DNA of 64,000 bases from the NCBI RefSeq assembly GCF_002113885.1, contig NW_018406002.1, positions 353,958-417,957 of the forward strand, written 5' to 3'. This DNA is from Mizuhopecten yessoensis. Lineage: Eukaryota. The translations under genes were made by a program, and so were the position numbers. Positions 1 through 64,000 of this stretch are shown in pieces (the first letter of the stretch is position 1; each line of letters begins with the position of its first letter). The notes beneath the pieces are model-generated. The model was given only the letters and a program-made list of their open reading frames with translations, had not been told where the DNA came from and made no database searches.

Positions 1-1090
1 CCACCCCCCCACCCCCAACAAAAAGGGGGCTACTTGAATGATTACTTTTTGAGCTTCACTGTAGGATATCTAGAATATAGAATCTCAGACTCCTACATTT
101 CAGAGGAAATGACCTTGAGCCGAGACAAGTGTGCCTTATATAATACATTCTATATCAAACTTTTATTCCAAAAGCATTCTGAGGACAGAGGTCATACATT
201 CTTGATGTTGTAGTTAGATTTATTCAATTTAGATCTCCTGAAAGAATATTGTATATGTAAAAGTTGCGCCCTTTCAATATCTTTTGAGTACGGGCACTCT
301 TTATAAGTGCACTGAGAACTACATGTAATGAAGATATATTTCATGGTCAACTGATTTCCTGTTGTTTTAGCAGTCAATCCCCTAAGCGGGAGCGTTGATC
401 GTAAACTCGGGGGCGGATATCGACATGTTTCCCGTCTCATGAACAGGATTCATTTCCACAAATCAAACTCTAGCTGGCCGCTGAGGTCTCACCCCCGCGT
501 GACCCGATACAGCCGGGTATTGAACAAATATCCCGATTACTGCTACTTTGTATTCATACATCGCAGACTTAATGTTATAATCTAGGAAAGGGAGCGGAAC
601 AAAGGTGTTTGTTTGACTGTGTTTACGATCTATGTAATTCACGAAACAAAATGTCATGCTGTTGTGTCTACTAATGTCTACGATTCCTCTTGTTCCGATG
701 TAACGTGATATAGGAAGAGTTAACGAATGCCAGTCCTATTGTAACTCGTGGATGAGGCTAAACCAGAAGCTTGATTTTTAACATTTTTAGATAAAGGGTA
801 ATAACGATATTCCATTTGACTATCACCCACATTCACCATTTTACCACCCTTCCCCACACCCCAGTCTCCCGCGCCATTTATACCTCCGCCACTCTGTCAT
901 TCAATTCTCTAATCCATGTTAACTTCCACCGAAAATCCATGTGTATCCCTTCCCTCGCCCTTTCAACCCCTCGCCATCTCCAATACATTGCCCCTTCAAC
1001 CCGTTTCATCTGAATAATCGCCGAATTCATTTGCGCTATTGCACAGATTGTATCCACCTCACCCTCTCCCATATCACAACAAATTCGCTT

Positions 1091-3146
1091 CATCCCATGC
1101 CGTCCATATACCACCTGCCCTAAACCCATCATCCATACCATCCACACTAACTCGTCCCGTCCCATCAAGCGCCGTCCCTACACCACCTGCCCTAAACCCA
1201 TCATCCATACCATCCACACTAACTCGTCCCGCCCCATCAAGCGCCGTCCCTACACCACCTGCACTAGACCCATCCTCTAACTCATCCACACTAACTCGTC
1301 CCGTCCCGTCCCATCCAGCGCGGTCCCTACACCACCTGCCCTAAACACATCCTCCACACCATCCACACAAACTCGTCCCGTCCATCCCATGCCGTCCCTA
1401 CACCGCCTGCCCTAAACCCATCCTCCACACCATCCACACTAACTCGTCCCGTCCCATCCCGAGCCGTCCCTACACCACCTGCCCTAAACCCATCCTCCAC
1501 ACCATTCACACTAACTCGTCCCGTCCCATCTCAATGCTGCCCCTACACCACCTGCCCTAAACCCATCCCCCACACCATCCACACTAACTCGTCCCGTCCC
1601 ATCCCGAGCCGTCCCTACACCACCTGCCCTAAGCCCATCCTCCCCACCATTCACACTAACTCGTCCCGTCCCATCTCAATGCTGCCCCTACTCCACCTGC
1701 CCTAAACCCATCCCCCACACCATCCACACTAACTCGTCCCGTCCCGTCCCATCCCGCCCGGTCCCTACACCACCTGCCCTAAACACATCCTCCACACCAT
1801 CCACACTTACTCGTCCCGTCCCATCCCATGCCGCCCCTACCCCACCTTGCCCCTTAACCCATCCTCTACGCCATTCACCCTTACTCGTCCCGTCCCATCC
1901 CGAGCCGTCCCTACACCACCTGCCCTAACCCCATCCTCCACACCATCCACACTAACTCGTCCCGTCCCATCAAGCGCCGGCCCTACACCACCTGCCCTAA
2001 ACCCATCCTCCCCACCATTCACACTAACTCGTCCCGTCCCATCTCAATGCTGCCCCTACACCCCCTGCCCTAAACCCATCCCCCACCCCATTCACACTAA
2101 CTCGCCCCATCCCATCCCGAGCCGTCCCTACACCACCTGCCCTAAACCCATCATCCACACCATCCACACTAACTCGTCCCGTCCCGTCCCATCCAGCGCG
2201 GTCCCTACACCACCTGCCCTAAACCCATCCTCCACACCATCCACACTTAATCGTCCCGTCCCATCCCATGCCGCCCCTACACCACCTTGCCCCTTAACCC
2301 ATCCTCTACGCCATTCACACTTACTCGTCCCGTCCCATCCCGAGCCGTCCCTACACCACCTGCCCTAAACCCATCCTCCACACCATTCACACTAACTCGT
2401 CCCGTCCCATCTCAATGCTGCCCCTACACCACCTGCCCTAAACCCATCCCCCACACCATTCACACTAACTCGCCCCATCCCATCCCGAGCCGTCCCTACA
2501 CCACCTGCCCTAAACCTTTCCTCCACACCATTCACACTATCTCGCCCCATCCCATCCCGAGCCGCCCCTACACCACCTTGCCGCTTAACCCATCCTCCAC
2601 ACCATTCACACTAACTCGTCTCGTCCCATCCCGTGCCGTCCCTACACCACCTGCCCTAAACCCATCCTCCACACCATTCACACTAACTCGTCCCGTCCCA
2701 TCCAGCGCCGTCCCTACACCACCTGCCCTAAACCTATCCTCCACACCATTCCTACTAACTCGTCCCGTCCCATCCAGCGCCGTCCCTACACCACCGCCCT
2801 AAACCAATCCTCCACACCATTCACACTAACTCGCCCCATCCCATCCAGAGCCGTCCCTACACCACCTGCCCTAAACCTATCCTCCACACCATTCCTACTA
2901 GCTCGTCCCGTCCCATCCAACGCCGTCCCTACACCACCTGCCCTAAACCTATACTCCACACCATTCACACTAAATTGCCCCATCCCATCTCGAGCCGCCC
3001 CTACAGCACCTTGCCCCTTAACCCATCCTCTACACCATTCACACTAACTCGTTCCATCCCACCCCAAACCGTCCCTTCACCACCTTGCCCCTTAACCCAT
3101 CCTCTACACCATCCACACTACCTCGTCCCGTCCCATCCCGAGCCGT
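1091..3146. repeat. C-rich minisatellite, ~72-bp unit, ~28 copies, with a ~440-bp higher-order pattern
   Basis: Unit CCTAAACCCATCCTCCACACCATTCACACTAACTCGTCCCGTCCCATCCCGAGCCGTCCCTACACCACCTGC. The same variant block recurs at 1847 and 2287. Confidence 0.95.
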
Positions 3147-3547
3147 CTCTCTCTATATAAAATTCAAGAATACCATTGATACATCGTAACATGTATATTT
3201 CAATTCCCTTTGGAAAATCCAATTGAAAGCATTAAACTACAGCAGCTGATTTCTATCATATCGTCTTTTTTCCTTTCGATCTAAATGGCAACATTTAATA
3301 CTTCTTGATTTTCCTCCTTTCTTTCTTTTGCATATTCAAAAATGCAAAAGACGACAAAACGTTACGTTAAAGGACGAAAAGATTACCCCTCTAGTTAGCG
3401 AAGTTAATTATCGTCCTATCGCGAAAATAATATCTATATAAAGATAAAGGACGAGACACGATACTTTTAATTCTCGGATATTCTCGGGACGTCCCACGTG
3501 AACACAAATGATATGTGTCCGTATATGAAACATGGTTAACCAATCGG

Positions 3548-3850
3548 TTATCTCGAATACAGTATTGTCATTGTAATGTTTGGTATGTTACTATTTACTC
3601 CGATATCTCGACTAAATGAAGGAGCAGTAAACATATACTCGATTATCAGTATGTTTGGATATCTCGAATTCTCTGTTACAAATGTGGGTGTTGTTTATCT
3701 AAATATCTCGAATTCTGTTACTAATTTGATAGTTGTAGTTTATATATTTCGAATTCTATTACCGATCGAGTGTTTTTGTATACCCGAATTCGCTGTTATC
3801 GACTGAAATGTTGTTTTTGTATACGTCGAATTCTTTGTTACCTATTTGAG
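3548..3850. repeat. Degenerate ~40-bp tandem repeat with an ATATCTCGAATTC core
   Basis: Recurrent tatctcgaa/cgaattc motif at ~40-bp spacing. Confidence 0.6.
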
Positions 3851-6800
3851 TTTCATCCTTGATCGTATTTGCAATAACTATAGTTATGCTTTGTGTCTCA
3901 ATCCATGTACCAGTGGTCCAGATTGATAACCAAAACCCGGACTTGGCGAGGATCATCAGGGAAATGTTTCAAGGAAACTTTCGGAGTAATGATAACGTAG
4001 AATGAGTCACACAAAAGCAGTTACTAATCTTAAAATATTTAATTAGAAAAAGAAACAAGAGACATGTTTCTGGATCACAAACCATTCTAAAATACATTTA
4101 TCAGCATTTTTTCTTCTTTTCTAGTAGCGTAAATGTTGCGGGTTATATCACTATTTAATTAACACATTTCCAATCACATTTAAACAGAGTAGCTAATGCT
4201 CCCCTTGACAGTAATTTGAAACTGTGACCCCTTTGTCAGAATTTCAAATACGAAAAAATATTAAATTAAACAATTATATTAAATAACGTTACCATGAATT
4301 TGGAATTGGAGTAGGTTAATGGGATATGAGGATATGCAGAATAAACAATTTTTGTTTTAAACATATAAATAAATGTCTCTGATTTGAAAATGGAAAATGG
4401 TAAGTTATTCTTTGGATACTTTAAAACATACAGTAGTTTACATTTTTTCTTAAAAGCGCATTACGTTTTTTCCCAGTGTCAAGGAAATCGCGTAAAGAAA
4501 TCGAAATCTTCTTTTTAATGATAAAATTACTAGAGTCCAGATTAAAAAATCAAAGGCGCACGTGATCATGTAGACTTTGAGAGCTGTATTTAATTCCCCA
4601 AATCTAGTTAGGATTCCAAGTGGGAGACATCGAGTCTTAAAATCCTCTTGTATTTCTAACCTTATTTATTATTCAACACAATTCATTATAGCGGTTCATT
4701 CCAACAACTTTAACCTTATAAATAGTCTCTTTTACGCAGTCATCTTAACCAAATTAGACTCGTTAATTTGTCAGACTTTAACAGTATTCGGTAGTTTTTG
4801 GACAGTATCTTTGGTTTCACCTTCTAGAATTTGGCTACCGTAAACAACATTGTTGATTCTCTTAATCACCTTAAAATCAACGACTAACTATAACAACCAG
4901 AACATCTCGGTCGATCCTTAGAATTGTAGCCAACAGAGGTGGTCCGAACACTGTGACATCGGAAACACAAACATGAATAACCTTGGCCCCAATTCAGTAG
5001 CGGTTGACATTTAGCTTTTGTTTTGATCAAATACATGATCTTGATATAGAATAAATTAACGAAAAGAAATAACAAAGAACTCTTTTGGACTGAACTAGAG
5101 TCTCAACAATGGCGGTACACCGAGAGAGCTATAAGTCCAATTCAACGACAAATCGAATTGGCGCGTAACCATCTTAACCCAACGCTCTTCGTCCCCGCTA
5201 TATTCCTCAAGTCTTTTGACATTAACGATGTTTTGTGAATGCCCCCACATACGATAGATAGTTTACAACAAAGAGGTTCATAACTTGATATATTGCGCCA
5301 GTATTTCGCTAACTAGGGGAGTTCCTACAGCATCTCGTGCGGGAAAATTCAATCAAGTCGGACACACTGACATATATATCATAGTGATGGGACATCGAAT
5401 TCCTGCCGTGACTCAATAAAGCTCACGTACAACACCTGCGCCTTAGATTTTAAATTGAAATTTGATTTCAATAAATATTTTATAACTGTATAGAAGACAA
5501 TTGATGTTTGATTCTATTAATAACGGTGACTACTTCCTCCTCAGTCAAAAGGCGCCCACGTGTAAGGGGTATATAGAATGGGTTATAGTCAATTTGCCGG
5601 AACACCATCAAGACAGTATTGGTTCTGTGTACCAAATGCGTAGCGAATCTAAACCTTTAATGTACGCCATGCTTTTACGACTTAGCATTTGAGATACTTT
5701 ATGGATTACCCAGAGTGCACCTCAGTGGTTGGTTTATCCATTGATTAACAATTTAATTTCTTGCCCAATCCTTAAAAAATGCACCCGATGAATTAAAAAA
5801 AGTCTCTTGTATACATTGAAATAAATAAGATGTTTTGATGGGGTTGTTTTTACACCACCCATATATTTCCTAATTAACATAGCTACATTGTACATTATGT
5901 AAGAATAGCGTAATTGTGTTATTTTGTATGAAATAACGGGAACTCATCTTACTTCCTCTATTGTTTCCCTCCCTAAACTGGTTTGTACATACTTAGACCT
6001 ATATAAGGAGTTATCTATCTATGTTAGTCAATTAGCAGAGTGGTCGGAACATAGACAGAAGACTCGTTACAGCGCATATCACTTGAACGGACACTTGTCG
6101 TTATCTCGCCCCTGTGCTAGAGTGTACGGGCGTCTAAAGTAGGCATTAACGGCCTCTCCTCTAGGGAGAGAAATGTCCCACGTTTTAACAAATTGCTGCT
6201 AATGAAAGAAGTTATACAATACGATAAAAAAGTATATCAGCCCTTGTTAAAAAATTCGATTGACGACGTCTAATTAGGTGTTATATGTTTGTATGTAAAA
6301 TAAATGAAAGATAAAAATACATTTGGGTAGTTGGCAGGTTTCTTTAAAAGTATATATATTTATATAAAGTGACTGATATATCCACTGTTTATGATAGAGC
6401 TTCAAGCGATGATGCGCCAGTCCATTTGAGTCATAGCAAGTGGGCTTGTTCTTTTTCACAGTGAATACGGCGTTTTGATTGGTCTATTAAATAAGAAAAA
6501 AAACCCCGTTATTTTCATACTAGAATAATTATTCATTCTGTTTTCACACCAAAATATGATATTTCAACTGTTTCGTAATTATCCAAATATTTGTTTAATA
6601 TTGGGAAAGTAAGTAAGTAAAACATTAAGTTATTTGAATAGGATTATTGAAAACATCAATTCACTCCAAAGCAAAAACAGATTGATCTTTTTCTTTCTAA
6701 CACACGGTTCTTTTCATTTGGAAAATCATATTAGCAGACCTTTTACATTTATAATTTGAACTACAGCTGTATATAAGTCCCGAAGAGAGCACCATATTTC

Positions 6801-7147
6801 CGTTAAAGCCGATTTGCAGGTACCGAGAATCAAGGATAGTTCATATACGACCAGTACATACATGTATGTAGTTATAGGAAAGCGATCACAATCATCTCCA
6901 TGTTATATCGCAAGGACAAACCTCCAAGGGACAGGAAGGACAATGGGGACAGTAACGATATCATTCACCAATTGTAAGTGTAATTGTTTCTTTATGGCAA
7001 ACGATAGCATTTGGTTATTGGAAGAGGATCTCAGTTGTTTCCATGTTATATCTCAGGGAGTCATGATCAGTCCCCGGGGATAAGGTCGTACCCCAAGCCG
7101 GTCCTAATAGCATGAGTTTGTCCGTCTCTAAATGCCTTACAATCGCA

Positions 7148-8030
7148 GATATGGTATCAAACTTTTACTTTATTCACACATAATGTACTTATAAGACATA
7201 TCGCAACGTTTCAAGACCAACTGGTCTCTTGTTCAAGCTGTGACTAAGTGAGGGATTTGTGTTAGTTACCTGATAAGTACCCATGGAATGCAGCCCCAAA
7301 CTTTGGTAACGGTATATATGTAGGCGACATTCTAGAAATAGTAAAAACGCAGCATTGTATTGCCTAACAGATCACACGAACTGAGTGGACAAAACAAAAT
7401 TCATTTATTTACCCACGAGAAGGAAATGGACGGGTCCATACCATTGTTGGACACGCTCATCGTCCGCAAAGAAAACGGCACCATACAACTATTAATTATC
7501 GCAAACCGACACATGCCGATCAGTCTTTTGCCTTTAATTCACACCATCCACTACCACACTACACCAAAAGCTTGGTTCCGTACACTCCTTCATATGTGCA
7601 GCAACATCATCACAGAACAGGCCGATACAAGCACATAAAATACGCACTCAACTGCTGTGTATACCCCGACTGATCAATTAACAAAGTTTAAAAAGCGGTA
7701 AAAGAAAAGACAGATCATAAAAAAAACACAGTCTGATGAAAAGAGATGAGTGCTGGGTCAAAATTCCCTACGTGAAGAGGACGTCTGAGGCGTTTGCCCG
7801 GGTGACGAGGAAACACCAGTTCAGCATCCCGATGAGACCATTGACACCACCCAGACAGTGACTTTTACACTCCAAAGACAAGAATGATATTCTAGAAAAA
7901 CAGGATTTGTATGCAAAATTCCGTAGGAAAACTGGGAGGGAATTTGGTGCAAGACTTAAAGAACACTAAAAGGATGTAGAAAAAGGGAACAACACCAATT
8001 CTATCAGAAATATATGCAAAAAAGTACCAT
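7148..8030 (+). mobile_element. Decayed Penelope-like retroelement (Poseidon-like), RT thumb and GIY-YIG remnant, with a probable inverted pLTR at 7148-7250
   Basis: Broken-frame translation PKLW*RY/YVGDILEIVK (the YVDD site), FTHEKEMDGSIPLLDTLIVRKENG, IPYVKRTSEAFARV, LLHSKDK and TGREFGARLKEH. The minus strand at 7148-7240 reads cttgaacaagagacc-agtt-ggtcttgaaacgttg...aataaagtaaaagtttgatacc, resembling a PLE terminal repeat. Confidence 0.8.
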
Positions 8031-8132
8031 AAATATGATCGCATTCAATGTAAGTTAAGAATTGTGACATGGCTTAAACTCACCAATCCTATGGACCAGA
8101 TGAGTATACAGCATAAAGCAATGTAGAGACAT

Positions 8133-8397
8133 GGGCCCGTATTCATGAAACCGTTCACATGCTCAAACTCAGATTTTGTGCTAAAGCCAATTTCTCGATG
8201 CGCTGATAAATCTACACTATTTCACATTTTGAAAATGATATGGAAGAATTACCGGAGAGATTTGAAGAAGAATATCATTTTCAGAATTTACACCTGACCA
8301 TTTTATCATGTCATTTGATTTGAGCGAGTTACAAGAAAGTTGGTTTGAATACAAAATCCATGCTTGAGCATGAAAATGGTTTCATGAATACGGGCCC
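8133..8397. mobile_element. MITE with long imperfect TIRs (GGGCCCGTATTCATGAAAC), probably PIF/Harbinger-related
   Basis: gggcccgtattcatgaaacc at 8133 is inverted to ggtttcatgaatacgggccc ending at 8397. Complementarity continues imperfectly for ~60 bp. No ORF. Confidence 0.85.
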
Positions 8398-10809
8398 TGA
8401 ATTACTTTTGAGATATTTGAGTTTCGTGCATGTTCCTTTTCTATAACTGAGAAATAAGATAAAAAACTTTTAGTTAATCAGCCGTTTCCTCCATATTGCG
8501 AAAATTTGAATCCCCGTGATATGCGTTTTTTCTCTCTCGTAATTTCCTGATTATGGAGAACAGAACAAGTAGACCGGAAGTGAATTTTGAATTCTGTGAA
8601 ATACCCTTTCTTGTGCGAGCATTTTTTTTTCTTTTACGTTAATAAGAGTTGTATGCTTGTCCTTTTCCATTCATTGCAAGCAAAACAAAATGCCAAAACG
8701 ACAGTTTTATACATTGATCTGTATCACCCTACCAATGTACCCCATGTGGTGATTTGTTTTCTCTCGGCGGTCTGACGTAGTTGTGAAGCCTGTAACGGTT
8801 GACATTGATGTACAAAATCTTCGTATTTTATCTGTGTTTCTTTGACGTCAATCTTTGTATATATGGATGCTTGTCTCGTTGGCCGCCATCTTCCCGTTGC
8901 CAAGGTCAGAGTTACATAGATTAGGTTATAGTTATATATAAGGTGCACCCGATTAATAGTTATTACTTCAATAGAGTATATCTATCTTTTCCATCACATT
9001 GTGCAAGCGAATCTCAAACAAAAAAACTCGCACTGAAACATGTCTCCAATATATATATCGAAACCGGAACTGTTTGTCTTTGGTATGCAAATCCGATCTA
9101 GCTGTCAAAGATGAAAATGTATTTTTGTGTGTTTCCGGTAAACACTGGCTGTCGGAAAGGCCCGAGTGACGTGGTTTCCTTCAGCAAAACAGATACAAAT
9201 GATATCAAGTTATGAAATTGACATCTGCCATATTTGCTATCCCCTGGAAGACAGAAGTAGGAACAAACTGTTAACTTCCGCTGGTGTTGTAAATTATTTA
9301 TTCGCTGCCACGGCATTTGATTTTTAAGTTGTGACTATTTTGTTACTTCCGTCGTTGTTTGATGTTCATTTATGAAGCATGTCTGTCAGACCGTTGTTTT
9401 TCAGATAGCAAAGGTTACAGCAAAAGATATTTAGAATAACGACTTTCTTTATTAATGAATCTGAGAAAGTTTCAATAATCTAGAAAAAGGTCTTTGTTTT
9501 TTTTATCATAAAATATGGAATACAGTTTCTTACACCAAATAAACGGAAGTTGCCCTCCTGTCGGCATATCTGTGAGAAATTAACATTGCTCCTCGAAAAT
9601 TGTATAGCTGATGAAAAGTTTGTGAATCGCTTTTGCCACTTCCTCCTATATTTGAACAAAATATTTGTTTGAGGACTTTGCAAAAGATTCTGTTCACAAA
9701 CAAAACATACTAATGGTATCGGATAGAGTATGATGCTTCAGTTAACATATGATACATCTAAAAATGTTCCGAACGAACGCAGCGCAGCGCGTGAGAGCAA
9801 CCTGCAATTAGCACCAAGCTGCCAAGGTCATGTTATATATGGTATCGTAGGTATACCTTGATCTAGTCAGAAACAGTTATCAGAGTTACAATTATAGTTA
9901 ACGCTCTCTGGCTATTCACCTGGTTCATTCATTTATAGCGTGTCGTATTTCGACCTTATAGCAAAATGAGTAAGTCACTGTAACCCGGTAGCATATTGAT
10001 ATGTGTTTATCACGATGTACTAATGTGTTCGCGGAAAACGCTTGAAACGTTTCATTCTAATACACAATTATGATTAATTAATGGTGTGTATACCGCCATA
10101 TCACGTGTAATTCCGTTGACCTTGAAATTTCGTTTTATCTGATGGCAACTCATTACCGGTGTTAACGAACAGATACTGGCTTACTTGTGCTTTATTTACG
10201 GTCTCTTGGAAACTGACATGTGTGACGCGGCCTCGAGGTGTACGAATATTGACCCATATACCTCACATCACTCAAATTCATTCATAACAGACAAAAAAGG
10301 AACCAAAATTATACGTTTTTATCACACAATAAAACAAAGACGGAACTACACTTTGCCTCAGTTTTGTATCGTGTGGAAGGGGAGATGTTTTATACATATG
10401 TCATTAAAAGGCTTTGGAACCTACCAATCCATGGTCAGTGCAATTTTCTCTGATCACAATTAATGCTAAGTTGTATATTATCTTCCAATCCATTTTCATC
10501 TTCATTCCGTTTCATAATAGCATCGTCTAATCGAAGGCGTGCCAAGTAAGAATCATTATGTAGGCATTTGATGATGAGCCCNCTTGAATATCAAATTGGA
10601 ATGATTAGCTATCGAAATTAATAAATAGGATTATCATGAAATATGTGTACACACATTTAGGAAATGTACACAAGAAACGTCTACAGTGCCGTGAAATGTG
10701 ACACCCGAAATTTGCGTAGTTGTTCTACAATCCTATGTATTACCTTTGTTAATGATATGCAACCATTATGATATTTCGCATGACTTAATTTGTTGTCTTT
10801 CTTCCCCAG

Positions 10810-11182
10810 ACAACATCTGTGTCGGTCTCAGTCCTCACACTGAGTGCTATATCGGTGGAGAGGTACTTCGCCATTTGTCAACCTCTCAAGGTCCGGCTAA
10901 CCACCAGGACGATTATCAAGATCATTGTGGCGATATGGATAGCAGGAATGGCGGCGTCTGTACCGGAAGTACTATTCAATAGGCTATGGGAATCAGTTCC
11001 GGGTCAGGTCACGAAATACCTTGTTCACTGTAGAAAGGACTGGTCGCTTGTCTACGACAACAATTACCAGTTATTTATTCTGGTGGCGCTCTACTCCATT
11101 CCTATATGTCTCATGGCCTTCACGTATTCCGTGATTTCCCGCCAATTATGGAAGAACGATATTCCTGGAACAGCCGAAACTA
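10810..11182 (+). CDS. Orexin/allatotropin receptor-like class A GPCR, internal coding exon (TM3-TM5)
   Basis: Acceptor cttccccag at 10801-10809 and donor gtaagt at 11183 (phase 1). Translation TTSVSVSVLTLSAISVERYFAICQPL...IWI...SVPE...HCRKDW...YQLFILVALYSIPICLMAFTYSVISRQLWKNDIPG. The SVSVSVLTL-x-ISVERY-x-IC-x-PL and LW-x3-IPG motifs are typical of orexin/allatotropin receptors. Confidence 0.92.
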
Positions 11183-13670
11183 GTAAGTAGCATTTGTTTC
11201 CACCTTCACCACCATATTTGTATTTCAGTCTACGGATATTGCTTTCAGACCGTTCGACTGTTAGGCAACCTTTTACGGATAATTGCGAATGATCAGAAAT
11301 ATGATTAGACCCCTTAAACGGTTAATTAGGTCTCGAAGATCGTCGAGACATTGGAAAACAATTTAGCGTTTCGTTAACGTGTGAGCTGACTTTGATTACA
11401 GGACTCGATCAACAATTAACACTTTATTATTATCCCCGCAAGAGTTCAACTCTCTGAAGTGAAATTCAAGTGTTCTTTCATTATTAAGAATTTAACAGGC
11501 TTCATATGTAACAAAGCTTGATACTTCTAAAAGCTTTGTGTCACAATTATTTTACTGAAGTTACACGACGTTCAACATGATCCGATCATGTCAAAAAATA
11601 CTTCATTTTGTATATCACAGTTATAATAGACCGACTGTATATAGGTTACAGAATTTTGTAATTTCGATTTTATTCTGCTATAATGGTCTTAAATGATCAC
11701 TAATCAGATATTGTAATTTACACTTTCCGAGGATAAAGCAGGAGAGGAAATACCAAGAGTAAAGTTTAGGCAAAGTAATACCAAAGGACAAGCCACGGTT
11801 TGATGGACATACGAACATTCTCTGATTCTCATTCCCCGTCTCAGTCCTATCCTCTACTCAGTCCTATCCTCTACTCAAGTCACCAATATGGTCCTTTTCC
11901 ATTCCCCTCCTTCTCTTTAAACCCATTCATCACTTTCTGAGAACCTCTCGAACCCATTGTCCCCATGACGACCCTCCTATTGACAAATCCCCAACCCCTC
12001 TGACCTATAAAAGTATTTCACCTTATTATTCCGATAGCCCTCTCGAAAATGTTCTTTCTGAAAAACACCCTTCAACCCATCTCTGCAACTCCGTTGCATC
12101 TCGCTCTGCCTCAACATCCATTTTCCCAGCCTTCTCTACAAATCTATTTAATTCCTTCATCGAACTGACCTCACCCCTCACCTCTTTCCCTCTTTGAAAC
12201 TCTTTACGGTTTTGCTAAAGTCTTTGGTATCTTCATTTGAAGACGTCCTAAAATTCCACCTTTAGACTTAAATCTTCAGCCACACTAAGTGTATTTTACT
12301 TCCAAATAAAATGCAAGTAATAATATTACATTAGACATGGAGTCCTTTGCCACTAATTAAAGGGTAGATAAAATGTATACGCTCTTTGATGATGAGGTCA
12401 CTTTTAAAGACTTTTGATTTCGAACGGTTCAATGTCCAAGAGTTTTTTCTAATGGAGTCTACATATATTTATGATCAAGTTTAGAACATTACCTCTGAAA
12501 TGCTGGCTATGTCTGACAACTCACAGGCTATGTTTGGACACTGAGTAGGTGTATTGGAATTCTTATAACATGACGCTGTCTTAAAAGCTTCTAGACGACG
12601 GCCGAAACAGTTCCTGTATTTACTATCAGTAGATCTCTTAATTGATTTGACAATAAATCAATAATGTGTACCGCGGCAATCATATATTGATCTGTTTTAA
12701 AAAGTGGGACAAATCTGTACCGTTACAGTTGTTAATAATAATACGTATTATATTCATATCAATCCCTATCCAAGCTCTTTCCCACAAATACTTAATTATT
12801 GTTACTTAATAAGCAAAGCTGAAGTAAACAAGCACCAGAATAACGTGTTTTGGAGTTAAACTGTATCCGGCAAATGCAAAAACATGGAAATAAATTTCCG
12901 GAAAATTCCAAAAATAAATACGTTTACGTGTTTGGTCGTTATATATCACTTAAGAAAATGGAAAATGTCAAAATGGCATGACTTGCGTTCAAAAAGTAGT
13001 GAAGGCTAGGATTTCGAAAGATTTGTTAACACATGGAAACCAGCATCTGCCAAATAATATTTATTTTGTTTGGATTTTTTTTCAATTTTAAAACCTACAC
13101 ATTTTCCACATTTTTGCGTGTTTTTTTTCTATAATTCTGAATTTTATATCAGTGGGTTGTAGCTGAAGTGTTATATTTGTACTACATTGTACATTAAGTA
13201 AAAACTAAATAAAAAATAAAATAGATAAAAGGAGTTGTTGTTAGATCAAAACCGTTTTGACATTTAGCACGTAGAAGATTAATACTTCACATTTTCATAT
13301 CAGTCTGTCGTATTACGAATAGTTAGAAACCAACTCACTCCTGAAAATAATTATCCGAGAACTCTTACGTCAGAAGTAGCGTGTGCAATACCCATGGTTT
13401 GTTTTGACGTAGGAGTTTGAGAGATTATCAGTTTAAGTCTCCATTTAGCAGCGTTTACATTTAATCTAGTTAATTATCAATGCAGCCTATCCTTTGACTT
13501 GTTTTCTGTGGCTCACATTTGTCAGGTCTGCCGGAAAACATGTTCGGTTTGAAAATGTATGCACGTCACGCTCATAATGAATTTGTTTTATTCAGATACT
13601 TTAAACGCATTAGATTGACTGGTGTAGTGTTGAGAGGTCATTAAACCAATCACGTCATGGGATTGAGAAT

Positions 13671-16270
13671 CATTAACGTTAACATTGTCTGGCGTTGTTG
13701 TCCTCGCCACTGGTAGATCTTACATTAACGTTAGCATTGTCTGTCGTTGTTGTCCTCGCCACTGGTAGATCTTACATTAACGTTAACATTGTCTGGTGTT
13801 GTTGTCCTCGCCACTGGTAGATCTTACATTAACGTTAGCATTGTCTGGCGTTGTTGTCCTCGCCACTGGTAGATCTTACATTAACGTTAGCATTGTCTGG
13901 CGTTGTTGTCCTCGCCACTGGTAGATCTTACATTAACGTTAGCATTGTCTGGCGTTGTTGTCCTCGCCACTGGTAGATCTTACATTAACGTTAACATTGT
14001 CTGGCGTTGTTGTCCTCGCCACTGGTAGATCTTACATTAACGTTAGCATTGTCTGGCGTTGTTGTCCTCGCCACTGGTAGATCTTACATTAACGTTAACA
14101 TTGTCTGGCGTTGTTGTCCTCGCCACTGGTAGATCTTACATTAACGTTAGCATTGTCTGGCGTTGTTGTCCTCGCCACTGGTAGATCTTACATTAACGTT
14201 AGCATTGTCTGGCGTTGTTGTCCTCGCCACTGGTAGATCTTACATTAACGTTAGCATTGTCTGGCGTTGTTGTCCTCGCCACTGGTAGATCTTACATTAA
14301 CGTTAGCATTGTCTGGCGTTGTTGTCCTCGCCACTGGTAGATCTTACATTAACGTTAACATTGTCTGGCGTTGTTGTCCTCGCCACTGGTAGATCTTACA
14401 TTAACGTTAGCATTGTCTGGCGTTGTTGTCCTCGCCACTGGTAGATCTTACATTAACGTTAACATTGTCTGGCGTTGTTGTCCTCGCCACTGGTAGATCT
14501 TACATTAACGTTAGCATTGTCTGGCGTTGTTGTCCTCGCCACTGGTAGATCTTACATTAACGTTAGCATTGTCTGGCGTTGTTGTCCTCGCCACTGGTAG
14601 ATCTTACATTAACGTTAGCATTGTCTGGCGTTGTTGTCCTCGCCACTGGTAGATCTTACATTAACGTTAGCATTGTCTGGCGTTGTTGTCCTCGCCACTG
14701 GTAGATCTTACATTAACGTTAACATTGTCTGGCGTTGTTGTCCTCGCCACTGGTAGATCTTACATTAACGTTAGCATTGTCTGGCGTTGTTGTCCTCGCC
14801 ACTGGTAGATCTTACATTAACGTTAGCATTGTCTGGCGTTGTTGTCCTCGCCACTGGTAGATCTTACATTAACGTTAGCATTGTCTGGCGTTGTTGTCCT
14901 CGCCACTGGTAGATCTTACATTAACGTTAGCATTGTCTGGCGTTGTTGTCCTCGCCACTGGTAGATCTTACATTAACGTTAACATTGTCTGGCGTTGTTG
15001 TCCTCGCCACTGGTAGATCTTACATTAACGTTAGCATTGTCTGGCGTTGTTGTCCTCGCCACTGGTAGATCTTACATTAACGTTAGCATTGTCTGGCGTT
15101 GTTGTCCTCGCCACTGGTAGATCTTACATTAACGTTAGCATTGTCTGGCGTTGTTGTCCTCGCCACTGGTAGATCTTACATTAACGTTAGCATTGTCTGG
15201 CGTTGTTGTCCTCGCCACTGGTAGATCTTACATTAACGTTAACATTGTCTGGCGTTGTTGTCCTCGCCACTGGTAGATCTTACATTAACGTTAGCATTGT
15301 CTGGCGTTGTTGTCCTCGCCACTGGTAGATCTTACATTAACGTTAGCATTGTCTGGCGTTGTTGTCCTCGCCACTGGTAGATCTTACATTAACGTTAGCA
15401 TTGTCTGGCGTTGTTGTCCTCGCCACTGGTAGATCTTACATTAACGTTAGCATTGTCTGGCGTTGTTGTCCTCGCCACTGGTAGATCTTACATTAACGTT
15501 AGCATTGTCTGGCGTTGTTGTCCTCGCCACTGGTAGATCTTACATTAACGTTAGCATTGTCTGGCGTTGTTGTCCTCGCCACTGGTAGATCTTACATTAA
15601 CGTTAGCATTGTCTGGCGTTGTTGTCCTCGCCACTGGTAGATCTTACATTAACGTTAGCATTGTCTGGCGTTGTTGTCCTCGCCACTGGTAGATCTTACA
15701 TTAACGTTAGCATTGTCTGGCGTTGTTGTCCTCGCCACTGGTAGATCTTACATTAACGTTAGTATTGTCTAGCGTTGTTGTCCTCGCCACTGGTAGATCT
15801 TACATTAACGTTAACATTGTCTGGCGTTGTTGTCCTCGCCACTGGTAGATCTTACATTAACGTTAGCATTGTCTGGCGTTGTTGTCCTCGCCACTGGTAG
15901 ATCTTACATTAACGTTAGCATTGTCTGGCGTTGTTGTCCTCGCCACTGGTAGATCTTACATTAACGTTAGCATTGTCTGGCGTTGTTGTCCTCGCCACTG
16001 GTAGATCTTACATTAACGTTAGCATTGTCTGGCGTTGTTGTCCTCGCCACTGGTAGATCTTACATTAACGTTAGCATTGTCTGGCGTTGTTGTCCTCGCC
16101 ACTGGTAGATCTTACATTAACGTTAGCATTGTCTGGCGTTGTTGTCCTCGCCACTGGTAGATCTTACATTAACGTTAGCATTGTCTGGCGTTGTTGTCCT
16201 CGCCACTGGTAGATCTTACATTAACGTTAGCATTGTCTGGCGTTGTTGTCCTCGCCACTGGTAGATCTTA
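13671..16270. repeat. 52-bp satellite, 50 nearly identical copies, intronic
   Basis: Unit CATTAACGTTAGCATTGTCTGGCGTTGTTGTCCTCGCCACTGGTAGATCTTA; 2600 bp = 50 x 52. Confidence 0.98.
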
Positions 16271-17147
16271 CGGCGACACTGTTTACAGTCTTCAATTTTT
16301 AAGAAGAATTCTTTTTATGGAATCTTTATATTAAAAAAACGAATTGATTATTAAATCCTAATTTCAAACACGTTATGTATAATTAGATGTAGTAATACTG
16401 AAGAATCTTTGACACTGGAATCTATATAAATGTATATGAAAATATGATTCAAATAGGAACACCATTTTCTCACTAACCATTAAGTTTGTCCGTTTCCCCT
16501 CCTTGCCCCTTTCCACCTTCCCTTCCAACTTGTAATTCGATCGTACAGGAGATATTTTTTATCGTCATTTAAAAGATTACTGTCAATTCCACAGAAATAT
16601 ACGGGGCGTCGATCTGTTTGGTCCACGGCACAGATTACTACTTCGCTGAAAAACTCCTTTCTGCATTGTCACAATTTCAACGATATAACTGAATATCGAA
16701 TGTCTGTCTTAAGTAACGGTGAAGATGATGAAAATTAACCGAGGCTAATTTTTCTTGTATTGCTTTCCAGTTTCTTGTGATTGCCTTCCTACTCAGTGGA
16801 GATATTGAGATGGATCGTGACATCAACAAAGGATGTTAAAAAGACAAACACCTGTTATATTACATAACTTTTTTCTGATACTTTCGGTATTTTTTCCATT
16901 CTAATGCTTCAAATGCCTTAGGGGACATAGGGGGATAAGATTGAAGATGATTGAAAAAAGACTGGAGCTCTTATACAATTTCAGGTACAATTGTATTTTC
17001 CTTGATAATAAATTGGAGCCCAATGCAAAAGTAGGTGACTGCTGCCAAATTCTTTCCCATCTACGTACCAATGTGATGGTGATGAAGATTCAAATGGAAA
17101 TCTCTATTGTTTGTTTACAGTTTTAAAATCAAGACAAGGATTAATAG

Positions 17148-18791
17148 AATCTATCACTCCTGTGTGATATAGACAGAGATATCTCATCCCGAGGGTTGAG
17201 ATATCTCTGTCTATATCACACAGAAGTGATTGATTATTTTTCTCCCACATTTTCGTACCGTAAAAATACCTCCACTGCGAAGTTGTATTTTTGACCCCGA
17301 TGCACCGTACTATCATCAATGGCGCATGAATACACGCATAGCCGCTGTACTGCAAATGTGTGTAAAAAAAATCCGCAACGTCAATAATAAATAGAAGTCA
17401 TAATTAAATTTAGATATTTTATACATTAGTAGTATTAGCAACGTTATATTGTATATTAACATTTTTTGTCATAAGATTAAGCGATATAGTGTCTTTAACG
17501 AAAACACACAGAACTAATTGCACTCCCTGACTTCACGCTTCGAAAAGTTCACTCGGAGTCAGAATACAACACCCTCGGTCGTTTCGTTTTGGGGGCTGAC
17601 ATCGTTGTGTTATTGTTTATAGTTATGTTAAAGGTTCCTCCAGTGATTGTTGTGCCTTGGAAGATACTTGGGATTTCACATTCATTGGATTTTAATTTAC
17701 GAACGCGTTCAGGTTCGCACAAGGACATGCTGTTGTGCGCTGTAGTCACATGTGTAATATTTGTTGACTGTTCGTTTGACATTGGCCGATGTGAGGTAGG
17801 TGCACTAGACCCAGTGTGTCGTCCTAAGTCCGTTTGTACGGTTTTATTTGGNNCGCCTCTCTCGTACCTGCGAACTGATGACTGGAAATCAAACTATACC
17901 CATATCTATGACGTTTTAAATACCTTTCAAACGAGCCAAGCATCCCTCTTAAGTAACTGGGTTGATACTCGCTACCATCTTTCTGTCGTACACAAATTAA
18001 AAATTTTGAAAGGTGCGAATCGAGTTCGGTAGTTGGGATTTGGTGCATTTGGCGCAATTCGTTTACGTCGTTCAGAAAATGTTCAAACAGTTTCATATGA
18101 CAAAGAGTTTTCTTTTTCGTGTTAATATTCTCGTTTTGGTCCACAAAGTTTCTTAAGTCATTTTCGTCCATGTTAACAAATCTACCGGCAACGCGTGGGG
18201 CTGTGGCAGTCGCCGTCTGCTGAGGAGAGCCCGGGGGCGCCGGGGTTGTATGTGATCGTCGGGGGGTCAACATTGATTCAGATTGTCCCTGCTCTAACTC
18301 ATGTAGCATTGCCTGTGTTTCTGCATGGGATATTTCACTCAGATATTTGCTCACATCAAAATCAAGCATATCAAACTCAAGTTCGTCGTCTGCTAGCCCT
18401 TTTACCAATTCATGCTTCGACGCTGTAACGATAGTACCGTTACCAAATAATTGCACTTTGTACATAACATACGTTCCTAATGGTTTAACTTCATCTACAA
18501 TTCTTCCCTTTTCACCATTTCTTCCTACGGTAACACATTCGCCTATTTTGAATTGTCGGGATGTTGAGCTTGCCATTATACAGTGTTTGTTTACATGTGT
18601 ATTACATGTGTGTAAAAGGTTATGATGTAATCGTTTTTGCTGAAAGTGCACAGGGTCACAGGTCATGGTGAAAGAAGTGCGTTGTCTGTGACGTAATAGC
18701 GCGTGTCAGCTGTCTTGATCGAGGTAGATCAAGACAGGTTTATCTTTTCCCTACCAAAAACGGAAATGAACCTGTGAAGGGTGGGAGAAAA
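17148..18791 (-). mobile_element. Crypton-type (tyrosine recombinase, DUF3504-related) DNA transposon
   Basis: 88-bp palindrome at 17148-17235. Inverted repeat TTTTCTCCCAC (17238-17248) / GTGGGAGAAAA (18781-18791) brackets a minus-strand ORF with CryptonA/ZMYM/KCTD1-like motifs. Confidence 0.75.
17549..18576 (-). pseudogene. Crypton/DUF3504-related recombinase ORF; the catalytic core is absent at the NN junction (17852-17853)
   Basis: From ATG 18576: MASSTSRQFKIG...RFVNMDENDLRNFVDQNENINTKKKT...LDSHLSKFLICVRQKDGSEYQPSYLRGMLGSFERYLKRH...FAGTREA (the N-terminal core of DUF3504-family proteins). After NN another frame gives PNKTVQ...SIFQGTTITGGTFNITIN...KRPRVLYSDSE*, a typical Crypton C-terminal tail. 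Confidence 0.8.
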
Positions 18792-18945
18792 TGTAATGCT
18801 CTTCCAAATATTTAGTCAGTCCGCCATCTTAATACGTTTCTAAGTGGAGATGCAGATCTCTGATTGCAGCCATCAGTTCCATTACTTTCTGTACAGTCTC
18901 TGTCTATAATGACTACGGGTTTACTTTTTTTGTTACACGTGTTGC

Positions 18946-19141
18946 CTATTCCGTCTTTGCGTATTGCAGGGTTATCTGCTCTTGTGAGCAGGTATTGATT
19001 GTTACGTCATTTGTTTGTGAGAGTAACGTCTTCATTTTTTTTTTTAGAAAACGACGTAATTTTCACACACAAACCAATGACGTAACAATCAATACCTGCT
19101 CACAAGAGAAGATTACTCTGCAAAACGCAAAGACGGAATAG
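18946..19141. mobile_element. Fully palindromic ~195-bp MITE, TA-flanked (Tc1/mariner-like)
   Basis: ctattccgtctttgcg...gtattgattgttacgtcatt is inverted to aatgacgtaacaatcaatac...cgcaaagacggaatag. Confidence 0.85.
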
Positions 19142-21008
19142 TTTTTGTGTATTGTATTGTCGGGAGGGGGCTTAGTAACGTGTCAGAAATGCCCCCATGT
19201 TGATAGTTTATGCATTCAAGTAAGCATTATAATTATTTTCCCCCAAAAATAAGATCCTGTACTGTATCATACGATAACACTATCTACACATTCATAAACA
19301 TGGTGCCAAGAAAGACATAAGGAAATCAAAGGAAAGTGATGGCAACGTTGTACTGGCAAATCAGCCTAGTCTGCGTATACACCTGAACTACTTATCAAGG
19401 ATGGTAAGGACAGGTCAGTTAAAAGCATTATAGAAAGCCGACGTTTCGTATAACGAAGATTTATCTGATCGGCGACCTTGCCCTAGGCCTGTACGACAAC
19501 ACCTCGTAAAAAGCATGCGAGATGGAGTCGACAGGACTTCCTGAGGAAACAGGTGACAGTCCTGCTCATCTTGCTAATTAAAACCAATGCCGACTATGGA
19601 AATATGTCATCAGTTGTTGGTAGTCAAACTGAACACTCGTTTTCTATAAACTATACCGGGTATTGATCCCTGATGACACCTAAGCTCATCATGTCGGTAC
19701 TTTATACGGGGAAACATTCACCAAAACTTTGGCCTTTCATTTATTTCGCCCTTCACATAAAATGATTATATATAAAGTATGCTGTTTACTTTTTCGTGTT
19801 CAGAATAAATTCGCCCTAATTAAGAAGGCGAAGAAGATGAAAATTGAACTGTGGTGAGAACTTCCCAGTAAAATCAGTAAAATCTGAAAATCGAACCCCT
19901 TTTATAAAATATAAACTCGATCCGCAAAAATAGAATACCATAGTCGATAAGAAATTCTAGAAGATGGTTTGTATTTAATAATGAATTTAGTTTAAATATA
20001 TTTTTATTCAAATGAAGCAAAAGGATTTGGGAGGGGGGGGGGGGGGGGGAATATACATGTATAATGCTAATAAATCAGTATTACAAACCTGAATACCAGT
20101 ATTCTCATTCTTGTCGTATACAATGCCATTAATAAACCCGGTGTGTTTGTCTCGCCAATAATCAAACGTTGACCGCTAGGGGTAAGTAATGTCCACTCAA
20201 GCCAAATGAAACCTAACAGACGGTCTACATATCATGTACAATGTATACGTACGGGATGTAATTTTCCAAAATTGACCATAATTTTACCCGAAGGCTGTCT
20301 CGATAAACTCGAGTTGGTCGTATGATAGATTCGCCACGGAATGAAGAGCATCAATCTTTATTCCAATCTTTGAGTTTTTATGGAGAGTTTATCTCCTGCC
20401 TCGATACAAACAATTGTCTGGTTGATGGATATATCCTAACATTAATTTAAACGAAAAATTAAGTTAATGTTTTGTATCAGATGTCTAAGCCCTTGAAATG
20501 ACAACAATCGATCATGAAGAAGAAATCTACTTGTGCAGATCACTGAGTATCCTCGGTAGGGATTGAATTGGTTCTTTAGATCAGAACAGAGAGCATACGA
20601 AAGGACCGGGTTTCCATGACAGTAAAAACGATAGTTGATTGGCGAGAAACATGTTGTTTTTGTGGATGGCATCAACATTTGACTCCAAGAGCTAGTTTTG
20701 TTAAGGAGATAAAATAATTTAAATTAGAAGTAACCAAACGCCTTTCCAAGCAATTGCAGTCATCAATCATTTTCACGATATCTGTTCACGTGACATTACC
20801 CCGTTCATTAGTTGAATTCAGTTTTAGACTTTTTATAAGAAACGAGACGAGATCAAAACACCCAATTTGTAATTTTGAGTAAGAATGACGTAAGAGGAAT
20901 CACAATAAAAGAGGAAGTTACGTGCATGTCTGGCGCGAGCTACAGCATGACAACAAATGATGCGATTTTTGATTTTGCTGATCGTAATATCTAGTGATAT
21001 TTATATAT

Positions 21009-22355
21009 CTCAAAGGGATTGACTCTGCTATTGGCCTATATTAAACATCACAAAGGGGTTGACTCTGCTATTGGCCTATATTAAACATCACAAAGGGAGT
21101 GACTCTGCTGTTGGCCTATATCACAAAGGGATTGACTCTGCTGTTGGCTTATATTAAACATCACAAAGGGATTGACTCTGCTATTGGCCTATATTAAACA
21201 GCACAAAGGGATTGACTCTGCTGTTGGCCTATATCACAAAGGGATTGACTCTGCTGTTGGCTTATGTCGCAGAGGGACTGACTCTGCTGTTGGCTTATAT
21301 CACAAAGGGATTGACTCTGCTATTCGCCTATATTAAGCATCACAAAGGGATTGACTCTGCTATTGGCCTATATTAAACATCACAAAGGGATTGACTCTGC
21401 TGTTGGCCTATATCACAAAGGGATAGACTTTGCTATTGGCCTATATTAAACATCACAAAGGGATTGTCTCTCCTGTTCACCTATATCACAAAGGGATTGA
21501 CTCTGCTATTAGCCTATATTAAACATCACAAAGGGATTGACTCTGCTGTTGGCTTATATCACAAAGGGATTGACTCTGCTATTCGCCTATATTAAACATC
21601 ACAAAGGGATTGACTCTGCTATTGGCCTATATTAAACATCACAAAGGGATTGACTCTGCTGTTGACTTATATCACAGAGGGATTGACTCTGCTGTTGGCC
21701 TATACCTCAAGGGGGTTGACTCTGTTGTTGGCTTATATCACAAAGGGATTGACTCTGCTGTTGGCCTGTATCACAAAGGGATAGACTTTGCTATTGGCCT
21801 ATATTAAACATCACAAAGGGATTGATTCTGCTGTTGGCCTATATCACAAAGGGGTTGACTCTGTTGTTGGCTTATATCACAAAGGGATTGTCTCTGTTGT
21901 TGGCTTATATCACAAAGGGATTGACTCTCTTGTTCACCTATATCACAAAGGGATTGACTCTCTTGTTCACCTATATCACAAAGGGATTGACTCTGCTATT
22001 GGCCTATATTAAACATCACAAAGGGATTGACTCTGCTGATGGCCTATATCACAAAGGGATTGACTCTGCTGTTGGCCTATACCACAAAGGGATTGACTCT
22101 GTTGTTGGCTTAAATCACAAAGGGATTGACTCTGCTGTTGGCTTATATCACAAAGGGATTGACTCTGTTGTTGGCTTATATCACAAAGGGATTGACTCTG
22201 CTGTTGGCCTATATTAAACATCACAAAGTAATTGACTCTGCTGTTGGCCTATAACACAAGGAGGTTGACTCTGCTATTGGCCTATATTAAACATCACAAA
22301 GGGATTGACTCTGCTGTTGGCTTATATCACAGAGGGATTGACTCTGCTGTTGGCC
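21009..22355. repeat. 33/40-bp satellite, array 1
   Basis: Unit ATCACAAAGGGATTGACTCTGCTGTTGGCCTAT, with an optional ATTAAAC insertion. Confidence 0.97.
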
Positions 22356-23815
22356 GTTATTTTGTTGCTTTAGTATATTATGGCATGGTGTACCTAAGTT
22401 ACTTATTTAACAATCAATTATCTGTTGCAGCACAAACAGATAAACACATAATAAAGGGGATATTGGCACCTTACCCCATTGGTTGTAGTTCCACATGTTT
22501 TGGGACATTTGTAATATGGGTTTTCATTTCTCTGGGCTGTTAGTTACGCTGACGAGTCCTAAATTGACAAAATGACCAAACGTTGCCAGACACAGTTTCA
22601 TTGTTTGGTATTGTACATCGTCTTAATTAATCTTGGAATAGATGCTCCCTCATTTCAAGTGCTTTCGTTTACTGCTGTGGTTTATATAAAATAAGAAGTT
22701 TATGTAGAATACGTACCACAAAGGGATTGACTCTGTTGTTGGCTTATATCACAAAGGGATTGACTCTGCTGTTGGCCTGTATCACAAAGGTATAGACTTT
22801 GCTATTGGCCTATATTAAACATCACAAAGGGATTGACGCTGTTGTTGGCCTATATCACAGAGGAATTGACTCTGCTGTTGGCCTGTATCACAAAGGGATA
22901 GACTTTGCTATTGGCCTATATTAAACATCACAAAGGGATTGTCTCTCCTGTTCACCTATATCACAAAGGGATTGACTCTGCTGTTGGCCTTTGCTATACA
23001 TCTCAAAGGGATCGACTCTGCTGTTAGCCTATATCACAAAGGGATTGACTCTCTTGTTAACCTATATCACAAAGGGATTGACTCTCTTGTTCACCTATAT
23101 CACAAAGGGATTGACTCTGCTGTTGGCCTATAACACAAGGGGGTTGCCTCTGCTATTGGCCTATATTAAACATCACAGAGGGATTGACTCTGCTGGTGGC
23201 CTGTACCACAAAGGGATTGACTCTGCTGTTCACCTATATCACAAAGGGATTGACTCTGTTGTTGGCTTATATCACAAAGGGGTTGACTTTGCTGTTGGCC
23301 TATATTAAACATCACAAAGGGATTGACTCTGTTGTTGGCCTATAACACAAGGGGGTTGCCTCTGCTATTGGCCTATATTAAACAATTAAACATCACAAAG
23401 GGATTGACTCTGTTGTTGGCTTATATCACAAAGGGATTGACTCTGCTGTTGGCCGTTATTTTGTTGCTTTAGTATATTATGGCATGATGTACCTAAGTTA
23501 CTTATTTAACAATCAATTATCTGTTGCAGCACAAACAGATAAACACATAATAAAGGGGTTATTGGCACCTTACCCCATTGGTTGTAGTTCCACATGTTTT
23601 GGGACATTTGTAACATGGGTTTTCATTTCTCTGGGCTGTTAGTTACGCTGACGAGTCCTAAATTGACAAAATGACAAAACGTTGTCATACACAGTTTCAT
23701 TGTTTGGTATTGTACATCGTCTTAATTAATCTTGGAATAGATGCTCCCTTTATTCCAGTGCTTTCGTTTACTGCTGTGGTTTATATAAAATAAGAAGTTT
23801 ATGTAGAATACGTAC
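22356..23815 (+). repeat. 361-bp direct repeat (22356-22716 and 23455-23815), each copy following a satellite array; possible PLE 3' end/pLTR
   Basis: Both copies begin gttattttgttgctttag and end atgtagaatacgtac, with a few substitutions. Each contains ctgacgagtc-ctaaatt-gacaaaa. Confidence 0.9.
22717..23454. repeat. 33/40-bp satellite, array 2
   Basis: Same unit as 21009-22355. Confidence 0.97.
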
Positions 23816-24202
23816 TGTCTATTTGGTATTGACGTCTTGTCTGATCTCTTGTTATCTCTGTGGTTTCCATGCCGTTAGCTTACCACATACTGTTGTACAG
23901 CTTCTGTGTCCTACTGGACCTAGCTTAATCTCCCGTCGCCGCCACTGACCACAACGATGTACAATGCATCTCAATGACCAGTACGTTTGTCACCTTACTT
24001 AACGCACAGAATATTATCACGTTATCAAATAATGAAAAAATCTCGGAAAAAATCTCTGTTCTCGAGAGAAATGAAATTATTGTCGAGTAAAATTAATGAT
24101 CACGGAAAAGTGTATAAATGATCCAAAAACAAATATGAAGGTTGCTGTTTTTGAGTATGCCTATAAGAGTGTTTTGCTGTTTTGTCACCACGTCGGTCTT
24201 TG

Positions 24203-24295
24203 TCACGAGGACGTGACATTACTTTGATCTTTATTTACATGACGAGTGTTATCGATGAAGCAGAAAGCGCTTACCCTTCCTGATTTCCTGGTCTT
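24203..24295 (-). repeat. Dispersed repeat fragment, with a second diverged copy in opposite orientation at ~32261-32352
   Basis: The ORF track shows the shared SGRVSAFCFIDNTRHV / SGKVSVFCFIADSRHV; the nucleotides align in inverted orientation. Confidence 0.6.
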
Positions 24296-26803
24296 TTTCT
24301 CTATGTCCTTGTCAAGGGTCTCCATGTAAATGTTTACTTTTTTCATAATTTTCCTTAGTTTAGATTTCGAGTTTGAATTACCGCTTTGTTGATACGTTGC
24401 TATTCTTGAATGCACTGTCATTTGATAATCTTGGAATCTTAACGTCGTTTCAAAACGAATCATATAATTATTTAACATATTTTGCGGCAAAGTCAACTAA
24501 GATATTTTTCAGTAAGTTATGAGTACCTCTAAACGTCTTTATATTACTTTAATATCTGACAAGTGTATGCAATCCATATTTTGCCTGCTTCATTTGACAG
24601 TTATACCTACGGTATCGAAGTGGACATTGTATAATATAATATTATACGTATATAGTGCTGGATTCTCGATTGCATTTTTAGTAATTAAGTGCATTGATTT
24701 ATCAGATATTTACATTTACCAAATATATACTGTTCATGATCTTCGGTCGGTTTAAATGTTTTTGAGCACCATTAGTCTCTTGGCAAAAGTACTGGAAGAG
24801 GATGATGAACGCAAAATTTCGCAAACAGTTTTAAAACGTGTTATGTTCCACTCGGCGAAATGTCACTTTCCTCCACACATGTCTTCAGTTACAACATGAT
24901 TAACTCGGCAGTGAAATACAGTGTAGCCCAAAGGAAACAAAGGAAAATATAGACAGAACGTTATAAGATAAATAAATGGTATCACTTATTGCACTATGTA
25001 TTGTATGTTTTATTTATATTGCTGCTTTATTCCACAGTCATATCATTTAAAATGGCACTGTATCGGTTTCTTTTCAGTAAATTAAATTCATCAAAGTCAT
25101 AACCAAGGAAAGCCTTCTGATTCATTATCTATTTTTTTTTGAAAAACGAAATACCAGTTAATCCTGTATTTTAGTCTTTCCGAATACTGTTTAATGATAA
25201 AGATACAGACCTGTCTCGTATGTATCCGTCTCTAAGACTGCACAGGAATCTGTATGAACAACGTTTTATCGCTGGCGGCTTCGCTAGTTGTTCAATCAAG
25301 CCATTATCCAAACCTCTATAATAGTTTCAGTAAATCAGGTTTACAGCCGTATTGTGACACTGAATTCGCCAAAAGCGGATGTAATTAATTTTAAAAAAGA
25401 TTCTAAAAACATTAAAAGATCTTTTGATCAAACTTGAACATGTTTTGCCTAAAAAAATCTATTTTCTTTTTCCAAGCGGCACACTTCCAAACCTCAGACC
25501 AAAATGACGGAACTCATTTTCGATTGCTTGGAAAAGAACATTCTTTTAAAAAAAATGGCACAAGTTGTTACAAGTATAAGATTGGGTAAAATTCAAAATA
25601 GCTCTGAGATGGAAAGACTATTTCTGTTTAATATACTGAGGAGGATTTCGTACATATACTTGGATTCCATGTTGACGATAGCTGTGTTTAGATTACAGCA
25701 GACTGTCCTCATACCCTGTGAACAAACAACACTCCTCACTTGGCAGACCTGGCTTTCGTTTTCAAAATTATGAGGCTAAATTAATCGAAAACATATGTAA
25801 GAACAAGAAACAAAGTTCTTCAATTTCGTGTTTAGATATCAATAATGTGTTTCCTTTGATGAAATATTATTACCCTACCAATCGTTTATAGTACCTTTCC
25901 CTTAACTTCAAGAAAAATACGTATTTTCGATGCTCACTTTCTACATGACTAAAACGTATAGCGTATTATAAAAGGATAAACTAAAGTTCATAAAGAGTAA
26001 TAACATGTTTTATTGCGCAGTCGTGCTTTCATTGGACATTGTCTGTTGTTTTCTTTGATGCTTCCTGTGGTTTTATTTACTCTAAGTTGTACACTGAACG
26101 TATATGGAAAGGCGCAGCAATACCTTCAGGTTGTGTATGGACATTTCCCCCCAGAAAGGAAGCATCGTGCTCCTGATGTTTGTAAACACCGTCATCATTG
26201 TTAAACATGACATTCGCTCGAGAGGTCAAGAATTTAAGGGCGGTTACGTTTTTTATTGACTGGACGCCAAGATCCCCAGACAGAGGTACTCCTAATGTTT
26301 TAATCGCGAAAACTATGTCAAGGGCTCAGAAAAAACTTTCTCTTTTTCGGATTTATATCTGTATACACTATACAGTATATCACTGCCCCGAGACATTACT
26401 GTCAACAGAGAGGAGTGGCGGCCACTTGGCCGACTCAGTAGACACACATGTTACGTAAACCTTGTTTATATATCGCCCAACAATTCACCTTATACATAAA
26501 CTACTGTTCGCATCTAAAATCATCTTAAAAAGAACGTTTCTGATAGACTTAGTAATTTAAATGTCGACTCAAACGTCTTGTAAATAATTCTTAGTGTAGT
26601 CGCTTCCGATGTATTTTTACACAGGTTTAATTAAAACCGGAACGTATTTTAGAAGAAGGACACATAATACTGTTAGGAATATTTTTATTGGACGTTTTGA
26701 CTCTGTGATTTCGAGTATTAGTTTGAATTAAATCGTGTTCGATGCCAATTTTAAGCCTGACATAACATTTAGAACTAAAACTGTAAAGCATGATCTTTCT
26801 ACA

Positions 26804-27062
26804 GTCACCTCTACTTCAGCCGTTTACTTCGATCTGAACTTACAATAGGACCAACAGGGTCGGCTTACTTCTAAGCCGTACAGTAGTCGGGACCAACAGG
26901 GTCGGCTTACTAAAATGTACTAAGCTCTACGATAAGAAGGACAACTTCGATTTTCCGATCGGTAACTCTCTGTTTCTTGATAGTAACATCCCTTCGTCCC
27001 AACATATGTCGTCTACATTGCACTGTTGATTCGGTATTCCAAACTTAGCTCCGAACATCATT
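26804..27062 (+). mobile_element. Penelope-like RT thumb fragment from a second PLE lineage (Naiad-like motifs)
   Basis: Translation TSTSAVYFDLNLQ*DQQGRL...TKLYDKKDNFDFPIGNSLFLDSNIPSS...VYIALLIRYSK resembles the PLE consensus SASYLDL...TKLYDKRDDFNFPIVNFPFLDSNIP..PAYGVYISQLIRYAR. Confidence 0.75.
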
Positions 27063-27527
27063 TCCGTTACATAAGTCGTTTACCCTTTCAAACCACCTGA
27101 TTTAATATTCCTAGTACTTTTTTAGGGTCTTTATGCTCATTTTTCATTTGTCCAAATTTCCCGCTAGTTTTATCAATTATGAGTTCGATTTGTGGTATTC
27201 TCATGTGCGTTCAGCTATTTAAATCATGGAAACTGTACAATCTTCAAATTCCGACATTTGTTTTGAAGGACTGTCAGATTCGGGGCTATGTATTTACATT
27301 GATTTCATGTTTCCTCAATCTTTACTATTTTCTTGCATTAATCCATTCTCTCAGCAATTCATTCAGCCATTTACTAAATCTAACAGTTCCATCACTATGG
27401 ATTAGATGGACACTTTATGAAATTTCCCTTAGCCGAGAATACACTTTGTACAGAGCAACTTTGTTAGAAATGTCTGTTTGGAGCCAAAGTTAAAGGTATT
27501 ACACGTCTTTTCCTTATTTTTGTACAG

Positions 27528-27672
27528 ATCACGTGTGTTCCCGTTCCGGTTCCACCATTTCCGGTCCAGAGAGCCAGCTCCATTCACGTCGTCGAGCTGC
27601 CAAGATGTTAATGACGATAGTGGTGATATTCGCCGTGTGTTATCTACCTGTCCACATCCTTAACCTGATCAG
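27528..27672 (+). CDS. Orexin/allatotropin receptor-like GPCR exon (ICL3-TM6)
   Basis: Acceptor ttttgtacag and donor gtaacg. Phase 1 start matches the previous exon. Translation (N)HVCSRSGSTISGPESQLHSRRRAAKMLMTIVVIFAVCYLPVHILNLI(R). Not shown in the ORF track. Confidence 0.92.
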
Positions 27673-28239
27673 GTAACGTGTAACCGTGGATTGCGGTTTC
27701 AGAACCGACTGAAAAAAAATATGTGATAACGAGAGAGATTATGCTGCTCATTGTTAAATAAAGTTTACTGTTAGGGATTATTAGTACCATATACAGTCGG
27801 GGAAAGATATCTGAACCTTTATAAAATCTGAAAGGATATATTGTTTAATTAACCTTCTCTCTTTATGGTCTGGTTATGTGTGATGGGTAATGATGTATTT
27901 ATATGGAGAGTAATGTTCTGTACGGGGACTTTATTGATATCTCGCTTTGAAGTAAATCACTAAGACAAAGTCGTTTATGTCGTGAGGGCAGGCCACGAAA
28001 CATAATTTTTTTTCTAGAAAAAGTCATGACCATTCCTCTACTAGACAATAGAATAAGACATATAGTCAATATGTACCGTCCGGTAAATGTTTCTTTATTC
28101 CTATGTCCATTTAAAGGTTCGTGCACTTTTCTCCAGAGTACTCGATTTTTCGAGCAGTTTTATACGACATATTAAGGTCCATACAACCTCGAGTTCACCC
28201 CATCAAATGTCTACAGTTGTTAAAAATGGTATGTTGTAG

Positions 28240-28358
28240 GTTTACAGATTCGTTCCGCGGTGTAGATGAGACTATCATCATCAACATTGCCCTCATCTCC
28301 CACATCCTCTGTTACGTCAACAGTGCGATTAACCCTGTCATCTACAACTTCATGTCTG
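28240..28358 (+). CDS. Orexin/allatotropin receptor-like GPCR exon (ECL3-TM7)
   Basis: Acceptor gttgtag and donor gtatgt; phase 2 in, phase 1 out. Translation (R)FTDSFRGVDETIIINIALISHILCYVNSAINPVIYNFMS, containing the NPxxY motif. Confidence 0.92.
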
Positions 28359-29503
28359 GTATGTATAGAAAATTGTAATGGACATTTAATTGGCACTTCG
28401 TATTTGATTTTTGAGCAAACATGCATAATAAAACATCATTGCTTTTACCATGATGTGGATGTTGTTTTAAGATTCTTCCATTTGTATATGAACTACATAC
28501 CTGGTAGTTTGTAATGAAATATGAGGTCGTCAACAGACAAAGAATGACATAAAATTAATGCTCAGACAAAGTGTCCTAGATGTCGACGTTGTATTTAAAG
28601 TCTTAAAAGAACATTTAGGGTGATGCCGAAGGTCGGATGTTCTATATAAAACAATGTCGGACATATGACATCACTGTAAAGAATCTAAGCAAAAATCTAT
28701 CAACTCAAGGATTGTTTCTTGCAACTTTTGAGAGAAGTTGATATTCATAAAGAGTAAATCATTGACGTCTGGAGAGAAATGTGTTTGTATGTTTATGCGT
28801 AACTTGTTTTGAATCCTACGGAGACAACCAGATCTGAGAATCTATTATAGCCGACATGCAACTTTCAGCACCCAATCAATTCTTTGAGACTTTGTTTTAT
28901 TTCTTTTGCAAGGAATTTATTACCCAGAATTTAGCGTCAACTCTCTAGACATCACCTCGGTAGAGTTAATTTTGCCATATCAAACTGCAGTTTTTCCCTT
29001 AAAAGGCAGATGGTCGTTGTGCATTACCTTAATGGCGCCTGTCCGTCTGTCTGTCGTCCTGTGAGGAGAATTGGCGGCAGGTGAACGCCTGGTTGGTATG
29101 CATGTCTTTATGGGAAGGAAATTAGTTATCTCTACACTTCGAGTCAAGTTAATGCTTTATTTTACGACGACCGCATAACTTAACACCCGAGGGTCTACAA
29201 GCAAACAAAGTCTTAGAATTGATTCTGATTTGATTTATACTGGGAACAAACGCCCGACTGAATACGATGTGATTATACGTGCCTTGATATTAACGGATTT
29301 TCATTCTGCTATCTCGAGGCAAGGTTATGTTGAATGTTGTATGGATTCTCATCATTAACAGATAAAATAGCACATATTTGATAGCCTTTGAGAGAGAGAT
29401 CGTCGTGCCTGGCGTACATCATACGAAACCTTTCAGTAATCATCTTTTTGTGTCGGCCAAAAGTTGTAAATCCAGAATATATTTGAATCATCGTTTAGGC
29501 TTT

Positions 29504-29889
29504 GCTTAGATACGCAGTCACACTCTATGTCCTTCAATAAGGCATTCCTAAGATACACAGTCACACTCTATGTCCTTCTATAAGGCATTGCTAAGATACA
29601 CAGTCACACTCTATGTCCTTCTATTAGGCATTGCTTAGATACGCAGTCACATTCTATGTCCTTCTATTAGGCATTGCTAAGATACACAGTCAGACTCTAT
29701 GTCCTTCTGTTAGGCATTGCTAAGATACACAGTCACACTCTATGTCCTTCTATAAGGCAGTGCTTAGATACGCAGTCACAATCTATGTCCTTCTATAAGG
29801 CATTGCTAAGATACGCACTCACACTCTATGCCCTTCTATAAGGCATTGCTAAGATACGCACTCACAAACCATTTCCTTCTATAAGGCAT
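29504..29889. repeat. 43-bp minisatellite, ~9 copies
   Basis: Unit GCTAAGATACACAGTCACACTCTATGTCCTTCTATAAGGCATT. Confidence 0.95.
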
Positions 29890-29928
29890 CTTGGCAATGC
29901 CGGTACTGCTGTCAAATGATTATATCTC

Positions 29929-32117
29929 ACTTTGAATATCGTGTGTATGAGCGATAAAACTAGACACGAAAGATGACAAAATTGGGAAATGTAATAACAA
30001 AAAACAATTTAATCGCCATGCTATTAAGACAAACAAATACTACGACACACATGACGTATTGAGACGTCTGTCACAACAGATAATAGGCGGTTGACTTCGT
30101 CGCAAGCTCAAATGTTCGTATTCGTACGCATCTAGAAAATCTAAAATTAATTAGACCGTTCTTAACCGTTCTCTCCGATCGATAATTCAGTTAACTATAA
30201 TTGATGCCCTACGTAGCATGCTCACCATGTGTTGTAATCGGTCACATACCTACAGCACTCTCGTTTTAAATAGACCCGAAGTTTATAAGATGTTAAGACG
30301 ATACTTAAGTCAAAAGAAAAGGAAAAGAGTTTAAAATGAACAAACAGCAGGAGACACTTTACCAAACGCAGTCACCTAAGGATTAGAATCAGACGTACCA
30401 GTTTTCTTAATCACATTCGAAACTCTCCATAAGGTCTATTGTCAAATTGAGATTAAATTGATGTATCAGTTGATGATGTAGACTATTCAGATGGATATGA
30501 GGGGAGGCTTTTCCAAGTCTGCGCAATTTTAGAGACTAGATAAACGACATGCTCTCAAAGTGTCCTAGACTGTTACTGATACACCAATTTAATCTCAATT
30601 TGACAATGGTCTATCTAAACTAAGAGTGTTGTAGGTATGTGACCGAGTACAACACATGGTGAGCATGCTACGTAGGGCATCAATTATAGTTAACTGGATT
30701 ATCGATCGGAGAGAACGGTTTAGGACGGTCTAATTAAGCAGCCTAGTTAACTGTCACACGACATTAGAAATTACATTTGTTAAGATGGGCACCCCATAAC
30801 GTACAATTTAACCCCGCAACGCTTTCTAAAATGCTGTCATTTGGGATAATAAAATAAGTAGACGTAACAACCAGCGTCATTCCTCAATGGACATAACCTA
30901 GTTTGATAAAGTTTTATGGCCGTTAAAGTATGAAAAGTTGAATTTGTTTATCAATTATAGACTTTTGTTGAGGTGAATATGAGGTTATATACAGTCTCGT
31001 TTATAGGATCCATACACAAACATTTAACCGAAAAAACCCTTCTTTATTGTTATATTAAATTCTAAATAATATTTCAATCATTAAACAATATAGAATAAAA
31101 GAAAATTATAGGGAGGAAATTACTACATTTGGCAGAGAGTATAGGACATTACAATTGAAATAACGTCATAAAGTGAATATTGGCCTGCTGTTTCTAAAAA
31201 TAGTAACACCGAGTTCAATATCACAAATCACCGAAGTCCACGTGACAATGATCCAACCAATGAAAATGTTTGAATATATCAACGGAAGGATTTATAGTTA
31301 GAACCGGTGAGTTTTGTATTCAGTGTTTAAATCCAAAACGATCGCTACAATTTCTCATTTCTCTCATTTCACCCAAATCTCTGAAATAGAATGTGTTGAT
31401 ATGATATGCATGTTTTATTCCCAGACAATTAATTAAAAAGAGTTGTAATACTATGTAAAAACAGCAGTGTCTCATGAGATCAACAACAGATCAAAATTAC
31501 GCATAGTGACAATACATTGCAATGCACATGAGAAATAGATGGTATCCATTGATAATGAACAGCGTTCTATTGTTATGGTTAGATAAACTAGAATTCAACA
31601 CCGAGTCGTTTTAGTAATGTAAGGAACCAAACATACGAAACTATACCACAGTTTAAATTGAATTATTAACATAGAATTCTACTCAACACATGTTACGCCG
31701 ACGCAATAATGCTGTTTCCTGACGAATGGGCTCGATGTCGACGTTGAAGGCGACTATTTATCAATATGTTGTATCCGTGTCTAAACACCTGCTGACACAG
31801 GAAGTGTGTTGTAATCAACGGCTAGCGATAGATTTACATAATTCTGTTATCACGTCATACTTTCATTGCAGGAAAAAAATCTTTGTCGTTACACAACTGT
31901 TTTAGAATTTCTAGATGCGAAGGAATACGAACATTTGAGCCTGCGTCAAAGTCAACCGCCTATTATCTGTTGTGACAGACGTCCTAATACGTCATGTGCG
32001 TCGTAGTATTTGTTTGTCTTAATAGCATGGCGATTGAATTGTTTTTTGTTATTACATTTCCCAATTTTGTCATCTTTCGTGTCTAGTTTTATCGCTCATT
32101 CACACGATATTCAAAGT
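29929..32117. mobile_element. Foldback-like non-autonomous element with ~210-bp inverted arms (29929-30138 and 31908-32117)
   Basis: actttgaatatcgtgtg...cgcatctagaaa is inverted to tttctagatgcg...cacacgatattcaaagt with few mismatches. No internal ORF. Confidence 0.85.
30147..30737. mobile_element. MITE with ~130-bp TIRs nested in the foldback element, itself containing a third inverted repeat (~30438-30608)
   Basis: ttaattagaccg...cactct...aatagacc is inverted to ggtctat...agagtg...cggtctaattaa. The inner pair is attgtcaaattgagattaaattg / caatttaatctcaattttgacaat. Confidence 0.85.
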
Positions 32118-33552
32118 TAAGCAGTGTATTTTGATTAAAAAAACCGAACAGGTATACGAACTAGATAATCAATAATAAATCATTATCTTAGCTGTCCGAA
32201 AATTAAATCACTGTATATATGAAAACAATGTTATTGTCGCATGTTCGGAATCTTATAAATAAGACCAGGTTTTCTGGAAAGGTAAGCGTCTTCTGCTTCA
32301 TTGCCGACTCCCGCCATGTACACCTGAACCGAATCTTAATGTCTCGTCCTCACATCGATTACTCGGTCAGTAACAGTAAACCACATAGCATCAGAAATAA
32401 GCCGAATATCCCGTTAAACATATGCTTCTATTGTTACTTTCTCGACATTATATATTTATTATGCAGACAGCAACATTGAATGAGATAATATATATATATA
32501 TATATATAATTTAGCCGTGGACGATTTTTTCCGTTTTTCCCACGCAAACAGTTTTGTCTTTTTCCACGAAGAAACATGGTGAATGATGTGTACTATTTAA
32601 TGAAAAAAATTGTATTCAGAATAAAGTAATTGTTGTCTTACCTGATCTATTAGAACAGTAATCAAATCGTCTTAATTCAGGTTCGGTTCCTGTGGCATTT
32701 ATATAATTTATTTAAACATCTGGGTGTTCTACCATTGCGTTTCCACCAGACAATGAGTTGATTAATATATTGTGTTATTGATTGAACCTCGCATAATACA
32801 CATTGTGGTATGTATTCAAGCTAAAAACAAACCGAAAGAGTTTCTGCAACAAACGTATTCCTTGTGATGGTAATTGTATAATCGATAGAACAATTAACGT
32901 TTGAGGGAACAACTGCTCTGTGGCGAATGGCAAAGATCGCATTTTAATCGTCTAAGCCCCAATGAGACTTGTAAACACAGTCAATTGAACAACAAGAAAA
33001 ATGCAAACCAAAGCGACTTAATTCTAATTGTATGCCTTACATATTGTTGCGCCATCGTTGTTTACGTTTCCGTTAACCATGTTTGAACATTTTAAAAAGA
33101 TAAACAATCAATAGTACACATCACCCTATTTTGGTGCGTTTTTGAAAAGGAATAAAACACAGTAATACAGTTCAACTGTAGGTTTTTATTACGTCATTTA
33201 TAGTTTATGTTCTCTAGTTACCCTATTTATCTGTACAAAACCTAAATAGGTTCCTGGTGACGCAAAGGGCGTCACTGTAGGTCTACACAAGTTGGACAAC
33301 TTTTCTTAGAAGTATATTATCATTGACAACATTGATTGACCTTTATGTAAGTCAGAGACTGTTTTAGTTTTCCATTATTTTGTAAATTTTACTTTGTTTA
33401 TCTGTTTATGGACTGAAATTTATTTTCAGAACATAATGTTACAATACATATTCATCAAATTGGAACATATGAACTTTGCTTGTTTGTTTTGTTTGTGGTT
33501 TAACGTCCTCGTAGCAGCCAGGGTCATATGAGGAAGACATGGAAGAAAAACC

Positions 33553-33612
33553 CCGATACTGCAGGGGGAACCTCCGATACTGCAGGGGGAACCTCCGATA
33601 CTGCAGGGGGAT
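33553..33612. repeat. 21-bp tandem repeat, 3 copies
   Basis: CCGATACTGCAGGGGGAACCT. Confidence 0.9.
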
Positions 33613-36600
33613 CTACCTTCGTCGCTTTTAACGATACAGATTGAGAGGGATACAGCAGTCCTATTGGGTTTCCTCAATGTTCCCTTGATAGAAGACAAGA
33701 AAGAAACCAGCGCGATTCTGCACGGGTGGGTGGGGTATACTTATACAGTTTAGCCAGTTCAAGAGACCAATTTATTGAGGAGACTACATTTAAATCTTGC
33801 AATTTTTATTTTAGGTTAACCAGTATTAAGAGACCATCTGTATTAAGAGATCGCGTAATGGTATATGATTTATGAATACAGAATGAATACAAGATGTCAA
33901 TTTGCATTGTTAAGAAATAAATGGTATTATTTTCAGTATCTAAAAAGTTCTATACTTTAAATAAATATCATCAATGGAATAAAGTTTACGGAATACTGTT
34001 AAAAATATACAGTTTCGTACTTATTGTGAGCATGCATATCCATATATATTATTCATTCCGGATATTTGTAGTTTTCACTAACAGTTTTATCAATTATATT
34101 GACCAGACAGACACTCAAGGAACGACGTCTGTAGTTATGATATTATTATTTTGTTACATACAAGGCTGCAGTTGCGCACAAAAAATATAGAACCTTATAT
34201 CACTTTCAGACAAACAGATTACCATTTTCAACAAACAGTTACACCAATGGTCATGGTCTATAATGTCTTAATATATTCCATTCCCTATAATGATATATGC
34301 CCTGTTCGGAAAAAAAATTAAACGGTTTTCTGTGATCCATGTTAATTACCTGGCAATTAAATTGCCATGTTTTGCTAGTGTTTACCCATTTTCAATTCCC
34401 GTTGTTTTCTAATACAATATAGGTTTACCCATATTATCATTATATTGCAGTAATCATATATACAAACGCGTTAAAAACACGTAAATAATATCAATGCTCA
34501 CCCCTTTACACACTATAAAAAAAGGAGATATGGAGATTCCCATACAATGCTTTGTACAAACTAAATGCATGGGTAGGGGCAACAAAAAGTCTGCTGCTTT
34601 CACAAATTGCGTAGTTACAAATGCTTACCCTGTTTACCCTTCTGTACAGACTATAGCTATTCCTGGAATTCCTTGTTGTCTGTTGCTGGTAGCATTACTC
34701 ATTTTATCGCCGTCTGATCGTGCACGGTTTTGTGTTTGGTGTTCCTCTGAGACCAATCTTTCGTTTCATAAAAATCAGAATAATGACAACTGCACCTGCC
34801 TCTATCTTCCTTTACGATATGAAAGGTGTAATAATGTAGACACCCAATCGCAATTTGTGTGATAATAATTTAAATTACAGATAAATATGTTAGACATTCT
34901 ATTGGCCGAAATGGAATATGCCTGAATGATGATTCATTTTCGTTCCCATTTGTCCTCAATAAGGGTGTCAAACTGCTCCCTAAATTGAATTTCTAACGCT
35001 GTCCGCTCCAGTCCGCTGCTCATAAGTGTATTCATTAAAATATTCTTGTTGAAATGCACACATTTCAATGACGTCACATTGTTTACAAAGTCTGAGTGTT
35101 ATCTAAGCACGTCCATGTAACAACCGGTGAAAATAGACAGATTATACATCTCTCGTGGGGGTCCATTTGTAAAAACAGATTCACGATAAGAATTCTTTGT
35201 CAATTTGGCGTGTTATAAGGTTGAAAATCAACATTATGCTGCCTGAGTGACCAGCAGGTGTATGAAGTTTGACCGCAATTAAATGACTCATCTGTGTTCA
35301 CCTGTTCGTACTTTCATTTATATATAATGTCTTACAGTTGTTGACATACTCGTTTTGTTTGTTCGTCACTTTAAAAGTTTAACAAGCTTGCCATACTTTC
35401 AGTAACGACAAATCTGTTCAACGATACATGTACGAAAAACTCTATTCTGTGTTTTAAATTTCATTGGTAGCTTCCATGATTTGATAGCTAATATCCACAA
35501 ATATGTTATAAAATAATATCATTGCATTTCTAATATATTTACTGCCTCATGCAACGTAGCGTGTTTTGTACAAATAAACTTGCAGATAAGGGTATCGGCA
35601 GAAAAAGATGGCAAACGTTTTTTTTAGGTTGCCAAATGTTCGTAAAGGTGCGGCTAATGATACCATACCACCCACACAGAAGAACAAGCGATATATAAAA
35701 ATATTTATCAACTCTCACACTGTGTTTTTAGGGATGGCCTCACAAGCGAGCGGTGAGAAAATTGTTCGAATGACGAACCCTGAACATATTGTGTGAAAAA
35801 CAGTCTATTTCTCTATTCATAAAAATCCAACTAAATACCTTTTCCTCCAAATGGCTTCTAGCCTAAAATGAACAGATCAAACGTAAGTGTATAGAAGATT
35901 TGCGTGGTGGAAAACCATGAACCTAAAAAAATGCCTAACTTAATCTGTCGGCAATATTTTAAAATCTTTTTTATTGCAAATAATGTGATTTCGATAAAGA
36001 TATCTTCCTTTGTCGAACATTATTAAAATAAGTCGATAGCGCTTTCGCCTAGCTACAAGACGAACTGAATTAATTCCCAGATCGGATGCGATAAGGCTTT
36101 GCGGTCACCTGTCATCCCGGGTAGTCCGGTTGACTCCCACATCGAGATCTGTGTGCTGTCATGTGGACCAAAACGAGTAATTGCTGTTAATTGATAAAAT
36201 GATGTCCGGATTGTTTATAAAAAATAAATAAATTGACGAATTGCAACCCATTGCAGATTCTGACAGCTCAAACGGTAAAAATAATGTAAAGTTATTGAAA
36301 ACCACATACATGTATCAAATGGAAACCAATTAAAGCCGAAAAAATACCTGGATCGAAACATTGGTATCCCCACGCATTCCAAAACCCGTTGATCGATCCC
36401 GTATTTGCAAAGTGAATTTCCGCTAGACTTATAAAAAGACAATTTTCAATAAATATAAGGAATGAATTTGATCAAAAATAATATCGAGGGTTTAGACAAC
36501 TTTTAACCATTTCATAATTTTGTCCAGAAAAAAAATCACCGTTCATGTTTATCTGACAATATATCTTTCATGCTATTTGTAAAAAAATCTCTAATCGAAA

Positions 36601-37992
36601 GGTTGTTATCTTGTCTAAAATAAACCGTATTGATCAATATGATAAAAATACAAAAAAGTATAGAAAACAAAACATGACAAACAAACCCTACTGCATTCCG
36701 AATCAATAGGTCATGTTCCACAAATGCAAATTTTGCTGCTTTCTGATGTAAACATAGCAATCAACGTGTAATCAGACGAAATCCCATGTATTCTCCCGAT
36801 TACTGGTTCAACATTAGAGAGCGGCGATAAATACGAATGATGGACGCAATTCACATTAATCTAAACATTGAACGAACTGCAGAATATGCATTGTCACATC
36901 TCTGTATTAAAATGCTATCAACGCCAGGCCCAGACGTTTCCCCTAAACAATACCTTTGTTTACACTGTCATCATCATGGCGAGGTCTTTGTATTGATTTG
37001 ATCAACAACCCAGCCGTTCTAAGTTTCATCGGATTAACTAGACGTTTAATAATGCACTTTTAAATGTGGTCGTATTTCTGACAATGTGTTTCCATTGGGT
37101 GGTTATCATTGTGATAAAACATATGTAAATTGGTTGTTTTTATCAAGCTCTTTACAATTCCCGGATAACAATAATAATGGGAAAATGGGCTACATGAGGG
37201 TTGCCTACACGATTCTTGTTCTAAAAATATTTGTTTTCAAAAATAAAATAAAAAAATACTCTTCATACATTTGGCTACTTTTCGCATAACCTAAAGCGTT
37301 TTGTTTCCGATAACGTGTTCGAGATTATTTGGAGTACAGAAAAAATCCTCTGTTTATTGTTTTATTTGTAACTGGTCAAATGTTTGCGATGCATATGAGA
37401 TCGTCAGTTGTTTACTTGACATATTTTGTCATGAAATTAATATATGTTATTGACATTTATACAGAGCTGTTCAACAAATACATCTAAATAAATCTATAAT
37501 TTTCGATCCTGTCTTCAGAACAAACGGTGTTTCTCTCTGAGAAATCAACAAACCTAACAAAGTGGAGATGCCGCTCCCAATGTCTATTTGTTATTCTACC
37601 GAAATTCGTCCAGTGCCACGTGATCTTTTCTTTATCCATTAAATCTGTTCTGTTCATGATAAACATAATAATAGGTTTTATTTATACTTTATCACAAAGT
37701 TGAGTCAACGACTCGTCGTACTTTTGGGTCAAATAGTTATAAAATATACAATAATTTACAAAAGTTTCAGGTGACGTGTTCTGTTTCTCAGAGATCATCT
37801 CTATTTTCTTGGTGACTATTTTGACGCATGTTGCTATGTAACATACATGTATACTGTACGTGTTGATATGCCATTTAACTTTCTAATTTTAATCACTAAG
37901 ATAAACACTTAAATTCTTACAAGGAGTTTTTGTCTTTGTAAAATATATTTTATTCCAGCTTTTTATACTGACCCATTTTGTTATAATTTCAG

Positions 37993-38231
37993 CCAAGTTC
38001 CGGAAGGAGTTCCGAATGACCTTGACTTGTTGTCGGTGTCGTCGTCGGCAAAGCTCGTCACTTGTTCCACCGGGTACGACGTCATCCGCACGTAATAGGA
38101 GTTCTATTCCTCGTACAGAAAGATTCACCATGAATACCGTGACGATGAAACAGCCCGGATGGATTACGTCACCACGGTATTCTACCGGAAGTGAGAAAGG
38201 AAATCACATACGAGTGACATCTACCCGATAA
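37993..38231 (+). CDS. Orexin/allatotropin receptor-like GPCR terminal exon (helix 8 and C-tail)
   Basis: Acceptor aatttcag, phase 1. Translation (A)KFRKEFRMTLTCCRC...RVTSTR*. NFMS-AKFRKEF continues helix 8, followed by a Cys cluster (possible palmitoylation site) and a Ser/Thr-rich tail. Confidence 0.9.
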
Positions 38232-39085
38232 TTCTAACTGGCCGTGGAGACGTCGAGCTTATGTTTCTATATGTAGTTGTTTATTCATATAATGTGCTTC
38301 TTAGAAGATTCAGGAAAGGTTTCAAAGGAACAGTCACAACATGGATACAGTTAAACTTTACAGATAAATTGTTTAATCAAGCACTGAGTGATTTTACTAT
38401 AGAAAATATCAATAATAATGCTTTTCCATCCTGGAAAAACGATGTGTCTTTTGGTGAGGGGTTTAATAGATACGCTCACCGTGACATAAGGAGAAGTTAT
38501 ATATAGGTAAATTTATCAAGACGAATAGGTCACCTCCGTGATTTGCTACTCACTCTACCGGAAGTCAGGATATTACTTCACTGACAACGTATATTTGATT
38601 AACGAACCGGATGAAAGGTTCCGTGACTGGCAAGAGGCCGGACAAATAACGTGACCCAATGTCTTGCACATCGTAGGAGGATGACCCTTCCAGTCCCAGA
38701 CGATATATGGGGAGCGTCTCAGAACATTGCCAATGTATATTGAATTTCAAAATGGAAGAGGAAATTGCGTGTCCGGGATTCGGACCGGACCTTATCATTA
38801 TTCGTTATCTTTATAGATCATTAACATTATTAGCTGAACTCGGTACGTGTTTTATTTCTGATTTCATACTACAATAGAAAAATAATGACAGTGTCAACTT
38901 GCAAGAAAGACAGTTGGAACTCTCAGCGATATGTTTTGTTACTTAAATTACGAATATAAAATCAGAGGAAAAGTAAGGGATTTTTAGTAAAATTCGATAT
39001 ATATATATATCCTATTGAGAATGAATAATGCAATATTATTTTCTTCGCTGTAAATCAATAATCCCTGAATGTCTTGGTTCCTTTA

Positions 39086-39222
39086 TGATAACTGCCACAG
39101 ACATTGGTATAAGATGGTGATCCCAGGGGTTTGAAGTCCTTACGTCGTTACCGTGATAACTGCCACAGACACTGTGTATAAGATGGTGATCCCAGGGCCG
39201 TGTAGTCCTTGCGTCGTTACCG
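39086..39222. repeat. ~68-bp tandem duplication
   Basis: tgataactgccacagaca...cgtcgttaccg occurs twice. Confidence 0.85.
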
Positions 39223-40918
39223 TATTTATATGTCAATCGGACAATAGAACCAAGTGAAAGCTTGTCCTGACAAGTGTGTATCGGTAATGTATTCAGTACG
39301 TAAAGGGTACATCTGTTTTACAGGGTAACAGAGGCATCAAATGTAACATTTCATAGAGTATAGGGAGTATCGTGTACTATGGACGCGTTAACATTAGGAT
39401 TTTTTGTTCATTTAATAAGAAATAGAGAAAATCACTATACAGTTTAATGAATAAGTGGAAAAAGAATGAATGCATTTTTCATAGAATAGTGAAAATAATC
39501 TTACCATATATAACCAGAAAACGCTATAATTGCGTGAAGTGTCTCATTCAAAAGCGCACACAGTTTCATTGTCCAGCGTGATGTCACCAGTATATGTTTA
39601 GATATATACACATGTATAAGTAAAATAAGGGTGGAACGTAGATTTTAAAGAGAGATGAAATATTCTTTTCATAATGTAATTCGACAACGGGTAGTATATT
39701 TCTTTCAGGAATTTATACATGAAATATATATATATGTCCAAAAAACAGATAAAATGTACATGTTTGAGAATACCATCAGTATGGAAATTATACGGAGTAA
39801 GAAAGGAATGACTCTGCATTTGTTGTGTAGCAGAAAGATGGAAAATGCATTTCACAGAGGGATACAATGAAAAGTTTACGGAGAAGTAAAGAAAGGTTAC
39901 ATTTCACAGAGTAAAAGAGAGATGAAATCTTTATTTCTTAGAATAACAAATGAAGTTAATATTCCATAGAGTAACATTCACATATAATGATAGCCATACT
40001 ATGTTAACTTAATGAAGCATACATCCTGAATTCTTACATAAATCAAAGGAACATTATAATAATACGATATATTCCTCAGGGAGAAAACTCAATTACAGAA
40101 CATAGATAATTTCTGTGTAAGGTAGTGATTCAAAATTATTTCTCAGAGTTATAAACTACGAAAAGATTAATATTTTGCAAACATCTACGAGAAATACAAT
40201 AAGTTGGGAATATATGTGGTAATGAATCAAGAAGCAGCTCTTTCATTGACATTTTAGGTTGATTGTTTTTCAGTTTTCTGATGATTTGATTTTGTCTTTG
40301 TTTGAATACATATAATAATTCGATAACCTTTATTGATAAAATCAGAACATTTACCTTATAGGGGTATTGGAAAAGCTTCGGGTATTTCCGTCATATTGTT
40401 GATGTTATCCGGGACCAATCATGACGTGACGTCAAAGTTAAATTATGGCGAAATCGTTTAAATTTGTTTCCGATTGACGATTTCTGATTGAGCTGCTGGT
40501 ACTGTAACTGTTGAAAACAAGATATTGCTCCCGCAATAATGGATGTTCCACCATTTGGAATAAAACATTTCAAATTTAGAGCAGTGTGGAGAATAGAGTT
40601 AATATGTGTGAATATTTTCATTAGTTTTCAAAAAATGAATTTTTATCCTTACATATTGTAAACTATATATGGACCAATATACTTCTACATCTTATTTTAT
40701 AATGGTAACATTCCTTTCATTTATCCTACCTTTTGGTTTGTAAACATTTGTAAATATTTCAGCTTCCCGTTCGTTTCAGGGTTATTTCATTTTAATACAA
40801 TTGAAGCCTAGTAAGCTTTTAATAATAAACTTAAGTTAATGTACAACTATTAGAAAACAAGTTTAATCAATTTATATTTATGACTCCTGTTGGCCCAGAT
40901 GGTAGCTAACAAAGAGTC

Positions 40919-41032
40919 TTAATGTGGAAGGTAAACGCAGTACCCTGAGAAACCCCACGCGGTAGGACATACGGTCCAATACCATGTTACGTCCGATAGG
41001 AGCATATAACGCCTTCGTCTCGGTGAAAGACA
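40919..41032 (-). mobile_element. Degenerate SINE fragment
   Basis: The minus strand reads cgcgtggggtttctcagggtactgcgtttaccttccaca, resembling the widespread SINE domain GTGGGTTTTCTCCGGGTACTCCGGTTTCCTCCCAC. A similar relic lies at ~36040-36145 (+). Confidence 0.55.
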
Positions 41033-42359
41033 TCTGTGGAAATGCATTAGATCATCTGCCCGACCAAGTATGAATAAGGAAGCTTCTTTTATTTCATAAA
41101 TCATAGATAAAGCTAGCGACTAATTCACATATCTCAAGTGTTAATGTATATCTGCCTCACGATAAAACAGCGATATTTGCAGAAAAATATTAATTAAATA
41201 AATCTAAGAAACAATCATGTAATGGAAATATGATGGTATGTTTAGGATACAGTATGGCTTTGATATCCACGATTCATAAAAGATAATATCATACACCATG
41301 TTCATTTTCTTTTAAATCTTAAATAATCGTACGTTTACTAGGAAATATTTCGCCCTTCACTGGTACATTGGGAGGTCCATACTCACCGAGTGTTTTGACA
41401 TTCACATGTAGTCGCTGTACTTATCAATTTGCCCTCATCATCACGGAAGTCGCAAGGCGGAGGTAAACTACGGCAAACATAATTATATAAGTCGCAGCAC
41501 TGCCGAATACATATTACTGTCAATATAGAACGAACATGTCAATTTACGTGCTCACTAGATATTGTATTCTTCCCAATCATCACTTTTATTGAGAACGTGT
41601 TATGTAATATGACATGGTAGATACCACCGTTTACGTACTTTTATGATATATATTTTATTATGACTGATTTCCTGTTTTGTGTACTGTGTTATATAAACAG
41701 TGACTTGATTCACGTGTTGATTATTAGAAAAGTGCGACTTTTGCACGGTGTAATATAATGTTTAGAATGCGATATACAACAAACCCAATATTTGACTAAC
41801 ATTATATTATTGTATATTATAAGCTTATGAATATTTTTGTGAATAATCGGAATAAAGTGTTTCTCAAAAACAGTTTAGTTTTATTTTTGACATTTAAAAC
41901 ATAATCTTATAGTTCCTATGCAGAGTTAAAAACTCAAAAACTGAGGAGGCACCAATACAAAAGGAAGGACTTTATAACCCACGCAAAAGGAAGTACTTTA
42001 TAACCCCCAAAATAAAAGGAAGGACTTAATAACCCCCGCAAAAGGACAGCACGTGAAACAAGAGGATGAGAGGGACTTCACTGATAGAAAGTGGTATCTA
42101 TCCAAAATCAGAACAAGCCTAAAGTAACTTATCAAATGTCACATGTAAATCCCATGAGCCGGGGAGGCTAGCATTGTGTTACTGAGAAAGATAAAGACAG
42201 CCAACATGAAATTAGTCACGATTTTGATAGAGGTCCAGAACGAGATGACTTTTGTTATGTATTTCCATCTTGTTTACAATTTTGACTATTTGGGTATTTC
42301 TTCTTTATCACCAAAAAATAAACAAAACAGTAAAAAAACCCAAAAAAACTGTTCCTTAC

Positions 42360-42670
42360 GGGACCATATGGAATTAGTGACAATAATGGGGTCGTTGTTA
42401 TCAGTTTCCTCGTCATTCCTTGCTAGTTTGTTAGCATGTAGTAGGTCATTCTAATCAGTTTAATCAGCATATGTCATTGTTATATGTCAGCGTAATAAAC
42501 ACATTCTTTTTAACCACATTTAAGTGTATCAATAAAATTCAAATTCAAAATTAGATTATTCCAAAATCTTACTCTCGGATCGAGAACGACTTCGTAGTGA
42601 TCTGAGAAAGGTTTTCTCATTTCAGAATGCATTTTGTCATAAAGAACGTCTGCTCGAGCAAGGTGACGTC
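42360..42670 (-). pseudogene. Two phase-compatible exons of an unidentified spliced gene or transposon relic (42573-42670, 42360-42450)
   Basis: Splice signals tttcag|...|gtaaga and gattag|...|gtaagg. Joined translation RHLARADVLYDKMHSEMRKPFSDHYEVVLDPR-NDLLHANKLARNDEETDNNDPIIVTNSIWS. Confidence 0.4.
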
Positions 42671-45600
42671 CTGAAACGGAAAAAACATCCACACAAATGT
42701 GTTCTACGTAAGAAAATAGTCCGTCGTTAACAAACCATTATCTGATTACGGAAATGTGCATAAAGGGAGGCCAATGACAATACTACTGTTTAAAAAGATC
42801 CTTTTTGCATATTTGTAAGCTTCATTGTATTCTTCTTGATACATCTTCTATTTGTTTACGCTTGTAGCAGACCGATGATGCCGATGTTCACTATGCCAAC
42901 ACGTCAGTTGGGAGATTTTGTATTTAGCTGACTGGTAGCATATAGATGATAATCATTTCATAACATTTTTTTCCGGGTTTATTCTCACGACAGACCCCCA
43001 AAACCCAGTGGAATAATCTATAATACTAAATCACAATAGAATCATAAGACTAGACCTTTGTTGTCCGCCTTACATTCCTCGAGTTGGTTGGCGACCCCCG
43101 GATGAGTGCTACATTTAGTTCAAGAAATATGTTTCCTAGGTAACCACTGTTTTTGCCTTTGTTTTTGTTTTTGGCTTTTAGATGTTTCCTTTTCCTTTTC
43201 GATTACTTTTATTGATAACATTTTGGTAAATATTGAATTCTTACGAAGATTTGTTGGACACGATACGAATTTAAAAATGAGTACAAGAGTCGTTCAATCA
43301 ATACTGCCTCTAGTCTCAGAAATAACATGCATGGTGTATATCGTTTTCTTTCTATTACAAACATTCGAAGAATACACCCCCCTCCCCCCTTGCAGAAAAG
43401 CACTTTCGCAGTGGTGACCCTAAATCTGCGTGATAATCTCCCCTTGGTATACTGGCTAGACACCGGAGGGTTGGCATGTACAATATATGTACCTAGCTGT
43501 TGCTTTTGTTGGATGAAGCATTGTCATGAGACAACAATGACTTGGTGAATTCTTGTCGGATTATGTCATTATTTTGCACCTGCATTGATTTTCAAATGCT
43601 TTTGCAGTGTGCCAAGGCGCTATGCCCGTTAGTTTAGAAGCTGTGTGGGGACATAATTGATTTAATGGCCCTCGTATGTTGGCCAAGGACATAATAACCA
43701 CAGTGTCAACATCTTAGGTTGTCAAATCAAGACATCTACACAGAGAAATACAACATAGTTACATTATATAAGAGAAAATTGACATAAATTATAACTCGTC
43801 GACTAATATAAGCAGAAGGTAAAATACATCCCTACTTAGTCTCCTTAACTAGTCCCCCTGATGAATGTTCGCTGGTGATGTCGTTTATCGACCGCAATAG
43901 GGACATGATCTCAATGGTTTATAGCACCGCATGTCTGTCCATGTTTATTTCCGCTCCGTCGACTTCCATGCCCCCTGCGAACCCATTTCCACTGTCTTTG
44001 GTAGGTTGTGTTTTCTTTTCTGCGGACTTGCCCAATAACCATAGGTCTTTTCCCCTTATTGTCGTCGATGTAATATCTATTCACAGATCAGGAATTTAAA
44101 TATTTCATATATCTGTCAACGGAAAATTTAATCAAGGAATAAATATGATGTATATTTTTCAGTTAAGGTTTTCTTCGTGATGTTTATGATTGATCTAAAT
44201 AAAAAGCGTCTTCATGCACTAACGGAAAGTATAAAGTATAAGTATGAGACCTTAAAGTATCACTTCACTTGTTGTACCTGTTGGTCAAGTGCATTGTAAC
44301 AAGCTGTAACACATATACGTGTCTGTTGAACTCAAATGGAGTAAATATTCTGTCTAAGCTCTAATAAGGTTTGATAAATTGCCATAATATTGGGACAAAA
44401 ATAAGGTTTGATCGTTTGTCATAATTTGGGACAAAAATGGGATGTTGTACTGAGCTGCGGTTTTCTATTTGCAATAGAACACCAAATTGAATCAGAATTC
44501 TGTCACTTTAAGGACATATATCCTACGTAATGTACCATAAAGTGTAAGGAATGGCCGGTCGCCTTACATTTGTATTCATTAGGGCCCATTTCTGGGTCTG
44601 CTTCCTACGTGATCGACGTCCGGGATAGTACTTCTGTCACTGACACGTTTGTGTCGCCAGTTTATTTGCAAAACTTGCTCGACGGTCTAGTTAGCTTGCA
44701 TTGTCACATACATGTATGTTTAACCTAGCAGGAATGTTTCATGGAGGTATAACTGAAGAAAGGCAAACGTTTTACTTTATGAGTGAAAACGATCGTAAAC
44801 AAGAGTACCGAATACGGACTTGGCTTACCCCCTTAACCGAGATGTAATAAAACCTATGCCAACTCCACGCCACGGTGATATAACGACACTATGTATTGTT
44901 GTTGCCTATGATCATCTTTGGGCAGTATATATTGTTATACTCTATGAATACATATTTAAGAGAACAAAGACAGTTTTTAGAATAACGTAATTGTTTTACC
45001 ACCTCCTTCCGATATTTCACCACGGAAGTTGATAAGTGTAAGATAAACAGCAATACGTCAGGCCCTGTCTCGATCAGGCCGTGGGGACAACATGCTAGGG
45101 CCAGTGCTCATTCTGTGATGATTGATGTTTGTCTGGAATCGTCGAAGGTAATTAGGAGAGATAAAGCACCTCATTAGCCTTTGAGCAATGGATGACACAT
45201 AAGTTTACAGTACGTTGGAGGAGGACATGATAAATACAGCGTAACACAGCAGTGGCCATGTTTATGAAAGGCAATATATGATATAAAAAATGAATATATT
45301 TCAAATATAGATATATAAACAATTAGTCATACACAAATTGATTTGAAAACAAGTGATTTATTTTTATTTTTATACCAGTCGTTTATATCTAAACAGCTGC
45401 TCAGAAGCAAATAGTCGTTTTTGAAAACCTCGACCTTTGCCTAATTCTATAGTATTGCACTGTAAACGACTTTATAGCAGCTGTTTTGTATGCATCGAAA
45501 ATGAATTATATTTACTTAAAAAATAGAAAACTCCTTCAGATGTTTAAATACAACGTACGACAAGAGCTCAAGTAATCATAATTCCGCATATAATGTACTG

Positions 45601-46167
45601 AAAATACGCATTTAATCATACTTTAAGCAAGAAAATAAAGACTTATTCAAATTTTCAGCTTTATGATTATAATTAAATTTTACTTAAATATGTTCATCTT
45701 CCAAAGAAATTATTACGAAGAAAGATAATTAACTGTTTATGTCACGTGCAATTTCTAAATCTAAACGATTGACACAAGGATACTGAGACGCGATTCATGA
45801 TTCAACAGTGCACAGTACTTTTGACAATCATTCTGCTATTTACAGCATTACGCTATATTGGTTTCGTGTTTTTCCTGTAGAAAAATCAACTAACTTGTTG
45901 TCGTTATGGGGAATGCTGTTAATCCTTTAACAGTTTTCGTCCGAAAAGTTTCTGGCCTCTCGACCAAGCATACCTGGCTATTCGGCTCGGTCAAGAAACA
46001 CTCTGGATGTTGTCGTCACAGGAATTGTATTCAAAGGCGCAGAAACTTGGTTAATGTTGACATACTATATATAAGGTGACAAGGATATGAAAAATACCGA
46101 TAAGACACTTTACATGACCCTTACAATGACAATGATCACATTGCGCGGGTGCAATAGTAATGAACGA

Positions 46168-46440
46168 TGTTTTGGTTTTAGTTTGGTTTTATTTTTTTAA
46201 CGTCTCCATGTGTTTAAAGTATGTGTGCTTGTGTGTATGTGCTTGTGTGTATGTGTGCTTGTGTGTATGTGTGCTTGAAGCAGGTTATGCTAATGTATTT
46301 GCCACCTTGCGATAGCGCGGATCTGATGTCGACTACAGAGTGATACCTCACTGAAATATCATGCCGACGGCAACCATCACAGTAATTAAAACCGATACAT
46401 TATACTGACAACGGATAAACCAGTTTTTCGATAACCTTAT
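46168..46440 (-). mobile_element. Probable SINE fragment with a simple-repeat tract
   Basis: cattatactgacaacggataaaccagt motif, (GTTTT)-type tail and an internal TG-rich microsatellite. Confidence 0.4.
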
Positions 46441-46917
46441 ATGTTCAAGAATCCATTTTGGCTAAAGCTCAACACGAAGGTTAAAAGTGAGATATTGCCA
46501 AGGAAGGCACACGGAAACAAAAAGGAAGTAGAAAATAACAATAAGATTCAAAATGCTACAATGGTGGATGCAGATCATTTCAATGTCTACGAAGCAGAAG
46601 GCACACAAGAAATCCCCAATTCTGCAGGGGGCCTCTACATGTATCGCCCTTTATGACATGTACTGGACTACAGCGGGCCTTTTCTTTCCCCGTGCCTGCA
46701 GTGGAGGACTAAGGATCACTGTATGGTTTTTATTTTGAAACTTCTATGCTACTCGACAGACGAATGACGAGCTACGTTCCGACATGTTCGAACAGTAAGA
46801 TCCTTTCGATTTTCCGTATCAAAATATTGAGGTGTTTTTCTCATTTGACTTTTCTCTCATTCTGTACCACTTGTTAGTGTATGTCTGCCTCAGGTTGTGA
46901 AATGTGTTTATAGATGT

Positions 46918-47187
46918 TTATGCGATGCTCCTCATGCTGAAAAGGTAGCCCCGCGATGTGCCAGATATATATTGTCTGCCTATTGAAGGGTGTCCCTCGA
47001 GGATATTCAACTTACGGACAAAACACACCAAAGGTTTACACTTCTCATAGAAAAAGCGAAGATCCTCCCCTTTGTGCTCACTCAAAATATGGTTTTCCAG
47101 ACCGCCCATGTATCCCCAGCCATATCCAACATGAACTAACTTGACCCTTTTCCTTTCGTCCTCCTGTGACAGTTGTAAACACAGCAC
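46918..47187 (-). pseudogene. Possible degenerate C2H2 zinc-finger fragment
   Basis: GLENHILSEHKGEDLRFFYEKC has L-x2-H-x4-H followed by F-x-(C>Y)-x2-C spacing. The other zinc ligands are lost. Confidence 0.25.
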
Positions 47188-47680
47188 TCACCGAGTCTTC
47201 CTATCGGACCACTATTTTCCTGTTGCCACTCACTTCACACCCGATAAACGTGTTAACTGGACTCCCACTGTACGGCGTGAATGAATAAAGATGTCTAGAA
47301 GTTAGGGACACCGTTATTTTGGATGTTTATGTCTTCACTACACAATGGCCAGGTTAGAAACACGAATTTTGACTCGTGCGACTCAGTGTCTTCGCCTATA
47401 CACTTCTTACACAGCGTATATACTCAGTTAAGTAGACAGTATTAATTAAACTATTCAAACATATGCCACATTTGTAAAATTATGTTATCCCTTCAGACGT
47501 GGAACAGCCTTTCTCCGCCATGTGTATGTCTAGTATTACATTAAAATGCCAATCTCATGCTTGACGGTTCTAATGTCTACTTACTATCTAGACGATAACG
47601 GTTATGTATTAGTGTACGGTTATGCTCCCTTTGTAATCATATGACCTCAAACTTGTATTGGATACCAACTGTCTAAAACG

Positions 47681-49170
47681 ACAGTAAAACCTGCCCTTGT
47701 CCACACGCGTCTATAACTACAGTCAACCCTACCTTTGTTTCCACCTGCCTATAACTACAATAAAACCTACCCTTGTCCACACGCGTCTCTAACTACAGTC
47801 AAACCTACCTTTGTTTCCCCCTGCCTATAACTACAATAAAACCTATTCTAGTCCACACCTGTCTATAACTACAGTCAAACCTCCCTTTGTTTCCCCCTGC
47901 CTATAACTACAATAAAACCTACCCTTGTCCACACGCGTCTATAACTACCGTCAAACCTACCTTTGTTTCCACCTGCCTATAACTACAATAAAACCTATTC
48001 TAGTCCACACCTGTCTATAACTACAGTCAAACCTACCTTTGTTTCAATCTGCCTATAACTACAATAAAACCTACCCTTGTCCACACGCGTCTCTAACTAC
48101 AGTCAAACCTACCTTTGTTTCCACCTGCCTATAACTACAATAAAACCTGCCCTTGTCCACACGCGTCTATAACTACACTCAAACCTACCTTTGTTTCCAC
48201 CTGCCTATAACTACAATAAAACCTCCCCTTGTCCACACGCGTCTATAACTACAGTCAACCCTACCTTTGTTTCCACCTGCCTATAACTACAATAAAACCT
48301 CCCCTTGTCCACACGCGTCTATAACTACAGCCAAACCTGCCTTTGTTTCCCCCTGCCTATAACTACAATAAAACCTCCCCTTGTCCACACGCGTCTATAA
48401 CTACAGCCAAACCTGCCTTTGTTTCCCCCTGCCTATAACTACAATAAAACCTCCCCTTGTCCACACGCGTCTATAACTACAGCCAAACCTGCCTTTGTTT
48501 CCCCCTGCCTATAACTACAATAAACCCTGCCCTTGTCCACACCTGTCTATAACTACATTCAAACCTACCTTTGTTCCCACCTGCCTATAACTACAATAAA
48601 ACCTACCCTTGTCCACACGCGTCTCTAACTACAGTCAAACCTACCTTTGTTTCCCCCTGCCTATAACTACAATAAAACCTGCCCTTGTCCACACCTGTCT
48701 ATAACTACATTCAACCCTACCTTTGTTTCCACCTGCCTATAACTACAATAAAACCTCCCCTTGTCCACACGCGTCTATAACTACAGTCAACCCTACCTTT
48801 GTTTCCACCTGCCTATAACTACAATAAAACCTATTCTTGTCCACACCTGTCTATAACTACAGTCAAACCTACATTTGTCACCATCTGTCTATAACTACAG
48901 TCAAACCTACATTTGATAACTACAGTCAAACCTACCCTTGTCCACACCTGTCTATAACTACAGCCAATCTTGTATTGGAGACCAACTGTCTATAACTACA
49001 GTCAAACCTACCTTGTGTCGCCACCTGTCTATAACTAGAGCGAAACTTATATTTGAGACCACCAGTATATAACTATAACCAAATTTACCATAGAGACAAA
49101 CTATTTAAAAACTACAAAACCTACCTTTGTGACAGCATATCTATAGCTACAGTCAACCCTACCTTTGCAG
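47681..49170. repeat. 38-bp satellite organised as a 76-bp dimer, degenerating at the right edge
   Basis: Alternating CAGTCAAACCTACCTTTGTTTCCACCTGCCTATAACTA and CAATAAAACCTACCCTTGTCCACACGCGTCTATAACTA. Confidence 0.95.
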
Positions 49171-49279
49171 GTTATAGATAGGTATATATATCTGCCCATA
49201 CATGTAATTTAAGTCTAACCTACTTTTCTTGCAATTATTGTTACACTGTAATAATCTAAGTCAATCCTGTCCATAGCTA

Positions 49280-49812
49280 CCACCTGTCTATAAATACAGG
49301 TTTTTAGTTACGTTCTCTATAAATGCTGTCAAACAGGTTTATAATTATCCCCTGTCTATTTATAATGTCAAACATTTACATAGTTTTCACCTGCTTATAA
49401 ATAGTATCAAACAGGTCTATATCTATCACCTGCCTATAGTCTATAATTTTAACCTGTCTGTTAATACTGTCATCAGACTGATTATTATTACCTGTCTATA
49501 GTATATAAATGTAACCTTTCTATAAATACTGTCATGCAGGCTGATGAGTATTACCTGTCTATAGTATATAAATGTACCCTTTCTATAAATACTGTCATCA
49601 GGCTGATTATTATTACCTGTCTATAGTATATAAATGTAACCTTTCTATAAATACTGTCATGCAGGCTGATGATTATAACCTTTCTATAAATACTGTCAAT
49701 ATGCAGATTATTATAATCTTTCTATGAATACTGTCAATATGTTGATAATTATAAAAATTCTACGAATACTGTCAATAGGCTGATTATTATAACCTTTCTA
49801 TAAATACTGTCA
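49280..49812. repeat. Degenerate tandem repeat with a CTATAAATACTGTCA core
   Basis: Recurrent acct(g/t)tctataaatactgtca...gattattat units. Confidence 0.75.
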
Positions 49813-51211
49813 ACAAACAAAGGGTAAACACGATGCACAATATGGCAATATCTTAAATGTGTTACTCAGCAGTAGTTTATGTGTAATAACTATATGAATT
49901 ACGAAGTAATGGAACAATTAGTATGATGATTCAGAAAACCAAACATATTAAATACAAACCCCGTTTTCAATTTGCAATGGCAATTATTTGTTTCCGCTCT
50001 TTTGTTTATCCCTTAGTTAGAAACGGTTTTCCTCTTCCAACATAACATGTTCATAAAAGCAGCAGTCTCTTTTCCAGTATGAGGCTTCAAACCAACAAAG
50101 CAAGCTGGAAACGTGCTTTTCGGAAGAAATTGTCGATTCAATCTGAAGTCTGGTTACATCTTTTCCTTTTACTCTCTGGTGATGATGTGATATCAAAGTG
50201 AAAGTTTTATCTAGGTTAATAAAATAAAGCTTGGCCGTGTTCCCTGTGCTAAAATAGAGTTAAAAATCATTTTCCTATTTAATGAAAGAGTGCATCATTT
50301 TTGGGAAACTCATGATTTACTTTTTCAAAATATTGATTATATAAGTGGTCGACTAAAGAATTACAACAGAGCGTAAATTAAAACGAAGCAAAGAAGAACT
50401 CCAGTCGATATGGAAATCAAATCGTAGGGAAAATCATTATATACTTATAACTGTTGGGTGTTCAATAGACCGAAGGCAATAGTTTGTTGCCTCGGGTAAT
50501 ATATCATGTTTCAGGGTGACAAATCCGCATGTCACACTTATATGAGTTAATTAGTTGTATAGGAATTTGTTTACTTACTCTAAAGGAAAACATTCCGGTC
50601 TACTGTGTACTCTTTCAGGAAATAACTGTTTGATTTCCTGATTGTTGTTTCTACACTAAACAGAAAGAGAGTAAGAGTAGTTATTCCAGATAAGTAAATC
50701 GAATATCGAACAGACAGATATATTCAAAGTGTGAAGAAGTGAATTGTGCAATAGTTAGATTGAATGCAAAGTTCTGTTCCTAGAGGACCGTTTACTAACG
50801 TGCCAGGTGTATTTTAATTTATATTTATCCAAACAATATTACTTTTTTTTTTATCTTTGTTTTAAATGCATTACACTGTATCGTTAACTCAGTAATAGTT
50901 AGCTGAACCTTTTGACCGGTCGGATTGCTAGACGTGTCCAAGGTCAAAGGGGCAGAAAATCCTGTGACAGTGAAAGCATTGTTCTAATATATATACACTA
51001 TCCAAAAAGGAGGATTTTCTGATACCTGATCCAAAATCAAGGTAAACAAATGTGCTTAACCAACGATCCAAGACGCAACTTAAACATTGTATTAGCTTTG
51101 GCGATAAGTTAATTCACATGAACCAATATAGTTGTAATACCTCTATAACAATCACCACCTGGCATCGGTACCGGAAACACGTACACATATAACTACCGTC
51201 CTTTTTTATAC

Positions 51212-51450
51212 ACAGTGACCAATTATTCAATCATTAACTACGAAGACACACTGGCCGATTTTTAATCTTTAATTATTTGCGTCACAGAGACCAAATATTC
51301 AGTGATCAACTTTCCTAGATTCAGTGACCAATTATTTTTCGTTGACTGCTTTACACACAGTGACCAATTTTAAATCATTAACTATCTCAGCCACAGTGAC
51401 CAATTATTTGATAATAAACTATCTAAATCAGAGTGACCAATTATTTAACT
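51212..51450. repeat. Degenerate ~40-bp repeat with a CAGTGACCAATTATT core
   Basis: The motif recurs about 6 times. Confidence 0.6.
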
Positions 51451-52088
51451 ATGTTAGGCACAGTGAATACATATAGTTAATCATAGTGGAAACTGCAGTC
51501 CAATAGTTGTATACGGATCTAGTTATAATGTTAATCCGTATAATGCCTATCGTGGATGAAAGCTTCATCATCCGATACTTAGGAAGGTGAGCATAATAGT
51601 TCTGAATCAGAAAACAGTTAAATTGCTGTTCACCGTTTTGAGGTAAGACCACGGAAACTGGCGACCTGCTATTGTAAAATACAGCAACCATAAAATTGAG
51701 CAGTATATAAATAGACACTGACCTTGAAATTGAAGACTACTTTGTTATATAACCAGGTAATCGACTTCGTAATATCAAGGTACTTTTGTTAAACATACAA
51801 GACATTACATATGTTAATGTCTGCAACTTAAAATACACGTTAAAGTCTTATTCTCGTGTGTTTTACATGTTAATGTGAAATGATGCAGTTATCATGGATC
51901 CCAAGATGCACACAGTGTAAGTGAGTGTTCCAGATCCTGTTACTCAACTTATTTGCAGCTTGCATAACGGAGAGAAGGTAAATCTCGGCATTCTTGTACT
52001 GTACGATAAACGATCTACATGTAAGCTCAATACACAGTCACCGAGTTCTACTCACGGAACCCCTTCCAAGCATTCAGCCCTTGGTACC

Positions 52089-52142
52089 ATTATATGTCTT
52101 GGTTTGCTTTTAAGTGGCAACGTAGAAATCAACCCTGGTCCT
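52089..52142 (+). other. 2A-like (StopGo) peptide ...IICLGLLLSGNVEINPG|P
   Basis: Matches (G)D(V/I)ExNPGP except for D>N, is preceded by a hydrophobic LLLS helix, and lies directly before the APE domain. Confidence 0.8.
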
Positions 52143-54630
52143 ACAGATATCAACTTTTATTATCAAAACGCCAAAAGTGTGGCAAACAAATTACAAACTA
52201 TGAACTCCAACTTCTGTCCTTCAGACTTTGACATTATAGCTTTGACAGAGACATGGTTACATGATGGTGTTTTTAGCAGTGAATTATTGGATCCGGATCA
52301 TTTTAACATTTTTAGGAACGACGGAAATTCGTCCAATTCCATGAAATCGAAAGGCGGAGGTGTGTTATAAGCTATAAATACAAAGTTTCAGTGTACCCTC
52401 AGAACCGATTTACAAACTGACTGTGAGGTAGTATGAAATATCCACAAATAAAAGTAAACTTTTTGTGGCTTCCTTTTACCTTCCGCCCGACTGTCCACCT
52501 GATTATATTAATGAATTCGAGCGATCAATCGAATTATTAATGGACAGTATTGGTGAGAAAAGTGACATTTTAATAGTAGGAGACCTAAATTTCCCCGGTA
52601 TCCAATGGTTACAGGACCCTACGGAACCCCGTTTGGTGCCCCAATGTGTTAAAGATAACGCCAGGTATACAGCGATACTGAACGCCGTTAGTGAACGTGA
52701 TTTACACCAATATGTACCGAGTCCGACCAGGCGTGACACCATACTCGACTGGGTCCTGGGCTCTCTGGACACGGTAGCACTCTCGGTGTATGACACGATT
52801 TTGGAATCCGACCATCTAGCCATCTCGGGGAGCCTCAACATATCCGATGCGGCGCGTTATAGTAATATGGACCGTACAGCTTTTAACTATAAACGTGCAG
52901 ACTTTATAGCCATGCAATGTATTTTCTCAAACACTGACTGGTCTTTTATTTTAAATTCTGAAACAGTGAATGGTGCGTTTTACCAACTACATGAAGTACT
53001 CACTACAACTATCAAGACATGCGTCCCCATGATTAAATTAAGAAAACGATGTTTACCAACATGGTATGACAATAACCTTATAGCAATGGTTAAAGAGAAA
53101 GAACGTGCGTACAAAGTCTCTGTCAAGGCCGGTAAACGACGTGATTCTCCTGAGTATGCTATTTTTTCTTCTCTACGGCAGGAGTTCAAATCAATCCAAA
53201 CATCGAAATACTATGATTTTATCACCAATGTTGAACATTCTGTAAAAGACAATCCCAAACGTTTTTGCGAATTTGTGAAAGGAAAGCGGAAGGAGGGGAC
53301 TGTCCCGGACTCGGTTTCGGACTGTTCATCGTCGTCTTCCAACAATGTTGAATCTGCAGACATGTTTAACTCTTTCTTCAAAAGTGTGTTCTGTATGGAC
53401 GACGATTGTGATCTTCCTCAAATATATGTAAAAAATAAATTTGACTGCTCGCTAAGCACAATTGATTTGAATTGTACTGCTGTTCAGAAGGCACTTACAC
53501 AAATAAATGTGAAAAAAGCTTGTGTCTACGACAACATATCTGGCGTAGTTTTTAAAGAGTGTGTTGATGAGTTATATGTACCACTGTGAAACATTTTTAA
53601 CCGTTCATTGCACGATGGTATCTTTCCAAGTATTTTTAAAAGGGCTAATGTTATTCCCATTTTTAAATCTGGTAAACGTAATGAAGTCTCAAATTACAGA
53701 CCAGTATCTGTATTACCAATTATATCTAAAGTTTTCGAAAAACTGGTTGACGTACATTTTTTCTAATTTTATAAATCCGCTTATCTGCGATGAGCAACAT
53801 GGTTTTATGCCAAAACGGTCTACTGTTTCAAACCTGGCATGTTTCAACGATCAGATTTCCAAAGCCTTTGATAAAAAAAGTAGAATTACATGCTGTATAT
53901 ACTGATTTTTCAAAGGCATTTGACAAAGTAAACAACAGATTATTATTGCATAAGTTAAAATTGTATGGTGTAGAATGTAGCATTTTAGATTGGCTTGCTA
54001 CTTATTTGAAAGACACATTGAAGCGTGTTACTGTCAATGGGGCAACATCCGGTTGGTGTGATGTAATTTCCGGTGTGCCTCAAGGTTCGATACCTGGACC
54101 TCAACTTTTCCTTATTTTTATCAAAGAACTGCCATCTATTCTTAAATTTTCTGAATCTCTTATGTTTGCCGACGACAGCAATTTTTTTTAAGTGTGTAAG
54201 AACGTTGTCTGAGTGTGAGCAGCTACAGAGCGATATAGATAGAATGTATGATTGGTGCACTGCGTGGAAAATGAAAGTGAATGTAAAGAAGTGCTGCCAG
54301 GTCATTTTTACAAACAAGAAGAAATGTATGAATTTTAATTACACTATGAACGGTGACAACCTGAAGAATGAATGGTGTGTGAAAGATCTTGGTGTTTGGC
54401 TGACCTCTTCAATGAGTTTTAGTACCCACATAAGACGTACAGTTTCCAAAACAATGCGAATGCTAGGTTTTATAAAACGTACATGTACAAGTTTTAAACA
54501 AATACCTGTCTTAAGGTCTCTATATATAAGTCTTGTGAGGAGTCAGTTAGAATACTGTTGTCAGATCTGGTCTCCTTACCAAACATCTTTAATTCACCAG
54601 GTCGAAGTTGTCCAGCGCAAAGTTTTGAAA

Positions 54631-57600
54631 GGGCCGGTTTCCAAAACGGTCCCTTCTCTGATTCAAATTTCCTGTTGGTGGTGCATTGCCCATGCCGTTG
54701 TGGTCACAAATCTATAAAATATAAAGATTTAGGTCACTTGGTTTGTTTTTTATGGCTCCTCAAAATTGTACCTTTCAGAAGCTGTCTAAGTGTTGATAAA
54801 ATGTGCATGTTATGTAAAATATTAATGAAAATCTAATCAAATGATGGTCACCGTAAAGAATACATTCATGGCATGATTGTGACAAAAAATCATGTTTCCA
54901 TCGCGCCATTTGGCTGTTTTATGGAAGAAACAATCTCAAAAATGCCATTTTCGATGATAACATTTTAGACACAAAAACTGTGTTTTTTAGAGAATACACC
55001 CTTTTATGGGCGTTGGATGCAAACCAATTTTTATCCTATTAAACAGTACGTAATATGCTATTGATGAGAGGAAAAATCATCAAAATGTAAGTGGTGGAAC
55101 ATTTTCAAATGTTGGGTTGAATTAGCCTATGGTTGAATTGCCGATTTTCGACTTTCTTTAGATAATTAACAAAAAAACGAGAGTATTTGCTCGGTATGTT
55201 GAGAATATGTACACAGATATGAAAAAAAGTGAGAGAAACACTTTTTCATAAAAAAAATCCAAGATGGCTACTTCACAAGTCCCCGTGGTTGAAGACATTG
55301 GCTGACAAATAGACAGAACAACAAACAAAACGTGTTCCTTATGATTTTGGTTGGTTTTCGCATTTACGGGAGTGTTCATAGCTACGGGCGATTGTATAAT
55401 ACCTATATTTATAAGTTTGGTTAGTCACATGGTAACGGGGATCTTTCATATCGAGCCCCAAACATACTTTCGACATATGCACTCCGTTGCCGCATGGAAA
55501 ACTATTTCAAGTTTTGTCGGAATTTCTTTACCTGTGGTTGTAATGGTCGAGGGTTTTCCAGCGTCCTGTAATACCCAAGGTAGTACAAGATACTGGAGAT
55601 GTGCGCACACATTCCCATCGTTCTCTCTCCAACTGGGCACTGGCAGTAGTAGTCCTTTATTGGGGCCTCAACATCGGGTGAAACGGTGAACCGTATCCAA
55701 ACGTTATATTTCGTTTGGCTTTTGTGTCGAGAATGTATTTGACATCGGAGAAGGTCTGGGGAGTGCTGGTAAAGCCACACCTCATAGTCTCCGTCATCAC
55801 TTAAATGTTCGGCGATGTAACCAGGAGCCAGAGATATCTGATACGTTCCACACGTAATGGTTCTCAAGTAATCAAGATCGAGACGGGGAAACAGTACGGA
55901 AGATGCATCCATCTTGACAAACTCGGACCTTGCCCGTCTAGATAGATCCGGATCTGTCTTGACTCTCTGAGCTAAACCATTCGGTGTTGTCAAACGGTCC
56001 TTCATACGTTCAGCCATTAGCCTATCTTTGGCATCTCTCTCTGGAGATCTCTGGTAGATCGGTCCTCTAATACCATTCAGACAGGCTGTGACGGTTCGAA
56101 GCAAAGCCTCGATGACATTGATAAAGCTGTTAGACACCAATTGCGTTCGGAAGAACGTCCAGTGTTTCAGACGACCATGATAGGATTCCACAATCCACCT
56201 CGATTTGGTGATAGTTCTGTCAAGATTTGCTTGGACGTCAGAATGTTGACTTTGACCGGGTTTCAGGTATGACGGCATGCTAGCATTGAGGCCAGAGGCT
56301 TCGAGAACTGGTAGGACATCTCTAAAACCTCGGTCAACGACAACGTTGTCGTCTGGTTGTAGCCAAGTAACTAGCTTGTCCATGACTTTTTTTGTAATTG
56401 TAGCATCATTTTCGCTGCCAGTGAATGGTCCTACTGTGTCCAGAATGTAGCCATCTGGTAAGGCGATGCTCATGAATTTGAGATAGTTTCTCTTCTTCTG
56501 GCCACAGTAGGACATTCTCTGGAGCTTGTGGTCGGAGCTTTTCTGGATATAAATATAGGTGCCATCTAATATGGCAGTGGCTTTATCTCCAAAAAATGCT
56601 TCTGAAAAGACAGTATTGTGCCCGAGCAACTGTTCTCTTGTCAAGTGATCCGGACCTAGAAATTGTGGGACTATCGATGTGTCTAATGCCTGTACTATGG
56701 AGTGGAAAGTTTTGGACACACTTGACTTGGAAATTCCAAAAAGAGAAGAACACTGACTCCAGGAAATGTCGGTTTTCAGTTTTACCCAGAACAGTAATAG
56801 AGCATCGTGTGCAGTCATGGTATATATACCAAATGAAAGATATGGGGAACAGTGCGGGTGGATTTCGAGGAACTGATCTTTGGACCAACCTGTCCAGGCC
56901 ATGCATGCCGAGTCATCAAGAGAAGAAAAGCTTATTGTAAACGCAGACTGGTTCTGTGAAAGGACGTGCGACACCTCTAGGAGGTCATTAATGATTTCGG
57001 ACGATTTTGATGGTAACTGAGATTCCAAGGAACCTCTACCATCAAGGACAACCTCTGTAGACGGATCTAAGTCGTTACCAATAAGGTGAATGGAGCAGAC
57101 GCGGGATGAGGTGGGACACCACAGTTTGTGTGAATAGATCAGGTGATGTCTTGCACGTTTTGGTAAGACTGATGATTTTGTTCCATTTCTTGCAAAGGTA
57201 ACAAGACAGAGACAGCATTTTTTGTGTGAAGATGATCCATTCAAAAGATCATGAAGGGTCAGCAACGGCAGGATATGGGACGGGGAGTCGTCTTCTTCCT
57301 CTATTTCCTGGTTCTGCTCGGGTTCAGGTTCAGGCTGATTTTTGTTCCGAAGATACTTCATGTAGCACTTCTGGCAAATAAGTGCTTGTTCCTTTGCTGA
57401 CATCAATCCTTGTTGCACCAGCGTATCTAGGAGCCATTTATATTGTGGACTATTTACATTGCGTGCACTTCTGTTCTTATTGCCACTACGTTTCTTGAAG
57501 TATACTTGACACCCTTCTCCAACACATTTACCCTCCATCTTGAAACAATAACGATTGGTTTATGAAGCGTCGATAAAGTAACAAAATAGCAAGCCACCGA

Positions 57601-58703
57601 TGATTGCTGTAAACAGCTAATACTTAGTAGTTTGGTACAATTATGCGAAAATGTGTGATAAATAACGAACAACTAATTACACAAAATAACAAGACAATAT
57701 AATAAATCACATTCAATACCTCCAAGAAGCGCAGAATTGATTGATTACTTAGAACAAAATAAAGTATTTCATATGGATAATCTATCTATTCGATGTGGCG
57801 TGGTCGGCAGGCACAAAGAAAGTGAGACAAGTCAGGGTCCCAACCCTGACAGAGCCACAACGCTTTGGAGATGGGACAATAAAACAAGGAAAGTGAGACA
57901 AGAATAGCTAGCGTCGAGTCAATGATTCCGTAAACGTATAGACAAAGACAAGAAGATACGGATAAATGTACAAGGCCACACGATCAGAAAATTCAGAAGA
58001 GGACAACTTGAGATAGAACAGTATTCATGTATCAGGGTGTCCTCAGTGTAAATCTTTATATCGATACTGTTTATTTAGTCGTTACACATCATAAAACTGT
58101 CATGAAAATATCCGCTCTGATATTCAATATAAAAGTTTGTATATAATAAGCTATATAATAGGGTTTCAGACAAGGTTGTTACTCATTTCCCCTTTTCTTT
58201 CAATTTACAACCACATTCAGGCGGCGATATGAGAACGTTCCACCACATGGAATTAGCTGATTTTTGGTACACATATGAAACAAGTAAAGCTCTATCCGAT
58301 TTTCTGATGGAAATTTGCATCCAAAACTATATAACGGGAGAAAATTGCAATTTTATGGCATTTTTCTTCATAATTGTGTCTCTGCAAGTGCATTTTCATC
58401 CGAGAAATTTTTTTTTTTATGTTTTATGAATAAACACGATGTTTTGGAAATATTTATCAAAAGAAATTTATACTATGTTGCGAATTACAATTTCGAGATA
58501 ACCTTCTTTTATTTACGAACTTATGTCTTTGATGCTGAAATTGACAACTTTATAAAAATACATTTTCACTGAAATTATGAAATCTGGGTGTCGGAAAGGT
58601 GTAAAATTATTCTTCGGAAAAGAAAAAAACAGTAGTTGAGCTAGATAAGAAATTATACGAGGGCAGGCTCCTATGGAGAATTAACATTACTGGAAACAGG
58701 CCC
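54631..58703 (-). mobile_element. Autonomous-looking PIF/Harbinger-ISL2EU-Spy (PHIS) group DNA transposon, 4073 bp, no TSD, target AAA|TTT
   Basis: TIRs GGGCCGGTTTCCA (54631-54643) and TGGAAACAGGCCC (58691-58703), 12/13 matching. Flanks are ...ttgAAA and TTTtta.... Removing the element restores the LINE frame. Confidence 0.93.
55502..57538 (-). CDS. 678-aa DDE transposase (DDE_Tnp_4/IS5-ISL2-like) with two N-terminal Cys/His zinc-binding modules, an HTH and a C-terminal SWIM finger
   Basis: Uninterrupted ORF. Catalytic motifs ILDGTY, VVDRGF and RWIVES. HTH region TGWSKDQF...LFWVKLKT...LFGISKSSVSKTF. N-terminal CxxxxC...CQKC and CCLC...RVCSIH. C-terminal YCQCPVGERTMGMCAH (CxCxnCxH). Confidence 0.93.
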   Translation of the reverse strand: MEGKCVGEGCQVYFKKRSGNKNRSARNVNSPQYKWLLDTLVQQGLMSAKEQALICQKCYMKYLRNKNQPEPEPEQNQEIEEEDDSPSHILPLLTLHDLLNGSSSHKKCCLCLVTFARNGTKSSVLPKRARHHLIYSHKLWCPTSSRVCSIHLIGNDLDPSTEVVLDGRGSLESQLPSKSSEIINDLLEVSHVLSQNQSAFTISFSSLDDSACMAWTGWSKDQFLEIHPHCSPYLSFGIYTMTAHDALLLFWVKLKTDISWSQCSSLFGISKSSVSKTFHSIVQALDTSIVPQFLGPDHLTREQLLGHNTVFSEAFFGDKATAILDGTYIYIQKSSDHKLQRMSYCGQKKRNYLKFMSIALPDGYILDTVGPFTGSENDATITKKVMDKLVTWLQPDDNVVVDRGFRDVLPVLEASGLNASMPSYLKPGQSQHSDVQANLDRTITKSRWIVESYHGRLKHWTFFRTQLVSNSFINVIEALLRTVTACLNGIRGPIYQRSPERDAKDRLMAERMKDRLTTPNGLAQRVKTDPDLSRRARSEFVKMDASSVLFPRLDLDYLRTITCGTYQISLAPGYIAEHLSDDGDYEVWLYQHSPDLLRCQIHSRHKSQTKYNVWIRFTVSPDVEAPIKDYYCQCPVGERTMGMCAHISSILYYLGYYRTLENPRPLQPQVKKFRQNLK

Positions 58704-60870
58704 TTTTTATGTTTTAAGGCACACGTTGACTACAATTCCATGTCTTACGCTGACACTTGTAGGCATTTTAATCTTCCTAGCCTCGAACATAGGCGGGCAT
58801 TTTTAGACTGTGTATTTCTTTACAAATGTGTTAATAGTGCTTTTGATTTTCCATATTTAGTCAAGCAAATGTGTTTTAGTCCCTGGTCGTAATCTACGAT
58901 CAATTCGTTTTAACCAGTTTTACTGCCAGAGAAGTTGAATAAACGTTAGAAAGTATACTATTTCAAACAGGATTCAAAGTAATTTTAACTATCTTGTTTT
59001 TGCACCAGACTGTGATATGTTTTGTTTTTATCTCGCCGTGTTCAAAGTACGGTTAAAGAATATTTGCTATTCCTAATTCCTTTTGTTTTACATATGAGTA
59101 TCTTTTAGTGTGTGTTACATGCATAACTGACTGTGATATTTAATACTTGTGTTGTAATGTTTTTTTTTCCATTCTGTTAGTGGACCCTTGGGTCTGTTGA
59201 ATTGGAAATAAATAAATAAATAAAAATAAATAAATCATCAGAGTTCAGTTTGAACAACAGTAGTATACATGTAATGAATGAATGATTCAGTCCTTACATG
59301 ACGTAATGCTAGGTATAATAAGGAGGTAAGTTGTAATTGTATTCTGAAAACCCTGTGTATTACATTGATTTACAGTCAGTAGATGGTAATGAATCTTTGA
59401 GGATATGATGATCTATATGCTATGTTAAGCATGCCTATGTGTCATCACTTTGTCCTAATTAAAATATCTCTCACTTTGGTTCTATCTTTGCTACATCGAC
59501 GTCTCTTTTGTGGTTCATCGCCTATATAAAATGACGTTTCTCCTAATTACAAGACTGTAGTATTGGAGAACTATTGATGTCCTCACGAGAATGAGTTCTG
59601 CGGATTCAACAGATATCTTTGTGGTTTTTGTGGTTACCAGAATCGTTTAGATATACTGACTCCGCAATACAATAGGAACAGTAATCAAGAAATGGCAAAT
59701 ATCGATTTGTTTTCTACTTAACTTCGTTGTCGTTGTAATCAGAAAATTGATTTTCCTTTTCTCTTGAACTTCCTGTTCTTGTACATCATCAGTATCTGTA
59801 TCTCTAATCTTTTGTTTTTAATATGTCGATTCGCCGTCTTTCTGTTGCATTGTTGAAATAGATAAAAACGTAACATCGACCGACTCAGGATTGCTATTTA
59901 ACGGTTCGCGTCCATTCACATTCAAATAATTAAGGGTACATATGATTTGTGTCATCCTTACATTATTTCTTAGTTGATTAATTTATAACGTGAGTTTTAT
60001 CCTGTAAATGCATGTATATGTGTGTACCTTTCAATCGTATCAACAACAGATGTGTATTTTTCAAATGTGTCATCAATTTTCGTGTACCTTTTTTTATTTT
60101 TCAACAATTCCAGTGTTTCTATGTTTGTAACACCAACTGATATTGTAAATCACTTAATTAAGCGATTGTTCTTCACATAATACATTTACGATGTCTCGAA
60201 AGCACAAAAGGACCGCGACACCCATTTGCTCCTTTCTCAGAAATGTATATAGTAACTTGTCTTCTTGTACAAGACGTATTACACACAGTGAGATAACATA
60301 TAATCCTAATGCATGTTGTTATCATTAAAACCCTTAATGTTAAACTCAGTTCTGATGTGTCACATGTGGCTTTAGGAGAGAGATTTCCAAGCAGTTGAAA
60401 AGAAATGTGTTGTTACACAAAAAATATCTGTTTTTAATTACTGTGACGTCACAACTAAGGCCACTCAAATATAGAGTATTCTCTATTTTCATAAGTCACC
60501 GTGTATAATAAAACCGTACTGATAAACACACATCTGATACGTATTTATCTATGTTATGTAAATAGGGAACGAACATTTATACACGAATACGCCTATTGAA
60601 GCACATTGACAGAAATGAAAATGGCAAAATATGCTTTCTCTGTTACCCTAGCGTAATGCAGATAGAACTTGGAAACATACATTATGACATTACCTCAGAT
60701 TTCGATGGGAGAAGTCATGTGCAAAAAGAACTCTGAATATTAAAAAAATTGCAACTGCTAAAGGATATTGCTTTCAATCATCCAATTATCGAAATATCTA
60801 AATTTTAATTATTGAAATTACCACCCCTACGGTGTCAGAGAAATCTAAATTCTCGGAGTGGGGTTCTTGA

Positions 60871-61630
60871 ATGTCTAACCCTCGGCTAGAAGAAAACGTT
60901 TTGACAATCAAGTATGTCAAGGTTGGTGTTACGATTTCTTTTACATACTGTGGTCTTCCAAGATCATTGTGGATTCAAAAAATCAAACTTGTGCGACCAG
61001 ATACTCCTATTGGCTCAAACTCAAACTCTAGACTTCGCAATTTACATTTTGAAAATAATATATGCAAACAAGTTATCTGACTACACCAAGGAAAATAGTC
61101 ATTCTGAATTTGAGAACACTGAAAACATTCCCTGTGAGGATACATCATGTATATCTACTACTATTAGTTCCTTGTCTTAAAAGGAGAGTTCTGAACCACA
61201 GACATACTGGTTATCCAAATTATGCATTTTTACTGTTTTTTACTACTTTTTGCAAGCATGGTGCAGAAAAGTTGACCTACTGGGAAGGGGGAAAAAGAAC
61301 TCCACTACCTGCAAAAGACAGAAAATATTCCACCCAAAAATTGAGAAACCTGGGAAGAAAAGGAGCCAGACAAAGGCTTCACTGTTGGAGATTTACTTGC
61401 TTCATATATAGGTCTAAATATGCCACCATTTGTATGATCTAGTTGTCAGATGAGTGTACAGGAGTCAACAAATAGCTGCTCCGAGGATTGTTGTTGAAAT
61501 GAAAATGGAACAAATCAAGAACTTCAAGATATTACAATCTTTGCTACCACTTACTGAAGTTCATTTAGCTGAACAAATAATTATGATATGTTGTGCCATG
61601 ACAAATGTGTACAAGCTCTTACTGAAGTGA
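60871..61630 (+). pseudogene. Internally deleted THAP-HTH-DDE ISL2EU-type transposase relic
   Basis: THAP-like RSLWIQKIKLVRP...SRLRNLHFE, then HTGYPNY...EKLTYWEG...KPGKKRS. This joins at ~61366 directly to DKGFTVGDLL...LNMPPF...IAAPRIVVEMKMEQIKNFKILQ..LP...EQII.ICCAMTN. The middle of the DDE domain is missing. Confidence 0.75.
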
Positions 61631-63479
61631 ATTATACTGTCTGCAATGTCCTGTACTTAAGATTTCAAGATTACTTCATTTACAGGATCATGTGTAAAAT
61701 GTACATATAAATATACTGTACAGATATGAAACCAGTACACTACTGTAATGATTTTGTTCAACAAAAATCACTTGAATATTTTGAATGGACAGATTTTCAG
61801 TTGACCCTTGACATTTAGTAATTTCAAATAATAATTTCCCTAGTCAAACACATTCTAAATAGACATATCTTTGCAAACCTTAGACTCAAAGCTCATTGTT
61901 GTGTCTACTGATGTCCTAGATGGCTCAGGTATATAATGTTAAATTAATTGTGTATCAGTACATGTATACATGTACATTTGCATTCCATTAGACCGTGCAA
62001 AGTAACTATAACAATGTTGACTTATGTGTGATGTTTGTAATAGGTTTTGGGATGTTAAAATTTCAAAACACTTGATGGTTGTATTGTCTGTTTCAACAAC
62101 TATTGGTAAAACTAATATGTATGTTTTTATAGAGTTAAAGTTACTAGGTATGTACAAAGGTTTGAAAAATGAAATAACTGGAAATAACTGATAAAGTATT
62201 TTCATACTTTGTTATAAATATATATTGAGAAGCAGACCATATAAGAGAATGATGTTATCACAATATTGATTAAATACCTTTGAGAAGTCAAAATTGAAAA
62301 TGAAAATAGTTAAGCATCAATATTGAAGAACTAGACACATTTTAAAATGAGTGTTTGTCCAATGTTTAATTGAAACCAAAAAAACCCACTAAATGACTAA
62401 AATGTATGTGTAACTCAGGTAGTTTCAGATATTGACAAACCCGTGTTTAATGTTATTAGAGGGACACAGAACTTTGTATGTAATAACTTATGAATTACTT
62501 TTTTCTTATCATGTGTGATTTCTCATTTCATCTTAGTTATTATAATGTATATTGTTATTGTGTGTTATGAAATGTGTAAAAAGTGTATATATAACATCCA
62601 TGATAGATTTTTTTCATTTCAGCAAATAAATTTTAGGAAATGAGTCAAGACATCTATAACCAGAATTAATTATGTTTTCATTCAATTTTTCATATTGATG
62701 TTTTTGGATATTTAATTCCTGGACTCTTTCTTTTGTGTGACTTGGCTTACTTTTTGAGAACCTTTGATATCTCTTAGAGAAATTAGTGAGCTCATCAAAA
62801 TGGATAATTTTATATTGATGACAAATATGTTAAATGTGTGCATATTTCAAAGTTGATATGTGTATTTTCTTGTACGTCACTACATGTTATGAACTGAGTT
62901 TAAACATCAATAAATATATGTATACACTTGACAAGTTGTACTTAGTTCAGCTGTTTGAGTGGAAAGAAAAGTGCATGACTCCTCTGGAACTTGTATGGTT
63001 GAACTGTGCTGTACATGTAAAATCACAGTTGCCAGTTGTTAAAAGTGCATCAGCTTCTCATAATTGTTCTGAGCAAGAATTGGGATATAAATAAAGGTTG
63101 CCTTTCATTCAAATTGTCCCCTCCACAGATTTTAGATATTACATTTGTCTATGGATGATTACAGAAGCAACTGTGAATCACACAGTTACATACATTTTGA
63201 CATGTACATATAATTTTCTGTTCAACAATTAGTAATGATTCAATAAATATCTATTAACTTGGATATCAAAATATTTTCTTGCTCAGATCACATTTTATTT
63301 TTTAACAAATGACTAAAATACACACACTTTACTGTCACAGTACATATAAACAAATATGCATGTTTAAAACTAAAAATACCCCAAATTCACCTTTAAAGTC
63401 ACTGATTATAATAGCTTTATGCTGTGTGACGTATATCAGTTAAGCATAATATTTGTAACTAACCTCTGTGTTTTGTTAC

Positions 63480-63507
63480 NNNNNNNNNNNNNNNNNNNNN
63501 NNNNNNN
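63480..63507. other. Assembly gap (N run)
   Basis: Run of N bases. Confidence 0.99.
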
Positions 63508-64000
63508 CAAGAAGACCTTTAATTTGACTTCAGTATCCACGGTTATGTGCGTCGCCGGCAAACACTATAGTACAGGTGTGTCACTTATGATTACGTTATG
63601 GGCTGATCACTCAGACACATAACATATCTCTAGGCCCTGGAGTAGAGGGATCTATTTCCCAAGTCGGTGTTTAGACGGTTAACTTACAGGACAGGGGTTC
63701 GTTACAAAAGTCTGAAATACACATATGCTACTGATATGAATAACAACACAAAGTTTATGTGTGCTATGACCCATATCAGTACAGCATGATATATGTGTAT
63801 TTCAGACATTTGTAACGAATCCCTGTGGTTACTGTACAGCAGGAGATTCTCTCGAGAAAAATGTTGACAAATGTAACAAAACGATTACATGTCTGCTAAT
63901 ACAAAGCGAATATAAGCAACACAAAACATTTAACCATTTACACACAAACACCTACATGATGATAATGGTGATTAAACAAAGACGTTAATAGTCACGCAAT

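Follow-up and report, generated by a model that had tools for sequence, protein, structure and literature searches.

A CryptonA element of Mizuhopecten yessoensis carrying an internal complement of its joined ends: a possible folded single-strand recombination substrate

The window analysed here, a 64,000-nucleotide stretch of Mizuhopecten yessoensis DNA, holds a transposon in which the left terminus (A) is followed by its own complement (A') and then by a complement (B') of the distant right terminus (B). The question raised by this locus is what such an internal junction is for. A sequence-only reading of the same DNA had proposed a second double-stranded att-like site that might allow inversion of the element or release of its palindrome as a MITE. 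The A-A'-B'-B layout that it described is real and conserved, and its comparison with the internal complementary region (ICR) of DIRS elements is apt; the ends and the function that it assigned are revised below. The features of the locus are as follows.

17142-18789, no strand assigned: CryptonA element, a gap-collapsed copy (copy alignments; loose ends at 17142; comparison with L062-L064)
17138-17141, plus strand: four target-derived nucleotides resembling the last four of the right end, with no duplication (left flanks)
17142-17190, plus strand: arm A, forming the left terminus and the left side of the hairpin; the predicted fold leaves bases 6-7 unpaired
17183-17200, plus strand: collapsed hairpin apex (comparison with full copies)
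17193-17239, plus strand: arm A', the complement of A, its base 2 nt shorter
17240-17248, plus strand: B', a 9-nt complement of the right end and, together with A', a predicted splint
17549-17851, minus strand: recombinase ORF, C-terminal portion of 100 codons and a stop (ORF reading)
17852-17853, no strand assigned: assembly gap (NN) in place of about 770 bp with the DUF3504 catalytic domain (full copies)
17854-18576, minus strand: N-terminal part of the recombinase ORF (ORF reading; weak QRICH1 match)
18710-18737, plus strand: small subterminal inverted repeat in the B-side block common to a sister family
18781-18789, plus strand: B, the right terminus and predicted recombinase-binding arm once paired with B'; its last three bases are fixed

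The feature is a young copy of a CryptonA element, encoding a DUF3504 tyrosine recombinase, and the original identification as a Crypton thus stands: the protein of one full copy, L063, matches PF12012 (DUF3504) at E 4e-21, with PF00589 (phage integrase) at E 2e-4, below the cutoff, and no RT or DDE domain lies alongside. Placement in CryptonA, a sequence-based assignment, rests on the presence of DUF3504 and the absence of GCR1_C. There was no RT match, and the element has a single ORF and no ITR pair, which sets it apart from DIRS retrotransposons. CryptonF and CryptonS are likewise YR-only DNA transposons, and in the available parts of PMC3212892 they have direct repeats of 4-6 bp at their termini; the window family has none, target duplications were 0-2 nt in 17/17 paired copies (419-2713 bp), and no GCR1_C match was found. 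The element is a dispersed repeat with defined ends and no target duplication, accompanied by non-autonomous derivatives of 419-1034 bp that retain both ends. Searching its own genome (988 Mb) with the left 401 bases returned at least 134 matches (40 of 412 candidates scored) and with the right 401 bases at least 42 (40 of 174 candidates scored). Full copies are 2.41-2.49 kb long, and the window copy is 99.5-99.7% identical to these across its right part; it is without about 770 bp at the gap and about 85 nt of hairpin loop. Both the 1.65-kb length and the absence of the catalytic domain are due to the assembly gap, as are the Pfam results for the window's own ORF pieces, which gave sub-threshold matches only.

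Several of 14 stretches examined have an unbroken ORF of 597 amino acids, and seven intact, near-identical reading frames suggest recent activity. A structure model of moderate quality (mean pLDDT 53.8, from a 5-sequence alignment) found its best fold match in Cre (E 8e-9), followed by QRICH1, Tn1549 Int, Xer, and the integron integrase IntI (6e-5). In all five families compared, the R, K, R, H, and Y columns show no variation; His-II is Thr in the window family and L135, Gln in L138, and His in L122 and L140. One further DUF3504-like ORF (L142:1742-3370, 543 amino acids) has decayed catalytic motifs and no GA hairpin, and is possibly a domesticated host gene.

The termini lie at neither of the positions first proposed. 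Contigs of two of the four sequencing runs have loose ends at 17142, and copies agree from there to 18789; the left end is thus 17142 rather than 17148/17151, the six bases once read as flank or spacer being common to the copies, and the right end is 18789 rather than 18790-91. A model in which a variable 6-bp spacer separates the two recombinase-binding arms was rejected. All 28 junctions of a right end with a left end found in the genome are exact and flush (control 0), and since the six supposed spacer bases are also common to the copies, they belong to the element itself. Many of these junctions join different families, and by eye none of the 28 joins the B end of the window family to its own A end; head-to-tail junctions were therefore rejected as proof of circles, because cross-family joins show insertion at B ends. 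Contigs of the four runs contained neither an own-family circle joint nor an empty site for the window copy, although contigs drop rare forms and absence is not implied. At loci L075-L102, sister families inserted flush at each other's right ends and inside hairpins have built nested chains. The window also has, directly to the left of the element (approximately 16000-16323), a 52-bp tandem repeat of identical units. Elsewhere, the first left-end bases of the element have become 37-bp tandem arrays (L183/L184 at G000:C3723:433461-435442, and C1714, C4519, and C5514), one locus holding about 45 exact units: a Crypton terminus has here given rise to a satellite.

Left flanks were taken from 47 distinct sites, of which 12 satellite units were dropped and 35 scored. 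They prefer A at -4 (24), G at -3 (30), and A at -2 (28), and -1 is variable; the first two element bases are fixed in 29/35 and 34/35 left ends, the first being A instead of T in the other six. At the right end the last three bases are fixed in 41/41, 40/41, and 41/41 copies and are followed at +1 by A (23), T (17), or G (1). The target thus mimics the end of B. The last base of the right end is A in 41/41, and the matching target base is T in 14, A in 10, C in 7, and G in 4 of 35; from these counts, only one junction class is present. Because left ends were counted from an anchor in the terminal sequence, a second class could have escaped those counts, a bias from which the right-end counts are free. 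Among 34 paired elements tested, the joined flanks of L066, L011, L025, and L124 match uninterrupted repeat copies without a gap, giving flush empty sites; most of the 34 had no spanning match, and those for L126 and L127 were set aside as ambiguous, lying in low-complexity repeats. A joint that skips 2151 nt, matching the sister-family element L123:799-2949, occurs in 4/4 runs, with short sides (25-31 nt) inside a high-copy repeat. One member of the L122 family sits between exact direct repeats of 49 bp (L122:751-799 and 2949-2997, numbered on the reverse strand), which the other eight copies lack; this is an assembly artefact or rare repair product.

The imperfect palindrome that had been noted is indeed present at 17148-17235, with four mismatched pairs, and the inverted repeat extends to 17138-17245 at 87%. 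Its 88-bp length is that of a loop-deleted form, as 39 of the 50 full hairpins of the clade measure 150-179 nt. In full copies the apex is longer by about 85 nt and includes two tandem GA/GA mismatches as well as a short tip with a cap; among the 50 full hairpins, the tip site is GA/GA in 24 and unscored in 26, and the outer site is GA/GA in 28 and perfected in 2. The likeness between the internal junction and the joined ends is genuine but not exact: the junction is 2 nt shorter and differs in its first base. The 9-nt right-end motif and its reverse complement at 17240-17248 each occur once in the window. Taken by itself, a 9-bp match between B and B' is not significant (14/100 shuffles were equally good), but it is judged real because it lies exactly at the mapped end and co-varies across families. 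The predicted fold places the crossover between the B/B' and A/A' helices, together with a T.T mismatch and, just inside the crossover, a 2-nt bulge. Two copies are rearranged: L003 has a left arm of the A' type, and the sister copy L129 (600-940) contains a duplicated, partly inverted hairpin that holds the joined ends of its own family, also inverted. Both may be template switches or mis-assemblies, and the L129 structure may alternatively be a replication intermediate.

This arrangement is not peculiar to one family. A protein search of the same genome gave at least 154 matches (150 of 531 candidates scored), and families at 53, 39, 34, and 23% protein identity have terminal hairpins of 114-172 nt with different stems, each followed by B'. 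Metagenome contigs contributed 80 loci, some of them near-duplicates, of which 43 had at least 700 nt after the match; a hairpin of this kind is present in 21 of the 43 and was not found in the other 22. Six own-genome loci (L139, L142, L143, L146, L153, and L154) have no clear GA hairpin and are gapped, truncated, decayed, or possibly host genes. Eighteen hairpins, chosen by hand, were aligned (10 own-genome and 8 metagenome, the ends of the latter set by analogy). GA/GA on the strand that starts with A accounts for 38 of their 55 symmetric 2x2 loops, and TC/TC for none; by eye, a GA mismatch lies 45-50 nt from the end in 18/18, and on both arms in 14. The base of A' is 2 nt short in 14/18, the deficit being absent in the other four. 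One 9-copy family, L122-L130, is a second very young CryptonA family of this genome (2.15 kb, about 99-99.9% identical) and combines a 502-amino-acid ORF with a full catalytic set and an AT-rich hairpin with three GA/GA sites. In the most distant family (23%; L140/L141, approximately 955-1072), the hairpin is capped by a GC stem with a three-purine loop, which we take to be of the very stable GNA DNA mini-hairpin type.

Stems are preserved while their letters change. Across four sister families, 144/156 stem cells are paired even though only 19-27 of 39 arm positions are identical, and 21 of 39 stem columns have two or more pair types. B and B' also co-vary: cognate pairs score 9.3/10 versus 6.9/10 for non-cognate pairs, with 0 of 100,000 permutations as good, over 15 of 26 rows (left out were six with no credible top match, one decayed end, one indel, one neighbour's end, and two near-duplicates). 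Because the metagenome B was taken as the best match to B', the cognate score is inflated, but for the window and L122 families the B end was mapped from copies, independently of B'. Pairing extends over 8-23 bp across families, and 6 of the 26 scans with B' had no credible B as top match. What was found is a conserved imperfect palindrome of variable sequence with strand-specific unpaired bases, as in attC sites, and an internal region complementary to both ends in joined order, as in DIRS elements, the latter being a likeness in working only.

Gene orientation differs between families: in the L135 and L140 families the GA strand carries the ORF, whereas in the window, L122, L138, L152, and L148 families the ORF is on the opposite strand. 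The GA strand thus goes with the terminus and not with gene direction, which argues against a role in RNA. Such a role (3' end formation, a silencing trigger, or stability) might be imagined from the hairpin lying 3' of the ORF in the window family and from the presence of the element in RNA-run contigs, but the hairpin is 5' and sense in two families and 3' and antisense in five, and non-coding copies retain it; we regard this explanation as very improbable indeed.

The flip of the gene bears also on the proposal that the internal junction is a second duplex att site, serving inversion or MITE release. That proposal draws on the mirrored junction, on the varying gene orientation, and on the A'-type left arm of L003. 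However, the flip did not occur between B' and B, because some 130 nt of subterminal sequence remain beside B despite the reversal of the gene, being homologous between the window family and L135 (score 93, against a best of 46 in 300 shuffles). The internal junction was never seen as a crossover: A' still adjoins B' at each of the 24 B' sites examined, and of 37 matches to A' arms, 30 were examined, with B' following in 27 and the other three decayed rather than cleanly cut. Inversion at this junction did not hold up, as the two B-side/A' matches proved to be ordinary internal junctions of old copies, and neither did release of the palindrome as a MITE, as those 30 arms included no clean solo palindrome. 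Moreover, the site is 2 nt short, and the short non-autonomous copies keep both ends rather than the palindrome alone. A role as a second duplex site is therefore already largely contradicted, and we give it very little credence. The palindrome is equally not an unrelated MITE, for it was not found independently with ends and a duplication of its own. A different palindromic repeat, unrelated to the element, lies at 18946-19141 of the window; it has sharp ends, 81-nt arms that are 90% complementary, no GA/GA pattern in its arms, and a summed contig depth more than 1000 times that of the Crypton body, and is a very abundant MITE-like element.

The recurrence of a hairpin and an internal complement with different letters makes it likely that the element moves as one folded strand and not as a double-stranded circle. 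We consider it probable, on the sequence comparisons, that one strand (the plus strand of the window) would fold with A pairing to A' and B to B', the internal A'B' splinting both ends into an att-like site. Quasi-palindromes tend to lose mismatches through template switching, and the retention of mirrored GA/GA sites across such distances thus argues for selection on the fold of one strand. In such a scheme, the A strand would become transiently single, by replication or cruciform extrusion, and fold; the recombinase would make one strand exchange at the B/A boundary, yielding a closed single-stranded circle; and the folded circle would recombine, by one exchange, with a double-stranded target mimicking the last bases of B, the product being resolved by replication as in integron attC sites and CTX phage. 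Selecting the strand, and preventing a second exchange, would fall to the sheared G.A pairs and the bulge. Sheared G.A pairs in CGAG/CGAG blocks of DNA hairpins are described from NMR in the available part of PMC10085684, and in that of PMC4792948, strand choice at folded attC and CTX sites is determined by unpaired bases, which also prevent a second exchange. The single junction class fits one exchange and replication without proving that route; strict junction placement is also reported for SE elements (in the part of PMC9345347 at hand), and an ordered double exchange can give a single class too. Other points that weigh against the folded strand are the closest fold being Cre and not IntI, the Thr at His-II in the window family, the six left ends that begin with A, and the 22 metagenome loci in which no such hairpin was found.

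Two other explanations deserve weight. In the canonical model (Goodwin), the intermediate is a double-stranded circle, and the hairpin would be an accessory cruciform or protein loader, with A'B' an extra binding site that aids synapsis. This is the default in the literature, as far as the sections of PMC3212892 used here go; it accords with the Cre-like fold and with the presence in the genome of joined ends in duplex form (L129 and L152). Computed DNA folding energies are also nearly symmetric between strands: they favour the A strand in 16/18 hairpins, mostly by less than 4 kcal/mol, and in the window family not at all (-71.3 versus -71.5), for which the energy is uninformative as a strand test. 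A double-stranded circle, however, does not account for the way B' follows B in each family, for the one-strand GA/GA bias (38 versus 0), for the 2-nt deficit, or for the single junction class, and we hold it to be rather unlikely. The other possibility, to which we assign a low probability, is that the hairpin serves replication, as a priming site or single-strand origin that converts or amplifies the excised circle, end joining being separate. GA/GA sites are distant from the crossover, and some copies (L003, L128, and L129) have hairpin segments that are flipped or made perfect, or an inverted, duplicated end containing a joined junction, all typical of template switching, but such rearrangements may also be passive or come from palindrome mis-assembly, and replication by itself leaves the B' splint flush against A' unexplained. 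A replication role can, of course, coexist with movement as a folded strand.

How much of this was already described can be judged from parts of the literature. Kojima and Jurka (2011; PMC3212892, available sections) give animal Cryptons no terminal repeats, direct or inverted, and the terminal column of their supplement reads n.d. in the rows compared here; the corresponding portion of the 2026 Glomhopper paper (PMC13465315) has terminal repeats variable or undetected, and that of PMC5753468 connects Eulor5/6 with Crypton termini but uses neither "hairpin" nor "palindrome". The titles and abstract openings searched held no description of such ends; a mention may exist in Repbase Reports, in Goodwin 2003, or in Fig. 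1c of PMC5753468. The conserved end architecture is thus apparently undescribed. Against the same portions of PMC3212892 and PMC13465315, the element is like other CryptonA in its single DUF3504 ORF, 2.1-2.6 kb length, two-ended non-autonomous derivatives, and lack of target duplication and classical TIRs, and unlike them in its one-sided hairpin, fixed GA/GA mismatches, and internal complement of the far end.

Comparisons with better-known systems are likewise drawn from the parts of each source at hand. With the DIRS ICR (PMC6681497) the element shares, next to a tyrosine recombinase, an internal sequence complementary in joined order to where one end starts and the other finishes; unlike DIRS elements, it has no RT/RNase H or ITR pair, its splint is flush against a terminal hairpin, and its B' is only 8-23 bp. 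With attC/IntI and CTX attP/XerCD (PMC4792948) it shares conservation of structure over sequence, strand-specific imperfections, and target choice at the level of microhomology. A single exchange with replicative resolution has been shown for attC and CTX, whereas for Crypton it would be so by analogy; unlike either, this is a self-encoded eukaryotic transposon whose site would be assembled from both ends and an internal splint, and unlike attC it has tandem GA pairs rather than single extrahelical bases, with a fold nearer to Cre than to IntI. The SE tyrosine-recombinase element (PMC9345347) circularizes one strand, as the Crypton would, and places its junction bases strictly, but SE elements are bacterial, have four genes, and carry 6 bp of flank, and the sections at hand describe no hairpin or splint.

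Crypton transposition has so far been proposed only by analogy, and the exact ends, target rule, candidate substrate, and young intact copies make its mechanism testable with oligonucleotides and one protein; the L122-L130 family would be a good experimental substrate. The end structure also offers a structural rule by which CryptonA elements and orphan palindromic repeats can be annotated, has a bearing on how DIRS elements and the domesticated ZMYM, QRICH1, and KCTD1 domains arose, and draws attention to a compact recombinase that may insert single-stranded DNA with no duplication. At about even chances, judging from sequence, animal CryptonA would be eukaryotic single-strand recombination transposons, having a self-splinted att site with sheared G.A pairs and a 2-nt bulge, a single-stranded circle, and one-exchange insertion; they would follow an integron- and CTX-like pathway for which no eukaryotic counterpart is known, and the DIRS ICR might have its DNA ancestor in them.

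What the first reader, a model, noticed from the sequence alone, without database searches (positions are those of the whole stretch)
54631..58703. Intact DDE+SWIM transposon inserted at AAA|TTT with no target-site duplication, proven by the host LINE reading frame
Seen: removing 54631-58703 joins ...CAG CGC AAA GTT TTG AAA | TTT TTA TGT TTT AAG..., giving VQRKVLK-FLCFKAHVDYNSMSYADTCRHFNLPSLEHRRAFLDCVFLYK. This is a continuous CR1 C-terminal region, with no base duplicated or lost. The element has 13-bp GGGCC-start TIRs and one intact 678-aa ORF. Established: TSD-less insertion into AAATTT defines Spy transposons, while related Harbinger and ISL2EU elements make 3-bp and 2-bp TSDs and usually carry a second ORF (Myb/SANT or YqaJ). 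Inference: this transposase looks ISL2EU/DDE_Tnp_4-like (DGTY..Q, DRGF, RW.VE), has two N-terminal zinc modules and a fused C-terminal SWIM finger, and has no second ORF. It may be a separate lineage that uses blunt, sequence-specific, potentially scarless insertion. The intact ORF inside a decayed LINE suggests recent activity, which makes it a candidate footprint-free tool.
Basis: partly seen in the sequence, partly recalled or inferred. Interest (0 to 1): 0.85.

Follow-up and report, generated by a model that had tools for sequence, protein, structure and literature searches.

The report
Young Spy transposon in scallop

Summary
A 4,073-bp element with 13-bp TIRs and one 678-aa ORF sits at AAA|TTT in a decayed LINE. 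Other copies of that LINE run straight across the site with no base gained or lost. Other copies of the element also have AAA on one side and TTT or TTA on the other, never an AT or 3-bp duplication.

The 'separate lineage' idea is not supported: it behaves as an ordinary Spy transposon. It has one ORF of typical Spy length, the Spy-type catalytic residues and none of the six ISL2EU ones. Its first seven TIR bases equal those of the published cgSpy. It groups (100/100) with ant, moth, oyster and rotifer transposases, far from ISL2EU. The SWIM finger is family-wide (121 of 126 full-length relatives), including an ant element with textbook Spy ends. I could not align a published Spy protein directly.

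Modest additions: conserved zinc modules that the Spy papers missed; a SWIM-like segment in the ISL2EU partner protein; and 98-99% identical copies in Pecten maximus and Ylistrum balloti, suggesting horizontal transfer. Scarless excision is untested, and Spy is already a gene-transfer tool. The scan noted this family before on other pieces of this genome.

The parts
54631..58703 (-). Whole Spy-type DNA transposon, 4,073 bp
   Evidence: joint skipping exactly 4,073 bp in other LINE copies; full-length copies L002 and L016 align end to end
54631..54643 (+). TIR at the 3' end of the transposase gene (13 bp, one mismatch to its partner)
58691..58703 (-). TIR at the 5' end of the transposase gene (13 bp; first seven bases equal to the cgSpy TIR start)
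54628..54630 (+). AAA, left half of the host target AAATTT
58704..58706 (+). TTT, right half of the host target
55072..55110 (+). Subterminal imperfect inverted repeat (39 bp, 77%), partner at 58227-58265; possible extra transposase-binding site (inference)
   Evidence: relative L001 also has subterminal inverted repeats
58227..58265 (-). Subterminal imperfect inverted repeat, partner of 55072-55110
55502..57538 (-). Transposase ORF, 678 aa, no introns
   Evidence: AlphaFold model mean pLDDT 90
57365..57526 (-). N-terminal four-cysteine module (C5, C10, C55, C58), conserved in 87-97% of 90 relatives
57086..57226 (-). Second zinc module, C2CH pattern (C108, C111, C148, H151), THAP-like by motif; only a weak profile match to ISL2EU THAP domains
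56675..56818 (-). HTH_Tnp_4 helix-turn-helix (aa 241-288)
56081..56569 (-). DDE catalytic domain; D325, D402, E451 invariant across relatives, spacing D(76)D(48)E
55562..55753 (-). C-terminal SWIM zinc finger (C632, C634, C644, H646) with its preceding beta strands
51921..54630 (+). Host LINE, 5' part (endonuclease and reverse transcriptase, broken by several frameshifts); CR1-like clade not tested formally
58704..59235 (+). Host LINE, 3' part: end of ORF and (AAAT)n tail

Best explanation
An autonomous, recently mobile Spy transposon (PHIS superfamily) of a family not listed in the Spy survey I read. Shown: it inserts between AAA and TT(T/A) with no base added or lost; it has many near-identical copies; it encodes one protein with C4 and C2CH zinc modules, HTH, DDE and SWIM. 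Inferred: the single transposase binds the TIRs and subterminal repeats through the zinc modules and HTH and cuts both ends flush. The DDE site then joins the two 3' ends to directly opposed bonds at the centre of the palindromic target (zero stagger), so only nicks need sealing and no duplication arises. The role of SWIM (target recognition or dimer contact) is a guess.
For: Empty LINE copies join exactly. AAA|TT(T/A) flanks in L002, L015, L016, L018, L021 and in relatives L001, L004, L006. Single ORF of 678 aa; many published intact Spy ORFs are 650-716 aa. cgSpy TIR also starts GGGCCTG. Shared-residue pattern matches Spy at 11 of 15 and ISL2EU at 0 of 6, by my mapping. Tree: inside a 100/100 clade with ant, moth, bivalve and rotifer proteins. 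Ant element L006 has AAA|TTT, the GGANNNNG end, D(80)D(48)E and the same SWIM. Family-wide SWIM 121/126, ISL2EU-type set 0/120.
Against: No published Spy protein sequence could be aligned directly; the reference set is defined by criteria and host species. D-D spacing is 76, against 79-80 in the definition (a 3-residue deletion of this family; closest relatives have 79). The end is GGG, not the 2014 GGA consensus. Han 2014 says most Spy transposases lack zinc fingers. The AU tests did not reject the window protein, or its subclade, as the earliest branch of the group (p 0.087 and 0.37).
Confidence: 0.91

Rival explanations
1. A separate PHIS lineage, sister to Spy, that shares blunt AAA|TTT insertion but deserves its own name.
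For: It sits in a subclade of marine and rotifer sequences only 30-36% identical to oyster and ant proteins. The root inside the group is unresolved. The Spy papers mention no SWIM or zinc modules.
Against: Architecture, target, ORF number, termini and diagnostic residues are the same as in the rest of the clade. Oyster and ant members differ from each other by similar amounts. Rotifers are part of the original Spy definition.
Confidence: 0.07
2. An ISL2EU element that lost its YqaJ partner gene, with a 2-bp AT duplication hidden or lost at this site.
For: Same Pfam domains as ISL2EU (HTH_Tnp_4, DDE_Tnp_4); 26% identity to a THAP-DDE protein that has a YqaJ neighbour.
Against: ISL2EU flanks read AAT and ATT; none of the junctions here do. 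Zero of six ISL2EU residues. About 3.2 changes per column separate the two clades. The empty site is exact.
Confidence: 0.01
3. The clean junction is an assembly artefact or a coincidence.
For: Short-read contigs collapse repeats, so the two flanks of one contig can come from different copies.
Against: The same junction rule holds in chromosome-scale or long contigs from other species (L001, L004, L006, L018, L021), and the LINE frame and empty copies agree.
Confidence: 0.01

Closest known systems
Spy transposons (Han et al. 2014, PMC4122938; Diaby et al. 2024, PMC11304231), e.g. cgSpy and cvSpy
   Same: AAA|TTT target without TSD, one ORF of about 680 aa, N-terminal HTH, DDE core with Spy-type residues, short TIRs, GGGCCTG terminus as in cgSpy, invertebrate host.
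   Different: Family not in the 2024 table (its scallop entries are 4,768 and 7,586 bp with no TIRs detected). D-D spacing 76. Belongs to a subclade whose nearest members come from unnamed marine assemblies. Zinc modules and SWIM are not described in those papers, though present across the clade.
ISL2EU (IS4EU) transposons
   Same: Sister group; HTH plus DDE_Tnp_4 core; GG termini; an N-terminal C2CH zinc motif; a SWIM-like segment occurs in the partner ORF of the one locus examined (L007).
   Different: ISL2EU has two ORFs (THAP-HTH-DDE and a YqaJ protein) and an AT duplication in A|AT|T. Its transposases carry no SWIM (0/120) and have different diagnostic residues.
PIF/Harbinger, Pangu, NuwaI, NuwaII (other PHIS groups)
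   Same: DDE_Tnp_4-type catalytic domain, short TIRs.
   Different: They make 3-bp TSDs and usually have a second ORF (PMC4482050). Not included in my tree.

Membership tests
Spy | Insertion at AAA|TTT with no duplication or deletion, shown by empty sites | tested here: met
   Exact joint 54630 to 58704 in two runs; flanks of other copies
Spy | Single long ORF, no Myb/SANT or YqaJ partner | tested here: met
   Six-frame scan; no second long gene called in loci L002, L015, L016, L001, L006. Small spliced ORFs not excluded.
Spy | D(79-80)D(44-62)E triad | tested here: inconclusive
   D(76)D(48)E here; nearest relatives 79 and 48, wider clade mostly 76-84. A family-specific 3-residue deletion.
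Spy | Fifteen Spy-specific conserved residues in the DDE domain | tested here: met
   11 of 15 present (Y328, S334, G370, P371, A379, R406, D407, Q431, N438, T444, W448). Positions were mapped by me from the order of letters in the paper, as the figure is not held.
Spy | HTH N-terminal to the DDE domain | tested here: met
   HTH_Tnp_4 E 1.5e-7
Spy | Terminal consensus GGANNNNG | tested here: not met
   Ends are GGGCC(T/G)GT. The consensus is only 'relatively well conserved', and published cgSpy (GGGCCTGG), cvSpy and hsSpy also depart from it, so I do not treat it as defining.
Spy | Monophyly with named Spy transposases, sister to ISL2EU | tested here: inconclusive
   100/100 clade with proteins from Spy host genera and with L006, which meets the Spy criteria. 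No named Spy sequence was available; position inside the clade unresolved.
Spy | Transposition activity in cells | not testable with these tools
   Only indirect: copies 99.6-99.8% identical at different sites
ISL2EU | AT target-site duplication (A|AT|T) | tested here: not met
   No junction reads AAT or ATT
ISL2EU | Second ORF with YqaJ exonuclease | tested here: not met
   contrast L007
ISL2EU | Six ISL2EU-specific residues (Y, L, S, I, H, R) | tested here: not met
   96-100% conserved in the THAP-DDE set, 0 of 6 in this protein
PIF/Harbinger | TWA duplication and Myb/SANT second ORF | tested here: not met

The most novel reading that the evidence does not exclude
Spy transposases arose by fusing an ISL2EU-type DDE transposase to the SWIM module of its partner protein while losing the YqaJ exonuclease, and this change is tied to zero-stagger, duplication-free integration and perhaps exact excision. 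This family is a live example now spreading sideways between scallop species.
Probability: 0.2. Interest if true: 0.5.

Novelty: new member of a known kind. Interest (0 to 1): 0.22.

Why it matters
As a class it adds little: TSD-free insertion at AAATTT is the defining trait of Spy, and an active Spy has already been tested in human cells. Three smaller points have value. First, Spy transposases carry three conserved Cys/His modules, against the 2014 statement that most have no zinc finger; these are the obvious parts to mutate when asking how a DDE enzyme integrates with zero stagger. Second, the family is young, with intact ORFs and very short TIRs, so it is one more candidate for activity tests. 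Third, near-identity across distant scallops points to recent horizontal transfer.

Tried and rejected
Hidden 2-3 bp TSD or TIRs that include AAA/TTT: rejected, because the empty LINE keeps AAATTT intact. Second ORF: none found. Direct tie to published Spy proteins through the primer-encoded termini of cgSpy, cvSpy and hsSpy: no match among about 650 fetched proteins; many bivalve relatives do end in the same acidic EE stop as cvSpy (59 of 81). Matching oyster locus L003 (685 aa, the same length as the published Crgi-Spy) to the published element ends: no convincing TIR pair, so not used as proof. L005 and L008-L010 gave no clear ends. The TSD of ISL2EU-type locus L007 was not resolved. Foldseek against PDB gave only weak hits to integrases, piggyBac, Mos1 and Tn5, none under E 0.001. 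The 2014 supplement is not held. Host species could not be confirmed from run accessions. The L007 partner gene is spliced; I scored it exon by exon and left the joined step out. No N stretch lies in the region studied and none was filled.

Full report
Observation. The element spans 54631-58703. Its ends form a 13-bp inverted repeat with one mismatch, flanked by AAA and TTT. Removing it restores one reading frame of the host LINE, 250 codons without a stop across the join. The LINE has an endonuclease domain, several frameshifts and an (AAAT)n tail. I did not test its CR1 clade formally. Inside the element there is one long ORF, 55502-57538 on the minus strand, 678 aa, and no other stop-free stretch over 152 codons. 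Pfam gives HTH_Tnp_4, DDE_Tnp_4 and a weak SWIM. A 39-bp imperfect inverted repeat lies about 440 bp inside each end.

The lack of a duplication is shown independently. Contigs from runs X1 and X12 join 54630 to 58704 with nothing between. The X1 contig is about 97% identical to the window, so it is another copy of the LINE rather than an empty allele. One X12 contig has AAACTT, which reads as a substitution in a paralogue. Other copies of the element have AAA|TTA (L002), AAA|TTT (L016, L018), TTT on the one end held (L015) and AAA on the one end held (L021). Loose ends add a further site ending in TTA. More distant relatives L001 (57% aa), L004 and the ant element L006 all sit at AAA|TTT. Collapsed short-read contigs may pair flanks from different copies, but L001, L004, L006 and L018 come from long contigs.

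Recent activity. Contigs from four runs cover the element with few differences and at several times the depth of the flanks, though the tool warns that this is no copy number. Copies L002, L019 and L020 are 99.6-99.8% identical to the window, and several encode the full 678 aa. The window copy has four private amino-acid changes (P228, F236, M241, A243) packed into 46 bp; the catalytic residues are intact. Activity itself is not shown. Presence in RNA libraries is not proof of transcription.

What the protein is. Relatives come from bivalves, bdelloid rotifers, ants, moths and unnamed marine assemblies; 371 cluster representatives score under 1e-30. This is the host range reported for Spy. The C-terminal SWIM motif is present in 121 of 126 full-length relatives and in none of 120 proteins from a search seeded with a THAP-DDE transposase. 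That seed has a YqaJ neighbour and so is ISL2EU-type. Han et al. list six residues unique to ISL2EU and fifteen unique to Spy. In my alignment six residues Y, L, S, I, H, R are 96-100% conserved in the ISL2EU-type set and absent from this protein. Eleven of the fifteen Spy letters are present in order; that mapping is mine, since the figure is not held. The triad is D325, D402, E451. The 76-residue first spacing is three short of the definition and of the nearest relatives. Trees place the protein inside one clade (100/100) with ant, moth, bivalve and rotifer sequences, about 3.2 changes per column from the ISL2EU clade. Sixteen sequences with incomplete cores were dropped first, and no Harbinger or IS5 outgroup was included. 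The AU tests did not reject an early-branching position within that clade, so a subfamily is possible.

Link to published Spy. The cgSpy TIR primer reads AAA then GGGCCTGG, the same first seven bases as this element. Many published intact Spy ORFs are 650-716 aa with AAA/TTT flanks. The ant element L006 meets the 2014 criteria (AAA|TTT, GGANNNNG end, single ORF, D(80)D(48)E) and carries the same SWIM; its size, 2,890 bp and 686 aa, equals the Lasius niger entry in the 2024 table, which is suggestive only. I could not align a named Spy protein. The scallop entries in that table are different elements.

Mechanism. Shown: target choice and exact insertion. From the literature: cgSpy transposes in human cells, prefers an AAWTT-type site and makes no TSD; blunt joining was proposed in 2014 and awaits biochemistry. 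Inferred: one transposase binds TIR and subterminal repeats, cuts flush, and attacks directly opposed bonds in the palindrome. The model is confident (pLDDT 90) and puts the three acidic residues on an RNase H-like core, with only weak structural matches to known transposases. Exact excision would follow only if blunt donor ends are rejoined cleanly; the cgSpy paper never uses the words excision or footprint.

What is added. Han et al. state that most Spy transposases have no zinc finger. Here C5/C10/C55/C58, C108/C111/C148/H151 and C632/C634/C644/H646 are 87-100% conserved over 90 sequences. A profile of the C-terminus matches one exon of the ISL2EU partner gene in L007 (E 7e-4 within that locus), and the next exon continues the motif. 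This hints that the module is on the partner protein in ISL2EU and fused to the transposase in Spy. It rests on one locus, and SWIM domains are common, so it is a lead. I found no paper describing this, within the limits of the library.

Cross-species copies. A P. maximus gill sample (NSIT01) holds a 99.1% identical copy, and the P. maximus chromosome assembly holds 97.8% copies with the same 5' flank. Ylistrum balloti holds a 2,678-bp internally deleted copy, 98.3% identical including non-coding DNA. Ylistrum branches below the Pecten-Amusium group, whose split was dated at about 130 million years. Such identity is hard to explain by descent. Other agents' notes call the host the Yesso scallop; I did not confirm that. 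No host-gene yardstick was run and contamination is not excluded, so horizontal transfer is likely, not shown. It is a common event for DNA transposons (my knowledge).

Verdict. A real, well-resolved element and a clean example, but a new family of a known kind. The scan had already noted the same family on other pieces of this genome.

Noticed in passing
L016:38-4110, L021:4628-8544, L018:4603-7280: Copies 97.8-99.1% identical to the window element in Pecten maximus and 98.3% in Ylistrum balloti, non-coding DNA included; probable recent horizontal transfer between scallops.
   Followed up: partly
window 56812-56857: All four ORF differences between this copy and the consensus of four runs fall within 46 bp and all change an amino acid; local mutation cluster, conversion tract or assembly error.
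   Followed up: partly
L007:10548-11099: The partner gene (SAP, YqaJ) of an ISL2EU-type element has a SWIM-like segment over two exons that resembles the Spy C-terminus.
   Followed up: partly
window 52089-52142: 2A-like motif (GNVEINPGP) just before the LINE endonuclease; such motifs are known in non-LTR elements of marine invertebrates (my knowledge).
   Followed up: partly
L021:1-28875: The P. maximus locus holds the element three times with the same flank or break, about 20 kb apart for two of them: a segmental duplication. Its sequence is annotated as the first exon of an ankyrin-repeat gene model.
   Followed up: no
L015 (NSIT01000223.1): A scallop transposon next to a Gypsy-like fragment was deposited within a bacterial metagenome assembly; a relative is labelled Candidatus Thiodiazotropha. 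Both look like host DNA in bacterial records.
   Followed up: partly
proteins P0146 and P0148: A second Spy-type family is 87% identical between Y. balloti and M. yessoensis.
   Followed up: no
   Followed up: no
window 1847-2802, 21822-22217 and about 47000-49000: Tandem-repeat arrays or strongly skewed stretches.
   Followed up: no
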